64,000 bases of DNA, taken from the NCBI GenBank assembly GCA_963845565.1, contig CAWJSJ010000001.1:320001-384000 (forward strand). Direction: 5' to 3'. The notes below the pieces were generated by a model that was given only the letters and a program-made list of their open reading frames with translations, was not told where the DNA came from and did not search any database. Position 1 is the stretch's first letter. Each line of letters begins with the position of its first letter. This stretch comes from an uncultured Methylomirabilota bacterium. Its GTDB lineage: Bacteria > Methylomirabilota > Methylomirabilia > Methylomirabilales > 2-02-FULL-66-22. Positions 1 through 64,000 of this stretch are shown here, one piece after another. A program made the translations under genes and the position numbers.

Positions 1-807
1 GTACGTGAGATAACGCTTCTTGATTCCCGCGTCCAGGAGCATCTGGCCCAAGGTCCGCATGCGGTCGACCTCGTGGAAGGTGCCGTTGTCGCAGAAATAG
101 ATGAACGGCTCCTGGATCGAGCAGATCTCTTCGAACATCTTCTGAGGATCCCGGGTGGCGAAGCAATTCTGCGCATAGAGCGGGTTGGGACAGAAGGTGC
201 AACTATGTTCGCAGCCCATGGACAGCCGCATGCCCGCTGCCGAGGGCTCGGTAATGTAGTAGTAGTGCTTGCGGTAACGGGCGGTGAGCGAGCGGTCGGG
301 GAAGGGATGGTGGTCGAGCGTGGTGGGAATTGGCCGTGGATCGGTGGACTTCAGTCCCACGCTGGTTCGGATCTTCAGGCCCGCGATGTGCTCGAACGTG
401 GTCGCCCCCGCCTTGCGGGCGGCGCAAATCTCGGCGAACGTCTCGACCCCTTCCCCGTGAACAACCAGGTCCACGGCGGGGTCCTCAAAGTCGTCAGGGA
501 AGAGCGTGGGGTGATGGCCCCCGACCACCGTCAGGCAATCCGGTACCAACCGGCGGATCGTGCGCAGTACGTTCTTGGCCTGACCCGAGCGGGCTGCCTC
601 GGTGGTCACACCGACGACGTCGGGCTTGAAGTGCTTCAGGGTCGCCAACAGGTCGCCGGGATACGTAAGCATATCGACCAGCTGCACCTTGTTGCCTTCT
701 TTGACGGCCGCACCGATGGTTTCCAGCGCCAACGGCTCGATACGAGAGATATGGCGCATGCCGATAGTCCGTGCACCGCACGGGGGATTGACAAGAAGCA
801 CTCTCAT
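1..807 (-). CDS. Cobalamin-binding radical SAM protein (class B methylase-like, HpnR-like N-terminus); 3' part runs off the window
   Basis: Read by hand, not in ORF track: MRVLLVNPPCGARTIGMRHISRIEPLALETIG...VVGGHHPT...GEG...GCEHSCTFC (CxxxCxxC); RBS AAGGAG upstream. Confidence 0.85.
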   Translation of the reverse strand, partial: MRVLLVNPPCGARTIGMRHISRIEPLALETIGAAVKEGNKVQLVDMLTYPGDLLATLKHFKPDVVGVTTEAARSGQAKNVLRTIRRLVPDCLTVVGGHHPTLFPDDFEDPAVDLVVHGEGVETFAEICAARKAGATTFEHIAGLKIRTSVGLKSTDPRPIPTTLDHHPFPDRSLTARYRKHYYYITEPSAAGMRLSMGCEHSCTFCPNPLYAQNCFATRDPQKMFEEICSIQEPFIYFCDNGTFHEVDRMRTLGQMLLDAGIKKRYLTY

Positions 808-1444
808 GTCAACTCCTTCAAAGCGGATTCTGCTGACACCCATTCCGGCCGAGGCTCGGTGGCATCTGAACTGTCGCCGCGCCACGGCCCGCGCGGGGAG
901 CTCCAGGATGGTCCAAAGCGTGCCGCACCTCGCCTCCGAGTGTCAAGGGGAATCACTCCCGGGGTTTCGCTGGGTGAACCGATCGATGCCCTTTTGGGGA
1001 GCCTCGTGCCGAGCGTGGACGTTTTCCCGTAGGCGCAGGAGGCCGACACCGGCGGCGCGAGCGCTCCTTGCCGTACCGTCTTCGTGTGTCGGCCGCCGCT
1101 GGCGTGCTCGACCTCACACTACTCCCCTCGAGTCCCACGTGAAGACGCTCGGGTCCCAATGCGCTCGCCGAAGACTGCTTCGCCTCCGACCGGTCGGAGC
1201 CTCTCCGATATTTCGGGCGTTTCCCGTCGGCGTCCCCGCTAGGATCCCCTTGCAGTTTCCACTTCAACCACTCGATTACACAGGGCTGATAACCATTCGA
1301 GTTCATCGAAGCGTGGTCTGGATCTGTTGTTGCATATACTCCTGAAAGGCATATGCACAGGTTGGATGAATAGCGGCTGATCTGGTCCGTGGATGCGCCA
1401 TTTGACCGGCCTCAGGCGCCCATTCCGGAAGGAGGATGCACAGA

Positions 1445-1720
1445 ATGGCGACGATTGTGGAGTACTCCGACCGGAAGCCGCCCGTGAATCGGTACCCCCA
1501 CCGCATCATCTCGCCTCCGCGGGCGGGCGCCTGTTGCTTCTCCGACATGGAAGAGGTCGGGAACCCCCAACAGGATGACCGCTGGATGTTCCAGTACCGG
1601 CGCTGTCGCCAGTGTGGCTTTGCCGTCCGGGTGATCCTCCGCGAACTCCCGGACACGGCCCTGGTGGCCAGCCTGCGCAAAGAGCTGGCTCACTCATTCG
1701 TGCGGAACGTCCCGGAGTGA
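1445..1720 (+). CDS. Small Cys-containing hypothetical protein (possible Zn ribbon)
   Basis: RBS GGAGG at 1431-1435; CC...CRQC motif. Confidence 0.65.
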   Translation: MATIVEYSDRKPPVNRYPHRIISPPRAGACCFSDMEEVGNPQQDDRWMFQYRRCRQCGFAVRVILRELPDTALVASLRKELAHSFVRNVPE

Positions 1721-1790
1721 CGCCCTGGCCCCCACGAGCGTCCGAGGGGTGGGGCGCAAAACTCCCGGGAGTTGCGGAAAGCGAGCGACG

Positions 1791-1991
1791 ATGGACGAGG
1801 AACGGGTGTGTTACCCGTACGAGCGCTATACGATCACGACGCTTCAGGACGAGGGCCAATGGTGGGCCAGGGCCCGCGTGGCGCTGAAGCAGGCCGGGGG
1901 CGATCGCGCGGTGCTGGGCGGTCCCTGGAAGAGTCGGTTGGACGCGAAAGCCGCCGCGGAAGCGTTCTGCGACAGCAAGAAGGCAGGGTAG
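1791..1991 (+). CDS. Small hypothetical protein
   Basis: MDEERVCYPYERY...; stop TAG overlaps the GTG start of the next gene. Confidence 0.55.
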   Translation: MDEERVCYPYERYTITTLQDEGQWWARARVALKQAGGDRAVLGGPWKSRLDAKAAAEAFCDSKKAG

Positions 1992-2464
1992 TGCGACCGC
2001 CGTGGTGGCACCAGTGGTTCGGGAGCCGCGTTGCGGACAACGTAGACGCCTTGCAGAGGCTCTTGACCAAGATCTGTCGGCAAGAAACGGCGCTGGCCTG
2101 GCATCTGGCCGACCGGGCGCGCGCTGTGCGCTTCACCCCCCACCGGCTGAGCCTGGAGGGGTTGGCTGCGCGGGAGCGCCAGAACGCCCATGCGATGGCA
2201 CGCGAGATCGGGGGCGAGGCCACCCTGGCGCCGACTGCATCGCCCGCGCATCGCCCCGGATCGCTGACGGCCACCAAGCTCATCCAGGACTTGGTAGAGG
2301 TCGAAGACCTGTACACCCTGTACCGGCAGGCGCGTTGGCTGACGCCGGACACGATTCTCCGCGATACGCTGGAGGGGATGGCCGCGGAGGCGGATCACAG
2401 CTCGCAGACCATCCGCAGAATCCTTGGCACCATGGACAGCTACGTGACGGACCGTCCGGCATGA
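1991..2464 (+). CDS. Ferritin-like four-helix hypothetical protein
   Basis: Helical pattern with degenerate ExxH-like motifs (ERQNAH, EADH); translationally coupled to upstream gene. Confidence 0.5.
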   Translation: MRPPWWHQWFGSRVADNVDALQRLLTKICRQETALAWHLADRARAVRFTPHRLSLEGLAARERQNAHAMAREIGGEATLAPTASPAHRPGSLTATKLIQDLVEVEDLYTLYRQARWLTPDTILRDTLEGMAAEADHSSQTIRRILGTMDSYVTDRPA

Positions 2465-2572
2465 GAAGGATCCGCTGGGCGACCTGAAGTAACCGTTCGC
2501 TTGGGGGCACGCGGCAGGAAGGCGCAGGCCCCTGAACGAATCAAGCGGTATCCCGGGAAGGAGGTACGCACC

Positions 2573-2836
2573 ATGGCCACGAAACAGCAACGCCCCACGG
2601 AAGAGGCCCGTCGGGGGCTCCAGCGCGGTAAGGACACGCGGGCCAACGCCGCGCAGGTGACCGCGGGCATCACGGAGGGGGACGTCGCGCGGCATAAGGA
2701 GTTCGATGCCCTCAGCGTCCCCAAGGGTGGTCGGATGGTGCGGAAGATGGCCGTGCCGGCGCGGCGGTACTGGCCAAGCGCGAACTCTCAACGCGCGCCC
2801 AGCCGACCTATGGGGACCAAGAAATCGCCCAGGTAA
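2573..2836 (+). CDS. Small basic hypothetical protein
   Basis: Strong [21 protein letters not shown]... Confidence 0.55.
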
Positions 2837-2908
2837 CGACACTCGGCACACGGGTGCCGCAACGGATTCAACGATCGGCCTCTCCACTGCCGAAAGGAGC
2901 GAAGCGCG

Positions 2909-3199
2909 ATGAAGAAATTCAAGCCGTTGCAGGACCGGATCCTGGTCAAGCGCCTGGAGGAGAAAGAGACCAAGAAGGGCGGCATCATCATCCCGGATAC
3001 CGCCAAGGAGAAGCCGCAGGAAGGCGAAGTCATCGCCGTGGGCCCGGGCAAGGTGACGGACGACGGGAAGTTGCAGCCGATGGGGGTGAAGGTGGGCGAC
3101 AAGATCCTCTTCGGGAAGTACTCGGGGAGCGAAGTGAAGCTGGACGATGCGGAGTACCTGATCATGCGCGAGGAGGACGTCCTCGGCATTCTGCAGTAA
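2909..3199 (+). CDS. groES: Co-chaperonin GroES
   Basis: [11 protein letters not shown]...[16 protein letters not shown]...KYSGSEVK. Confidence 0.98.
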
Positions 3200-4894
<1,695 letters not shown>

Positions 4895-4897
<3 letters not shown>

Positions 4898-4999
4898 GCC
4901 GTTGTCAAAGAATTAGTTGAGCGGAGACATTCCGAAACGGCATAAGGAGCCGTAACGAAATAGAAAGAGATGTGTAGGTTATTTCGTAACGGCTCCTAA
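4895..4999. mobile_element. MITE-like double-hairpin element, copy 1
   Basis: TAA-[GCCGTT...AACGGC]-ATAA-[GGAGCCGTAACGAAATA...TATTTCGTAACGGCTCC]-TAA; 104/105 identical to 5450-5554. Confidence 0.7.
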
Positions 5000-5027
5000 G
5001 CGGTCGCAGGAGAGATCCTCCTGCGTT

Positions 5028-5067
5028 CGGCTTGGCATCCCGGCGAATCTTCCGGGATGCCAAGCCG
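5028..5067 (+). terminator. Perfect 16-bp hairpin downstream of groEL
   Basis: CGGCTTGGCATCCCGG-cgaatctt-CCGGGATGCCAAGCCG; no clear U-tract. Confidence 0.55.
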
Positions 5068-5125
5068 CATCCCATCGGGAGACGCGATTTTGCCCGATGG
5101 GCACTCCGAGCGAACGAGGTCGAAA

Positions 5126-5452
5126 ATGACCATGGTCATTTCCACCCTGCGGATTGTGACGGCGCCCCGATCCCGGGCCGAGGTCCTTCGGGCGCTCGCC
5201 GCGCAATTGGGGCCGACGCGTGTGCAGCCGGGCTGCCTTCGGTGTGATCTCTATCGCGATTTCGAGAATCAGGGGGCGATCACGCTGGTGGAGGAGTGGG
5301 AATCCCAAGCCGATCTGGATCTTCGCTTAAACTCCGAGGAATACCGCACCGTGCTGGCGGCGATGGAGCTAGCGCATGAGCAACCCGTGATTCATTTCGA
5401 CACGGTCACCAGACGCGGAGGCTTGGAGGTCGTCGTTGCAGCGAGGGCGTAA
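5126..5452 (+). CDS. Antibiotic biosynthesis monooxygenase (putative quinol monooxygenase) family protein
   Basis: PTRVQPGCLRCDLY...LVEEWESQADL; RBS GAGGT. Confidence 0.85.
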   Translation: MTMVISTLRIVTAPRSRAEVLRALAAQLGPTRVQPGCLRCDLYRDFENQGAITLVEEWESQADLDLRLNSEEYRTVLAAMELAHEQPVIHFDTVTRRGGLEVVVAARA

Positions 5453-5554
5453 GCCGTTGTCAAAGAATTAGTTGAGCGGAGACATTCCGAAACGGCATAA
5501 GGAGCCGTAACGAAATAGAAAGAGATGTATAGGTTATTTCGTAACGGCTCCTAA
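5450..5554. mobile_element. MITE-like double-hairpin element, copy 2
   Basis: Direct repeat of 4895-4999 with one mismatch; begins at the TAA stop of the ABM gene. Confidence 0.7.
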
Positions 5555-5689
5555 CCGCGTTCCGTAAATACCCCATCCGCTAGCCGGCGGCGCATAAACC
5601 GAGGGGTCGGAGTGCCACCCTCTGGCCGTGTGGTTGTCTTCGGTACGCATGGTGTCGCGCAGCGCCAGGATCAGAGCTGAGGTAACTAC

Positions 5690-5860
5690 ATGGCAACGAT
5701 AATCATCCATTGGAAGGATAAGACCATCCCGCCTATGGAAATCAAAGATGCCGCCTATAAGGGTGCAGATAGTTCGATCATAAAAATAACATCTGCCGGG
5801 AAAGAGTACTGGTTCAACTGGACCGAATGCTGGTTCTTAGAGACTACTGGAACAAAGTAA
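5690..5860 (+). CDS. 56-aa hypothetical protein, lower GC
   Basis: Below ORF-track cutoff: MATIIIHWKDKTIPPMEIKDAAYKGADSSIIKITSAGKEYWFNWTECWFLETTGTK; RBS GAGGT. Confidence 0.6.
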   Translation: MATIIIHWKDKTIPPMEIKDAAYKGADSSIIKITSAGKEYWFNWTECWFLETTGTK

Positions 5861-5891
5861 TCGCCGCGCCACATGGAAAGTAGGAAGGGCC

Positions 5892-6047
5892 ATGTCGATC
5901 ATCACCATTCTGTTGTTGTTGGCGATTGCGGCGTCCGTCTGCCTTGTCGGCCATGTGCTGCGGAGGGACGCGTTCCCGCTCTGGGTTCCGGTGGCTCTCC
6001 TGTGTCTCATAGAGCTGCTGCGCACGCTCCCCCTGGGACGCTACTGA
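5892..6047 (+). CDS. 51-aa membrane protein with two hydrophobic segments
   Basis: MSIITILLLLAIAASVCLVGHVLRRDAFPLWVPVALLCLIELLRTLPLGRY; purine-rich RBS. Confidence 0.55.
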   Translation: MSIITILLLLAIAASVCLVGHVLRRDAFPLWVPVALLCLIELLRTLPLGRY

Positions 6048-6210
6048 GCACACGTCAGCGCGTCGTGTGTCTTCTTTGGTGAAGAGCGTCCAGGGCAGGC
6101 AGTGGATGGAAGTGCCACAACCAAGAGGGCCGCAAAGAGGAAGGTATGCAGCGCGACGCTCACCGGTCCTGCTGTCCGTCGACAGGGTGATCGTCTCGAA
6201 AGGAGGAACA

Positions 6211-6717
6211 ATGGCGACAACGGTTCGGCAGCGGGCCAAGGGGAAGGCCACCAAGTGGACGGGGTATCACCGGATCCTGTGGCCCACGGATTTCTCTCCG
6301 CTGGCGAAGGCGGCCCTTCCGCATGCGGTGGGGTTGGCGGGGGATGCGGGCGCGGAACTCATGGTGCTCCACGTGCTGCCGTCGCTCGCGGCGTATGCCG
6401 TGCCCGATCTCTCGGGCGCCCTCTCGGTTTCTCTCCAGCGAAAGACCCGGGACGCCGCCCAGAAGGAGCTTCACCGGCTCGAAACACAGGTCAAGGCATC
6501 CAACATTCGAGTGCAGACGATCTTGGCGGAGGGGGTCCCGTTCTTCCAGATCCTGCGAGCCGCCAAGCAGCTCCGGTGCGATCTGATCGTTCTGGCGACG
6601 CATGGGCGGACCGGGCTCGTACACGCCATTATGGGCAGCGTCGCAGAGAACGTGATCCGCCGCGCGCCCTGCGCGGTTCTCACCATACGTCCGCTGCGAT
6701 TCCGGCGCGCCTTGTAA
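6211..6717 (+). CDS. Universal stress protein
   Basis: ILWPTDFS...DLIVLATHGRTG...MGSVAENVIRRAPCAVL; RBS AAGGAGG. Confidence 0.93.
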   Translation: MATTVRQRAKGKATKWTGYHRILWPTDFSPLAKAALPHAVGLAGDAGAELMVLHVLPSLAAYAVPDLSGALSVSLQRKTRDAAQKELHRLETQVKASNIRVQTILAEGVPFFQILRAAKQLRCDLIVLATHGRTGLVHAIMGSVAENVIRRAPCAVLTIRPLRFRRAL

Positions 6718-6934
6718 CGAGACCCCGGCGCTGCCTACCTGCCTCCGAGACCGCGTCCCTGCGGGGGCAGCGCCGTCTCCGCTTTCTTCGACGGGATTCT
6801 CCGCACTGAGTCCCAAAATCCTCCGAGACGGGCGGGCATCTCGAGCGGCAAATGCGACAAGGTGTCGCCAGGAAGTTGCATCCGTCGAATGCGGTCATCG
6901 GTGGCGCGCTCTTTGCGACGGCATCGTCACGCCA

Positions 6935-9344
6935 TCACGCGTCAGTCACCCGCTTCTGCTTGAACAACTTCACCCACTCAAACCAGAGAATGCTGACAAG
7001 GCCTCCCGCCAAGCAGATCGCTATGTCACCGGGGTGCAAGGTTGAAAAGTGAAACAAGTCACGCAAGAACGGAACGTATAGCACCAGACCGAGGAAGACC
7101 AGCGTGCCTCCAAGAACGAACCAGAGGGCCGGATTCGGAGTCCGCAGGGTGGACCAGATGGTGCGGGACCACGAGCGGTTGGCAAAGATCAGGCCCAAGT
7201 TGGCAACGACGAGCGTAGTGAAACTCAGTGCCGTGGCGTCCAGGGCGTCTCGCCAGCCTAACAGCGCGGACAGATACACTGCCATGACGATCAGCAGTAC
7301 GCTCGCACCTTGCAGCAGTCCCAGGCCAAGAAGCCGCCTGCCGAAGAGGGATTCCTTGGCGTTCCGCGGCGGTCGGCGCATCACGTCGGCTTCTTCCGGT
7401 TCGGCTTCAAACACGATGGAACAGGCGGGGTCGATCACGAGCTCAAGAAACAGGATATGCACCGGCAGAAGGGCCAGGGGCCAGCCGAACAGTACCGGGA
7501 TCAACGACATCCCGGCAATCGGCACATGGACCGCCACGATGTACGTCATCGCTTTTTGTAGGTGGTCGAATATCCGCCGACCCATGCGGACAGACCGGAC
7601 AATGGATGCGAAGTCGTCATCCAGGAGCACCAGGGAGGCGGCTTCACGGGCCACGTCCGTTCCTCGACCGCCCATCGCAATGCCGATGTGGGCCGCGTTC
7701 AGTGCGGGCGCGTCGTTCACTCCGTCGCCCGTCATGGCAACGACTTCGCCGACGGCTTTCAGGGCGTTCACCAGCCGCAACTTCTGCTCCGGAACCATCC
7801 GAGCAAAGACGTTACTCGTTCGCACGCGCTGTTGCAGTTCACGATCTTCGATCGCGTCCAGTTCGGGGCCGGTGATGATCTGCAGTGAGTGGTGTGATGC
7901 CCGCTTGACGAGCGATGCTCTGTGCCGTCGTCGGGTGATCGCCGGTAATCATGATCACCCGGATGCCTGCCGTGTAACACTCCTGCACGGCAGCGGGAAC
8001 CGTCGGGCGTACTGGGTCGGCCAAACCGACGAGGCCCAAGAACTCAAACGTGAAGTCGTGTTGCGCGCCCGGCAGATCCGCTTGCTTGAACACTCCCCGG
8101 GCGACCCCCAGCACTCGAAGTCCCTCCTGGGCCATCGTTGTCACTGTTTCGCGAAAGCGCCTGTGTTCGTTCGGGATTCAGATGGCACAGGTCTGCAACG
8201 GCCTCCGGCGCGCCTTTTGCCGCCAGAACGTAATCCCGACCGGTGGGCGACTTCCAAACGTGCGACATCGCGAGAAGCTCGGGAGACAAGGGGTATCCTC
8301 GTTCCAGCGTCCAGTCAGCGTGCAGGTGTTCGGTATGCGCGAGACGAGCATTGCCGAGGTCGTGGAACGCTTTCTCCATCGGGTCGAACGGGTCACGCTG
8401 ACTCGCCATGATGCCGAACTCGACGACCTCGTGGTAGGCCTCTGGCAACGGCTGCGCGGTGTGTTGCTCCACCTCAAGAGCCGCTCCGTCCACGACCACC
8501 TTGCGGATTGACATGCGGTTGACGGTAAGCGTGCCGGTCTTGTCCACACAGAGGACGGTGGCCGAGCCGAGCGTTTCGATCACCGGCACGCGACGAGCAG
8601 TACGTTCATTTTCGCCAAGCGCCAAGCACCCAGGGCGAGGAAGATGGTCAGGACGACGGGAAATTCTTCGGGTATCATCGCCATCGCCAAGGTGATCCCG
8701 GCCAGAAAACCGTTGAGCCAATCAGCACGAGTCAGACCGTAGAGAACGACCACGATGGCACACAAAGACAATCCGAGGACGGCCACCCGCCGCACGAGCC
8801 GTCCGACTTCCAGCTGTAACTGTGTGCCTTCAGGTTGCACCGTCTGCAGCGCCTTGCCAATGTTGCCCATTTCGGTCTGGATGCCGGTGGCCCGCACTCG
8901 AGCGATGCCCTGGCCCTGAACCACCAGCGTCCCGGAAAACACGAAGGGGAGATCGTCACCACCCGGATGGCTCATCTCCCGCACGCCGTCCCAGGCGACT
9001 TTTCTGACCGGCACGGATTCCCCGGTCAGCAGAGACTCATCGGTGGAAAGGCCATTGCACGAAATGACAACGGAATCTGCGGGAACCCGGTCGCCTTCAA
9101 CCAGAACGAGAATGTCGTCCGGGACGACATCCCGGCCGGCAATTCGCTTCCGTTCCCCGCCTCGAATAACGAGCGCCCGAGGACTGGAGAGGTCACGCAG
9201 GGCCTCCAGCGCCCGCTCCGTCTTTCGTTCTTGGTAGAGAGTGATTCCCAGCACCACGAAGACAAACCCGAGGAGCATTAAGGCTTCTTGCACGTCGCCC
9301 AGAAACAGGTAGACCGCACCGCAAGCCAGCAGCAGAAGAAACAT
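6935..9344 (-). pseudogene. Cation-transporting P-type ATPase (Ca2+/type II-like), N-truncated, at least 3 frameshifts
   Basis: Pieces 8580-9344 (LTGES, PEEFP), 8044-8721 ([12 protein letters not shown]), 7839-8144 (MITGDH), 6935-7825 ([10 protein letters not shown]). Confidence 0.85.
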
Positions 9345-9454
9345 CCTGCCTCCTCCGAGACCGCGTCCTGTTGGCGCAGTGCGGGGCCGTATTCACCCTG
9401 AACGCCGCGATACCCCGCTCCCAACGACATCCCCATGCGTGATCCGCGCCCCGC

Positions 9455-10651
9455 TCAGAAATGGAGGTGCACGCCCAAGCCGATGTACTCGATCTTCTGA
9501 TTATAGAACTGCCCGTCCGGGGAATAGCCATTGAAGTATTGCACCAGGACTTGCAGGTTGCGGCCGACGATCTGCAGGCTCTCGAACTGAACGCCCGCGC
9601 GCGCCGACAGGTCGGTTCGCCACCCATTCTCCTGGTGGTTCTGCACATCGACGGCGGCGACCGGTCGGATCCGCTCCCCCCAGAAGGTCAGGGGACTCCG
9701 GAACTCCACACCGGCTTGGGTGGCCCACGGCTTCAGGTCTGACGGGTCGCTCGCGACCAGCCCGCTGCCGCCGCCGTACACGCGGAACCCCAGGGGGAAA
9801 TCGTACGACACGAGGAGCCCCACACCCTCGTAGCTGAGGTTGACGCGCGCGACCTGGGTCCGGAGGAGAAACTCGTCACCCAGGTGCGAGCTCTGGTGAA
9901 AGAGGCGTCCGAGCACCGAAACATTCCCCGTCCGGTAGGCGGCCAGGGCGGCCACATAATAGTCCGCGTTGACGAGGTCCATCGACTCGGCGTCCAGATC
10001 GAAGATCGTAAACACCCCTGCCTGGATGCCAAACTCCAACCGCCCCGAACCCGGCGCGGCCATCCGGTAGATGGGAATGGTTTCCCCGAAGGTCGCGGCG
10101 GCCACGTTGCGCAGGGTCGTGTCGTTCGGGTAGTACTGGTAGCTGGCGGAGAAATGGGGCCACCGCGGATCGGCGAGGAGCGGGCCGAAGAGGCGGCCCT
10201 CCGGCAGCCAGCCGACCGGCAAGGGGTCCGCTGGGGACCCGCCGCGCCCCGACCCCCCCGCGCCGGCCGGGGATTGCCCGGCGATGTCGGCCGCCGTGGC
10301 CTTGGCACCGGTCGCGGCGTCTCCGACCACGACGTACAGGACCCCTGGGATGCGCGAGAGGCTCTGTACCACCTTCTCGCGATCGGCGCCGGAAAGATCC
10401 TCCGCGGTCAGGGTGACGCGGCCCTCCGTGACGCGCAGGGACGGGGCCCGCACATTGAATTCCCTCTCCAGCACGGCGGTCGCATATCCCGCGACAAAGG
10501 CGTCATCGGACGCCGCCGCCCAGCCATCCGACGCCGGGGATGCCAGCAAGAACAGCCCGAGCACGAATGTGCAGAACGTCGCCGACCATCGCACGCGCAT
10601 GAGCTGCAGGGGAATGATTCCACACGCACCGAGCCACCTCTCGCTTCTCAT
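9455..10651 (-). CDS. DUF1207-like exported/outer-membrane protein
   Basis: Signal peptide; PLLADPRWPHFS, HQSSHLGDEF; C-terminal Phe; RBS GGAGG. Confidence 0.75.
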   Translation of the reverse strand: MRSERWLGACGIIPLQLMRVRWSATFCTFVLGLFLLASPASDGWAAASDDAFVAGYATAVLEREFNVRAPSLRVTEGRVTLTAEDLSGADREKVVQSLSRIPGVLYVVVGDAATGAKATAADIAGQSPAGAGGSGRGGSPADPLPVGWLPEGRLFGPLLADPRWPHFSASYQYYPNDTTLRNVAAATFGETIPIYRMAAPGSGRLEFGIQAGVFTIFDLDAESMDLVNADYYVAALAAYRTGNVSVLGRLFHQSSHLGDEFLLRTQVARVNLSYEGVGLLVSYDFPLGFRVYGGGSGLVASDPSDLKPWATQAGVEFRSPLTFWGERIRPVAAVDVQNHQENGWRTDLSARAGVQFESLQIVGRNLQVLVQYFNGYSPDGQFYNQKIEYIGLGVHLHF

Positions 10652-11030
10652 GGATACTTCCCTCCGTTTCGCGTTTGCTTCCAATGAAAGATCAAACAGC
10701 CGAAGGGCTGGGTCGCCACGAAAAGGACTGCGTAGGCTTCTGGGTCGGCGTTCACGCAGTCGGAGACCTTTGTGCGACAGCACGTGACTTCCGAAAAAGC
10801 TCCAGGGACACTCTTTCTTCTGCAACAAAAGATCCAGACGGCCCGTCGTGGAGCAGACTTGGTATGCATCCTTTAAAACCAACTGGTTAGCGAAGATATC
10901 TAGACAAACATTGCATTGTTTGGATCGGAAGGAACCGCACGAGATATCGGAGGGGCTCCGAGATTCTGGAGGCGGGGACGCTGGGGCCCGAGCACTGCCT
11001 GGCAGAACCCTGCGGAGTGTCTGCCGGAAA

Positions 11031-11567
11031 TCAGCGGGCCAGGTGCTGGGTGTCCGAGCAGGCGTCCAGGACGAAGAAGCGCTGGGTCTGCTGGGCCATC
11101 AGGACTGGCCCGTCCCAGTCCAGGGCCGCAAGCCTGGGGCTGTGGCCGCGATCTTGGTACTGGTACTCGTAGTACAGGTCAAACCGGGCCTCGCCGCCGG
11201 TCGTGCGAAGGTCGATCTGAAACCTCGTGTACATGTTGGTCGCCAGCTGGACGGCCGCCGACTTGACCTGCTCGCTCGCGAGGGTTCGTCCCGCCGCATC
11301 CACCGCCACCAGATCCCACGCGAGGTACTGCACAGGCTGGCTGCTCCATTGGTTCGCGACTATGCCCTCCAGCCGCATCAGGTTGGGCTCGGGCCGCGTG
11401 CAGCTCCAATACTGCCGGATGGCTCCCGTGGCGACGGTGTGCTTGAACTCTGATGGCGGCCACGGGATGTTGCCCAGCATGGCCGCGGGAGGCGGTCCGC
11501 CCGCCACGCAGCCCGACAACGCGGTCCCAAGGAGCACAAGGAGGGTGCCCAGCATTGCTCGCTTCAT
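11031..11567 (-). CDS. Hypothetical lipoprotein
   Basis: MKRAMLGTLLVLLGTALSGC lipobox; RBS GAGGT. Confidence 0.75.
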   Translation of the reverse strand: MKRAMLGTLLVLLGTALSGCVAGGPPPAAMLGNIPWPPSEFKHTVATGAIRQYWSCTRPEPNLMRLEGIVANQWSSQPVQYLAWDLVAVDAAGRTLASEQVKSAAVQLATNMYTRFQIDLRTTGGEARFDLYYEYQYQDRGHSPRLAALDWDGPVLMAQQTQRFFVLDACSDTQHLAR

Positions 11568-12239
11568 CGCTCTCACCTCACAGGCGGTCACCCCGCCTCC
11601 GCCGGCAGCACGTGCGCGGCCGCATTGCCACCTCTGCTTTCACCCTGCCAGGACGCGGCGATCGCGTGCGCTCCCGTTGCGCCTCGTCACCGTCTAAAAC
11701 CTAGCACGTGAACCGGCCGTTGGCAACGGGGCCATGGTCGACTCGGCTCGGCACGCGCCCAGGGTTGCCGTCACATGGGCCTCACTTTTCGAGCTGCTCT
11801 GCTAGACGACCTGCGTCACGCTGCCCCCAAACCTCCGGCTAACGCCAGGGCGGCCTTCGTGCGAGTGGACGCGGCCGGGGCCGGACCGGCCCCTCCGGCC
11901 GCCTGGCGCCGCGTCGAGAACCGCCCGGCCTTGCGCCGGGTCGCCCCGCCCGGGGCGGGGCTCCGGACCGGCGCCGGCGGGCGGGCGCAGCGGCGTCGGG
12001 GCCGGCCCGGCCCCCGGCCTCCGCGGTGTCACCCAGTGGGTGCACCCTCCCTGCGCGCGCTAGCCGGAGAACAGGGCTGCCGGCCTGTTCTTGTTCCACG
12101 GGGAGCGGTGTGGTAGCGTCCCGGCAATCGCAAAGGCGGAGTGCCGGCGGAGGCGATCGAGTGGTCCTCGCGGAGGGTGATCCCCGGCGGCCACGGCCTC
12201 CGATCGTCAGGAGAAAACCGGGCAGGGGAGGCGGGCCGT

Positions 12240-13271
12240 ATGGTGTTTGTCCTGGTCGTCTTCAGCGTCTATCTGGTGATGAACTGGTATGTCCTGGCGC
12301 GGCTGTGCCACCTGTTCGCGATTCGCAAGACGGTCTGGTTTTATCTCGCGCTCATCCCCCTGACCCTGTCGTTCATCGTGGCGCTCGCCCTGGAGTCACG
12401 ATTCGGGACCCAGGTCACCGGCAGCCTGTTTGTCCTGGCGATGCTGTGGCTGGGCCTGTGCGGCCAGCTCCTCTGGATCTTGCTGGTCCAGCAACTCCTG
12501 GCGCTGGTCATCCCGCTGCCGCGGCGGTTATGGGCGATCGGCACGTGCGGCCTCGCGTGCGGCCTCGCGCTGTATGCGGTTGTCAATGCCCGCACGATCA
12601 CCGTCCGCCACGAACAGATCCCGCGTCTTCCCCTCAGGATCGCGCACCTGTCGGATATTCACATCGGCTCGATCGGACCGTCGAGGCTCGCCGACATCGT
12701 CGCCAAGACGAATGACCTCAAGCCCGATCTCATTCTCATCACCGGCGACCTGTTCGATAACGCCAACCCCGCCACTCGCGCAAGCGCGGCGCTCCTGGCG
12801 AGGTTCGCCGCCCCGGTGCTGTTCACCTCCGGCAATCATGAAGCCTATACGGGATATGATAACGTGCGGCAAATGCTGGCGGCCACACAGATCCGCTGGC
12901 TGCGCAATGAGGCAGTGGAGGTCAACGGGGTCCGGATCATCGGCATCGAGGACAGCTACGGCACGGAGCTGCTGCAGTCGGTGCTCAGCCGGACGCCCCC
13001 GTCACCGGCGTATACGATTCTCATGCATCACCAGCCCACCGGGTTCGCCGTCGCCGCCGCGCGCGGCATCGGCCTGACGCTCTCCGGCCACGTGCATAAC
13101 GGCCAGATCTGGCCGTTCAACTACATCGTGGGATTGTTCTATCCGTATCTCAAGGGTCTCCACGCCAATGGGAGCGCGTTGCTGAATGTCTCGACCGGCA
13201 CGGGCACCTGGGGCCCGCCGATGCGCCTTGGCTCCCGCAGTGAGATCGTCGTGCTGGAGCCGATACGCTGA
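12240..13271 (+). CDS. Membrane-anchored metallophosphoesterase (YkuE-like)
   Basis: N-terminal TMs; SDIH, GDLFD, GNHE, SGHVH motifs. Confidence 0.92.
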   Translation: MVFVLVVFSVYLVMNWYVLARLCHLFAIRKTVWFYLALIPLTLSFIVALALESRFGTQVTGSLFVLAMLWLGLCGQLLWILLVQQLLALVIPLPRRLWAIGTCGLACGLALYAVVNARTITVRHEQIPRLPLRIAHLSDIHIGSIGPSRLADIVAKTNDLKPDLILITGDLFDNANPATRASAALLARFAAPVLFTSGNHEAYTGYDNVRQMLAATQIRWLRNEAVEVNGVRIIGIEDSYGTELLQSVLSRTPPSPAYTILMHHQPTGFAVAAARGIGLTLSGHVHNGQIWPFNYIVGLFYPYLKGLHANGSALLNVSTGTGTWGPPMRLGSRSEIVVLEPIR

Positions 13272-13516
13272 CGCTCCACCCGCGTTGCGAGCTGGGATCT
13301 CGATCGGGGGGAGAGCCATGTCTTGACCTGGGCGTTGCACCACCCCGGGTACGAGGCCGTTCCCGACGATCTCGCCGCCCGGACGTAAGGCGCGGGCCCC
13401 TCGATGCCAGTCCATGGCACACAAGGATTCGTGAATAATCCGGGCTAGGCGCTCCCCCGCCGATCCATGAGACCTCGCGGCGTGACGCGTTCTTTCGCTC
13501 TGAGCGGTGTGCGCCC

Positions 13517-13819
13517 TTGGATGTGACCACCCCCGAGGCGGGTGGCCTCGGCACGGGACGGGAGAGCCGTTGCAATCGCTCGGAGTCGAAGGAGACGTTT
13601 TGCTTTGACGCCGTAGCCTGGATGCGCGAGCGACGGGTGAGGATTGACGAGGAAGACCGGGGCCTTTCGTGGGCTGAAAGACGCGAGAAGACGCGCAATG
13701 TCTTGGAGACCGATCCGCTGTGGCTTCGGTTGAGAACGCGGGTGGTGGAGCCATCGTCTACGCCTCGGATGTTGGTGCGGGAGCCCGGCGCGGAATACGG
13801 GACGAAGGCACCAGACTGA
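13517..13819 (+). CDS. Small hypothetical protein (antitoxin-like); start uncertain
   Basis: FDAVAWMRERRVRIDEE...VREPGAEY, a pattern seen in small mobile-type proteins. Confidence 0.4.
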   Translation: MDVTTPEAGGLGTGRESRCNRSESKETFCFDAVAWMRERRVRIDEEDRGLSWAERREKTRNVLETDPLWLRLRTRVVEPSSTPRMLVREPGAEYGTKAPD

Positions 13820-14150
13820 TCCGTGCGGGATTCCGGGAAGTCAGAAATACTTCTTCGCAATTTTGGTTGCCGCTCTTTTCAGTCCGAACGCCGCCCCCCG
13901 CTGAGTTCCCCAGTTATCTGTTCCGCCCCCTCCGGAAGGATTCCGGCCAGAAAGAATGGGGGGGAGTAGTTTTGTGTGTCTTGACAGTCGTCGGAAGCCA
14001 GGAGTAGGCTCCCGCACTGCGGAACCGTTTGGGATTTCTGGACCAACCGCTCGGCACGCCCCGGGGAGGGTATACGGGAGCGATGCAAGAGTCGGTACCG
14101 GGGGCCGCATAACCGCCGTCGGGGCAGATTCTGATGCTAGAGGAAGAGCG

Positions 14151-15125
14151 ATGTTTCCATCTTCGAGAATACCAACGTCAATCAAGAAGGGTATTTCCAC
14201 CCGATACAGGCGCACCAATCAGGAGGGTATGCGACTCATTGAAGCGTCGCTGAAGCAGAACTTCTTTACTCAAAGGGATGCGTGGTACGGTGATCAGGCA
14301 TATCTGTCCTCAGAAGAAGGCCAAGCCGACCTGCAGAACCATTTGCACTATCGGCTCGATAAATATCGCGAGGCGGTTATTCCGTGGTTGAACCATGCCA
14401 AACCCCTGAGCGGTTCACGCATTCTGGAAATCGGCTGCGGCACTGGGAGCTCAACAGTCGCCCTTGCCGAGCAAGGCGCAGAAGTCACCGCGGTTGATGT
14501 TCTTGATACCAGCCTCATCGTGGCCAGGGATAGATGTGCGGCGTATGATCTCCACGCGAATTTCCACTGTGCCAATGCCACTCAAGTACCCAAGATCCTC
14601 GCGGGCGAACACTTCGACTTGATCATTTTTTTCGCCACGCTTGAGCATATGACCATCAGCGAGCGAATCGTTGCCATGAAGAATACTTGGGAGATGCTCT
14701 CCCCCGGCAGTTTGTGGTGCCTGAAAGAAACTCCGAATCGATTATGGCATTACGATTCTCACACGTCTCAATTACCCTTCTATTTATGGTTGCCGGATGA
14801 CTTAGCCTTTCTGTACTCTCAGTTCAGCCCCAGAAAGAACTTCTGCGATTTGTATCGAGACATAAATGAAGATTCCATGCGTGATTTTCTCAGGCGTGGT
14901 CGGGGAGTCAGTTTCCACGAATTTGAACTTACCATGAAGCGGGCCGAAAAGCTCGATGTTGTGAGCAGCTTTCCGATCTTCGCACGAGAACGAAACGTCT
15001 TCAGAAAAGTCGCCTGGATGCTCTCAAAAAAAGGCCGCTACGAGTCCTTCCTGGCGCGATTCGGTCCAAAGATTCATCGGGGGTTTTATCAGGAGTCGCT
15101 GGATTTGATCATCCGGAAAGATTAA
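14151..15125 (+). CDS. Class I SAM-dependent methyltransferase, lower GC
   Basis: ILEIGCGTG, FDLIIFFATLEH, ETPNRLW. Confidence 0.88.
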   Translation: MFPSSRIPTSIKKGISTRYRRTNQEGMRLIEASLKQNFFTQRDAWYGDQAYLSSEEGQADLQNHLHYRLDKYREAVIPWLNHAKPLSGSRILEIGCGTGSSTVALAEQGAEVTAVDVLDTSLIVARDRCAAYDLHANFHCANATQVPKILAGEHFDLIIFFATLEHMTISERIVAMKNTWEMLSPGSLWCLKETPNRLWHYDSHTSQLPFYLWLPDDLAFLYSQFSPRKNFCDLYRDINEDSMRDFLRRGRGVSFHEFELTMKRAEKLDVVSSFPIFARERNVFRKVAWMLSKKGRYESFLARFGPKIHRGFYQESLDLIIRKD

Positions 15126-15203
15126 CCGTGGTCTGAGGATCGGCCTCTCGTCAAGGCGCAAAGAGTTCCAGGGCGGATGCCGGGCGGGTGAATGCCGGGT
15201 GTC

Positions 15204-16754
15204 TCACTCCGCCGCCGGAGCGGCGATCCGGCGCACGGGGCCCAGTGTCGTCAGACCCGATTCGAACTGCGGCACGTCGCCGACGACGAGGACCGTGGTG
15301 GTGTCGGGCCGAAGATACTGCCGGGCGACTCGCTGCACGTCCTCGCGGGTGACGGCCCGATAGCGATCCAGCAGCGTGTCGAGATAGTCCGGCGGATACT
15401 CATCGAATTCCAGCATGAGGAGCTGCGTCACGACGCTGAACCGGGACGTGAACCGAAAGACAAACGAGTTGACGATCGCCTCCTTGGCGCCGTCCAGCTC
15501 CGCCGGGCTGACGAGGTGGCTCTGCATGCGGCGCATCTCTTCCAGGATGGCCCGGACGGCACGCGGGACATTCTCGTTCTTGGTCTGGACGGTCACCCGG
15601 AAGAGGCTGACGTCCCGGCTGGAGGTGGGAAAAGACGAGGCAACCGAATAGGCCAGTCCTTCCTCGGTCCGCACCCGCTCCATGATCCGACTGCTGAAAC
15701 CGCCCCCGCCCAGGATGGTGTCCATGATCTGGATGGCGTAGCGGTCCGGATTGGCGCGGCTGATCCCAAAGTGGCCCAGGACGACGTTGGACTGGGTCAG
15801 GGGGCGCGAGAGGAGAAGCATGCCCGCCTCGAAGCGGGGCTCCACCTTGGGAAGCGGCGGGAGATCGAGCGCCCCGGCGGCGGTCCAATCGCCGAAGTGT
15901 TCCTGGACCTTGGCGGCCAGCTCGTCCACGCTGAAATCGCCCACCACCGCCAGGAACATGTTGTCGGGGCGGACGAAGCGCCGGTGGTGGGCCTTCAGGT
16001 CTTCGGGTTGGATCGCCTGCGCCTGGGCCGCGGTGAGGGGCCGCCCGAGGGGATGCGCCTCGGTGTACATGGCGCGCGCGAACTCTTGTGTCATCAGGCG
16101 GGAGGGATTGTCCGGCACGCGGCGGAGATCGTCGACCACGCGGCCTCGATAGGTCTGGAGGGGTGTCGTCGCGAAGGCGGGGCGGCGAATCATCTCCGCC
16201 AGCAGCTCGAGGGATCGGTCGGCGTTCTTGGCCAGCGCGCTGACCGTGAGCGAGATCGTCTCTGACCCAACGCCGGATTCGACGGAGACCCCCAGGACCT
16301 CCAGCTCTTCATTCAACGCGTCCACGGCCATGGCAGTGGTCCCACCGGAGCGAAGCTGCGAGGCGGTGAACTGGGCGCGGCCCGCCCGTTCGGTCGGCTC
16401 GTACAAGCTACCCGCACGAAAGACGGCGTACGCGTTCAGGACCGGCAGCGACCGGTCGCTGGCGAGGTACAGGACCATGCCGTTGGAAAGGACGCGTCGC
16501 TCCACCTCGCGGCCGACGCGCGGGACGGTGAGCTGGAGCGGGGGGAAGGTCATCCGCTGAACCAGGGCAGCGCCGGGCGAGCGGGGGGGGTCATGCCGGA
16601 GAGCGGTATCGGTGGCGCACCCCGTCATCAATACCGCCAGAGCGGAAAGACATCCCGCGATGGATCGCGCGCGGTGCGACCACCCGTGCGTCAGGCAGAA
16701 CTTATCCCGTGTCCTCACCGGTATCCTCCCCCAAACCCGAATCCGCGTACCCAA
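15204..16754 (-). CDS. M16 (pitrilysin) peptidase, non-catalytic subunit, probable lipoprotein; start uncertain
   Basis: LSNG, GGGGFSSR, EGLAYSV; lacks HxxEH; LMTGC lipobox. Confidence 0.88.
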   Translation of the reverse strand: MGTRIRVWGRIPVRTRDKFCLTHGWSHRARSIAGCLSALAVLMTGCATDTALRHDPPRSPGAALVQRMTFPPLQLTVPRVGREVERRVLSNGMVLYLASDRSLPVLNAYAVFRAGSLYEPTERAGRAQFTASQLRSGGTTAMAVDALNEELEVLGVSVESGVGSETISLTVSALAKNADRSLELLAEMIRRPAFATTPLQTYRGRVVDDLRRVPDNPSRLMTQEFARAMYTEAHPLGRPLTAAQAQAIQPEDLKAHHRRFVRPDNMFLAVVGDFSVDELAAKVQEHFGDWTAAGALDLPPLPKVEPRFEAGMLLLSRPLTQSNVVLGHFGISRANPDRYAIQIMDTILGGGGFSSRIMERVRTEEGLAYSVASSFPTSSRDVSLFRVTVQTKNENVPRAVRAILEEMRRMQSHLVSPAELDGAKEAIVNSFVFRFTSRFSVVTQLLMLEFDEYPPDYLDTLLDRYRAVTREDVQRVARQYLRPDTTTVLVVGDVPQFESGLTTLGPVRRIAAPAAE

Positions 16755-16767
16755 CCCCCGCGTCCCG

Positions 16768-18339
16768 TCACTTCACGTCCCAGGGCTGATGCGTCGCCAG
16801 GGGGCGGGGCGCGCCTGCCACGGCGGGCGCGGTCCCGCTCCCGCGAATCAGCGCGGCCACGGTCCGACGTCGGGGCACCAGGTAGCTCTGCGCCGCATCG
16901 CGGACCTCTTCGGCCGTGACGGCCTGGAGCTTCTCCCGATCCGTGAAGAGGGTGCGCCAGTCGCCGGTCAGCGCCCAGGCGTTGCCGAGCTGCGACGCCA
17001 GCCCGGCGTTTGAGGCGAGCTGGCCGACGGCCTCCACCTCGGCCTGGTTCCGGACCTTGAGCATCTCCCGCGGGGTGGGAGGGTCCGCGGCCAGGCGGGC
17101 GATCTCCTCGCTGATGGCGGCCTCCACCTCGTCGGCCGTGTGCGGGGCGCGCGGGGTGGCCTGGATCATGAACAGGCCGGCATGCTGGAGGAACCAGGGG
17201 CCCGCCGCAACGCTCGTCGCCAGACGCCGCTCCTCGACCAGGCGCTTGTAGAGGCGGGACGATCGGCCTTCCCCGAGGAGGCTGCCCAGCACCGCAACGG
17301 CGTAGGTGTCCGAATGACCGAGCGCGGGGGCCTGGTACAACATGAGCAAGCTGGGCTCGGCGGGGTACTCGACGCGCACCCGACGCTCGCCGGTCTGTGG
17401 CGGTTCTTCCAGGCGAGGCGGCACGGGAAGGGGCTGGGCAGGCAGATCGCCGAAGTACTGCTCGACGACACGAATGACCGCCGCGGGGTCCAGATCGCCG
17501 ACCAACACCGCCAGGGCGTTGTTCGGCGCGTAATGCGTCTTGAAATACGCCTGCGCCTGGGGCCGATTCAGATTCTCCAGATCGCCCGGCCAGCCCAGGA
17601 CCGGATGCCCGTACGGGACGGCGGTGAACGCGGTGGCAAGGGCGGCCTCCATCAACTGGCCGCGGGGGTTCGTGTCCACGCGCTGGCGCCGCTCTTCCTG
17701 CACCACGTCCCGCTCGGTGTAGAACTCCCGGAAGACGGGATTGCGCATTCGATCCGACTCCAGCAGCGCCCAGAGTTCCAGCCGGTTCTTGGGCAAACTG
17801 ATGAAGTATTGGGTTCCGTCGCGGGAGGTGGAGGCGTTCAGGCTGGTCCCGCCGTTCCGTCGGTAGATCTCCCAGAGTTCGTTGCGGACGATGAAGCCCT
17901 TCGCCTGGGTTTCCAGGACGGCCAATTCCTGTTCGATGGCCGCCACGCGCCCTGCCGCGGGCGTCGTGCCGGGACGCTTGGCGTGTCGCCGTTCGGTCTG
18001 GAGTTCGCGGTGGAGCGCGTCGATGCGATCCAGAAGGGCCTGCTCGCGGCCGGGGTCCGTGGAGCCGAACAGCGTGGTTCCCTTGAACATCATGTGCTCC
18101 AACAGGTGGGCGAGACCGGTCTGCCCAGGGACCTCGTTCACGCTGCCGACCTTGAAGCGAATATACGCGGCGAAGGTGGGGGATTCCCGTCGCTCGACGA
18201 TCAAGAACCGCATCCCGTTCTTGAGCGTGTGCTCGATGACCGGGAGTCGGGCGCTTTCGGAGAGGACATCGGCGGCGCCGGCGGGGCCGAAAAGCAGGAG
18301 GAGGACAGTCACACCGGCAAGCGCGAGGAGTCGTTTCAT
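16768..18339 (-). CDS. M16 peptidase, catalytic subunit
   Basis: GLAHLLEHMMFKG (HxxEH), NASTS, ERDVVQEE; signal peptide. Confidence 0.92.
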   Translation of the reverse strand: MKRLLALAGVTVLLLLFGPAGAADVLSESARLPVIEHTLKNGMRFLIVERRESPTFAAYIRFKVGSVNEVPGQTGLAHLLEHMMFKGTTLFGSTDPGREQALLDRIDALHRELQTERRHAKRPGTTPAAGRVAAIEQELAVLETQAKGFIVRNELWEIYRRNGGTSLNASTSRDGTQYFISLPKNRLELWALLESDRMRNPVFREFYTERDVVQEERRQRVDTNPRGQLMEAALATAFTAVPYGHPVLGWPGDLENLNRPQAQAYFKTHYAPNNALAVLVGDLDPAAVIRVVEQYFGDLPAQPLPVPPRLEEPPQTGERRVRVEYPAEPSLLMLYQAPALGHSDTYAVAVLGSLLGEGRSSRLYKRLVEERRLATSVAAGPWFLQHAGLFMIQATPRAPHTADEVEAAISEEIARLAADPPTPREMLKVRNQAEVEAVGQLASNAGLASQLGNAWALTGDWRTLFTDREKLQAVTAEEVRDAAQSYLVPRRRTVAALIRGSGTAPAVAGAPRPLATHQPWDVK

Positions 18340-18967
18340 GGCACGCACACTCCCTTTACCACCCAGCGCGGATACGTGACAACGACGCCCGCCGCGCTGC
18401 TCCGTTTGCGAGGAAGGCCCTCGCGGTTGGACGAGACGACACGCAAGGGCTCGGCCCAACCCTCGGATTCCACCGAATGGGGCGGGCCGCCGCCCCTCGT
18501 CAGACTCTTCCCCGGACTGTGCGGTCGGGTTGGACGTGTTGCCGATTTCACGCACCGCACAGACGTGTTACCTCTCAAGGCCAATCTAGCACGCTAACGG
18601 TCCGAAATAGAAGAGGGTAAAAACCGAGACCGCCTGGCGACACCCGGAGGTCGACGAGTTTCTTTCGCATGTATTCGCCGACGGTAATCGTTTGCGGGTT
18701 TTGGCACAGACCGAGTGGTCGGTTGGGACACCTTCGTGTGCTTTCGAGCATTTGTCATACTTTCTCCGATTAACATGACAAACGGTCAACCGTTCAACAT
18801 ATTGAAAAATAAGGGCTGATATAGTCGGTCGAGACGCTTCGCCTCCTGGAGTTGGCGTGGCACCCCGATTGCTCATTTTCCGGCCGGTGTCTGGAATCGG
18901 ATGGTTTTCTCTCACCGAGGGGCGACCGGATCGACGCCTCGGGATCCGAGACGAGTGGGGTGGGGAA

Positions 18968-19474
18968 ATGGGCAAGGTTGCCCCCAAGAGCGAGAGCGAC
19001 GTCATCCTGATGGCGATCGCCCAAGAGAAAGAATCCTACGCCCAGCTTGCCGCCGCCGCCTGCGCGTGCACCTGCCAGAAGGCTCGGCGTCTTTACAACC
19101 AGTTGGCCCTGGACGAACTCAGGCACCTCTTGACGCTCGTCAGTCTGATGGACGGGTTGGCCGACGATTGCCTGACGCAACTCGACCTGACCTTTCCCAC
19201 GGCGCCGCCGCCCGACCCGCTGCCGCAAAGCGAGGATGGCATCCTGCGTTCCACCATGGCGGCGGAGGCGGAATCGCACGAGCTCTTTGCGCGTCTGGCG
19301 GAAGGTGTGAACCGGGAAGAGCTTCAGGCGTTGCTGGTGATCCTCCGGGACGAAGAAGCGGACCATCTCTCCCGTCTGCGTTCCATGCTGTACGGGATGG
19401 AGGCCGACCGACCGGCCGTGGCCAAGTGGATGCGGTCGATCCGCCGCTTGGTGCCGTCGGAGTATCTGCATTAG
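18968..19474 (+). CDS. Rubrerythrin/ferritin-like protein
   Basis: AIAQEKES...DELRH...AEAES...EEADH diiron-type motifs. Confidence 0.75.
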   Translation: MGKVAPKSESDVILMAIAQEKESYAQLAAAACACTCQKARRLYNQLALDELRHLLTLVSLMDGLADDCLTQLDLTFPTAPPPDPLPQSEDGILRSTMAAEAESHELFARLAEGVNREELQALLVILRDEEADHLSRLRSMLYGMEADRPAVAKWMRSIRRLVPSEYLH

Positions 19475-19475
19475 G

Positions 19476-19619
19476 AGGCTGCTGAAAAAGGCCCATCTGC
19501 GGCGTTGGCGCGCTCGCGCGCCGCTGCGGCGTACGTGCGAAGTACGCCTCGCGTCTGCACCCATCCTGCGGATGGGTACCCGGCGCGCCGCATTGCATCT
19601 GGACCTTTTTGAGCAGCCT
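19476..19619. mobile_element. MITE/REP-like element with imperfect terminal inverted repeats
   Basis: AGGCTGCTGAAAAAGGCCCATCTGC...GCATCTGGACCTTTTTGAGCAGCCT, right after a TAG stop. Confidence 0.7.
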
Positions 19620-19749
19620 GCGCGAAGGTGGCGTTTTCAGTAGGGGTGGTGGCCGAACCTGAATTATCGGGGCGGCCCACGCGTCAAGCACTGCGGGGAA
19701 AGCGACCCCGCTTGAACTCGTCCCCGTGTTGGCGAGGCAAGGAGGGTGG

Positions 19750-19971
19750 ATGATGATGCCTGAAGTCGAGCTGTGGTCCCCCGAGCAGGAGTTGCGACTG
19801 CTGGAGGAGCTGGTCGAGACGGAAGCGAAGGCGTTCGACCTGGACTTTGGCTTGCCGGCGGCGGTCATCGCGGCCGAACCGGAGCAGCCGTGGGTTGCCT
19901 ACTGGCAGTTACCGCCCAACGGCGTCCGGGGGAGGGCGCGGACCGGCGCACGCGCGGTGCGCGGACGCTAG
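19750..19971 (+). CDS. Small acidic hypothetical protein
   Basis: RBS AAGGAGG; MMMPEVELWSPEQELRLLEEL. Confidence 0.45.
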   Translation: MMMPEVELWSPEQELRLLEELVETEAKAFDLDFGLPAAVIAAEPEQPWVAYWQLPPNGVRGRARTGARAVRGR

Positions 19972-20140
19972 CCTGACCTGACGACGCGATAGGAAACTCC
20001 TGGAGGTACCCCTCGGGCGTGCGGCGCCCATGCGCACGAGTTGGGGTTTCCGTTCACCCGATGGTCCATTACGACCACAATGCGTGTCGTGCAGCCCCGG
20101 CGGACATTCCGTCGGGGCTGTTCTCTTGATGGGCAGTCGG

Positions 20141-20186
20141 TTGACATCCGACGCTTCCGGGTGTAAATACCCTGCCAGGGTATAGT
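20141..20186 (+). promoter_or_regulatory. csoR promoter with CsoR operator
   Basis: TTGACA at 20141; palindrome ATACCCTG-C-CAGGGTAT (20167-20183) matching the TACC..GGTA CsoR-type site. Confidence 0.8.
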
Positions 20187-20204
20187 ACGCGTGGGGTGAG
20201 CGCC

Positions 20205-20495
20205 ATGATGGATGCGGAAACGAAGCGACAGGCCTTGGCCAGGGTGCGACGGATTGTAGGACAGGTCCAGGGCATCCAACGGATGGTGGAAGACGAGAAG
20301 TACTGCGTGGACATCCTGCTCCAGATCTCGGCGGTGCAGGGCGCCCTGGAACAGGTGTCGAAGATCCTCATGGCCCGCCACATCGAAAGCTGCGTGACGG
20401 ACAGCCTGCAGGCAGGGAGCGAGCGGGAGCGGGCCAGGAAGATCGACGAACTGATCGAGGTCTTCTCTCGCCACAGCGGTTTCGGAGGGCGCTGA
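20205..20495 (+). CDS. csoR: CsoR/RcnR family copper-sensing repressor
   Basis: RRIVGQVQGIQRMV..YCVDIL...HIESC (Cys/His/Cys ligands). Confidence 0.93.
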   Translation: MMDAETKRQALARVRRIVGQVQGIQRMVEDEKYCVDILLQISAVQGALEQVSKILMARHIESCVTDSLQAGSERERARKIDELIEVFSRHSGFGGR

Positions 20496-20557
20496 GCCGA
20501 GGGTCGCTCCGCGACCGTATGACGGGTACCGGGGACGGCTGGTCGGCGGAGATCGCC

Positions 20558-21718
20558 GTGAGCGACTATGATGTGCTGATCGTTGGCGCCGGGCCGGCCG
20601 GCTCGACGGCGGCTCGTCTCTTGGCGGCGGGTGGCGCCCGGGCGTGCCTGGTGGACAAGGCTCGGTTCCCGCGCCCGAAGCCGTGCGGCGGTGCGCTCTC
20701 TCCCCGCACCTTGCGGTACTTGCCCTCCGGGGTGGACCGGCTCGTTCGGGCGCGGATCCAGCGTGCGGTCTTCACCTTCCGGTCGGGGAAGCCCTTCGAG
20801 ATCGCGTCGCCTACCCCCATGGGATACATGGTGTGCCGCGAAGAGTTCGATACCTGGCTTCGGGCCGGGGCGGAAGAGGCGGGAGCGTCGGTGCGCGAGG
20901 GGGCATGTGTCCGGGCGATCGAAGAGACGGAGAGCGGATTCACGGTCCGCGCGGGCGGGGAGACGATCTCGGCCGGGACAGTGATCGGGGCCGACGGGGC
21001 CAACAGCCTGGTTGCCTCGCGGTTTCTTCCCGCCCGCCCGCCCGCCCGCTACATTGCCGTGGAGGCGGAGGTCCCTCAGGACGGCCACGACCTCGGCGGC
21101 ACAATCATCGTGGACGTGGGGGCATATCCCGGCGGGTATGCTTGGGCCTTTCCCAAGGGGGACCGGATCAACATCGGTGTGATGGTCGAATACGCCCGAG
21201 GGCGCGAGTTGCGGCACGCCCTGGCCGACTTCGTCGCCGGCCAGTCCGGCCTTCCCACCATCGCGGCGGCGTCCCAGCAGGCCGCCCCGGTGGCCGCACC
21301 GCGGTCCACACCGGTTCCCTGCGCGCGGCCCGGCGTCTTGCTGGTCGGCGATGCGGCGCACCTGGCCGATCCGTTTCTCGGTGAGGGGATTTATTCCGCG
21401 GTGCGAAGCGGCGCCCTGGCGGCGCAGGCCATCCTCGCAGGAAACGGGAGGGCCGAGACCGCCCACGGGTACGCCGTCCAGATTGCCGCGCGAATCTGGC
21501 CGGACCTGATGGCGGCGTCGCGCGTCGCCTTTCTGTTCCATCGGATGCCGCGGTGGTGGCATCATCTCTGTTCCCGGATGCCCGGTTCCTTGTCGGGCGT
21601 CGTGAGGGTGCTGGCGGGAGAGCAGTCGTACGCGGGCCTCCTTCGCCAGATCGTGCAGCGGGTGGAGGCGAAGGCCAACCGCTGGGTCCGAGAGCAGTTA
21701 GGAGTCGTTACGAAATAG
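20558..21718 (+). CDS. Geranylgeranyl reductase family FAD oxidoreductase
   Basis: [32 protein letters not shown]. Confidence 0.9.
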
Positions 21719-21734
21719 GGATGGGTTGGTGGCA

Positions 21735-24294
21735 ATGGTCCAGACAGCGGTGCCGTCCGGGACCCGACGACTTGATTTCGGTGTTCGAGGGATGAGCTGC
21801 GCCTCGTGCGTGGCGGCGGTAGAGAACGCGCTGACGGCGGTCCCCGGCGTCCGGACCGCGGCCGTGAATCTGGCGGCCGAGCGGGGAAGCGTCCAGTACG
21901 ACCCCGCCGCCGCGACGCCGGCGGCCCTCGTGCGCGCCGTGGCGGATGCCGGCTTCACACCCACCGTGGAGAAGATCACCATTCCCATCAGCGGGATCTC
22001 CTGTGCGTCCTGCGTGGCTACGATCGAGACGGCGCTCGCGGACGCTCCAGGCGTGATTTCGGCTGCGGTGAACTTCGCCACCAATGCGGCCACGATCGAG
22101 TTTGTGCCGGCCATGGCGACGACCGGGGACCTGCGCCGGGTCATCCGTGAAGCCGGGTACGAGCCGCTGGAGGTTGAGGAGGGCGGCGCCCAGGCGGACC
22201 ACGAGAAGGCGGCGCGGGCACGGGAAATCCGCATCCTGAAACGAAAGCTGGCCACGGGCATCGTCCTCACCGTTCCGGTGGTCCTCGGGAGCATGCACCA
22301 CTGGTTCCCATGGGCGCCGCCGGTGCTGCAGAATTTCTGGGTGCTGCTGGCGCTCACCACGCCGGTCCAGTTCTGGGTGGGGGCGCAGTTCTACCGAGGG
22401 GCGTGGGCGGCACTCAGGCACCGGACCTCGGACATGAACACGCTCATCGCCGTGGGGACGTCGGCGGCGTATGCGTACAGCCTGGCCATGACGGTTGCGC
22501 CGCGATTCTTCCAAACCCGCGGCATCACGCCGGCCGTTCACTACGAGACGGCGGCCGTGATCATCACGCTGATTCTGCTGGGGCGTCTCCTGGAGTCGGT
22601 CGCCAGGGGCCGGACCTCCGAGGCGATGAAACGGTTGATGGGCCTCCGGGCCAAGACGGCGCGGGTCGTCCGCGACGGGGCCGAGGCGGACATCCCCGTG
22701 GACGAGGTGCGGATCGGTGACCTGGTGATCGTGCGGCCCGGCGAGAAGATCCCGGTGGATGGCGTCGTGCGGGACGGGGCCTCCGCCGTGGACGAATCGA
22801 TGCTGACCGGGGAAAGCATTCCGATCGAGAAGCGGTCGGGCGATCCGGTAATCGGGGCCACCCTGAACAAGACCGGCATGTTCCGGTTCGAAGCCACCAA
22901 GATCGGGAAGGACACGGTTCTGGCCCGGATCATCCGGCTGGTGGAAGAGGCACAAGGGTCCAAAGCGCCGATCCAGCGGCTGGCCGATCGGGTGGCCAGC
23001 GTCTTTGTGCCGACGGTGATCGGGATCGCGGTGTTGACGTTCGTCGTCTGGTGGGTCGTCGGGCCGCCTCCGGCGTTCCTGTTTGCCATGCTGAACTTCG
23101 TGGCGGTTCTGATCATCGCCTGTCCGTGCGCGCTGGGGCTTGCCACGCCGACGGCGATCATGGTCGGGACGGGCAAAGGGGCCGAGCTGGGCATCCTGAT
23201 CCGGAGCGGCGAGAGCCTGGAAACGGCGCACAAGGTGCGGACCGTGGTCTTCGACAAGACCGGCACGCTGACGAAGGGTGAGCCGGAGGTGACGGATGTC
23301 GTCAGCAGGCAGCAGGCAGTAGGCAGTAGGCAGGCCGGGATAGCAGAGGACGAGCGGAGAGCCGAGAGCCGCGAGAGCCGAGAGCCTGAGAGCTGAGACG
23401 AGCGGGCCGCGAGCCGAGAGCCGGGACGAGCTCTTGCGACTCGCCGCGAGTCTTGAGCGCGGGTCGGAGCATCCGCTGGGGGAGGCAATCGTTACGCGCG
23501 CCAAGGGCGACGGCCTGACCCTCTCCGACGTCGAGGGGTTCGAGGCGGTCCCGGGCCAGGGCGTGCGCGGCAAGGTGGACGGCCGGGACGTCCTGCTCGG
23601 CAACGCTCGGTATCTGGCGGAATCCGGCATCGAGGTAGGCGAGTTGGCATCGGCGGCCGAGGCGCTGGCGGCGCAAGGAAAGACCCCGATGTTTGTCGCC
23701 GTGGACGGTCGCGCGGCCGGACTGATCGCGGTGGCCGACACGCTGAAGGATCAGTCCGCCCAGGCCGTGGAGGCGCTGCACCGCCTGGGGATCGAAGTGC
23801 TGATGATCACGGGAGACAACCGGCGAACCGCGGCCGCCATTGCGAAGCAGGCGGGAATCGATGCGGTGCTGGCCGAAGTGATGCCGGACCAGAAAGCGGC
23901 GGAGATCCGGAAGCTGCAAGCGGCGGGGAAGGTTGTGGCGATGGTGGGGGACGGCATCAACGACGCGCCGGCCCTGGCGCAGGCCGATGTCGGGATCGCC
24001 ATCGGGACGGGAACGGATGTCGCCATGGAGGCATCGGACATCACACTGATTCGCGGCGACCTGACCGGGGTGGTCACCGCGATCCAGCTCAGCCAGCGGA
24101 CGCTCCGCACGATCAAGCAGAACCTCTTCTGGGCGTTCGTGTACAACGTCCTGGGTATTCCCCTCGCCGCCGGCGTCCTGTACCCGTTCTTCGGGATCCT
24201 GCTTGACCCGATGGTGGGGTCGGCCGCCATGGCCCTCTCGTCGGTCTCGGTGGTGAGCAACTCCTTGCGCCTGCGCCGCTTCCAACCGGTGTGA
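21735..24294 (+). CDS. copA: Cu(I)-translocating P1B ATPase with a net +1 frameshift inside a heptamer-repeat insert
   Basis: Two CASC metal-binding domains, TGES, CPC, DKTGT, EHP, GDGIND, YN..MALSS; split at 23396/23434. Confidence 0.9.
23304..23422 (+). repeat. Heptamer tandem repeats (AGCAGGC/AGTAGGC and GAGAGCC) inside copA
   Basis: Visible tandem units between codons for VTDVV and DELLRLAAS. Confidence 0.85.
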
Positions 24295-24366
24295 CCCGCC
24301 CCGAGTTGCCCTGCGCGTCCGAGGATGAGTCAGGAGTGGTTCCGAAATAAAACGTCGGGCGCGCGG

Positions 24367-25148
24367 TCATTTGTCAGGTGTTGGGTAGCCGATCGCGTAC
24401 GTGATTGGGATCTTCGTTCGCCAGTTCCGTACCTGCCCGATTTCCCACGCGTACCCTGCCCCACGGAGCGGGTCGACAAGTTCCGAGAGTTCGGCCGGCG
24501 AGTACGTCCGCAGGCACGAAACAATTCCATCGAAGAGCACTCCCAGGGGAAGGACGGGAATCAGATATGTCAGCACGAAGGTCTGCCAGCGTATCGGCCT
24601 GAGAAAGGGGACCCCGAGCAGCACCGCGAAGGGTGTGAGCGCCAGGACGGCGACCGCCCAGACGCTCCGCTCGGTAAACTCGAAGATACCGATCCCCACA
24701 CGATTGTCCACCGCATCGGCGAGAATGGCGCGCGCTGCCGCAGGGCGAAAGTGGTGGAAGGACGTGAACATCGTTCGGAATCCGCGGAGGTCACGAGGCA
24801 CGGCCGTGGCGTCCACACTGCGAGACTCGCTGCGGATGCGGCCGTCGGATACCTCCGCGACTCGATGGGCGCCCAAGGCGTTCGGGTGCTTGTCGGTCAA
24901 GAGTACGCGGGCCGGTGTCTGTCGCCGAGCTTGGGGAGCAGTCTCAGCCACGGTCCGCCGCCGCCCGAGCAGAGATCAACGATTTCGTGTTCCCTGGCCT
25001 TCTCGAGCGCCTCCGTGAGGCGATGCGCGATCGGCGCGTAGTAGTTACCGATTCGGAGGAAGAACTCCAGGATGTCGGTCTCTGCGTCGCGGAATGCCTT
25101 CGGGCACCAGCTTTGGTCTCCGAACTCGAAGAGATGAAGGCGATGCAT
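24367..25148 (-). CDS. SAM-methyltransferase-fold protein, frameshift near 24930
   Basis: RLHLFEF..IVDLCSGGGGP continues in a second frame as LLTDKHPN..SFHHF..FDGIVSCLRTY. Confidence 0.75.
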
Positions 25149-25429
25149 CGTCAACCCCCGACCAGGTATCGCGTCCGGCTAACGAATTGGATGTGATCCG
25201 CATGACCTGCGGGGTTTTGATTTTCTACCCGGCGCTCTATCCTGTAGTTTATCACAATATCTTCATAACATGCGCATCGGCGTGCAAGCGAGTAGCCGCG
25301 TAGAACCCGCGGTGTACGATATCCGCGACTTTCCGCATTGAGTAGACGACAGCGAGATGCGACAGGGGCAGCGATACGGCGACCGAGCCGGGGCTCGATT
25401 CGCTGTCGCTGTCGGAAATCCCTGTCGCC

Positions 25430-25925
25430 CTATTTGGGAAACACGATGTCCTGCTCCCGCACGGGTTTGGGTGGTGCGGGAGGCGGCGGAAGCGGGCGTG
25501 GGGCGGGCGTCGGGGGCTGGCTCACGGCAGCCGGGGTGGCCACCGGGGGTTTCGAGGCGACGACCACGCGCACTTGAATTGTCCGCCCGTCGCGCTGGAG
25601 GACGGCAGGCACCTGCGTTCCTGGCGCCGTCTCGGTGGCGAGGCGTGTGAGTGCGGCGGGGTCCGCATTCCCGAGTTTCGACCGGCCAAAGCTGAGCAGG
25701 AGGTCCCCGGGTCGGACCCCGGCGCGCTGGCCCGGTCCGTCGGTGTCCACGCCGACCACCAGCAGGCCCGCCGAACCCATCCGTCGAACCCGGCCGCGCC
25801 TGACACTCGATGCCGACCCATCCCGGCCCCGCGGCAGCCGGTGCCGCGGTCCGCTTGTTCCGAGAGCACGCGGTGGTGAGCAACATCCCACAGAGCATCA
25901 CGATCATCAACCGCCTGCCGGTCAT
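25430..25925 (-). CDS. PDZ-domain lipoprotein, frameshift near 25770
   Basis: LLTTAC lipobox, GWVGI; second frame GLLVVGV..GPGQRAGVRPGDLL; Pro-rich tail. Confidence 0.6.
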
Positions 25926-25998
25926 TCCGCTCGCCCCCTTCTGTCTCTTGACGTCGTTCGCCTCTTCATTCGGTCGCTTCGGAACAACAATATCCTGA

Positions 25999-28900
25999 TC
26001 AGCGGAGCCGATAGATAATCTCCGACCACAGCGGCGCTTCCCCGTTCGGGACCCAGAACGTATAGGAACCGTCGGCTTGCCGGCTCGCTCTCCATTCGAT
26101 CTCACCTGCAGGGAATGAACGGCGATCATTCTTATACGTGAGATCCGCCTTCCGCGTTCCTTTCCCGGTGCAGGAGGAACCGTCACGGTCGCACTGCCCG
26201 GGATAGAGGACGAAGGTAAACTTGCGAATATCCGGCGGGGCCGTGGCGGGTATGCGGAACTGGCCTTCAAAGGTCAGATTTGCGCTGACGCGGCCGATAC
26301 CGCCGGGGTTGATCTCCAGGGTCACCGTTCCGGACTGAAACTGGACAGACTTACCCTCGGCCCGGCGCCCGTCCACTCGCTTGCGGACTTCCGCCTGGTC
26401 AAGTCCGCCGGATACCGTCCGGCGAACCGGCGCGGCCGTAGCTCTTGGCTGCGAGGGCGCGGATGGTTGCGGAGCATCCGGTTGGCGGAGGAGCGGTTCC
26501 AGCAGGGACGGCAATAGGATCCATGGATTCACCGGAGGTGGGGTGGGGTCCTGGGTCGTTACGGACACCGCGACGCAGGCCGTCTGCGCCGCGTTCCAGT
26601 TCTTGGGCGGGCTACACGTGCACCCGGCCTTTTGCCGTGCCTCATCCCATCCGGCCTGGCTCCCCGGATACCGGGAGCAATCCACCATCGCGAGTTGCCG
26701 GTCTCGGTCGGAAACGCAGGCCGTTTGGCTTCCGTTCCAGACCAAGGGGTCAGGGCATGTACACCCCGCCCGTTGCTGGCTGTCGCTCCACACGGTCACG
26801 CTGCCCGGCTTCAACCTCGGGCAGTCTAAGGCCGCCAAGGCTGTGGCGTGGTCCACATTGCACGCGGTCTTGTTCGCGTTCCACCCCGGCGGGTCCGGGC
26901 ACGCGCAGCCCGGCCGCTGCTCCTTTTCGCTCCACACGGCGACGCTCCCCGGCAGGCCGGAGCAGTCCATAGCCGCCAGGGCTCTGTCCCGATCCGCAGG
27001 ACAGTCAAGCCCCGAATCGCCTGCGATGTTCCCCGGTAAGCACGGTCCGTTTCCCGCACCTCCCGACGCGTTGGCGGTCGCAGAGGTCTTTGCGAGGTCT
27101 TCGGCAAGGGCTTGGCAAAATGCGGCGCCCTCCAGGGCCTTCCGGGCCCTCTGATCATATTCGCTGAAGAAGGAAAGGGCATTGGCGGCTTGCTGCCCTG
27201 CGGCCGCGGCCGCCTGCTTGAGGACGTTAGGATAAATTGGAGGCGAAAGAGCATTCCCATCGCGCGCTGCGCGCTTACCCTGGACCTTCTCGATCTCGGC
27301 ATCCGCAATAGCCCAGCAGTCGGTTGGTCCTCCGAGAAGAGCGGCAACCCTTTTCTGCTGCGCGTAAATGTCCTCAAGGATCTTTCGGAATTGTGGGTCT
27401 TCAGCCAGGGGCCTGGAGACCCCTTCGGCTTTTTGAACCACGGGAGATACCTGCGTGTGGAGATCTGCGATGCTTGCAGACGTTCCCCGGGAGGTGGCGA
27501 GTAGGTTGCGAGCTTGGGCGACTTCGCCATCCGCTGCACCGATGGCATTCGATGATCCGGAACCGTCCCGGAGGAGAGCCGCTAACGCGTCAGCCTCGGC
27601 CGCCGCGGTCTTTGCCACTGTGTCGGTTCGTGCGGCTGCCAGTGACGCTGTCTGGATGAAGCCCTGGCACGACGCGTAGTGATCTTTTGCTTCGCTAACA
27701 TTCTTCACTACGTTACCGAACACAGTCTGCCTGTCGCCGACGGTCTTTTTTCTGGCCAAATCCTGCAGTGACTTGCAGGCTTCGGCGGCTGCACCTTCGG
27801 CCGAGATCATGGCTTGTCCGGCCTGCGCGGCGGCGGCGGCGCACTCCTGGGCTCCGTCTTGGGCGGCCTGGACTCGCGATGGGAGAAGCGCAGCCCGCCG
27901 CTGGAGGTCCGCCGGGTCGGGTACCCGATCCAAAGAAGATCCCGCAGCGCGGGCCGCAGCCACTGCCGCCTCACAATCGCGGCGGGCTGCCTCCTGAAAC
28001 CCCGTGGCACGCTCGGCCAGGTCCCAGATCTGCCCGCTGAGGTTCTGCACTTCTCGCAGGATCTGCTCGCGCTGTTCCCTGGACGGCCCTTTGCACCGGC
28101 GGAAGAAATCCTCCCGGTCCTCCTGTGACAGCTTGTAGATCATGATGATTCCTGTGGGACCCTTAGCCATCTGTAGCTTCCCAAGGCAATCGTCGATCGC
28201 TTTGTATTCGTCCAGCAGAATTGGAGGTGTTCCTGAAACACCTGTTCATTCCCACTGATTTCGAAATACCGCACGCCCTGCTGTACGAGGAGGGCGACGT
28301 CGTTTATGGCGTTGACATAGTAGGGGTACACATCTTTCAAATAAACCTCCCGCCCGCCCGAGCGGATCGCCCTCGCCGTTAGTTGATCGATCTCGTTCCG
28401 GAGTCTCGGGTTGTTTGCAACCGCCGGGTTTCTGATCTTCTGTTCATAATCGGCAATCGAAAGATCATAGGCGATCTGCATGGCCTTGAGACCCGCGTTT
28501 CTTCGGACCCAGAATTTTGCCTCTTCTTTTGCTTGGGTCAAGGCGAATTTCCCTGTGAGAGTTCTTCCGGCGGCCGCTTCGACGCGGGACCCAAGCCGCA
28601 TTGACAAACGCTTTGAACTTTGTCGGGCGCAGGTCACTCGGCGCTTGCTCTGATTCCCCTTTTAGGATGAAATGCGCCCACCAATACTCGGCGACCTCCG
28701 GATACACGCCGTTCCGGCTTGTTTCGTCGACGAAAGCTTTCCTAAAGCCCGCCGTCATAGCGTTGAGGATGCTCTTTCGCGTTACGTCCGCCAGGCATGC
28801 TACCGTCATGTTCTGCTCGGGAACAGAGACGGGCCTCACCTCGGGCTTGTCTCCGGAAAATCCTCGCATCCAGGGCTGACGTTCTTCATCCCTGCAACCA

Positions 28901-29683
28901 GCGTCTTGACCGCACAGTCGAATCAGGTCGTCCACGAACTTTTCTGCGTGATTTAGGAACAATGTACTTGACGTGATCCCACGCGTCATTCAGGAGCACG
29001 TCGTAATTGAGCCCCCAAACGCCTGTGTATGTGTACGCCTGAATCCCGTTACGCTCGAACCGGTCGTAGTACAAACGTGCCTCACGGTGCTCAACCTCGG
29101 CGCGTAACCATTCGAGGTGCGAGGACCACACGAAATTCCTGGCTACCGCGTTCTGGGGTTCCGCGAGTGTTTCCTTTGGGTTGTTGTCTTCATGATACTT
29201 TTTCCGACTCTCAGCGGCAGTGAGGCGATCCTTCGTTTCTTCGAAGAGTCGGTATGCTTCAGGGCTGAAGTGCGGCGATTTCCTGAACCAGGCTCGGGCC
29301 TTTTCGCGCTCGGCTTCGGACCAAGAGCCCCAGATCTTCTCCCGTTCCTGACGGATTGGCTCAAGGTCAGCATCTAGCTGCCTGATACGGCTTTTCAATT
29401 GCTCGCGTTGCGCGAGGTACACGGGCTCCTCTTCAGCCATCGGCTTGGTGCCCCAACCGCCGGAATATGCTGTGGATGGCGGGCTTCCCGACGGCGAGGA
29501 AGGTCCGGCACCGAAAGCGCCGACTCCACTGACAGCGAGAAACACGAGGGTGATGATAGCGCCGAGCATGGTGCGTACCCTACGATCGCGGACGACGAAC
29601 GCCAGAGGCAGGGCGCGCAGGAACGCGGGCCGTCGGTTGTATGCGTTGACCTGTCGGATTCTCGGATCTCCCTCAACTCGCAT
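25999..29683 (-). CDS. Large exported protein with coiled coils and Cys-rich repeats, apparently split by ~3 frameshifts (or several genes)
   Basis: Overlapping ORFs 28886-29683, 28465-28989, 28140-28637, 25999-28170; signal-like LGAIITLVFLAVSGVGAFG; lower GC. Confidence 0.5.
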
Positions 29684-30213
29684 GGCTTTGGTGGTGGGCC
29701 GGACATGGTGCCGGCGCGTTTGCATGTACGAAGAGAGGTGGTCACCGGTAGGGACTGCGGTGCAGCGGCTTCTGACCGAGAACAGTTGCGAGGGTGGCTG
29801 CTGGAACAATCTTCGGCAGTCAGATCCGGGACGACGAGAAACGTTCTGACGTAAGGAGCTTTGGCGAGTGTTCACATTGAGCGGATCGCAGGAGAAGCGG
29901 CGCCTCGAAAGGAGTGGGGTGGAAGGCAGTTTCGTTTGGATGAGAAGAAAGGACAACCTGCGCGTGGGGACGAAGTTGCGCCCCTGGTTTCTGCCGACGC
30001 GACGCATGCCGACCCCTCCAGTGTGAGAGGTGTGGAGCCGGGGTCGCACCGGGGAAGGTGGAGATCGGGCTTTTCCGTCCCGGGTGCATGTATGGAAACC
30101 GAGGCGTCTGGGATGCCTCGGAGCGAAACAGGAGCATGCACCTATGGCGTCGCCGAACTGTTCGCCGACCTTTTATCCCTGACGGATGGGGAATGTCAAG
30201 AGGATGTGTGTTG

Positions 30214-30310
30214 GAGAGCCGAGGGGCGGGAATTGAGAGCCGAGAGCCGAGAGCGAGCGAGAGGCGAGGCGAGAGGCGAGCGGCGCAGAGGGCAGAGCGG
30301 CAGAAGGCAG
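30214..30310. repeat. Intergenic GAGAGCC/GAGAGGC-type heptamer repeats
   Basis: gagagccgagagccgagagcgagcgagaggcgaggcgagagg... Confidence 0.75.
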
Positions 30311-30361
30311 GGGAGCGGCGCGAGGGACGGATGCGATACTGGGTATGTCGGCAGGCGGGGG

Positions 30362-31561
30362 TTACGTCAGTTCGAACAGGGTGACCTCGGGTGGGGCGTT
30401 GAGGCGGACGGGGGTGAAGGTGGTGCCGATGCCGCGACTGACGTAGAGGTGGCTGGCATTGATCCGATACAGACCCTCCGGGTAGGGAGTCCGGATGTGG
30501 GCCATGCTGAAATCGCCGCCGGGCAGGCTCAGCTTGACCTGACCTCCGTGATAGTGGCCGGAAAGGGTCAGCGGGATTCCACGGGCGGCGGCATCGGGAA
30601 AGATCTCGGGGCGATGAGACAGGAGGAGCGTCGGGATGGCGGGGTCCAACCCGCGAAGCGCAGCCTCCAGGTCGGGGCGCCCCCACTGGATGTCATCGAT
30701 CCCGGCGATGGCGAAGGGGCCCCCCACCGTCTGGATCACCGTGTGCGCATTGGTCAACACCGGGATGCCGCGCCGCTGGAAGGTCGCCTCGACCTCGCGT
30801 GCGTTTCCCCACAGGTGCTCGTGATTCCCCAGCGTGGCGAAGGTGCCGTACCGGGCGCGGACCCGGGCCATCTCTTCAACGCAGCCGGGAAGAAACGCCA
30901 TGGAGTTCGAGATGAAATCTCCGGTGAGGACAAACAGTTCCGGCTCCAGCATCATGACCTGGTTGACGTACCTCCGCATGTCGTCACGGGTCATGTAGAT
31001 GCCGGCATGGATGTCGGTGAGCTGGACAACACGTAACTGTCGGCCGAAGGGCAGGGCAAACTTCTCGACGCTGTACGCCTTGCTCGCGTACGCAGCGCCG
31101 TACCCGGAGAAGAGCACCGGGGCCGCCGCGATACCGCCCACCCCGGCCTGCAGGAGTCGGCGGCGGCCAAGGTCCACCGGGGTCGGGGCCCCCCGGTTGG
31201 CCTGCCGACGCGTCAGCCAAACGACCACGCGTCCCAGTCCGCCGCCGATTCGCATCACCAGGAGGAACAAGGCGGAGAACAGCGAGCCGAAGTTCCAGAT
31301 GGCCACGGGATAGAAGAGGCCGACCTGCGCGGCGATCGGCGGGTCCACCCAGGGGAGTTGAATGAACAAGAGGTACGCGTTCAGGGCGAAGAGCAAGATG
31401 ATGGCCGCGCCGACCAGGCGGATGGCGTGCGTCTTGAACCGCTCGGATCGGTTCGACGACAAGATCGCCCGCCGGATGCGGATGAAGAGATATACCTGTG
31501 CGAGGAGCGCAAGGCCGACGATGATCAGGCGGAGCCTGGGAAACCGAAAACCAAACAGCAC
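30362..31561 (-). CDS. Membrane-anchored metallophosphoesterase
   Basis: TDIH, GDF, GNHE, SHRP, SGHYH; N-terminal TMs; GTG start after GAGGT. Confidence 0.9.
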   Translation of the reverse strand: MLFGFRFPRLRLIIVGLALLAQVYLFIRIRRAILSSNRSERFKTHAIRLVGAAIILLFALNAYLLFIQLPWVDPPIAAQVGLFYPVAIWNFGSLFSALFLLVMRIGGGLGRVVVWLTRRQANRGAPTPVDLGRRRLLQAGVGGIAAAPVLFSGYGAAYASKAYSVEKFALPFGRQLRVVQLTDIHAGIYMTRDDMRRYVNQVMMLEPELFVLTGDFISNSMAFLPGCVEEMARVRARYGTFATLGNHEHLWGNAREVEATFQRRGIPVLTNAHTVIQTVGGPFAIAGIDDIQWGRPDLEAALRGLDPAIPTLLLSHRPEIFPDAAARGIPLTLSGHYHGGQVKLSLPGGDFSMAHIRTPYPEGLYRINASHLYVSRGIGTTFTPVRLNAPPEVTLFELT

Positions 31562-31828
31562 AGCATACCTCTCGTTGCGGAGGGGCGTACGACTGAAGGA
31601 TGGTAACGAACTAAAGAGCGACGGGCAAGCGCGTTCGTCGGCGCGGGTGAAGCTCGAGACTCTTGGCGGGTCGCACATGGTTGGTTCGCGGATTTTACCG
31701 GGGGGCGGGGTTATGATAGGCTTCCGCACGGAACGCGGGACCGACTCTTCCTGTGATTGTTCGGCCGGTGCGTGCCGGCCCTTTTATCGTCGTCTGTCAG
31801 TGCCTGTGCACATCGAAGGAGAAGACCG

Positions 31829-32914
31829 ATGAGTGAGACACTCTTCAGCATCTTTGCGGCCGCCGGCACGTACGTGCAGGGCCCGGGGGCTCTGGGCGCC
31901 ATCGGGCCGCATCTCGTGCGACTCGGGAAGCGGGCGGTCGGCGTGGTGGATCCCGTGGTTCGAGCACAGGTCGAGCCTGCACTCTCGAGCGTGTGTGCCA
32001 CCGAAGGCATCGCCTGGCGGCTGGAGCCGTTCCCGGGGGAATGCACCGAGGCCGCGGTCGAGGCGCTGGTCGCCGCCACCCGGGCTTGGGCCCCGGAGAT
32101 GGTGGTCGCGGCGGGCGGCGGCAAGGCGCTCGACACGGGAAAGTTGCTCGCCGAGGCGCTTGGAGTCCCGTCGGTGATGGTGCCGACCATCGTGGCCACC
32201 GACGCCCCCACCAGCCGCGTGGCGGTCCTGTACACCGAGGAGCACGCGCAACTCCGCGTGGTACGGCTGCGGGCCAGTCCGGCTTTGGTCGTGGTGGACA
32301 CGGTCATCATCGTGCGTGCGCCGGTGCGCTTCCTGGTGGCGGGCATGGGGGATGCCATCGCGACCTGGCCCGAGGCGCGGACCTGTGGCGCCAAGCCGGG
32401 GCGCACGCCGGCCGGCGGCCGCCCGTCGCGCGCGGCGCTGGCGCTGGCGGAATTGTGCTACCAGACGGTCCTGACGCACGGTCGGCAGGCGCGCGCGGAC
32501 GCCGCCGCAGGCCGCGTGACCGAGGCTGTGGAAGCGGTGGTGGAGGCGAACACACTCTTGAGCGGTCTCGGGTTCGAGAGCGGTGGGTTGGCGGCGGCAC
32601 ACAGCCTGTACGCGGGCTTGAGCCTCCTGCCGGCGGGTGCCGGCTTCCTCCACGGGGAGAAGGTGGCGTTCGGCGTGATCGTGCAGACGGTTCTCGAAGC
32701 GTGGCCCGCCGACGAGCGGAAGACGCTGCTGGACTTCTACCGGGATGTCGGGCTCCCCGCGACGCTCCGTGAGATCGGCCTCGGCGAGGCGACGGCCGGC
32801 GACCTGCGGCGCGCCGCGGAGGTGGCGTGTCGGCCCGGATCCCACATGCACAACCTGGGACGCCCGATCGCTGTCGAGGAGTTGATCGGCGTACTGGAGA
32901 GCCTGCGCGGGTGA
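31829..32914 (+). CDS. gldA: Glycerol dehydrogenase
   Basis: YVQGPG, GGGKALD, PTIVATDAPTS, GFESGGLAAAH, HGEKVAFG. Confidence 0.9.
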   Translation: MSETLFSIFAAAGTYVQGPGALGAIGPHLVRLGKRAVGVVDPVVRAQVEPALSSVCATEGIAWRLEPFPGECTEAAVEALVAATRAWAPEMVVAAGGGKALDTGKLLAEALGVPSVMVPTIVATDAPTSRVAVLYTEEHAQLRVVRLRASPALVVVDTVIIVRAPVRFLVAGMGDAIATWPEARTCGAKPGRTPAGGRPSRAALALAELCYQTVLTHGRQARADAAAGRVTEAVEAVVEANTLLSGLGFESGGLAAAHSLYAGLSLLPAGAGFLHGEKVAFGVIVQTVLEAWPADERKTLLDFYRDVGLPATLREIGLGEATAGDLRRAAEVACRPGSHMHNLGRPIAVEELIGVLESLRG

Positions 32915-32989
32915 TTCCGGCCGAAGACCGCGGGTGATGGCGACGAACGCCGGGCCACGGCGACCCGGTCGTTGCCCGGCAGATCAGGA

Positions 32990-33493
32990 TCAGTCGCCGT
33001 CGGCAACCAAGACCGGGGCGAACTGGTCGCCGGTCCGACAGAGCGCGTATCGCTCGTCCCGGCCCGGGTCGCTGATCAGGACCTGGCCGCCCTCAGGCCA
33101 GATGAGGAGCATTTGCCGGCCGTTCCGCACCTCGCCCGCAGCCAGGACGGTGACGCTCTTCTCGGGTGTCACGGCTACCCCTTCGGGGAACGCGCTGGCC
33201 GCGGCGAGGAGCACCAGGGCCCGGTCGTCATTCCCTTCATTCGTCGCCGGCTCCACGCCAAGGACGATCCGGCCGCTCTTGGGATCCCGATACGCATTTG
33301 CTCGGCCGATCAGGGACGTTTCGGGAGGGCACGACGCCGTTAAGCGGGCCGTGAGCGGGATCTCGACGCCCTGACCTGCCGCGGCGTCCCCGACGGACAC
33401 GTGCGGCTGCGGGCCGGACACGGCCCGGATGCCGTCCGCGATCTGAAGCGGCGGACGCTGGGCCGGGGTGAATCTGACCTCGTACGCTTGCAT
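32990..33493 (-). CDS. Hypothetical protein
   Basis: MQAYEVRFTP...; globular composition, fills the gap between convergent genes. Confidence 0.6.
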   Translation of the reverse strand: MQAYEVRFTPAQRPPLQIADGIRAVSGPQPHVSVGDAAAGQGVEIPLTARLTASCPPETSLIGRANAYRDPKSGRIVLGVEPATNEGNDDRALVLLAAASAFPEGVAVTPEKSVTVLAAGEVRNGRQMLLIWPEGGQVLISDPGRDERYALCRTGDQFAPVLVADGD

Positions 33494-33881
33494 GGAGAGT
33501 CTCCGTTTCTCGCAGCCTTCCGGGTCTCGGCGCGACCTCGGGGAGAATCGGCGGCGTGTTGGCGTCGCGATGGCGGCCGCGCCGTTGGCGGGCGTTTTCG
33601 GGGGACGCGGGTGCGCAGCACAGTCCGCGGAATCCGAGGTGGTCCCGAGAGGATGGCGCGGAACGACGGGCCGCAGTCTGACGGATATCATAGGATTTGG
33701 CAACATCCAAAAATGCAGCGCATGTAGGACGGCGCAGCGTCGGACGGCCCCCCGATCCCGTTCCGGAGGGAAAACCGGCTCAAGTCGTTCGGCGATCATG
33801 CCGATACACGACACGAAGGGTATCGGAGCGGGGTGTTCCAGGGCGGGAGACCCGAAAAGTTCAGTCCGACACGGAGGCCTT

Positions 33882-34538
33882 ATGCCGATCTTGGTGGTTG
33901 ACGACGATCCGATCTTCCTCGAGTTGCTCGCAGGGATGCTTCGTTCCGCCGGGCACGAGGTGTTGGTTGCCGCGGATGGGGTCGGGGCGCTGGCGGTCTG
34001 CCGGCGGGTTCGGGTGGATCTCATCGTTGCCGACTGGATCATGCCCGGCATGGACGGCGTGGAGTTGTGCCAATCCCTGAAAGGGGATCCTCTTCTTCGA
34101 CAAATCTACGTCATCCTGCTGACTGCGCGGGAGCGGGTGCCCGACAAAGTGGCGGCCCTCGATGCCGGTGCAGACGAGTATGTCGTCAAGCCGTGCGCCG
34201 AGATCGAGATCTTGGCGCGGGTGCGTGCCGGACTGCGGATCCGTCGGCTGCAGGAGGAGTTGTCGGACATGGAGTGGCGGCTGGCCAGCCGGGAGCTGGC
34301 CGCCGCGCTGGGACACACGATCAACAACCCCCTGACGGCGATCGCCAACTACCTGGAGATCCTTGAGCGATCCTCTACGGCGGGGACCGACGCCTTGCCG
34401 CTGGACATGCTGACCAGTGCGCGGGGAGAAGTCGGGCGAATCGCCGAGATCGTCCGTCGGCTGGTGAACCTGCGCGACCCGAAGCGGATCGCGACGGCGC
34501 TGGGGGCCAACATGACCGATCTGGGCGGTAACGCGTGA
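33882..34538 (+). CDS. Response regulator receiver fused to an HisKA-like H-box, no ATPase domain
   Basis: ILVVDDD, ADWIMPGMDG, KP; LGHTINNPLTAI. Confidence 0.85.
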   Translation: MPILVVDDDPIFLELLAGMLRSAGHEVLVAADGVGALAVCRRVRVDLIVADWIMPGMDGVELCQSLKGDPLLRQIYVILLTARERVPDKVAALDAGADEYVVKPCAEIEILARVRAGLRIRRLQEELSDMEWRLASRELAAALGHTINNPLTAIANYLEILERSSTAGTDALPLDMLTSARGEVGRIAEIVRRLVNLRDPKRIATALGANMTDLGGNA

Positions 34539-34574
34539 CCTATTCCGTAGGTGGGACGGTCTCGGCGGAAGAGG

Positions 34575-35159
34575 CTACCGGTTGGCCCGGCAGTGGACGA
34601 CGACGTTGCACACCAGACGCTCGATCCGGCGGATCGTCAGTACCCGGGCGAGACGTCCGACATACACCTCGCTTCGTCTGTCCTTGAAGAAATTGACGGC
34701 GATCTCTCCGGTGGGTCCGGCGAGCGTCTTGAGCTGCCGGAGGAACGGCCGGGCCAAAGCGCCCCGCTGAAAAACGCGGCCGCGGAAAAGGTCCACCGCC
34801 ACGTAATCGAACTGGGCGCGGCACCCGGCCGCGTACGCGAAGGCGTCGCCGATGACGATCTCGAGGTTGGGCAAGGCGAGATCGAAGTGGCGACGAGCGA
34901 ATTCGATCAGGCCGGCGTCGTTGTCCACGCCCACGATCCGCACGGCGGGAAATCGTCGGGTGAGCAGATGGGCGAGCGTGCCGGCCCCCACCCCCAGCAG
35001 CAGGGCGGTGCGCGGCACGCCGTCGGGCAGCATGGCCGCCCAGTAGCCGAACGGCGGATCCCGGTCCGTCACCGCAACCGAGAGGATCACGCCGCCCACC
35101 GCGAGCACGCGGTGGCCTTCGTATTCTTCGATCCGCAGCGGCGCCTCGCTTCCGATCAC
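34575..35159 (-). CDS. Spermidine-synthase-like SAM methyltransferase
   Basis: LLLGVGAGT, IVGVD, IGDA, FDYVAVDLF. Confidence 0.75.
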   Translation of the reverse strand: MIGSEAPLRIEEYEGHRVLAVGGVILSVAVTDRDPPFGYWAAMLPDGVPRTALLLGVGAGTLAHLLTRRFPAVRIVGVDNDAGLIEFARRHFDLALPNLEIVIGDAFAYAAGCRAQFDYVAVDLFRGRVFQRGALARPFLRQLKTLAGPTGEIAVNFFKDRRSEVYVGRLARVLTIRRIERLVCNVVVHCRANR

Positions 35160-35331
35160 CGCGGACGTTGCCGCATTTCCCGCGGCGCTGTGTAGATCAC
35201 CCAGGTGTTGTGTGGGCTCAGGCACGGCCTCGTCCCTCCGGGTTCGCGGGCGCTACCCCCATCGGGTGGACATTCTACCAAATTTCTCGCCGCATGTGTC
35301 GGCGTTCGGCGCAACGCCCGGGCAGTGGCGT

Positions 35332-35361
35332 TTGACATTGAAGGCGGCCTACTCCTAGAAT
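35332..35361 (+). promoter_or_regulatory. Sigma70-type promoter
   Basis: TTGACA-N18-TAGAAT. Confidence 0.6.
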
Positions 35362-35472
35362 GTACCCGTGCCCCGAACGGTAGCCCTGGCGGCCTTTCCC
35401 GGGTGTGAAGGGAAGGCGGCGGAGCCGCCGATGCCTTGCGGGGGATGCGGGCAATCTGGAAGGAGGAGCATC

Positions 35473-36294
35473 ATGGCACACGGCTTCCTGACGTCACCGC
35501 CGGTCCGGGGACGACAGCGACGCGAGATCTTCATCTCCGCCGTCCAGTATGACGATCAACTCAGGTCGGGCGGGATGAGCGCACTGGACCTCGCGCCACG
35601 GGCCGCCGCGTTCGGGGTGCAGGGGATAGAGTACCGGGATGTGTACTGGCGGGATAGGCGTGTCGAGTTGCCTGAGGCGAAGCGGCAACTCGCCCAACTC
35701 AAGCTGCGGGCGGCGTACACCACCATGGCGCCGCTCTACCACCCCGACCCGGCCGTGCAGCAGCGGTTGCTCCGCGATATCGAAGACGCCCGCGACCTGG
35801 GTGCCACGCTGCTCCGGGTCAATCTGGGGCAGCGGCCCGGCACCGGTCCGGCGGACGCCGCGATCCACTACGCCGGCCGCATGGCGGTCGAGCGGGCGGC
35901 CGCGCTCCGGGTGCGGCTGACTCTGGAGAACAACTCCAAGGCGCCGGATCATCTTCTCTCGGACGTGCGGCAGACGCTCGTCACGTTCAGTTGTCGCTTT
36001 TTCGGTACCAACCTCGATTTCGCCAACTACGTGACGACCGGCCAGGATCCGATCGCGGCCATCCGAGCGCTGACGCGCTGGATAAACTACACCCACGCCA
36101 AGGATGTGCAAACGACTGCGGATGGGTGGCGGTCCACGTATCTCGGGAACGGCACCTTGCCCCTGAAGGAGATCATCGGCGCCCTGGATGCAACCGGCAA
36201 GCGGTTTCCCTTCTGTTTCGAGTTCCCGGGCGAGGGCGATCCGGAGCGCGGGATCCGCCAGAGCCTGGAGTTCCTGGCGACGCTGGAGGGGTAG
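35473..36294 (+). CDS. Sugar phosphate isomerase/epimerase (AP endonuclease 2-like TIM barrel)
   Basis: LTLEN, NLDFAN, THAKD, LGNG, FEF; RBS AGGAGG. Confidence 0.85.
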   Translation: MAHGFLTSPPVRGRQRREIFISAVQYDDQLRSGGMSALDLAPRAAAFGVQGIEYRDVYWRDRRVELPEAKRQLAQLKLRAAYTTMAPLYHPDPAVQQRLLRDIEDARDLGATLLRVNLGQRPGTGPADAAIHYAGRMAVERAAALRVRLTLENNSKAPDHLLSDVRQTLVTFSCRFFGTNLDFANYVTTGQDPIAAIRALTRWINYTHAKDVQTTADGWRSTYLGNGTLPLKEIIGALDATGKRFPFCFEFPGEGDPERGIRQSLEFLATLEG

Positions 36295-36317
36295 CGGGCA
36301 CGGATGGTCGCGTCGGC

Positions 36318-36539
36318 CTAAAGCGGGTGAAGGCCGGCGATCTCGACGCGGGCCTCGGCGAGCAGGGTGCGCACCTGCTCGGCCCGACCCCACTCGAAGC
36401 GCAATGCCATTCCGCAATCGCTGGAGAACTCTCGGGGGGTGGGGACCAGCTTGGTGGGCACGGCGTGCTTGAGGAGCGTCTTTTCAGCGCGTAGGGCCGC
36501 GGAGGTTGTGTGAAACAGGGCCACCCCGAGGCCGCTCAT
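36318..36539 (-). CDS. DUF3343 family protein (putative Se/S carrier-like)
   Basis: FHTTSAALRAEK...VPTPREFSSDCG. Confidence 0.85.
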   Translation of the reverse strand: MSGLGVALFHTTSAALRAEKTLLKHAVPTKLVPTPREFSSDCGMALRFEWGRAEQVRTLLAEARVEIAGLHPL

Positions 36540-37684
36540 CCCTTGACGAGCCTTTCGATCGCGCACAACGTCGCATCCATGTCCTCTCGGCTGGTGAGGG
36601 CCCCGGGCGCGAGGCGTACCGTGCCCTCCGGAAACGTCCCCAGGGTCCGATGCGCTGCGGGCGCGCAGTGCAGCCCGACCCGGGTGAGAATCCCGTACTC
36701 CTCGTCAAGCCGAAGGCCGATCTCGGAAACGCGACGGTTCCGGATGGTGAATGACACAACCGCCGTGCGCTGTGTGGCATCGGCGGGTCCATATATCGTT
36801 ACATCAGGGATAGCGAGCAGTCCCTCGACCAATTGCCGCGTCAGCGCCACTTCGTGAGCGCGAATCGCCTCCACACCCCTGGATCTGACCCAGCGAATCC
36901 CAGCGCCCAGACCGGCAATGCCCGCGCCATTCGGGGTTCCACACTCGAACTTGTCCGGCAGATCCTCAGGCTGCTCCTCGGACTCGGACCGGCTGCCGGT
37001 GCCCCCGCGCATGATTGGGTGAAGCAGCGCCGCGTCCACCCGATCACCGAGCACCAGCCCGCCCGTTCCCGGCGGACCCAACAGTCCCTTGTGCCCGGTG
37101 AACGCCAAGAAATCAATTCCGAGGGCGGACATGTCGATCGGGATGACGCCCGCAGTCTGGGCCGCATCCACCAGGAGGAGGGTTCCCTGCCGTCGGGCGA
37201 TCTCTGCAATCTCGGTCAGGGGAGACAGCGTGCCCGTCACGTTGCTGGCGTGGTTCACGACCGCCAGGCGTGCACCGGATGAGAGCGCCTGCCGCATTGC
37301 CGCCGGTACCAGCGCCCCGTCGGAACTACATGCGGCGACACTGAGCCGCACCCCGGCCTTTTCAAGGGCGCGAAGCGGACGCATGACCGCGTTGTGCTCC
37401 ATCCCGGTGGTAACGACGTGATCGCCCGGATGGAGCAGGCCCTGCAGGACGAGGTTGATGGCGTGGGTCGCATTCTGGGTGAAGATGACTCTCAGCGGGT
37501 CGGGACTATGGAACAGTTCCGCTACCGCTTCCCGGGCGTCATAGACGGTCCGGCCGGCGGCAATGGAAAGGCGGTGGCCGGAGCGCCCCGGGTTGCCCCC
37601 GGCGTGCTCCAGGAATTCCGCCACGGCCCGCAGGACCTCCGGCGGCTTAGGCCACGAGGTGGCGGCGTTGTCGAGGTAGATCAT
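36536..37684 (-). CDS. PLP cysteine desulfurase / selenocysteine lyase family
   Basis: IYLDNAATS, EHNAV, DAAQT, GHK, RVGLHCAP. Confidence 0.92.
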   Translation of the reverse strand: MIYLDNAATSWPKPPEVLRAVAEFLEHAGGNPGRSGHRLSIAAGRTVYDAREAVAELFHSPDPLRVIFTQNATHAINLVLQGLLHPGDHVVTTGMEHNAVMRPLRALEKAGVRLSVAACSSDGALVPAAMRQALSSGARLAVVNHASNVTGTLSPLTEIAEIARRQGTLLLVDAAQTAGVIPIDMSALGIDFLAFTGHKGLLGPPGTGGLVLGDRVDAALLHPIMRGGTGSRSESEEQPEDLPDKFECGTPNGAGIAGLGAGIRWVRSRGVEAIRAHEVALTRQLVEGLLAIPDVTIYGPADATQRTAVVSFTIRNRRVSEIGLRLDEEYGILTRVGLHCAPAAHRTLGTFPEGTVRLAPGALTSREDMDATLCAIERLVKG

Positions 37685-37902
37685 TTTCGCAGGATCAGCC
37701 TCAGGCTGCCGTCACTCTGCTCCTCCTCGGTGACGCGCCAACCGGCTCGCTCCGCGATGCGCGTGACGTTGTCGCGGGCGGTGCCGGGATCCACGAACAC
37801 CTCTACGGTTCCTCCCGCCAGTGGGCGCAGTGCGTGCGTGGCCTGGAGCGCAGGCTGGGGACAGGAAAGGCCGCGGGTGTCGAGCGTGACTGTGTTTGCC
37901 AT
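37681..37902 (-). CDS. TusA/YedF family sulfur/selenium carrier
   Basis: LDTRGLSCPQP. Confidence 0.9.
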   Translation of the reverse strand: MANTVTLDTRGLSCPQPALQATHALRPLAGGTVEVFVDPGTARDNVTRIAERAGWRVTEEEQSDGSLRLILRK

Positions 37903-37912
37903 GACGCGCCCC

Positions 37913-39019
37913 CTATGTACTCTGCGGTTCGCGCATCGTGAGACCGAGCACGATGCAGAGGGAGAGGCCAACGATGACCATGGACGGACCGAATGCCGCC
38001 GGGCCGTTCGGGGAGCTGGCAGCGTTGAACGTATGAGAAATCCCCGCACCCACGATTGCCCCCAGGGCGAAGATTGCAGCGTCTCCGTCACCCTCTCCGG
38101 CGAGGAAAAGCTGCCGCCCGGGGCAGCCACCTGCCAGCGTGAAGGCGAGCCCAGACAATACCATCCCGCCGAAGTTCCACAGGGCGTTGGTGTGCGCGAT
38201 GGGCTGCCCCTGGAATCCGGGTTTGAATAGGCCAAGGGCAAGATTCGTGAAGAAGGCCGCGACGAGAAGCGCGAGTACGCCGTTGAACAGGTGCGAATCT
38301 TTCAGAAGGATCAGGTCCCGGATGGCCCCCACGGTGCAGAAGCGGCTGCGCTGGGCCAGAAAACCCACGAAAAGTCCGATGCCGAGCGAGATGAGGATCG
38401 GAGCGTGTTGGCTTCCGGGCCCCTGGGCGGAGAAGAAGATGGGGCCGGTCGCCGTCCCGTCCGGATTTCGGCCGAACTGCGGCGCGAACAGGAGCAGGAG
38501 CAGGAGGGCAATCATCACTCCCGGCATGACCCAACCCAGTGCGCGCGGCGCGGGTCGGTTGCGTCCGAGGCCGAAGCCCATGCGGAGAAACACAATACCC
38601 AACCCAATTCCGGCGGCCAATCCCAGGATGCCTAGGATAGCGTTGCCGTCGCCCGCGCTCAGGCGGAGATAGGCGCGCCAGGGGCAGCCGAGAAACACCA
38701 GGGCGCCGATCATCGAGAGCATCCCAAGCAGGAAACGTACCACGGGGGCTGATCCGGTGCGCGGCTTGAACTCGCGAAACATGAGCGCCGCGGCCAGCGA
38801 GCCGAGGACGAAGCCGACGATCTCGGGACGGATGTATTGGACGGCAGCGGCGCGGTGGAGCCCCAGCGCGCCGGCAATGTCCCGGCTGAAGCAGGCCACG
38901 CAGACTCCCATGTTACCGGGATTTCCGAGCGCGACGAGCACGGGCGCCAGCACGCCGACCGCGATGCCGGTGAGGATCGGGCCCCAGCGGGAGGTTAACA
39001 GGTTGTGTCGTGTCGGCAT
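37913..39019 (-). CDS. yedE: YedE family putative selenium transporter
   Basis: GNPGNMGVCVACF, QYIRPEI, GCP, RSRFC, GGCPGRQ. Confidence 0.9.
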   Translation of the reverse strand: MPTRHNLLTSRWGPILTGIAVGVLAPVLVALGNPGNMGVCVACFSRDIAGALGLHRAAAVQYIRPEIVGFVLGSLAAALMFREFKPRTGSAPVVRFLLGMLSMIGALVFLGCPWRAYLRLSAGDGNAILGILGLAAGIGLGIVFLRMGFGLGRNRPAPRALGWVMPGVMIALLLLLLFAPQFGRNPDGTATGPIFFSAQGPGSQHAPILISLGIGLFVGFLAQRSRFCTVGAIRDLILLKDSHLFNGVLALLVAAFFTNLALGLFKPGFQGQPIAHTNALWNFGGMVLSGLAFTLAGGCPGRQLFLAGEGDGDAAIFALGAIVGAGISHTFNAASSPNGPAAFGPSMVIVGLSLCIVLGLTMREPQST

Positions 39020-39206
39020 GGGCGTCCCTCCGTTGTTGTCGTGCGGGATGCGACGGTGGAAACGCGTCTCTGTTCCCGTCGCGACGTCGCGACAAGCCCG
39101 ATAGCGCACATTGAAAAAACCTATATCACAATTCTTTGGTTAATGGCAAGTGCGGGTACCCGGATCGCGATGCGTGGCTCGTTCGGCGAGACGGAGACCA
39201 CAGGCG

Positions 39207-42200
39207 TCAGTTGAAGTAGGCCGGATACCGCCGCGGGTGCGGCTTGACACGCTGGTAGGAACGGGCCAACTCGAGGAAGATCTCCAACTCGGACGTGAGA
39301 TCGCGATCCGTCCCATCGACATACACGTTCTTGATGGGAAGTCCGGCGTGCTCGGCGCGCTGGCGAGGGTAGAGCGACTCCGAGACGATGCCGTTCATGC
39401 AGGTGAACGGGCTCACGTCGATGATTCCGTCCACCCCTTTCCGGAAGAAGCAGTCCACCTTGCCGGCGGACAGAACCATCTCGCCGCCGGCACCCCGCTG
39501 GGGAAGATACGGCGCCCCGGCCCGGAGGACGTGGCGCACATCCTCCGACTCCTCGTAGCCGGCGAAGTCCTCCGCGAAGGGAGCGCGGAGGGCGATCTCG
39601 TCGGCGCGCTGGACCCAGTCCCGGACCTTGGCGCCCAACATGGCGCAGGAGAAGCGACCCCCGGCATGGCGTAGCGCCAGTTCCTGGTCCACATTGCAGT
39701 ACCACACCCATTCCGACACGTCCGACTGCCATGCCTCCGCCCCGTATGACTCCAGCCGTCGGATGAGATGGTTGTTGCTGAACTCCTCCAGTCGGCAGAA
39801 GATCTCTCCTTGGATCCCGATGAGGAGCCGTCCTCGCTGGTAGCGCGCCGCGAGGGCGCGGAAGCGATCGCGGATACGGACGAGCGTGGCGACCAGGAGC
39901 GTCAGATGGACCCTTGAGGAGAGGCCGCCCGTTTCCAGCGCCGCGCACAGTTCGTGGAGCGAGACTTGGTAGGCACGATCGGCGTCGCCCAGCGTCCACT
40001 CGTAGGGTCGGGTCTTCAGCAGGAGCTTTCTCAGGAGGTCCGAGGAGACGAGAGCGCGCCAGGCGACTCGCCGGAGGGCGGAGCCGGAGATTCCCCGGGT
40101 GTCATATCCGTCGCCCGTCGTGGGTGAGACGAGCAGCGCGTCGGGAAACCCGGCATCCCGGAGCGCGTTCCGGATGGACGGACCGTACTGGCCGAAGCGG
40201 CAAGGCCCTTCGGTGGCCGGCATGAAAAAGGCGACGTGCGCGGGGTCGAAGTCCGGCGCCTCGGTCACCTTCATGAAATCTCCGAGGGTCACCTTCGCCG
40301 GAAGGCATTCGTCGCCGGTCAGATGACGGCTTCCGAGTTCGAGCGTGCGGCGATCGGGCGGCGGCAAGGCTGTCGCCGCGATGCCGACCGATCGAAATGC
40401 GGCCGCCACGGCCTCGCTGCCGCAGTCGGTCATGCGCGAGAAGTATAGGTGCCGGCTGGGCAGGTCTGTGGACCTCTGTCGCCACCATCGCAGCATTCCC
40501 TTGCTGTCCAGGTACGCCTCGCACCGGGTGAGAAAGCCGGCGTCGTTGCTGTGCCCGTCGAACTGAAGGCTCAAGAACGGTTTGCCGCACGCGGAGCCGA
40601 GAAAATGTTTGATGTAGGAGTCGGGACCGCATTTGAAGTTTGTGATGTGCACGAGGTGCAGGGTGGGAGTGCGGCCCGCGACCTTCGCCGCGGCCAGGAT
40701 GCGCCGCCCCGAGTGCCAGTACATATTGTCGTTCACGTCGCGGATATCCACGTCACCGAGGGGCAGGCAGTCGAGCGGTATGACGTTGATCCCGTAATAG
40801 TCCCGAAGTTTCCCCGGCACGTCCAGGTTGATGGCCCGGTCATGGATGTTGTACGGACGGCCGACGAGGACGATCCCCGGCTGACCGCTAGCCGCCAGCG
40901 CCGCCAACGCCTCACGGCCGAGGTGCTCCAGCGCGGCCTGAAACCGCCGCTGGGCGGCAAACGCAGCCGCCACCGCCCGGACCGTGTGGGCTTTGCGCGC
41001 GCCCAGCATCCGTCCGAATGACACCAGATCGTGAGTGACGTGTTCCTCCCCCAGCCGGAAATGGACGGTCGGGGCCAAGATCCGCTCACGAATCGCCGCC
41101 AGGCGCGGGACGCTCTTCACGACGTAGGGAAGCGTCTGGGCCCACGGGCACATCTGCGACTCGGTCGTGTCCGGCGTCGGCTCGGCATTCAGGACATTCG
41201 GGAGGAGGATCCAGTCCACCCCCTTGTCCAGCAGGTCCTTCACGTGACCGTGCGCCACGCGGATGGGGTAGCACGGCTCCGCCACGGTCAGGTCAATGCC
41301 GTCTTGCGCAATCTTCCGGTTGGTCTCGTCCGACAGGACCACGGCGCATCCCAAGGCCTCCAGGAGCGCGCGCCAGAAGGGGAACCGGTCGTAGAAGAAC
41401 ATGGCCCGGGGAATCCCGACGCGCGGACCGGCTCCGATGGGGCCGTCGTATCCGTCCAGCAGTCGCTCTCGTCGTCGTGCCATCAGGTCGGGGATCACCG
41501 GCACGCGCTCGGTTCGGGCGCGCTTTCGGAACTTGTCGCTGCACTTGTCTCCCCAATACGTCTTGACCCCCTCGACGGTGAATTCCTGCATGTCGCAGAG
41601 GTTGGAGCACGCGCGGCACACGAACTCCCGCAGGGAGTAGCGGACTGCCTCCAGGTCGAAGCCGCGGAACGTGGACGGCCGTCCCGTCCCGCGCACCTTC
41701 TCCTGGGCCAGGAGCGCCATGCCGATGGCGCCGATCACGCCGTTGTGGGGCGGCACGATGATGCGCTGTTCCCAGGATGCCGGCGAAGGCCGCCGCGACG
41801 GCGTCGTTGTACGCCGTGCCGCCCTGGAAATAGATCGCCTGACCGATCCGGCGCCCGCGCACCACGCGGTGGAGGTAGTTGAGGGCGACGGAATAGGCCA
41901 GGCCCGCCACCAGGTCCTCGCGGGCGGCCCCGCGTTGTTGCCAGGCGTTCACGTCCTGCTCCATGAACACCGTGCAGCGCTCCCCCAAGCGGACCGGCGC
42001 GCGGGATTGAAGACGCCAGGCGCGAGAACTCCTCCTTGATGGACACCCCCAGCCGCTCGGCCTGCTCCTCGAGAAACGAGCCGGTCCCCGCGGCGCAGGC
42101 TTCGTTCATGGCGAAGTCCACCACCACGCCGTCCTCGATGGCGATGAACTTGGCGTCCTGTCCGCCGATCTCGAAGATCGTATCCACCGTCTCGCCGAGG

Positions 42201-43522
42201 AGTGTTCGGGCGACATGCGCGGCGCCGGTGGTGTGGGCGGTGATCTCGTCGGTGATGGTGTCAGCGCCCACCAGCTCTCCAATCAGCTCCCGGCCCGAGC
42301 CGGTGGTGCCGACTCCGCAGATGCGAATGCGGTCCCCCAGGGTCTGGGCGATTGTCCGCAGGCCTTCCCGCACCACCTCGATGGGGCGGCCATCGGTCCG
42401 GACATAGATCTCGTGCAGGACGTCTCCCTCCGCGTCGAGCACGACCAGGTTGGTGCTAACCGACCCGATGTCGATGCCAAGGTACGCCTCCACCTGCGCG
42501 CCGGGCGCGGGGAGGCGCGGCGGGCGGACTCGATCGCGCAGGAGCAACACGTTCTCCAGGCTCAGGGGCCGGGCCGTCGTGCCGTCGCTCCCGTTGCCGT
42601 TCGGACGCGAAGGGACGGGGTGGCCGAGTGCGAGGGGCGCGTGGATCGCTGTTCCCGGCGCGGTGCGCCGGCACAGAAGGGCGGCGCCGATGGCCCCGTA
42701 CCAGGGGGCGGCGTCGGGGACGAGGAACTGGCATTCGTCGAGCGCGTACAGTTCGCGCAGGGACTGCGCGATGCCGGCATTTCGCGCCAGCCCGCCCACG
42801 AACGCCACGGGAGGCACGACGGCCTTGCCTTTGCTGATGCTGCCTTTGAAATTGCGAGCTACCGCATCGCACAGTCCGCGGAGAACCTGGGGTGGGGTGG
42901 CCCCCTTTTGCTGGGCATGGATCATGTCGGACTTGGCGAAGACCGAACAGCGGCCGGCGATGCGGGCCGCCGAGGGGGCCGTCACGGCGATGCGGCCGAC
43001 GTCTTCCACGCGATAACGGAGCCGATGTGCCTGTTGGTCCATGAAGGCACCGGTGCCCGCCGCGCAGTCGCCGTTGGTTTCATAGTCCAGGATGGCAGGC
43101 TGCCCGGTGACGGGATCGACGGCGAGACGCAGGAAGCGGGAGGATTCACCCCCCATCTCGAAGACGGTCGAGACCTCCGGATGCAGGAATGCTACCGCGG
43201 ATGCGATGGCCGTGAAGTCGTTGACGCGCTCGATCGCTTCGTGGGCCTGGAAGAGCCGAGCGCCCGCCCCGGTCACGCGAATGCGCTGGACGGGAAGGTC
43301 GGGGATGGCATCCCGGACGGCGCCAAGGATCGTCTGCGCGACGCCTACGGGATTGCCGAGGGTCCGGCGATAGGGAGAAAGGAGGAGGGGCTGGCCGGTC
43401 GACTGGAAGACGAACCCCCCGGCCTGCACCAACCGCTGGAGGAGCGGACGATCCTCGGGGTCCCCAACGACCGCGCCTTTGACGCTGACGGTCCCGATGT
43501 CGATACCGACGCAGATGCTCAT
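39207..43522 (-). CDS. Fused acyl-CoA dehydratase activase x2 + DUF2229 + reductase (PlsA-PlsR / Ger-like), two +1 frameshifts (~42013, ~41769)
   Basis: GIDIG/MGGE/CAAGTG/CSVF, second GIDIGS/IGGQD/CAAGTG/CTVF, CxxCxNxC, CYP, FKCGPD, ECLP, GPCRFGQY, PFTCM; ~1437 aa when joined. Confidence 0.85.
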
Positions 43523-44331
43523 GAGGGTCTCCCCTCAGGGCGACGCAATCGGCGGAGCCGACGGCACCCTGAAATAGTACCCCGAACCGTGCGGCATTTC
43601 AAGGCGACGACCATCATGCCAGCGGTTACCAAGCCACACTAGCGGTTCCACGAAGCGTCTTCCAGGCAGGAGGTGCAGGTGGACCACGTCTCTCCTGTAT
43701 GAGGAACGACACGGTGTTCTGTAGGTAGCGGACTCGATCCGCTCCCGCCTGCTCACTCGGGCGACCCCTGCACCGTAATCCACCTTGGCGGTGTGGCGCG
43801 CCTCCACTCGGCCGCCAGCAAGTCGGCGGCGAGAAACGCGTAATCGCCACGACCCTGAAGCGCTTCGCGCACGGCAGCCACGATCTGCTCCCAGGTCCAG
43901 CGGGGGTGATCCAACGCGATGGAGCGGCGGAGGATGATTTCGATTGTCGGCAACATGGCTCGCCTCGTTCCGTTAGGCTCTTCGTCGAAGCACGCTATCC
44001 GGTAACGCAACTTGAGTGCCAGATGCCTGGTGTCGCGAACCTCGCCGCCGCGCTTCACTATGTACGCGTATTCATGCTCTCGAGAGCCAAGGAAACGCAG
44101 AACGGCCGTGGTGCGGCACGAGGGGTATGGCTAGCACGTTAGACTAGACCGTTCGCGCGCCGCCTGGAATGCTTTGCACCGTGTCGAATCGACCTTGGAG
44201 GAACCATTGCTGGGAAGGCGTTACCTCTTGAAGGGGGCGACGGGAGTTCGGACTGGCTAGAACCCGGCGGCCTGCGTGGCAGACAGGCGCGGCCCCCGAG
44301 AAGGGCCGGGGGCCGCCGGATGGCGCCGACT

Positions 44332-45273
44332 TCAGTATCGAACCCCGTGGGTGTGCAGCGCGTGATCCACCGCGTGAATCGTCGCGTGGATCTCTTGGGC
44401 GTAGTCAGGCTCACAGAGCCACAGGGCAGCGCCGAGGAGTTGTTTCGCCAGTTCAACGACCTGTGATGGCTCTAGCGGGAGCGTGACTCCGAATGAGCCG
44501 AGGTAGGTCGTGGCCTGATCGGCGAGTTGCTCTGCGACCAGTTGCATCGCGGTCTCGTCGTCTTGCATCAAGACTTGGCCGTACTGGATCATCGTTCGTC
44601 GGAACTTCATTTCCTCGCCGACAATGGTCGCGACCGCCTCCGCACGGGTCAGTCCGAACTGACCCGAAAAGTCACGAGCGTACGCTTCCGCGAGAATCAA
44701 CGGGAACTCCGGGCTGCGAAGCAGGGCCCCCGCCGTGATCTTCTGCCCCACGTGGGGGTCCTGGCGCCTGATCAGGAGGTCCACGGCGCTCTCCACGACG
44801 TTGTGGTGGACCTCAAGGGCCACCGCGTCAGGGATTCCGAGGCCGGAAAGCGGTGCGAGGCTCACCATCTCCTGGGCCTTTGCAATGACGTATCCGTACG
44901 GCGCGTTGCACCGGGCGCACTGATGATGCGCGGTGGAGTCCGCGCCCCACACGTCATTGTGGCTCACAAAGCCAAAGGCGACCGACCTTCCCAACGGACG
45001 ATGAGCGACGTCCCACAACCTCAGGAAGTTGTTATGTGTTTGCGCATAGAGGAACTGCAGCCGATCCGGGTGGTCAAACATGTAGTTGAAAACGTCCGGA
45101 GCCATGCCACCGTATATTTCGTTTGCATTCCGCACGGGTCGGTTGGCGCCCAGATGGTCGTCGATGTACGCGTGGACTGCCGATCCCCAGGGGGATGCCT
45201 CTGGCGCGATGAGAAGTGAGGTGAGGAGAAGGATCCCGAGAAGGACGAGTGGTTTTCTTCCATGTTGTGCCAT
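44332..45273 (-). CDS. Secreted Zn-dependent phospholipase C / S1-P1-like protein
   Basis: Signal peptide then WGSAVH; GGMAPD; GFVSH..ADSTAH; HNVVE. Confidence 0.6.
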   Translation of the reverse strand: MAQHGRKPLVLLGILLLTSLLIAPEASPWGSAVHAYIDDHLGANRPVRNANEIYGGMAPDVFNYMFDHPDRLQFLYAQTHNNFLRLWDVAHRPLGRSVAFGFVSHNDVWGADSTAHHQCARCNAPYGYVIAKAQEMVSLAPLSGLGIPDAVALEVHHNVVESAVDLLIRRQDPHVGQKITAGALLRSPEFPLILAEAYARDFSGQFGLTRAEAVATIVGEEMKFRRTMIQYGQVLMQDDETAMQLVAEQLADQATTYLGSFGVTLPLEPSQVVELAKQLLGAALWLCEPDYAQEIHATIHAVDHALHTHGVRY

Positions 45274-45471
45274 GATCTTTCCCTCCCAAAGAGTGGTCAT
45301 GCTGGTGAGGGGCATTTGGGCTTCGCGGCACTTGTCGGTCTATAGACATCACCTGGCCGGGAGAGGCGGGCCCCTGGAATCACCTATGACGTCTGTCGAA
45401 AGTGGATGTCTTACGAGGGTCTGACGCATAGGAGGGATCTCCGCACGTTGCCGGTGTGGTTGCATACGCCA

Positions 45472-46827
45472 TCACACTGACGATGCGAGCGAGAGGGATG
45501 GGGCGAGGCCCGTCTCCCTTGCGAGTGCCGACACACCCGGTTGCTTGCGAAACGTCGGAGGGTAAACACGCGCGTGAGGTTTGTTGGCCTGATAGGTCCG
45601 GGCCAGCTCCAGGAATATCTCCAACTCGGGCGTCAGGTCCCTTCCGGTGCCGTCAACGTACACGCTCTTTACCGGCAACCCGGCGTGGTCCTGGCTCAGT
45701 CGCGGGTACAGCGCCTCGGAGACGATGCCATTCATGCAAGAGAAGGGGCTCACATCAATGATGCCGTCCACCCCGTGCCGAAAGAAGTGATCGACCTTTC
45801 CCGCCGAGAGAACCATCTCACCCTCCGTGCACGTGAAAGGAAGATACCCAAGGCCGGCTTGGAGGATGACCTCCGTGTTCTCAGGCTCCTCGTATCCCCG
45901 AAGGTCTTCGGCAAACGGCGCGTGGAGGGCGCACTGATCCGACCGCTGAACATGATCCCGTAGCGTGGCCTGCATCATGGAGACCGACCAACGTCGCCCA
46001 TGGTGGCGCAGCCGCTGCCCCTCCGCGCTGTTGGAGTACCAGATCCACTCGGAGATGTCCGACAGCCAGGCCTCCGCGCCGCAGGCCTCCACGTGCCGAA
46101 TCAGATCCCCGTTGCTGAAGTCCTCCATCCGACAGAAGAGTTCGCCCTGGATGCCGATCAAGGGGCGCCCGCGCTCACAGCGGGTCGGAACGGCGCGAAA
46201 ACGGTCGCGGATAGCGGTCAGGGTGTCGAGAAGGCGCCGGAGTTGCGCGCGCGGCGATGGCTCGGCGGTCTCCAGGGCGTCGCAGAGCGTTCGGAGGGCT
46301 GCCGCATAGGCGTGGTCAGCATCGCCCGCCACACATTCATACGGTCTGGTCTTCAAGAGAAGCTTTCGCACGAGATCCGAGCTCACCACGCCACGCCACG
46401 CCGTTCGCATCAGATGGGGTGCGAACGCTCCTACCTGTCGGTAGCCATCGCCGTCGGTCGGGGACATGAGGAGGACGTCCGGGTAGCCGAGACGATGAAG
46501 GACGCTCCGGATCTGGGGACCGTACTGGCCGAAACGGCACGGGCCTTCCGAGCCGGGCATGAAGAGTGCCGCCTTCTCGGGCCGAAAGCCGGGGGCTTCG
46601 ACCGCCTTGAGGAAATCTCCCAGCGTGACCTTTGCCGGCAGACACTCGTCTCCGGTCAGGTGGCGCGCGCCCAGTTCCAGTGTGCGAGCATCCGGAGCCG
46701 GGAGGACGGTCGCGTCCAGTCCGGCCGAGCGAAAGGCGGCGGCGAGGACCTCCGCCCCGCAGTCGCTCATGCGGGGCAGATACAATTGTCGACCCGTCAG
46801 GCTTGGCGTGGACGTGGCGTGAGACAT
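45472..46827 (-). CDS. Stand-alone PlsR-like (2-hydroxyacyl-CoA dehydratase-related) reductase subunit
   Basis: GDECLPAK, GPCRFGQY, PFSCMNG; closely parallels the C-terminal ~420 aa of 39207-43522; RBS GAGGAG. Confidence 0.85.
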   Translation of the reverse strand: MSHATSTPSLTGRQLYLPRMSDCGAEVLAAAFRSAGLDATVLPAPDARTLELGARHLTGDECLPAKVTLGDFLKAVEAPGFRPEKAALFMPGSEGPCRFGQYGPQIRSVLHRLGYPDVLLMSPTDGDGYRQVGAFAPHLMRTAWRGVVSSDLVRKLLLKTRPYECVAGDADHAYAAALRTLCDALETAEPSPRAQLRRLLDTLTAIRDRFRAVPTRCERGRPLIGIQGELFCRMEDFSNGDLIRHVEACGAEAWLSDISEWIWYSNSAEGQRLRHHGRRWSVSMMQATLRDHVQRSDQCALHAPFAEDLRGYEEPENTEVILQAGLGYLPFTCTEGEMVLSAGKVDHFFRHGVDGIIDVSPFSCMNGIVSEALYPRLSQDHAGLPVKSVYVDGTGRDLTPELEIFLELARTYQANKPHARVYPPTFRKQPGVSALARETGLAPSLSLASSV

Positions 46828-46892
46828 TGGCGCGGCTCCTCGGAGGGGAGGCGGGACTACCGATCTGTCTTGTCGGCCCACATGTCGGAGGG

Positions 46893-46907
46893 GCAAGTAC
46901 AGTGCCA
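46893..46907 (-). promoter_or_regulatory. Sigma54 -24/-12 promoter
   Basis: TGGCAC-TGTAC-TTGC on the minus strand, ~65 nt upstream of the ATG at 46827. Confidence 0.85.
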
Positions 46908-47112
46908 AACCGCGGCGAACCGTGGTGCGTGAGGCTCTGTCGCCCCAATCTGTTGGGCGCATAGAAGGTTGGCGTTTTTCGGGGAGATCCGGGGCGGGCG
47001 CCGAGACGGGGAGAGGTGCCTGCCGAGCCGTGCAGCTGAAAGCGGCCACCGCCTACTAGGGGAGGCACCTGGTGTGGGCGCGCGCGGGGTGTGTCAGTTC
47101 GAGCGTGACGGC

Positions 47113-49194
47113 TTACGCGTTTTCCGGTTTGCGCAGCCCGTACGCTTTCATCTTGTTCTGGAGGGTGGCGCGGCTAACGCCGAGGGCCTTGGCCGCATGG
47201 GTCACGTTTCCGCCTGTCTTGGCCAGGGCGTCGAGAATGGTTTGCTTCTCGACCAGTTCGGTGGAGACTCGGGCCAGCCCCCGGAGGTCCTTCGGCCTCC
47301 TGGACGGAGCGTCCGCCTCGCCGCGGAGCTCGCGAGGCACGTCGTCGAGTCCCACGATGTCGCCCTTGGCCACGACCATCGTGCGCTGGACGACGTTCTC
47401 CAGTTCCCGCACGTTGCCGGGCCATTGATGGGCGATGAGGACGGACATGGCGTCCGGACTCGCACCCCGGATGGTTCTCCGCAGCTTCGGGTTGGCGGTC
47501 TCGATGAAGTGATTCACCAGCAACGGGATATCCTCGGCCCGTTCGCGCAAGGGCGGGACGCGGATCGGAAAGACGTTCACACGATAGAACAGGTCCTGCC
47601 TGAACCGGCCGGTCTTTACCAACTCCTCCACGTTCTGGTTCGTGGCCGAGAGGATACGGACGTTGACGCGAATCGTGTCGGTGCCCCCCACCCGCTGGAA
47701 CTCCCCATCCTGGAGCACGCGCAGGAGCTTGACCTGCGTGCTCGGCGAGATCTCGCCGATTTCGTCAAGGAACAGGGTCCCTCCGTCCGCCGTCTCGAAG
47801 ATACCTTTTCGCCTGGTATCCGCGCCGGTGAAGGCCCCTTTCTCGTGTCCGAACAGCTCGCTTTGCAGCAACGTCTCGGCCAGGGCCCCGCAGTTGACCG
47901 CCAGAAAGCGGCGGGATCGGCGCGGACTATTATAGTGGATGGCCCGCGCGATCAATTCCTTCCCCGTCCCGGTCTCGCCGTGGATCAGCACCGTCACATC
48001 CGTCTCGGCCAGGGAGCGGATCAGCGCGAAGAGTTCCTGCATGGGCTTGCTTTGGCCGACGATTCCCGAGAAGCTGAACTTGCGTTCGATCTCGCGCCGC
48101 AGGTCGATATTCTCCTGGACCAGCCGGCTGCGCTCGAGGTTGAACTCCACCAAACGAGTCTGGATGCGACGCGCCTGTCTGAGATGCTCGAACAGCAGCT
48201 CCGAGAACTGCCGCCGCAACTGCTCGGTCGACAGGGCGGCCTCGGGATGCGGCGTCTCGGTCCAGACGAACCGGAAGCGGGAGTAGGAGGCATCGTAAAT
48301 CTGATTCTCCTCGAAGGCGACGCTCTGCCCGCCGCGGCCGATGGTCCCGGGTCGGACGATACGATATGCGAGGGGGGCATGGGTCCGCTCCCCGGGATCC
48401 GCCGCGTCTCGATTCGTGAGCACGCGAATGGTGCCGCTCCGCGTCGCCTTCACCACGACGTCGGGGGTGTCCATGAGAATATCAGGCGGAAGGGGCACGG
48501 TCTCGGACGCCAGCGCAACATGGCGCGCCTCGACGACTGGCTGCCCTGTGCCCGCGGGATGGATCGCCAGGTGGTCGCCGCGGACGGTCACTCGGTACTC
48601 CGGGAACTCGCGGACGATATCCTCGATGCGGAGCTGCGAGACCTCCTCGATGCAGCGCAGGTCCTCGATGAAGGAATAGAGGCGCGGGAAACCCTCCGCC
48701 AGTCCGCGCACCAGGTGGATGGATCCCACGGCGGGCCGGACGTTTCCCGTGAACTGAGCCAGCATGTGCAGCGCCGATCTGGGGGCCGGCGTCTCGAACG
48801 ACTGGAGCCGAAGGTAGTTTGTGTGCACGGTGGCCCACAGGTGGGAAAACAATACGACCGATCGGACGTCGTTCAGGACGCGAAAGATGATCTCGTAGAC
48901 CGTCAGCAGTTCGTGTCGGCCGTGTTCGAAGTAGGCGCGGGCTGCCAGGTAGGGAACATCCTTGCGCCCGGTGATGTGCTCGCATTGGACGATCAATTCG
49001 CGGAGCACGGTCAGCGGAACCCAGTTGTTGCCATACCGCAGAAAGGTCTGGGGATCGGGGGGTGCGACGAAACCGTCGGTGCTACGAAACAAGGCGGCGT
49101 AGTCGATGGCTGCCTTGGCGGGATACTGTTCCTCGAGGTAGGTGAGAAGGAGGTCCGTCAGGAAACAGGTTACCCACGGCTGAGAGGTTTCCAC
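47113..49194 (-). CDS. Sigma54-dependent enhancer-binding protein with a ~350-aa unrecognised N-terminal domain
   Basis: GETGTGKE, GAFTGA, LFLDEIGE, WPGNVREL, Fis-type HTH. Confidence 0.93.
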   Translation of the reverse strand: METSQPWVTCFLTDLLLTYLEEQYPAKAAIDYAALFRSTDGFVAPPDPQTFLRYGNNWVPLTVLRELIVQCEHITGRKDVPYLAARAYFEHGRHELLTVYEIIFRVLNDVRSVVLFSHLWATVHTNYLRLQSFETPAPRSALHMLAQFTGNVRPAVGSIHLVRGLAEGFPRLYSFIEDLRCIEEVSQLRIEDIVREFPEYRVTVRGDHLAIHPAGTGQPVVEARHVALASETVPLPPDILMDTPDVVVKATRSGTIRVLTNRDAADPGERTHAPLAYRIVRPGTIGRGGQSVAFEENQIYDASYSRFRFVWTETPHPEAALSTEQLRRQFSELLFEHLRQARRIQTRLVEFNLERSRLVQENIDLRREIERKFSFSGIVGQSKPMQELFALIRSLAETDVTVLIHGETGTGKELIARAIHYNSPRRSRRFLAVNCGALAETLLQSELFGHEKGAFTGADTRRKGIFETADGGTLFLDEIGEISPSTQVKLLRVLQDGEFQRVGGTDTIRVNVRILSATNQNVEELVKTGRFRQDLFYRVNVFPIRVPPLRERAEDIPLLVNHFIETANPKLRRTIRGASPDAMSVLIAHQWPGNVRELENVVQRTMVVAKGDIVGLDDVPRELRGEADAPSRRPKDLRGLARVSTELVEKQTILDALAKTGGNVTHAAKALGVSRATLQNKMKAYGLRKPENA

Positions 49195-49373
49195 GAGGCA
49201 GCGCTCCTTCTCTGCGAGGAGGGCCTACGGGCCGCACGCTAGCGCGGTTCATAGGCCGGTGTCAAGGCCCGAACGGGACCCTCGGTGGTGGTGCGCGATT
49301 GACCGGGAACCTTTGACCGGTTAAGGTACGTGAATCGTTCCGGGTCGTGGGATCGATGGGCGTGGAGGGAGCT

Positions 49374-49859
49374 ATGCGAAGAGGCGGGCGAGGTGTTCGA
49401 GAGGTCGATCCACGGCGGCGGCTCTGGATTCAGAGCGTCATCGGTTTGGCCCTCGTGGCCGGGGTGGCGGCCATCTGGGCGGCGGTCCCGAGGGATGGTG
49501 CGGCCGGTGAGCCGGCGACGCATCGCGGCGGGCCGCGATTGGCTATAGATCAGGAGTTGATCGACTTCGGCGCCGTGCGCTACAACCAGTTCGTCGAGGC
49601 GCGCTTCCGTTTGAAGAACGTGGGGGATCAACCGCTCCGGTTGCCCGCGTCGCCGCCCATCGAGGTCGTTGAGGGCTGTTGACCGCCCAAGTCGGTCGTC
49701 GGTTCGACGACCCTGATGCCCGGCCAGGAAACCGAACTGTCGGCTCGTTTCACCATGCCGCCTGGGATGGGCGGGCCCCATCTTTTCGTGATCCGATTGC
49801 AAACCAACGACATCGTCCAGCCGGAACGAACGCTCCGAATCCGTTCCCTGTGGCAGTAG
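49374..49859 (+). CDS. DUF1573-like Ig-fold membrane-anchored selenoprotein (Cys-Sec, U103)
   Basis: IDFG..F.LKNVG..PL..EGC-TGA(49680)-PPKSVVGSTTLMPGQET..MGGPHLF..TND..; SECIS-like hairpin follows. Confidence 0.82.
49694..49712 (+). promoter_or_regulatory. Putative bacterial SECIS hairpin
   Basis: GGTCGTCG-GTT-CGACGACC, starting 11 nt after the in-frame UGA. Confidence 0.75.
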
Positions 49860-49879
49860 GGCGCGTGCGGGGGAAGCCT

Positions 49880-50557
49880 GTGAGGTCATTTTCCTGGTGG
49901 GGTGCGGGATTGGTGACGTTCTGCGTCGGCGTGCTCGCCATTGGGGTGGCGGGCGCCTGGGCAGGGGAACGGAAGGAGGAGTGGACGCGAGACGATATTA
50001 TTGCCGCGCTCGAGCGCGGGCCCGGGCCCAGCATGGGGCCGGCGACGGCCCCGGTCGCGATGGTGTACTTCACGGATTTCCAATGCGGGTACTGCCGGAA
50101 GTTCGTGAAGGAGACGCTTCCCAAGCTCGAAGAGCAGTACATTCGGCCGGGAAAAGTCCGCCTCGCATACCGCCATCTCGCGATCCTTGGGGAGGCCTCC
50201 GTGCAAGCAGCGCGGGCCTCCTCCTGCGCGTTTGATCAGGGGAAGTTTTGGGAATACCACGATATCCTCTTTGCGAACCTGTCACCGCTTGCCTTCACCG
50301 CGGCCCGACTCAAGCGGTACGCTGCCGACCTCCGGTTGGACGAGAAGACGTTTGCTGCGTGTCTCGACAACCCGGCGTACGGCAAGCGGGTGGAAGCCGA
50401 AACGATGATCGGTCGGGCGCTAGGGGCGACGGGGACCCCGGCGTTTCTGCTCAACGGACAGCTCCTGCTCGGCGCGTATCCCTTTGAGGTCTTCCGGCAA
50501 GCCCTCGACAGCATGCTCGCCTCTCCGCCCCGCAAGACGCCCGGTCAGCCTCGCTAA
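49880..50557 (+). CDS. DsbA/thioredoxin-4 family oxidoreductase
   Basis: FTDFQCGYC, GTPAF; signal peptide. Confidence 0.9.
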   Translation: MRSFSWWGAGLVTFCVGVLAIGVAGAWAGERKEEWTRDDIIAALERGPGPSMGPATAPVAMVYFTDFQCGYCRKFVKETLPKLEEQYIRPGKVRLAYRHLAILGEASVQAARASSCAFDQGKFWEYHDILFANLSPLAFTAARLKRYAADLRLDEKTFAACLDNPAYGKRVEAETMIGRALGATGTPAFLLNGQLLLGAYPFEVFRQALDSMLASPPRKTPGQPR

Positions 50558-50715
50558 CAGAGCGCCGGTCGCCGGCGCGCAGGTTCGAGATCCCGGTCCA
50601 CCGCGCGCTTGCCCTTGTACCGCGCGGCAATCAGCGCTATAAGAATGGCACAGAGGTGTCTTGGCGGCTGCGTGTGGTCAGGTCCAGGCGGAATCGAGAG
50701 GGGCGGTAGAGCGCA

Positions 50716-51222
50716 ATGCACAATCCCCATCCAGAATCGGAACACCTGCGACGCATCTTCGAGGATACCCAGGTGCTGCGAAAACCGGTCACGGGCATCG
50801 TGACCGGATATCATGTCCTGCCATACGTCCTGGTGGCGCCGGATGAGGAGCAGGGCCAGCGGTCGGTGGAGATCCGGGGAAAGATTCGGGTCTCACCCCG
50901 TATGATCTTGACGCCGCGGCATCTGGGCCAGACGTACGAGCAACTCTTCGACGATCCGCAGCTCATGGATCGAACCCTCTTCGGGCGAGTCTTCAGCTTC
51001 CTGTACGCCGGTCGGCAAAACGTGCAGTTGGAGAGCGAAGAACTCCGGATCACGCGGGTCGACCGCGACCCGCGAGCGCAGATCGAACGAGCGCTGGATG
51101 AACTCATGCGGGGGGAGATCCTGGATACGGGCGTGATCCTGGGGCCGAACGTCAAGTTCTACCCCGTATCGATCGAGCGGTTCATCTCCGAGATCCTCGA
51201 TCGCGAGTTTCCACACGCCTGA
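50716..51222 (+). CDS. Hypothetical protein
   Basis: Coherent 168-aa globular ORF (GYHVLPYVLV..FYPVSIERFI). Confidence 0.7.
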   Translation: MHNPHPESEHLRRIFEDTQVLRKPVTGIVTGYHVLPYVLVAPDEEQGQRSVEIRGKIRVSPRMILTPRHLGQTYEQLFDDPQLMDRTLFGRVFSFLYAGRQNVQLESEELRITRVDRDPRAQIERALDELMRGEILDTGVILGPNVKFYPVSIERFISEILDREFPHA

Positions 51223-51366
51223 CGCCGACCTCGCCCGTGCGCTGGCTCGAGACGCGCAAGCTCCCGAAGGGGCGGCGGCGAAACCGGCGCCTGGATCGAG
51301 AGTTGCCAGGGAGGTCTTCGCGGAGCTGGGGCAGGAGGTGGCCGAAGCGGGGCCGGAAACAGAACT

Positions 51367-51543
51367 GCCGCAGGCGATCAGATTCGAGCCATGCAGCGTC
51401 TCCCCTTTGGTCGCCGACGCCGGTCCTCGCGACCCCACCTTCGGAGCCGGTTCCCACGTCTGAGTCTTGAATCCTCTGGGCGACCCGCCGGGAAGCCTCG
51501 CACTTCGTGGCGAGAGAGCTGCTCTGCTCTGATCCCTGCGGCT
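51367..51543 (-). ncRNA. ~176-nt structured ncRNA, family unassigned (6S-like closing stem)
   Basis: 5' GCCGCAGG.GATCAGA pairs with 3' TCTGATC.CCTGCGGC; inner helices; own promoter. Confidence 0.65.
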
Positions 51544-51549
51544 ACTCAT

Positions 51550-51578
51550 AAGGTAGGACGCGCCCGCCATTCCGTCAA
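51550..51578 (-). promoter_or_regulatory. Sigma70 promoter for the ncRNA
   Basis: TTGACG-N17-TACCTT; predicted +1 at ~51543, adjacent to the first paired base. Confidence 0.65.
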
Positions 51579-51606
51579 GGGGTCGGCGAAAGAAAAGTCG
51601 TTTTCC

Positions 51607-52644
51607 ATGAGTGATAAATGGGTAGACCGCAAAGCGGCCGCCTGGCACGCCCTATGGGATCGATGCCCCGGTTTGGGGTGGCTCCGCACCTGGGGGGTGT
51701 CCGGTATCTCCATCTGCTCGGGGCTGGTCACCCTTCTCATTTTTCGCCGCGGAATAGAGTATTTTCCGTTGGTTATCGGCTATCTCCTCTTACTGTGGCT
51801 GGCGGGCGTGCTGTTGGCGGAGCACCGCCAGCGCCTGTCCGAACGGGCGCCGCGGGCGGTAACGACGGCCATCGACTATACGGTCCAGACCCTGCTGCAT
51901 GGCCTGCTGCTCTTTCTGTTGCCCATTTACTACGCCAGCACGACACTGACTTCCGGGAACGTCTGGTTTTTGCTCGTCCTGGTCGGTTCCAGCATCCTGA
52001 CAACCATCGACCCGTGGTATCGGACTGTGACCGAACAGGCTCGGTGGGTCGAGTCCGCGCTCTTTGGGCTCGGGTTGTTTTCCGCGCTGAATGTGGCTTT
52101 TCCTCTCGTCGGGGTGGCGAGCGGCACGGCGCTCCTCCTGAGCGGCTCCGCGAGCGTGCTGGCTCTCAGCCCCATCTTCCGCCGGGGCCTGGGTGCGGGG
52201 TGGGCGGCGGCGGCGCTGCGGGCCGGGTGCGGGGCGGTGGCCATCGCCATCGGTCTGTGGCTGGTGCGCGAGTGGATGCCGCCGGTTCCACTGCACCTGA
52301 CCCACTACACTTTTGCCAGGGCCGTGGACCAATTGGAGCCAGTGGAGCCCGCCGTCCGGATCGCTCGGGAGACACTGCAGGCCTGGGGGAAATTGTTCGC
52401 CTATACCGCGGTCGCGGCTCCTGCCGGACTTCGTGAGCCGGTGCACCACGCCTGGCAGAAGAACGGGCGGACCGTGGCGGTCATGCCTTCCACCACGGTG
52501 CAGGGTGGGCGACGGGGCGGGTTTCGGGTCTATTCCTGGAAGGCTGACCTCGGGGCCGACCCGGCGGGCGTGTGGCAGGTCGAGGTGCGCACGGCAGGTG
52601 GCCAACTCATCGGCCGGGCTCAGTTGCTGGTCACCGATCCATAG
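51607..52644 (+). CDS. Membrane protein with C-terminal DUF2914-like domain
   Basis: Multiple TMs; YTAVAAPAGL..H.W..GGRRGGFRVYSWK..G.WQVEVRT. Confidence 0.8.
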   Translation: MSDKWVDRKAAAWHALWDRCPGLGWLRTWGVSGISICSGLVTLLIFRRGIEYFPLVIGYLLLLWLAGVLLAEHRQRLSERAPRAVTTAIDYTVQTLLHGLLLFLLPIYYASTTLTSGNVWFLLVLVGSSILTTIDPWYRTVTEQARWVESALFGLGLFSALNVAFPLVGVASGTALLLSGSASVLALSPIFRRGLGAGWAAAALRAGCGAVAIAIGLWLVREWMPPVPLHLTHYTFARAVDQLEPVEPAVRIARETLQAWGKLFAYTAVAAPAGLREPVHHAWQKNGRTVAVMPSTTVQGGRRGGFRVYSWKADLGADPAGVWQVEVRTAGGQLIGRAQLLVTDP

Positions 52645-54029
52645 TCGCCACCGGCGAAAGCGGACGGCGGGGGCGGGGCGGATCTGGTCTGCCTACGCGC
52701 CGCTCGGATCCACAGCGCGACCTGCGACGCGCTGGGGGGTCGCTCGGCGACGGCTGCCCGCCAGCGTGGAAGTAACAGCGGAGGGACGCACTGCGCCAGC
52801 TCTTCCACGGTGGCGATGTCCAGACGCCTGAGCGCATTGTAGTTCACGGCGCCGAGTCCCTGGAGATCCACCAGCGCGGCCGCGGCGCGCAGCGTCTGTA
52901 GCTCGCCCTCCGGGACCTGACTTTGGCGGGAGAGCCGCGTGATGCGCTCCGCCGTGTCGGTATGCCGGAGCAGCGCCGGCGGCGTCTTCACGCCGGATTG
53001 CCCCAGTCGCTCCACGACATCCCCGGGCACCCCCTCCATCGCCGCCAGCGTCGGCGCGACGCTCTTGACCGTCCATCGGTCGATGCCCGCATAGGTGAAG
53101 CCGTTGAACGCCAGCGCCAGCGCGATGGCGGGGACGGCGATGCCGAGCGGTGTGCCGCGACCGGCCGAGTCCGAGGTTTCCCAGTTTCGTCCCCGGCGGA
53201 TGACGTTCAGTAGATTGACGAGCACATAGGACGTGACCGCAAACGCCGGGAAACCGAGAAACCCGAGCGGGGGCATCTCGAACCACTTCAGGTCTTCGAG
53301 GTGGGGGACAGTGTAGAGCCACTTCGTGTAGGCCCAGAAGTTCCAGAACTCCCACAGTCCTCCGCAGACAAAACCCGCCAGCAACAACCGCAGCAAGGGC
53401 CGAGGGTCTCCACGCTCAAGCTGCCGGGCGAGCGAGACGGTCCGGGGGCTCGCCCAGTAACACAGCGGCTCCCCCAGGAAGATCGCGAAACCCCAAATCA
53501 GCGGGAAGGCGACCCTGGGCCAGACGAGTGGAGCGATGAGCATCCCGAGGCCGAGTATTACCGATCCGGCCAGGCCGACAGAGGCGATCCGCCGGGGGCG
53601 CATCTTGATCCCGTTGGCGACTCCGTACGCGTCCAGAAGTAGATAGGTTTCGAAAAGCGCCGGAAGGACGGTTGCGTATGAGATAAAGTTAAATAACAAG
53701 GCGAGGGGCTGGTCGGCAGGTGTATTGACGTAGAACCAGTTCTGGAGTCGAAAGTTCAGCAACTCGAACAGGTTCCATAGGGGGACGGACCAGAAGGCCA
53801 GAAACCAGAACTCCCACGGGCGGCTCCGCAAGAGCGATGCCCCGCACCGTCTCCACGCGCAGGCGTCGATGAGGAGGATGTACGACCACCAAGCGATGCC
53901 GTAAAAGAACATCGGGATCGGGGCGACGTCGAGGAAAAGGCCCGCCTTCCCGGCGAGGAGACTCGCCATCCCGACCCACCCATACCATGGGAGAGTGCGC
54001 TCGTCCGATCCGCGGGAACCGCCCGGCAC
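52620..54029 (-). CDS. Polytopic membrane protein with C-terminal DUF4332/HhH-like domain
   Basis: WNLFELLNFRLQNW, GLWEFWN, FEMPPLGFLGF; GTG start after AGGAGG. Confidence 0.75.
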   Translation of the reverse strand: MPGGSRGSDERTLPWYGWVGMASLLAGKAGLFLDVAPIPMFFYGIAWWSYILLIDACAWRRCGASLLRSRPWEFWFLAFWSVPLWNLFELLNFRLQNWFYVNTPADQPLALLFNFISYATVLPALFETYLLLDAYGVANGIKMRPRRIASVGLAGSVILGLGMLIAPLVWPRVAFPLIWGFAIFLGEPLCYWASPRTVSLARQLERGDPRPLLRLLLAGFVCGGLWEFWNFWAYTKWLYTVPHLEDLKWFEMPPLGFLGFPAFAVTSYVLVNLLNVIRRGRNWETSDSAGRGTPLGIAVPAIALALAFNGFTYAGIDRWTVKSVAPTLAAMEGVPGDVVERLGQSGVKTPPALLRHTDTAERITRLSRQSQVPEGELQTLRAAAALVDLQGLGAVNYNALRRLDIATVEELAQCVPPLLLPRWRAAVAERPPSASQVALWIRAARRQTRSAPPPPSAFAGGDYGSVTSN

Positions 54030-54141
54030 GTTTTCCGCCCTCCTTTCGTGCCATTCTACCTCCGGTGCACGCGATGGCAAGTCTTTCCCCGTTGTGCCGC
54101 CGCTTGCCTTTACCGGATAGCTCGGGTATTCTTTGGCGGTC

Positions 54142-55830
54142 ATGCATCCAAACGCCCGACCGACCGATCAAGCCTCTTGCGGCGTCTCCTCGACAACGAG
54201 ACGTGCCGTGCGGCGCATTCTTCTTGGCGGCCTCCTCGCCATTCTGTGGTCTGGTGTGGCTTGTGCCGGCGAGGACACGCAGCTCGAGGCGAGTATCCTC
54301 CGGGTCAAGCCGGCGGTGGTGCTGATCAGCAGCGAGGTGGGGGCCGAGGTGGCGATCAGTTGCGGGATTGGCCCCATTCACCAGGTGCGGCCCGACCCCC
54401 TCTACGAGACAGGGAGCGGCTTCATCCTGCATCCGGATGGTTTCATCGCGACCAACGGCCACGTCGTCGAGCGCTTTTATGAGATGAACGAGCAGCGACT
54501 CGCCAAGGAGTTCCTCGAAAAAGCCGCGGTGGACGCGTGCGGGCCGGCGCTGGCCATGGTGCCCGAGGGGGCGCGAAAGGAGCGGCTCCGCGCGATCGTG
54601 GACGACCCGGCGAACCGGGGCAAGGTCCGTTTGGTGAAGAAGCTCCACGTGCATCTGTCCACCGGAAAGATCTACGGCGCCGAGGTCAAGGCGTACAGTC
54701 CGGCCATCAAGCCGGAGGGGATCACGGCGGGCAAGAGCGCCTCGGAGGGCGGGAAGCCGGAGGCGGAGCGATCCGGAAAGGACATCGCCATCCTGAAGAT
54801 CGCCGAACGCGATCTGCCGACGCTGCGGCTCGCCCCGAGCAGCGGCATGCTGAAACTGGGCGAGCAGATCTTCGTGATCGGTTATCCGGGCGTGGTCTTG
54901 AATCACGATTTCCTCAGCCGGAAGTCGCAACTCGAGGCATCGGTGACGGTGGGGCGGGTGTCGGGTTTCAAGATCGACGTCAACGATCGCAAGGTGATCC
55001 AGACCGATGCCGCCATCACCTGGGGTAACAGCGGCGGGCCGGCCTTCAATTTCCAGGGGGACGTCATCGGCGTGGCCACGTTCATCTCCACCACCCTGGA
55101 GGGCGATCAGGCCGTGCAGGGGTTCAATTTCCTCGTTCCGGGGGACGCGGTGCGCGACTTCTGCGGCATGATCGGCCTGACGCCGACCTCGGATACCCGG
55201 TTTATGAAGGAATGGGAACAGGGGGTCGCCGCCTATTTCCGCGGCGAGTACCAGCGGAGCCTCGGACATCTGAATACCGCCGAGAAGATCATGCCTGGTT
55301 TTCCGGATATTCAACGGCTGCGCGCCTATGTGCAGATGCGCGTGGACAAGCGCCCCCGCTTCATGCAGCGCGGGAAGACCGTCGGCCTGGGGGTCGGCGC
55401 CGTCCTGGTGGGCGTCCTGGTGATCGTGGGCGTGCGACGATATGCCACCGCACGGGCGAACGGCGGTCCCGCGGTCGTTCAACGCATCGGCGCGGACGAG
55501 ATTCGCCGGCGTCTGGAGACGGGAACGGGCGTCGCCCTGGTGGATGCCCGGCACGGGGCGGCGTTCGACATGTCGCCGGTCCAGGCGGCAGGCGCGGTGC
55601 ACTTTGACATCGATCACCCAGACGTTGAGGCGCTCCGGGTGCACGTGAAACCCGACGGCGAGGTCGTCGCCTATTGCACCTGACCCGACGAGGCCACCAG
55701 CGCCCGTGTGGCGCTGCAGTTGATGCGGGCGGGTTTCCATCGGGTCTCGGTGGTGCGCGGTGGGCTCCCGGCGCTGATGGAAGAAGGGGTGACCGTGGCG
55801 CCAAAGGACACCCCGACGGCCGCCGTGTGA
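54142..55830 (+). CDS. Trypsin-like serine protease - TM - rhodanese selenoprotein fusion (C-T-U); start uncertain
   Basis: TNGHV, DIAIL, GNSGG triad; TM; LVDAR..VVAYCT-TGA(55681)-PDEATSARVALQLMRAGF..VVRGG, ending TGA 55830. Confidence 0.85.
55698..55716 (+). promoter_or_regulatory. Putative bacterial SECIS hairpin
   Basis: CAGCGCC-CGTGT-GGCGCTG, starting 14 nt after the in-frame UGA. Confidence 0.7.
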
Positions 55831-55861
55831 CTGCCGGCTGCCTGGAGGAATCTGACCAGAC

Positions 55862-57037
55862 ATGAGCGACAACGGTACCCTCGCGCGTCGACAAGCGGGA
55901 TCTCGGGCCGGGAAGGGCCGGTGGTGCGGTTCGCCGTGGGCCCGGTGGGTGTGCGCGGCCTGGCTGGCGAGCGCCGCTGTCGGTCTCATGGCCTGGGCAG
56001 CACCCGCGGCCGAGGGGCCGGCGCGGGGTGGAAGCGGCCTCACCCAGGAGGAAGAGACGGTCATCGGGATCTACCGGGCGGCGGGGCCGGGCGTCGTCCA
56101 CATCTCCAGCACGGTGCTGAACCAGGACTTCTTCTTCCGGATCGTACCGGAGCGGGGCACCGGTTCCGGGTTTGTGGTGGATGACACGGGGCTGATCTTG
56201 ACCAATAACCACGTGGTGGAGAACGCGGAGAGTGTGGAGGTCACGTTGGCCGACAAGAGCAAGGTTCCCGCCAAGCTCGTGGGCCGCGACCCGCACAACG
56301 ACGTGGCCGTCATCCGGATCAGCGCTCCGCGGGAGAAGCTGACCCCCCTGCGGCTTGGCGACTCCACGCAATTGCTCGTCGGGCAGATGGCCGTTGCCAT
56401 CGGGAATCCGTTCGGTCTGGATCGTACCCTCACGCGGGGCGTGGTGAGCGCCGTAGGGCGCAGCCTGAAGTCGGAGACCGGCCGGCAGATCCGGAACATG
56501 ATCCAGACCGACGCCGCCATCAATCAAGGGAACTCCGGGGGTCCCCTGCTGAATTCGCGTGGCGAGGTGATCGGCATCAACACCGCCATCTTCACGCCGA
56601 GCGGCGGCTCGGTCGGGATCGGGTTTGCCGTGCCCGTCAACACGGTGAAGAAGATTCTGCCCCAGCTCATCGCCCGCGGCCGGGCGAGTCATCCGTGGCT
56701 GGGGATCAGTGGGAATGACATCACCCCGACCATGGTCAAGGCGCTCTCGCTTCCCGTCAAGGAGGGCGTGATCATCGGCCAGGTCGCGCCCAACGGGCCG
56801 GCGGCGCGTGCGGGCTTGCGGGGATCGCAGCGGCGGGTCCGCGTGGGCAATTACATGGTCAACGTCGGGGGCGACATCATCCAGGCGTTGGACGGTGAGA
56901 AGATCACCACGATGGACGATGCCACCGCGTTTCTCGACGACCGGAAGCGGGTGGGGGATGACGTGACGGTCGAGGGGCTTCGCGACGGGAAGCCGTTTGC
57001 GGTCACCGTGCGACTGGGCGAACTGCCGGAGAACTGA
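55862..57037 (+). CDS. HtrA/DegP-family protease with one PDZ domain
   Basis: GSGF, TNNHV, GNPFG, QTDAAINQGNSGG, WLGI. Confidence 0.93.
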   Translation: MSDNGTLARRQAGSRAGKGRWCGSPWARWVCAAWLASAAVGLMAWAAPAAEGPARGGSGLTQEEETVIGIYRAAGPGVVHISSTVLNQDFFFRIVPERGTGSGFVVDDTGLILTNNHVVENAESVEVTLADKSKVPAKLVGRDPHNDVAVIRISAPREKLTPLRLGDSTQLLVGQMAVAIGNPFGLDRTLTRGVVSAVGRSLKSETGRQIRNMIQTDAAINQGNSGGPLLNSRGEVIGINTAIFTPSGGSVGIGFAVPVNTVKKILPQLIARGRASHPWLGISGNDITPTMVKALSLPVKEGVIIGQVAPNGPAARAGLRGSQRRVRVGNYMVNVGGDIIQALDGEKITTMDDATAFLDDRKRVGDDVTVEGLRDGKPFAVTVRLGELPEN

Positions 57038-57507
57038 TGGCGACGCTGCGGCGGACACGCATGGTATTCGTCTGGACGGTGGCGCTCTGGTGCTTCCTGC
57101 TCGCGCCGGCCGTCGCGGTGGACGTGAATCCGCCGCTTCCCACCGGAACGATCGTGATCGGCGACCGCGTGACGGTGACCGTGGAGCTGGCTCGATCCGG
57201 CGACGAGAAGGTCCGGGGGTTGAGCGGACGGCCTGGCCTCAAACGCGGCACCGGGATGCTCTTCGTGTACGACCGGCCGCAGCCCATCGGCATCTGGATG
57301 AAGGACATGCGCTTCTCGCTGGACATCCTCTGGATCCGCGAGGGGTCGGTCGTTCACATCGAGCGGAACGCGCCGCCCCTGACCGCGGTCGGGCCGGAGC
57401 GTGTCTACACGGCGACGGGAGACATGGTGCTGGAGGTGCCCGCCGGTTTCACCGCAGACCGGAAGATCAAGGTAGGGGATTCCGTGAAGGCGGACATCCC
57501 GAAATGA
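57037..57507 (+). CDS. DUF192 family protein
   Basis: VELA..RGLSGR..GMLFVY..WMKDMRFSLDI..VLEVPAG. Confidence 0.9.
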   Translation: MATLRRTRMVFVWTVALWCFLLAPAVAVDVNPPLPTGTIVIGDRVTVTVELARSGDEKVRGLSGRPGLKRGTGMLFVYDRPQPIGIWMKDMRFSLDILWIREGSVVHIERNAPPLTAVGPERVYTATGDMVLEVPAGFTADRKIKVGDSVKADIPK

Positions 57508-58151
57508 GAGCCGAGAGCCGAGAGCCGAGAGCCGAGAGCGGAGCGGGAACGGCCGCGAGCCGCGAGCCGCGAGCCGCGAGGGTGGGGACCGCGCGGGATC
57601 GGAATGGCCTGGCGGCGGGCGCTGTACTCGTGTTCCTATCGCTTGTCCTCTCCTGCCTTCCGGCCGCCGCTGCCAAGGCCGGCAGCGATCCGCTGCAGGC
57701 GCTTGGTCTTCAAGCGCCCAAGGAGGCGGTGGACGCGCCCGATTTTTCGCTGCCCGATCTATCCGGGAAGCAGATCCCACTGAAGCAGCTCAGGGGAAAG
57801 TTGGTGTTCCTGAATTTCTTCGCGACCTGGTGCGGGCCCTGCCGTGAAGAGATGCCCGGCATGGAGCGGCTTCACCGGGCTCACCAGGGCAACGGCCTGG
57901 TGGTGCTGTCCGTGAACGTCCAGGAAAGCGCAAAAACGATTCGTCCGTTCTTGCAGGCCCTCAAGCTGTCGTTCCCGACGGTCATGGATGCCGAGGGGGC
58001 GGTCAGCCGGGAGTATGGTGTCCGGGCGCTTCCGGTGAGTTTTCTCATCGGGCGCGACGGCAAGATCGTCTGGCGCGCGATCGGGGGGCGGGACTGGGAG
58101 AGCCCTCAGGCGCGACAATACTTCACGCAACTGGTGGCGGAGAAGCGATGA
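57504..58151 (+). CDS. TlpA/ResA family thiol-disulfide reductase
   Basis: APDFSL..LNFFATWCGPC..EMP; N-terminus encoded by heptamer repeats. Confidence 0.9.
   Translation: MRAESREPRAESGAGTAASREPRAARVGTARDRNGLAAGAVLVFLSLVLSCLPAAAAKAGSDPLQALGLQAPKEAVDAPDFSLPDLSGKQIPLKQLRGKLVFLNFFATWCGPCREEMPGMERLHRAHQGNGLVVLSVNVQESAKTIRPFLQALKLSFPTVMDAEGAVSREYGVRALPVSFLIGRDGKIVWRAIGGRDWESPQARQYFTQLVAEKR
57506..57580 (+). repeat. (GAGAGCC)n and (GCGAGCC)n heptamers in the TlpA 5' coding region
   Basis: Encodes [11 protein letters not shown]...SREPRA. Confidence 0.85.
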
Positions 58152-58208
58152 TCCCCCCTCCGCCGGGTCGGAATTCCGCCTGCCCGGTTCGGCAACGAAA
58201 GGACAGGG

Positions 58209-58967
58209 ATGCCTGGCGCTGAACTCAACGTCCTGCTGGCGATGGCGGCCGGACTGCTCTCCTTTCTCTCGCCCTGCGTGCTGCCGCTCTTGCCGTCATA
58301 CCTCTCCTTCATCGCGGGGCTCTCTTTCGAGGAGCTCCAGGGAACGGTGGCCAATCCGCGGACGCGCCGGGCGATTCTGGTCAACTCGCTCCTCTTCGTC
58401 CTGGGGTTCTCGATCGTCTTCATCGCCCTGGGTGCGGGCGCGACGCTGGTGGGGCAGGCCCTGTTCCAGTATCAAGTCCTGATCCGGCGGATCGGCGGCG
58501 GCTTCGTGGTCCTCATGGGGCTGTACGTGGCCGGGTGGCTTCGCATTCCATTCCTGATGCGGGAGTGGCGGGCGGAGCTGTCCAGTCGGCCGGCGGGTCG
58601 CCTCGGCGCGGTCGTGACCGGCATCACCTTCGCGGCCGGCTGGACCCCCTGCATCGGGCCGATCTTGGGATCGATTCTGACGCTGGCATCGGTGACCCAG
58701 ACCGCCTGGACGGGGATTCTGATGCTGGCGGCGTATTCGCTTGGGCTGGCGATCCCCTTCCTGCTCAGCTCGCTCATGATCGACCGCTTCCTGGTGTTCT
58801 TCGATCGCTTCAAGCGGTTCTTTCCGGTGGTGACCCGGGTGAGCGGAATCATCCTGATTGCGGTGGGGCTGCTCCTGCTGACGGACTACTTTGCGGTGTT
58901 GAGCCGGCTGGCGTTCTCCCTCACGCCAGACTGGCTGTTTGCCATCGAGCGGAGTCTGCTGCGGTAA
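58209..58967 (+). CDS. ccdA: Cytochrome c biogenesis protein CcdA
   Basis: LSFLSPCVLP, WTPCIGP. Confidence 0.92.
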   Translation: MPGAELNVLLAMAAGLLSFLSPCVLPLLPSYLSFIAGLSFEELQGTVANPRTRRAILVNSLLFVLGFSIVFIALGAGATLVGQALFQYQVLIRRIGGGFVVLMGLYVAGWLRIPFLMREWRAELSSRPAGRLGAVVTGITFAAGWTPCIGPILGSILTLASVTQTAWTGILMLAAYSLGLAIPFLLSSLMIDRFLVFFDRFKRFFPVVTRVSGIILIAVGLLLLTDYFAVLSRLAFSLTPDWLFAIERSLLR

Positions 58968-59079
58968 GAACCGGTCTCCGTGTTTCGCGGGGGTGAGCCC
59001 GTCCGGCCTGCGCCTGGGTTGAGACGCCGCCGTGGGGTTGGCCGGTCCTGTCGGAGGTCGAGGTCGGGAGGTGTGACGG

Positions 59080-59742
59080 GTGGCCAAGAAGAAGCCCCAG
59101 CGGAGGGACGATCCGCCGGAACCGGCAGCCGAACGCCCGCGGGTTTCCGGCATCCTGGCGGGCCGGCCGACGACGGCGGGGGTGATCTGGCTGGTAGTGA
59201 TTCTCTTGGTCATCGGTATCTCCGCCGGCTACCTGGTGTCGCGGTTTGCGGGATCGAGCGGCCCGACCGCCGGCACGGCGACACCAGACCCGACGTTTCC
59301 CTGGCGGGCGCGTCTGCTGCAGGATCCCAAGGACGTGGAGGCGCTGCTGGCTCTGGCCCACGTCGAGCTCGACCGCCAACAGGTGGACGAGGCGGAAACA
59401 CTCTATCGGCAGGTGCTGTCGCTCCAGCCGAAGAACGTGGAGGCGATCACGCACCTCGGGACGGTGATGCTGGTGCGCGGCCAGACGGGCGCGGCGCTCC
59501 GGCAGTACAACCAGGCGCTGGCGATTCAACCCGACTACCTCCACGCCCTCTGGGACAAAGGCAGCCTGCAGCAACAGGTGCTGCAAGACTACCCGGCAGC
59601 GATCAAAACCTGGGAAGTCTTCCTGCGGACGGCGGGCCCGGAGAGTCCGGACGGCAAGACGGCGCAGCAATTCATCGCCGAGGCCCGGGAGGCGATGAAG
59701 AAGGCGTCCCCGGTGGATAAGGCGTTCGGCGGGACATCCTAG
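59080..59742 (+). CDS. Membrane-anchored TPR protein (CcmH/CycH-like)
   Basis: One TM then TPR repeats (DPKDVEAL.., QPKNVEA.., QPDY..A). Confidence 0.8.
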   Translation: MAKKKPQRRDDPPEPAAERPRVSGILAGRPTTAGVIWLVVILLVIGISAGYLVSRFAGSSGPTAGTATPDPTFPWRARLLQDPKDVEALLALAHVELDRQQVDEAETLYRQVLSLQPKNVEAITHLGTVMLVRGQTGAALRQYNQALAIQPDYLHALWDKGSLQQQVLQDYPAAIKTWEVFLRTAGPESPDGKTAQQFIAEAREAMKKASPVDKAFGGTS

Positions 59743-59888
59743 CGCCAACGCGGAACGACACCTGTGGTATAGTACCAGGCCGCGCTTCGAGCACGCGAGG
59801 CGCGGCCTTGGTGTGTCTGGCAGCCACTGACGATGGGCCGTCGCCGGGGGCCGCTCGTCCACGGTCTATTCACTTGTCTCGTACGCTC

Positions 59889-61253
59889 ATGACGCTGCGC
59901 CAACGCATGAAGTCCGTCATCAATGGGACAGGCGATCAGCGGGCGATCCGCGGCGCCGTCCTGACCCTCGCACTCCCCATCGTCGGAAGCGACCTGCTGC
60001 AGCGCGGCGTCAACGTGGTGGATGCGCTCCTGGTGGGTCGGCTTGGCGCTGCGGAACTGGCGGCGGTGGGCCTCTCCCAACTGCTCCTGATGTTCGTGAT
60101 GGCGCTGGTGTACGGGCTGGGCGTCGGGGCAACGGTCATGGTCGCGTTCCACACCGGCGCGACGGACGAGCGGCGACGGGCGTGGGCGGCACGCACAGTG
60201 TTGGTGGTCGGTGGGGCGGCGACTCTCATCCTGGGGAGCGGCGGGATCGTATGGTCGCGAGCGGCAGTGGCCTTCATGGGTGCGGATGGACGGCTGCTCG
60301 ATTTGACACTGACGTACCTGCACGTCACCTGGTATCTCTTTGGTGCCTATGTCTTCCTGCACCTCATGTCCGCCATCTTTCAGGGTGTGGGTGACACGCG
60401 GACGCCGCTCAAGGCCATGGTGTGGGTGAATGTCCTGCACGTCGTGGTGGCGATTCCACTCATCTACGGCTTGGTCGGATGTCCGCGTTTGGGCGTGGCG
60501 GGGGCCGCTCTGGCATCCGGGCTCTCGGAAGCGGCCGGTGCCGGGTGGCTGCTCTGGGTGGCAGCGCGGCGCGGGATCTTCGGGGCCCGCCGGCTCGGCT
60601 GGAGTCAGCGTGAGCTCTGGCGGATTTTGCGGGTGGGACTTCCGGCGGCGGGGGAGCGGCTCATCACGCACGGGATGCAGCTCGTGTTCGCCCGGATCGT
60701 GATTCACTTCGGGGTCGCCGCCTACGCGGCGCACCAGGTGGGGCTGAATATCGAGTCGCTTTCGTTCTTGCCCGGGATGGGGTTTGCCAAGGCCGCCACT
60801 GCCCTGGTGGGGCAACGGCTGGGGGCCCAAGATGCCGAGGGCGCGCGGCGCGCGGCGCGCGAGGCGAACCGGCTCGCACTGACCATCATGAGCATTTGGG
60901 GCGTGGCCTTTATTCTGTTCCCCCACACCTGGGTGGCTTTCTTCACCGCAGACCCGGAGGTGCTCGGCTACAGTGTGCCCCTCATGACGGTGATGGGCCT
61001 TCTGCAGCCGCCCCTGGCCGTGTCGATGGTGATCGCCGGAGCGCTCCGCGGGGCCGGCGAAACCCATGTGGTCCTGGCGGCGGCGATCGTCGGCGGGTGG
61101 TGCGTCCGGCTGCCGCTGGCCTATTTCGGCGGCGTCGTAGGGAACCTGGGCATGACCGTGGTGTGGACCACGATGATCCTGGACTGGCTGGTTCGAGGAG
61201 CGATTCTGTCGTGGCGGTTCCGGCGGGTGCGGCTCAAGGAGGTCCGGCTGTAA
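59889..61253 (+). CDS. MATE family efflux transporter
   Basis: LALP, VD..LVGRLG, GDTRTPL, GALRGAG. Confidence 0.92.
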   Translation: MTLRQRMKSVINGTGDQRAIRGAVLTLALPIVGSDLLQRGVNVVDALLVGRLGAAELAAVGLSQLLLMFVMALVYGLGVGATVMVAFHTGATDERRRAWAARTVLVVGGAATLILGSGGIVWSRAAVAFMGADGRLLDLTLTYLHVTWYLFGAYVFLHLMSAIFQGVGDTRTPLKAMVWVNVLHVVVAIPLIYGLVGCPRLGVAGAALASGLSEAAGAGWLLWVAARRGIFGARRLGWSQRELWRILRVGLPAAGERLITHGMQLVFARIVIHFGVAAYAAHQVGLNIESLSFLPGMGFAKAATALVGQRLGAQDAEGARRAAREANRLALTIMSIWGVAFILFPHTWVAFFTADPEVLGYSVPLMTVMGLLQPPLAVSMVIAGALRGAGETHVVLAAAIVGGWCVRLPLAYFGGVVGNLGMTVVWTTMILDWLVRGAILSWRFRRVRLKEVRL

Positions 61254-61338
61254 TCACACAGGGAGTGCTCACGGCGACAGTGAAGCGGCCGGTGTTCCCA
61301 ACTGTCCCCTCCCTGTCCCTGTCCCTGTCGGATCTCAG

Positions 61339-62025
61339 TTATTTCCCCAGCATGCGCTGTCGCAACGCGTCCAGCGTGAAATCCCTGGCCGTGGCGAAGT
61401 CCCGCAGGCCGGCCTCTCGTTCCCGGACCTTCAGGCACTCGGCGTATACCTTGTCCGCAATCTCCAGCGGGACGGTGGTGACGCCGCTGGCGTCGCCGTG
61501 GATCAGGTCGCCGGGTCGTACGGTGGTCCCGCTGATCTCCACGGGGATCCCGACCTCTTCGATGTTGAAGGTCCCGTGGGCCACGACGAAACCGGCGGCG
61601 AAGACGTGGTAGCCGAGCGGCGTGACTCCGGCGAGGTCCCGCACCCCGCCATCCGTGACGATGCCGATCGCCCCCAGTCGCTTGGTGATGGTGGCGATGA
61701 CGTCTCCCAGGAAGCAGGCGTGCGTCCGCCTTGGCCCCACGTCCTTGATGACCAGGACGGACGGCTTGGGCGCCGCGGCGACGGCTTCAAAGAGACGGAA
61801 GTGACCCTTTCGATCGCGGGCGCGCGCGGGTGCCATGCTGTTGGCGGTGGCGGTGACGGCGTAGCCCAGCATCACCCCAAACTCCGGGGTGTGGCAGGGG
61901 ACGTCCATTCCCAGGAACCCCTGCGTGTCGTCCCGCACCTTGAACGCCTCGATGGCGTTGGCCACCGTGGGGGAGTCCATCGCGCGCAGTTCGGCGAGCT
62001 GTTCCGGTGTCAGCGTGGTCGGCAT
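61339..62025 (-). CDS. RraA/HMG aldolase family protein
   Basis: SPTVANA, GYAVT, TDGGVRD, PGDLIHGDASGV. Confidence 0.88.
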   Translation of the reverse strand: MPTTLTPEQLAELRAMDSPTVANAIEAFKVRDDTQGFLGMDVPCHTPEFGVMLGYAVTATANSMAPARARDRKGHFRLFEAVAAAPKPSVLVIKDVGPRRTHACFLGDVIATITKRLGAIGIVTDGGVRDLAGVTPLGYHVFAAGFVVAHGTFNIEEVGIPVEISGTTVRPGDLIHGDASGVTTVPLEIADKVYAECLKVREREAGLRDFATARDFTLDALRQRMLGK

Positions 62026-62317
62026 TCCGCGTCTCCTTTCCTGGGTCCTCGCGATACCAACGGGGAGTCGTAACGGTGCACAGGCTAACGCCTCGAACGA
62101 CCGGTGTCAATCGGATGGGTCGCGGAAGGGCGATGTCCCTCGTCCGACGTTCGAGCCCGGGTGTCAGACCTTCGTCGGGTTATGCGCACCTGCTTGACAT
62201 CGGACGGAAGTCGGTGCCATAACAGGCCGGTTCACACTGACTCGCTCGCCATCCGACGCCGACTGCGCCGGGATGGCGGGCCGACACGCAGCCTCCCCCA
62301 TGTCTGGAGATCATGCC

Positions 62318-63256
62318 ATGATCACGCTCGACGATGTGCAACAGGCTGATGAGCGGATAGCGCCGTACGTTCGCAGGACACCGCTTGTCGCCGCGCGGTG
62401 CCTCAAGGACGACCCGTGCAAGGATGGGGAGCTGCTCTTGAAGCTGGAGTGTCTCCAGGCGACCGGGTCGTTTAAGGCGCGCGGTGCGGCGAATAAACTG
62501 CTCTCGCTGACCTCTGAGGAGGTCCGGCGGGGGATCATCACCGCGTCCGGTGGGAACCACGGGCTCGCCACGGCGTACGCGGGGTGGCTCGGAAAGACCC
62601 GGACGACGGTGTACCTGCCGGAGAGCGCGTCGCGGGAAAAGGCCGCCAAGATCGCCACCTGGGGGGCAACGGTCGTGGTCAAGGGGCGGCATTGGGATGA
62701 CGCCAACCGGGAAGCCCTGGCCGTGGCCGATCGGGAGGGGCTGACCTACTTTCACCCGTTTGCGGATCCCGTCGTGATCGCCGGACAGGGCACAACCGCC
62801 CTGGAGATGCTGACGCAAGTCCCCGACGTGGACGACGTCCTAGTCGCCATCGGTGGGGGTGGGTTGATCAGCGGGGTTGCGCTGACCGTCAAGGCACTCC
62901 GTCCCGCCGCGCGCATCATCGGCATCGAGCCGACCGGTGCCCCGACCCTGTACGAAAGCGTGAAGGCCGGCCGGGTGGTGGAGTTGTCGGGCATCACGAC
63001 GAGCGTCCCCACTCTGGCGGCGCGGAAGACGGAACAGATCAATTTCGAGATCGTCCGGCAGTGCGTGGAGGAGATCGTTCTGGTGACCGACGACGCCATG
63101 CGGGAGGCGGCCCGCTGGCTCTGGTTCGAGATGGGGCTGGCCACCGATCTGAGCGGGGCCGCGTCTCTGGCGGCCGTCCGAAGCGGCAAAGTCCCGCTCG
63201 CTGCGGGGCGAAAAGTCTGCGCCCTGGTCTGTGGGGCGGGATCTGACGGCTTGTGA
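62318..63256 (+). CDS. PLP threonine/serine dehydratase
   Basis: KLECLQATGSFKARG, SGGNH, HPF, GQGT, GGGG. Confidence 0.92.
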   Translation: MITLDDVQQADERIAPYVRRTPLVAARCLKDDPCKDGELLLKLECLQATGSFKARGAANKLLSLTSEEVRRGIITASGGNHGLATAYAGWLGKTRTTVYLPESASREKAAKIATWGATVVVKGRHWDDANREALAVADREGLTYFHPFADPVVIAGQGTTALEMLTQVPDVDDVLVAIGGGGLISGVALTVKALRPAARIIGIEPTGAPTLYESVKAGRVVELSGITTSVPTLAARKTEQINFEIVRQCVEEIVLVTDDAMREAARWLWFEMGLATDLSGAASLAAVRSGKVPLAAGRKVCALVCGAGSDGL

Positions 63257-63304
63257 GATGGGTGCGTGCCCGTCCCGCGCCGGTTCCGGGACCGCGGTCT
63301 CCGC

Positions 63305-63333
63305 TTGTCGCGGGGGAGATGCGTTCGTATAAT
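63305..63333 (+). promoter_or_regulatory. Sigma70-type promoter
   Basis: TTGTCG-N17-TATAAT. Confidence 0.6.
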
Positions 63334-63439
63334 CGTCACCGTGCGGGGAGGGGCGGCGCCGCGGGGTGGGCGAGGGATGTGATGTCCGGCATGCGCGGCC
63401 TCGCGAGACGATGATGAGCATTCACGGGACCAGGGTGCG

Positions 63440-64000
63440 ATGCGCCAGCCGGTTCTGAACAAGTCGTTCGCAATCTCTTTGCTGCTCCACGCAGGACTCG
63501 TGGGTCTGCTGCTGTTGCTGGCGAGACCGTCGCTCTCCCCGGACCGGCCTATCCGCGTGCGGATCCTGGAGCCGCCGCCGGTCGCTGTGGCGCCGGCCGG
63601 CCAGGGTATGGCTCCGCAGCCCGTCCCGCGTCCCGCCCCCAAGGCACCGCCGGCCCCCCCGCCCCGGAGCATGTCGAGCGAGCGGAACAGCCGCGACGAT
63701 CGTCTCGCACGGCCCGAGCCGCCGGCCGTCGCCCCGCCGCCGCGTCCGGCTCCCACTCCCACGTCCGAGCCACCCCCGGCGCCAAGCGCGCCGCCCCAGG
63801 TCGCGTCACGACCCGCGCCGGAGGCGGCGCCTCCGCCCGTCGAGACTCGACGCGAAACGCTGCCGGAGCGGGTCCAGCCGGACCGAAGCGGTCTCAGCTT
63901 GGGTGGGCCGCTTCCGGAAGCGGCCGGCTCGGGGACTGCCTCGGGTTCACCGCGGGCGAGTAGCGCTCGCCCATCGCTCCGGGATCAGATCGCCGGACTC
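63440..64000 (+). CDS. TonB-like energy transducer, partial
   Basis: Not in ORF track: MRQPVLNKSFAISLLLHAGL (SxxxH TM motif) then a Pro-rich spacer, open to window end. Confidence 0.75.
   Translation, partial: MRQPVLNKSFAISLLLHAGLVGLLLLLARPSLSPDRPIRVRILEPPPVAVAPAGQGMAPQPVPRPAPKAPPAPPPRSMSSERNSRDDRLARPEPPAVAPPPRPAPTPTSEPPPAPSAPPQVASRPAPEAAPPPVETRRETLPERVQPDRSGLSLGGPLPEAAGSGTASGSPRASSARPSLRDQIAGL

Follow-up and report, generated by a model that had tools for sequence, protein, structure and literature searches.

A predicted Methylomirabilota selenoprotein that joins an HtrA-type protease to a Cys-x-Sec rhodanese domain across the membrane

The window, which is the whole stretch of 64,000 nucleotides analyzed from an uncultured Methylomirabilota bacterium, contains an open reading frame that runs from 54142 (or from 54133) to 55683 and ends in GEVVAYCT followed by TGA at 55681-55683. 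Past this codon the same frame continues as PDEATSARVALQLMRAGFHRVSVVRGGLPALMEEGVTVAPKDTPTAAV and closes at the TGA at 55828-55830. The ATG of the next gene, at 55862, lies 31 nt beyond that stop. A previous sequence-only reading had described the stop at 55681 after VVAYCT, the open frame to 55830 with its distance to the next gene, and a 7-bp hairpin 14 nt past the UGA. On re-reading, all of these were exact to the base, with the hairpin at 55698-55716. The features of the locus are as follows.

54142..55830, + strand: complete predicted selenoprotein gene, 562 codons with an in-frame UGA (Sec514) and the stop TGA at 55828-55830
54133, + strand: alternative start TTG of the same gene
54142..54270, + strand: predicted N-terminal signal sequence, residues 1-43 (hydropathy; model helix 18-36)
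54277..55176, + strand: predicted periplasmic HtrA-fold serine protease domain, approximately residues 46-345 (Pfam, Foldseek, conserved columns)
54460-54462, 54781-54783 and 55030-55032, + strand: catalytic codons of His107, Asp214 and Ser297
55198..55350, + strand: three-helix linker, residues 353-403 (pLDDT ~90)
55378..55434, + strand: predicted transmembrane helix, residues 413-431, TVGLGVGAVLVGVLVIVGV (Kyte-Doolittle peak 2.56; model helix 406-439)
55480..55803, + strand: predicted cytoplasmic rhodanese domain, residues 447-554 (Pfam, NF041203, profile alignment)
55675..55677, + strand: codon of the canonical catalytic Cys512
55681..55683, + strand: UGA very probably read as selenocysteine (Sec514), two residues past Cys512 in the motif Y-C-T-U-P-D-E
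55698..55716, + strand: probable SECIS hairpin, conserved with the TGA in relatives
55862..57037, + strand: gene for an HtrA-type protease with a PDZ domain (Pfam)

The signal sequence consists of an Arg-rich n-region and a hydrophobic core (residues 25-43), with A-C-A ahead of GEDT, and cleavage would take place near A-C-A. The protease domain matches Pfam Trypsin_2 over residues 91-311 (E 1e-24) and carries the motifs TNGHV, DIAILK and GNSGGP. The catalytic residues His107, Asp214 and Ser297 are present and conserved, as are Cys74 and Cys133, and an insertion of roughly 80-100 residues separates the His from the Asp. The AlphaFold model has a mean pLDDT of 76.7, with values of 80-89 for the rhodanese part. 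Flanking charges of the membrane helix are +5 before and +3 after in this protein, which speaks against the predicted orientation, but Rokubacteria-type homologues do follow the positive-inside rule, with RRWWRNRYR past the helix. Overall, the prediction places the protease outside the cytoplasm and the rhodanese domain inside it, with a single helix crossing the membrane between them. This agrees with the arrangement proposed from the letters alone, in which an exported protease with an intact triad and a helical linker led to a cytoplasmic CxU domain.

In fold, triad and export the protease resembles the HtrA, DegP, DegQ, DegS and MucD enzymes (S1C). The best Foldseek matches were HtrA1, DegP, DegQ and MucD, with E values down to 4.7e-16 (for HtrA1), and TM-scores on target against HtrA-family structures were ~0.76-0.80. 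No Pfam match to a PDZ domain was found in the selenoprotein, and its TIGR02037 score is 84.8 bits against a cut-off of 416.2. It also has the insertion between His and Asp, and its C terminus consists of the linker, the membrane helix and the cytoplasmic domain.

The TGA at 55681-55683 is the sole in-frame TGA before the gene's own stop; it lies inside the rhodanese domain, and there is none in the protease domain. Orthologues align with the selenoprotein over residues 8-561. From 348 relatives in species-representative genomes, 80 loci were kept, and the UGA column was present in 71 of these. Among these Methylomirabilota (NC10) and Rokubacteria loci the column holds TGA in 49 and another residue in 22, namely Ser (13), Cys (5), Thr (2), Glu (1) and Ala (1). 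A second, partly overlapping set gave 30 TGA and 20 non-TGA loci. By hand count of 150 listed homologue rows, 113 cover both domains, ~78 of them with at least one TGA, 33 without and 2 with TAG only; the script-based count of 49/71 is preferred. Switches between Sec and non-Sec forms at the column number at least five to seven. Two orthologues from the same genus carry Cys codons at this position, TGT in L027 and TGC in L045, and in 11 full-length database proteins the aligned residue is the second Cys of YCDCPDE. The homologue search suggested earlier thus returned both TGA and Cys at the column, together with conserved downstream sequence. The earlier placement of the UGA at a second-Cys position holds for these 11 proteins, but the distant non-Sec forms mostly have Ser. 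Since Ser is the commonest residue in the non-Sec forms, the second residue does not appear indispensable to the rhodanese domain.

If the UGA were a real stop, the product would be a protease of ~513 residues with a truncated and non-functional remnant of the rhodanese at its end, followed by 147 nt of untranslated spacer. This is how gene callers treat the protein, and 86 of the best 120 database matches end in YC[D/T/H], at the Sec codon, so the rhodanese domain is invisible in most records. The fold energy of the region, which is unremarkable, also fits with a stop. Against this, the differences among 14 same-genus TGA orthologues follow the codon. Pairwise differences at codon positions 1, 2 and 3 number 432, 429 and 1588 in the 42 codons past the TGA, and 921, 1045 and 1872 in the 42 codons that precede it. 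As judged from these differences, the downstream codons evolve like coding DNA, with strong purifying selection on positions 1 and 2. The downstream frame is collinear with the full-length Cys forms and completes the rhodanese model, in a part that is predicted to fold at pLDDT 80-89. Both the Pfam Rhodanese and the NF041203 models align across the TGA, and the TGA recurs at one column in the majority of loci across the phylum. A real stop is hardly credible; with high probability the UGA encodes selenocysteine.

The hairpin is formed by CAGCGCC (55698-55704), the loop CGTGT and GGCGCTG (55710-55716), which gives a 7-bp stem with a 5-bp core, GCGCC/GGCGC; the second of the five loop nucleotides (CGUGU) is G. 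The stem begins 14 nt past the UGA, and the loop 21 nt past it. Folded alone, the hairpin has an energy of -11.8 kcal/mol. For the 86-nt stretch 55675-55760 the z score is -1.09, and 28 of 200 shuffles were equally stable, so that in this GC-rich DNA folding energy does not set the hairpin apart. A scan of the whole window with Rfam yielded no family that reached its gathering score. The significance of the hairpin comes from its conservation in relatives, not from folding energy. The core GCGCC-N5-GGCGC is perfect in 48 of 49 TGA loci, as opposed to 3 of 22 non-TGA loci, and the overlapping set gave the same picture (29/30 versus 3/20). All 49 TGA loci have G as the second loop nucleotide. 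Pairing holds in 94.3% of cells across 20 TGA sequences, some of them paralogous fusions with 33-41% protein identity; two stem pairs show compensatory changes (CG/GC and CG/UA). When corrected for relatedness, the link between hairpin and TGA comes down to five independent Sec/non-Sec contrasts, of which ~3 point in the same direction and ~2 show no difference; with so few contrasts the sign test is not significant (p 0.25). Two recent non-Sec forms, L027 (Cys) and L070 (Glu), retain the hairpin. The palindrome is partly fixed by the encoded amino acids S-A-R-V-A-L. Spacing of the hairpin and a G in the loop are criteria of bSECISearch. Conserved apical-loop guanosines are mentioned in the Figure 7 legend of PMC2398784. 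Taken with its distribution in relatives, the hairpin at 55698-55716 is probably a SECIS element.

The genome holds selA (578 bits), selD (343 bits, with its own in-frame TGA) and a tRNA-Sec gene, selC (76.2 bits, anticodon TCA), which adjoins selB; the search for sel genes that had been proposed thus recovered all four. The UGA of selD is followed, 12 nt downstream, by a similar short GC hairpin. It is most likely that SelB and tRNA-Sec would decode the UGA at 55681-55683, directed by the hairpin at 55698-55716. Read-through without Sec, by a near-cognate Cys- or Trp-tRNA or by other suppression, would instead give a CxC- or CxW-type protein. Some homologues do have Cys at the column, and the inserted residue is a prediction. 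Yet the Sec toolkit is complete, the hairpin tracks the TGA, its spacing and loop G are those to be expected in a bacterial SECIS, and TGA is also the gene's true stop, and therefore is not read as sense generally in this organism. We regard such read-through as very improbable.

In this assembly selB carries three +1 frameshifts in its G domain. On their face these would make the gene a relic in this strain, in which no UGA is decoded as Sec. Each shift, however, comes from one surplus base at a run of G/C, beyond which homology resumes in the next frame. At every one of the three sites, the Logan contigs of near-identical strains (four runs, ~98-99% alike) are one base shorter, and selB is intact in five of five same-genus genomes. 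The frameshift-free selB in these contigs and genomes argues for assembly errors, as inferred from other strains. In addition, selD retains its own TGA, and the selenoprotein gene is otherwise intact. A relic is improbable. We therefore hold, with considerable confidence, that positions 54142-55830 form one gene for a 562-residue bitopic inner-membrane selenoprotein, with the protease outside and a Cys-x-Sec rhodanese domain inside.

The rhodanese domain matches Pfam Rhodanese (PF00581) over residues 451-545, across the TGA (E 5e-7; score 30.5 bits, cut-off 22.2). A single-sequence search of the PDB gave weak matches only (Alr3790, E 0.045), and a profile performed better. The profile alignment pairs Cys512 with the catalytic cysteines of 1yt8, 6mxv and YnjE, whose loops show a two-residue gap, and Cys512 is retained in 69 of 71 loci. 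A standard catalytic rhodanese loop has six residues, basic or small, of the CRxGx[R/T] type. The active-site loop here, C-T-U-P-D-E-A-T-S, departs from that standard: it is acidic, and it exceeds the loops of the aligned solved structures by two residues. As read from this alignment, Sec514 is an extra residue in a lengthened loop, which stands beside the canonical Cys512 and does not replace it. The CxU motif of the sequence-only reading is therefore present, with a canonical Cys, but its Sec is an addition and not the counterpart of an obligatory second Cys.

The closest known rhodanese type is NF041203 (rhodanese_LYCAU, form 3), which likewise has Sec two residues past the catalytic Cys of a rhodanese domain. 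The selenoprotein scores 61.0 bits (E 8.4e-17), with residues 444-544 on profile positions 18-115 of 126. NF041203 is the top rhodanese model for it and for all related CxU modules (73-87 bits), and the equivalog cut-off of 115 bits is reached by none of these scores. Members of NF041203 are stand-alone proteins of ~126 residues with the motif LYCAU, whereas here the domain forms the cytoplasmic C-terminal part of a membrane protease of 562 residues, with the motif YC[TDS]UPDE. Weaker NCBIfam matches were to the ChrE, MoeB and MoeZ rhodaneses. The sequence-only reading had stated correctly that rhodanese-like selenoproteins exist. The architecture had been called unrecognized, which stands for the protease fusion only; the CxU rhodanese selenoprotein type is already catalogued.

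Other selenoproteins and membrane rhodaneses share parts of this arrangement. The trypsin-like serine protease selenoproteins of the GOS data are also predicted bacterial selenoproteins that contain a trypsin-type protease; as described in PMC2398784, their Sec stands in for a Cys within the trypsin domain (COG5640), unlike the present protein, in which the protease lacks Sec and the fused rhodanese carries it. A CxxU motif in a Trx-like/PDZ protein also appears in that paper. E. coli YgaP (PDB 2moi, 5hbl; profile E 0.0015-0.0026) is similar in that the inner membrane holds a single catalytic-type rhodanese on its cytoplasmic side, but it has a standard loop and neither protease nor Sec. In YgaP the rhodanese domain is N-terminal to the membrane helices. 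TsoB (NF045694, form 5, UxxxxU), a rhodanese/DsbD fusion-like selenoprotein listed in PMC13188914, is alike in that a Sec-bearing rhodanese is joined to a membrane partner from envelope redox biology; going by its description, it differs in Sec motif and in partner. A protease-rhodanese selenoprotein fusion was not found in the literature searched. The 2026 review PMC13188914 contains none of the words protease, peptidase and trypsin, and the BSepDB paper PMC13326102 contains neither rhodanese nor protease. For 63 selenoproteins in one Methylomirabilota genome, PMC13188914 cites the groundwater genome survey of Deng et al. (its ref. 66), and the tables of that survey may include the present family.

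Cys512 and Sec514 could form a redox or sulfane-sulfur-reactive pair, as a persulfide or a selenenyl-sulfide. One possibility is that the rhodanese is a working membrane enzyme, independent of the protease, with the fusion merely as an anchor; its activity could be the transfer of sulfur or selenium, or the reduction of a chalcogen, metalloid or soft-metal substrate. The near-invariant canonical Cys fits such a role, as does the fact that solved catalytic rhodaneses are the best profile matches, along with the weaker ChrE, MoeB and MoeZ matches and the existence of membrane-anchored rhodaneses such as YgaP. Genes for thiol-redox proteins (TlpA-like, CcdA and DsbA-like) lie nearby and may be counted in its favor. 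The loop, in contrast, is acidic (D/E), without the basic residues that bind thiosulfate-type anions, and both the PilZ domain on the same protease scaffold in a paralogue and the cyclase fusion in a relative point to signalling. We consider an independent enzyme less likely than not.

The fusions in question are three. One relative combines a VTT domain (VTT_dom) with a rhodanese that contains CTUPNE, and another joins a rhodanese with CSUPGE to Guanylate_cyc. The paralogue in this genome has Trypsin_2, a rhodanese with CGSPGE and PilZ (34.3 bits against a cut-off of 22.5). The CxU module is thus attached to VTT/DedA proteins and a nucleotide cyclase in relatives, and this re-use, with the PilZ of the paralogue, is the basis for reading it as an input module. 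The pair would then act on the cytoplasmic side and, by way of the membrane helix, determine which state the periplasmic protease is in. We tentatively take the reactive pair to be such a protease-regulating module, and not a free-standing metabolic sulfurtransferase, a reading to which we give somewhat less than an even chance. CxU fusions other than the present gene occur in relatives, with none in this genome, where a strict genome-wide motif scan for CxUPxE returned one gene, that at 54142..55830.

A more specific proposal, which we consider speculative and rather doubtful, is a transmembrane "inside-out" switch in which the CxU rhodanese would sense sulfane sulfur, oxidants or selenium supply and set protease activity accordingly. 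Since the rhodanese is completed only by decoding of the UGA, the proportion of full-length relative to truncated protein would in itself reflect the selenium status of the cell. In sister proteins, PilZ (c-di-GMP) or other tails would serve the same kind of switching. The coupling of envelope proteolysis to redox or selenium status that the sequence-only reading proposed is likewise a hypothesis.

For annotation, the family is widespread in Methylomirabilota and Rokubacteria and is usually shortened by public gene calls. For selenoprotein biology, it would offer a Sec that sits beside the catalytic Cys of a rhodanese without substituting for it, with natural Cys, Ser, Thr and Glu variants for comparison. 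It also suggests that periplasmic HtrA-type proteases can be wired to cytoplasmic input domains such as rhodanese and PilZ.

Six RNA runs share 0.10-0.17 of the gene's words, a small fraction that gives no evidence on expression. Obligate pairing with the neighboring HtrA-type gene was considered and rejected, as an HtrA homologue was found on the gene-bearing contig in none of five Rokubacteria-type genomes. Within the genus, a second trypsin-like gene lies just downstream of the selenoprotein gene in nine relatives.

The open reading frame of the protease-rhodanese gene begins at ATG 54142 (or TTG 54133) and terminates at TGA 55681–55683, directly after ...DGEVVAYCT. Past this codon, 48 further codons follow in frame until TGA 55828–55830, which is separated by 31 nt from the neighboring gene starting at 55862. 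Pfam assigns residues 91–311 to Trypsin_2 and residues 451–545 to a rhodanese domain that crosses the TGA. The sequence-only reading had described a frame that stops after VVAYCT in the middle of a rhodanese fold, stays open to 55830, and carries a 7-bp hairpin 14 nt past the UGA; the positions match the window sequence exactly, and the Pfam domain agrees with an interrupted fold. Comparison with relatives indicates that this is very probably a real, conserved selenoprotein gene that has been cut short in public annotation, with the loss of its rhodanese part.

Among the best 120 database proteins, 86 terminate exactly at YC[D/T/H], where the gene call halted at the UGA, 11 are full-length (YCDCPDE[AS]TS...) with a whole rhodanese domain, and 23 are fragments or paralogues without the domain. 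The nearest relatives are labeled Candidatus Methylomirabilota, Methylomirabilis, or Methylomirabilales, and the farther ones Rokubacteria or Rokuibacteriota. On the DNA level, the Sec column is TGA in 14 same-genus orthologues and in genome G022, TGT in locus L027, and TGC in locus L045. In a separately drawn set (the best 80 of 348 relatives, from species-representative genomes), the column is present in 71 loci, 49 with TGA and 22 without (Ser 13, Cys 5, Thr 2, Glu 1, Ala 1), and the preceding Cys is retained in 69 of the 71. A second set of 50 loci, partly overlapping the first, contains 30 with TGA and 20 without. Homologues thus carry TGA or Cys at this column, and the full-length YCDCPDE proteins support the earlier placement of the UGA at the second Cys of Cys-type domains, although Ser is the commonest non-TGA residue. 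One tally takes in 160 of 251 genomes with a match at E 1e-60 or better (including the unpublished G075, G216, and G217), and a separate tally spans 41 genomes (including the unpublished G028); the loci examined all come from other genomes.

A tree built from 43 full-length rows requires no fewer than seven changes of Sec state, five of them forced by well-supported branches, so Sec and non-Sec forms have repeatedly replaced each other. In locus L070 (G171:C84), from a Rokubacteria-type genome, the Sec column reads GAA (Glu) and the whole hairpin is preserved; L060 (G174:C172), its closest neighbor in the tree, reads TGA. Either two bases changed, which would be unusual, or the sequence contains an artifact.

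Pairwise differences among the 14 same-genus TGA orthologues amount to 432/429/1588 at codon positions 1/2/3 over the 42 codons that follow the TGA, compared with 921/1045/1872 over the 42 that precede it. The constraint on positions 1 and 2 indicates that protein-level selection after the TGA is at least as strong as before it and that the downstream part is translated, in line with the downstream conservation expected of a selenoprotein. In the AlphaFold model, the segment after the TGA completes the rhodanese fold with a pLDDT of 80–89.

The candidate SECIS element is the following hairpin.

55698–55716, plus strand: CAGCGCC-CGUGU-GGCGCUG, 7 bp, 14 nt after the UGA

Its folding energy is unexceptional for GC-rich DNA (z = -1.09), and an Rfam scan gave zero family matches, so the case for recoding must rest on comparison with relatives. 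A 5-bp core, GCGCC-N5-GGCGC (one paralogue has GUGCC/GGCAC instead), starts 16 nt past the UGA. Among the best 80 of 348 relatives, 48 of 49 TGA loci have this core without a mismatch, against 3 of 22 non-TGA loci; the partly overlapping 50-locus set gives 29/30 and 3/20. The loop variants CGGGU, CGUGU, AGUGU, AGGAU, and CGUGC always have G at position 2. Across 20 TGA sequences, which include paralogous fusions with only 33–41% protein identity in the rhodanese domain, 94.3% of cells pair, with compensatory changes at two pairs. The palindrome is partly encoded by residues S-A-R-V-A-L, and the hairpin is still present in the two most recent non-Sec forms, L027 (Cys) and L070 (Glu). Phylogenetically independent contrasts number only five, about three of which run in the same direction for the hairpin (sign test p 0.25).

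The genome contains the selA/selB/selC/selD machinery that Sec insertion implies: a tRNA-Sec (76.2 bits, anticodon TCA), selA (578 bits), selD (343 bits), and a selB adjoining the tRNA-Sec. The selD gene (G000:C2:254745) is a selenoprotein gene itself, with an in-frame TGA (AACAG-U-ASKLGP) and a similar short 5-bp GC hairpin, GGUCC-GGC-GGACC, 12 nt downstream. The selB gene (G000:C4:5502–7391; L013 1063–2952) is divided among three reading frames, each break being one extra base at a G/C run. When contigs of four DNA runs, from this organism or near-identical strains, were aligned to selB, they omitted one base at each break (L013 1195, 1276–1283, and 1493–1497); selB is also intact and above the family cut-off in all five same-genus genomes. 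The breaks are therefore most likely insertions in the assembly, and such errors could disrupt other genes too. Unlike indel errors, the TGA of the protease-rhodanese gene is a substitution-type feature common to dozens of species.

The protein has two hydrophobic segments, residues 25–43 and 413–431. The first, a signal sequence, has an RR..RR n-region and carries A-C-A ahead of GEDT. The AlphaFold model (mean pLDDT 76.7, pTM 0.60) contains the following parts.

Protease domain: confidently modeled
Residues 353–403: three helices
Residues 406–439: long helix
Residues 447–554: rhodanese domain

In Foldseek, the protease groups with HtrA1, DegP, DegQ, and MucD (E down to 4.7e-16, identity 22–24%). 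In contrast to HtrA-type proteases, it lacks a PDZ domain and has a large insertion between His-107 and Asp-214. Across 54 sequences, Asp-214, Ser-297, and Cys-133 are invariant, and His-107 and Cys-74 are nearly so; the two cysteines would be compatible with a periplasmic disulfide. The exported protease with an intact triad and the helical linker of the sequence-only reading are thus both recovered. Its cytoplasmic placement of the rhodanese domain follows from a signal sequence and a single membrane helix, but the charges flanking the helix are ambiguous (+5 before, +3 after). Rokubacteria-type homologues have a strongly basic flank after the helix.

A profile built from 31 of these rhodanese domains was compared with solved structures and matched 1yt8 best (E 1e-24), followed by 6mxv, YnjE, GlpE, PspE, and YgaP, all catalytic rhodaneses. 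Cys-512 aligns with their catalytic Cys, and the loop, C-T-U-P-D-E-A-T-S, is acidic and exceeds theirs by two residues. Sec-514 would therefore be an extra residue of the active-site loop rather than the classical rhodanese nucleophile. A Cys-512–Sec-514 selenenyl-sulfide, or Sec-assisted persulfide chemistry, would be the natural reading of this arrangement.

Predictions of rhodanese selenoproteins date back to 2005 (PMC1088965). In two reviews, the CxU type appears as "COG0607 form 2" (2022, PMC9312934) and as "form 3", NF041203 (2026, PMC13188914). Of the rhodanese models, NF041203 also gives this protein its highest score, at 61 bits under a cut-off of 115; the protein is a relative of that family and not a member. 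The "trypsin-like serine protease" and "MucD" selenoproteins of the GOS data differ in carrying Sec in other domains (PMC2398784). Neither protease nor peptidase nor trypsin is mentioned in the 2026 review; a groundwater survey cited there for one Methylomirabilota genome with 63 selenoproteins may list the family. Of the architecture that the first reading did not recognize, the Sec site is already catalogued and the protease fusion is absent from the papers searched, which places a known kind of Sec site in a domain architecture that appears new.

In relatives, the CxU module is found C-terminally on VTT/DedA membrane proteins (CTUPNE/CTUPSE) and N-terminally to a nucleotide-cyclase domain (CSUPGE; Guanylate_cyc 23.8 bits, cut-off 21.9). 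These fusions share the same hairpin (L037:2238–3278, L039:1009–1980, L040:760–1947, and L042:850–1962). In L037, the DedA-rhodanese gene lies directly downstream of the protease-rhodanese gene. The genome of the window (G000) encodes paralogues on the same protease scaffold with differing cytoplasmic tails.

G000:C2:139534–141639 (L084:135–2237): periplasmic Trypsin_2, membrane helix, rhodanese (CGSPGE, Ser at the Sec column), then PilZ (34.3 bits)
C2:814545–815984: without the rhodanese domain, ending in an Arg/Pro-rich tail
C5:699005–700438: without the rhodanese domain, ending soon after the helical linker

Because one protease scaffold bears different cytoplasmic modules, we tentatively favor the possibility that the rhodanese domain is an input or regulatory module of the protease; that it acts as a free-standing enzyme ranks only a little below this. 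Genes for envelope protein folding and for redox functions abound in the neighborhood.

47113–49194, minus strand: sigma-54 activator
49679–50557: DsbA-like thioredoxin, upstream
55862–57037: HtrA with PDZ
57037–57507: DUF192
56997–58151, C-terminal part: TlpA/AhpC-like WCGPC protein
58209–58967: CcdA/DsbD_TM

The linkage to the HtrA gene ends at the genus boundary.
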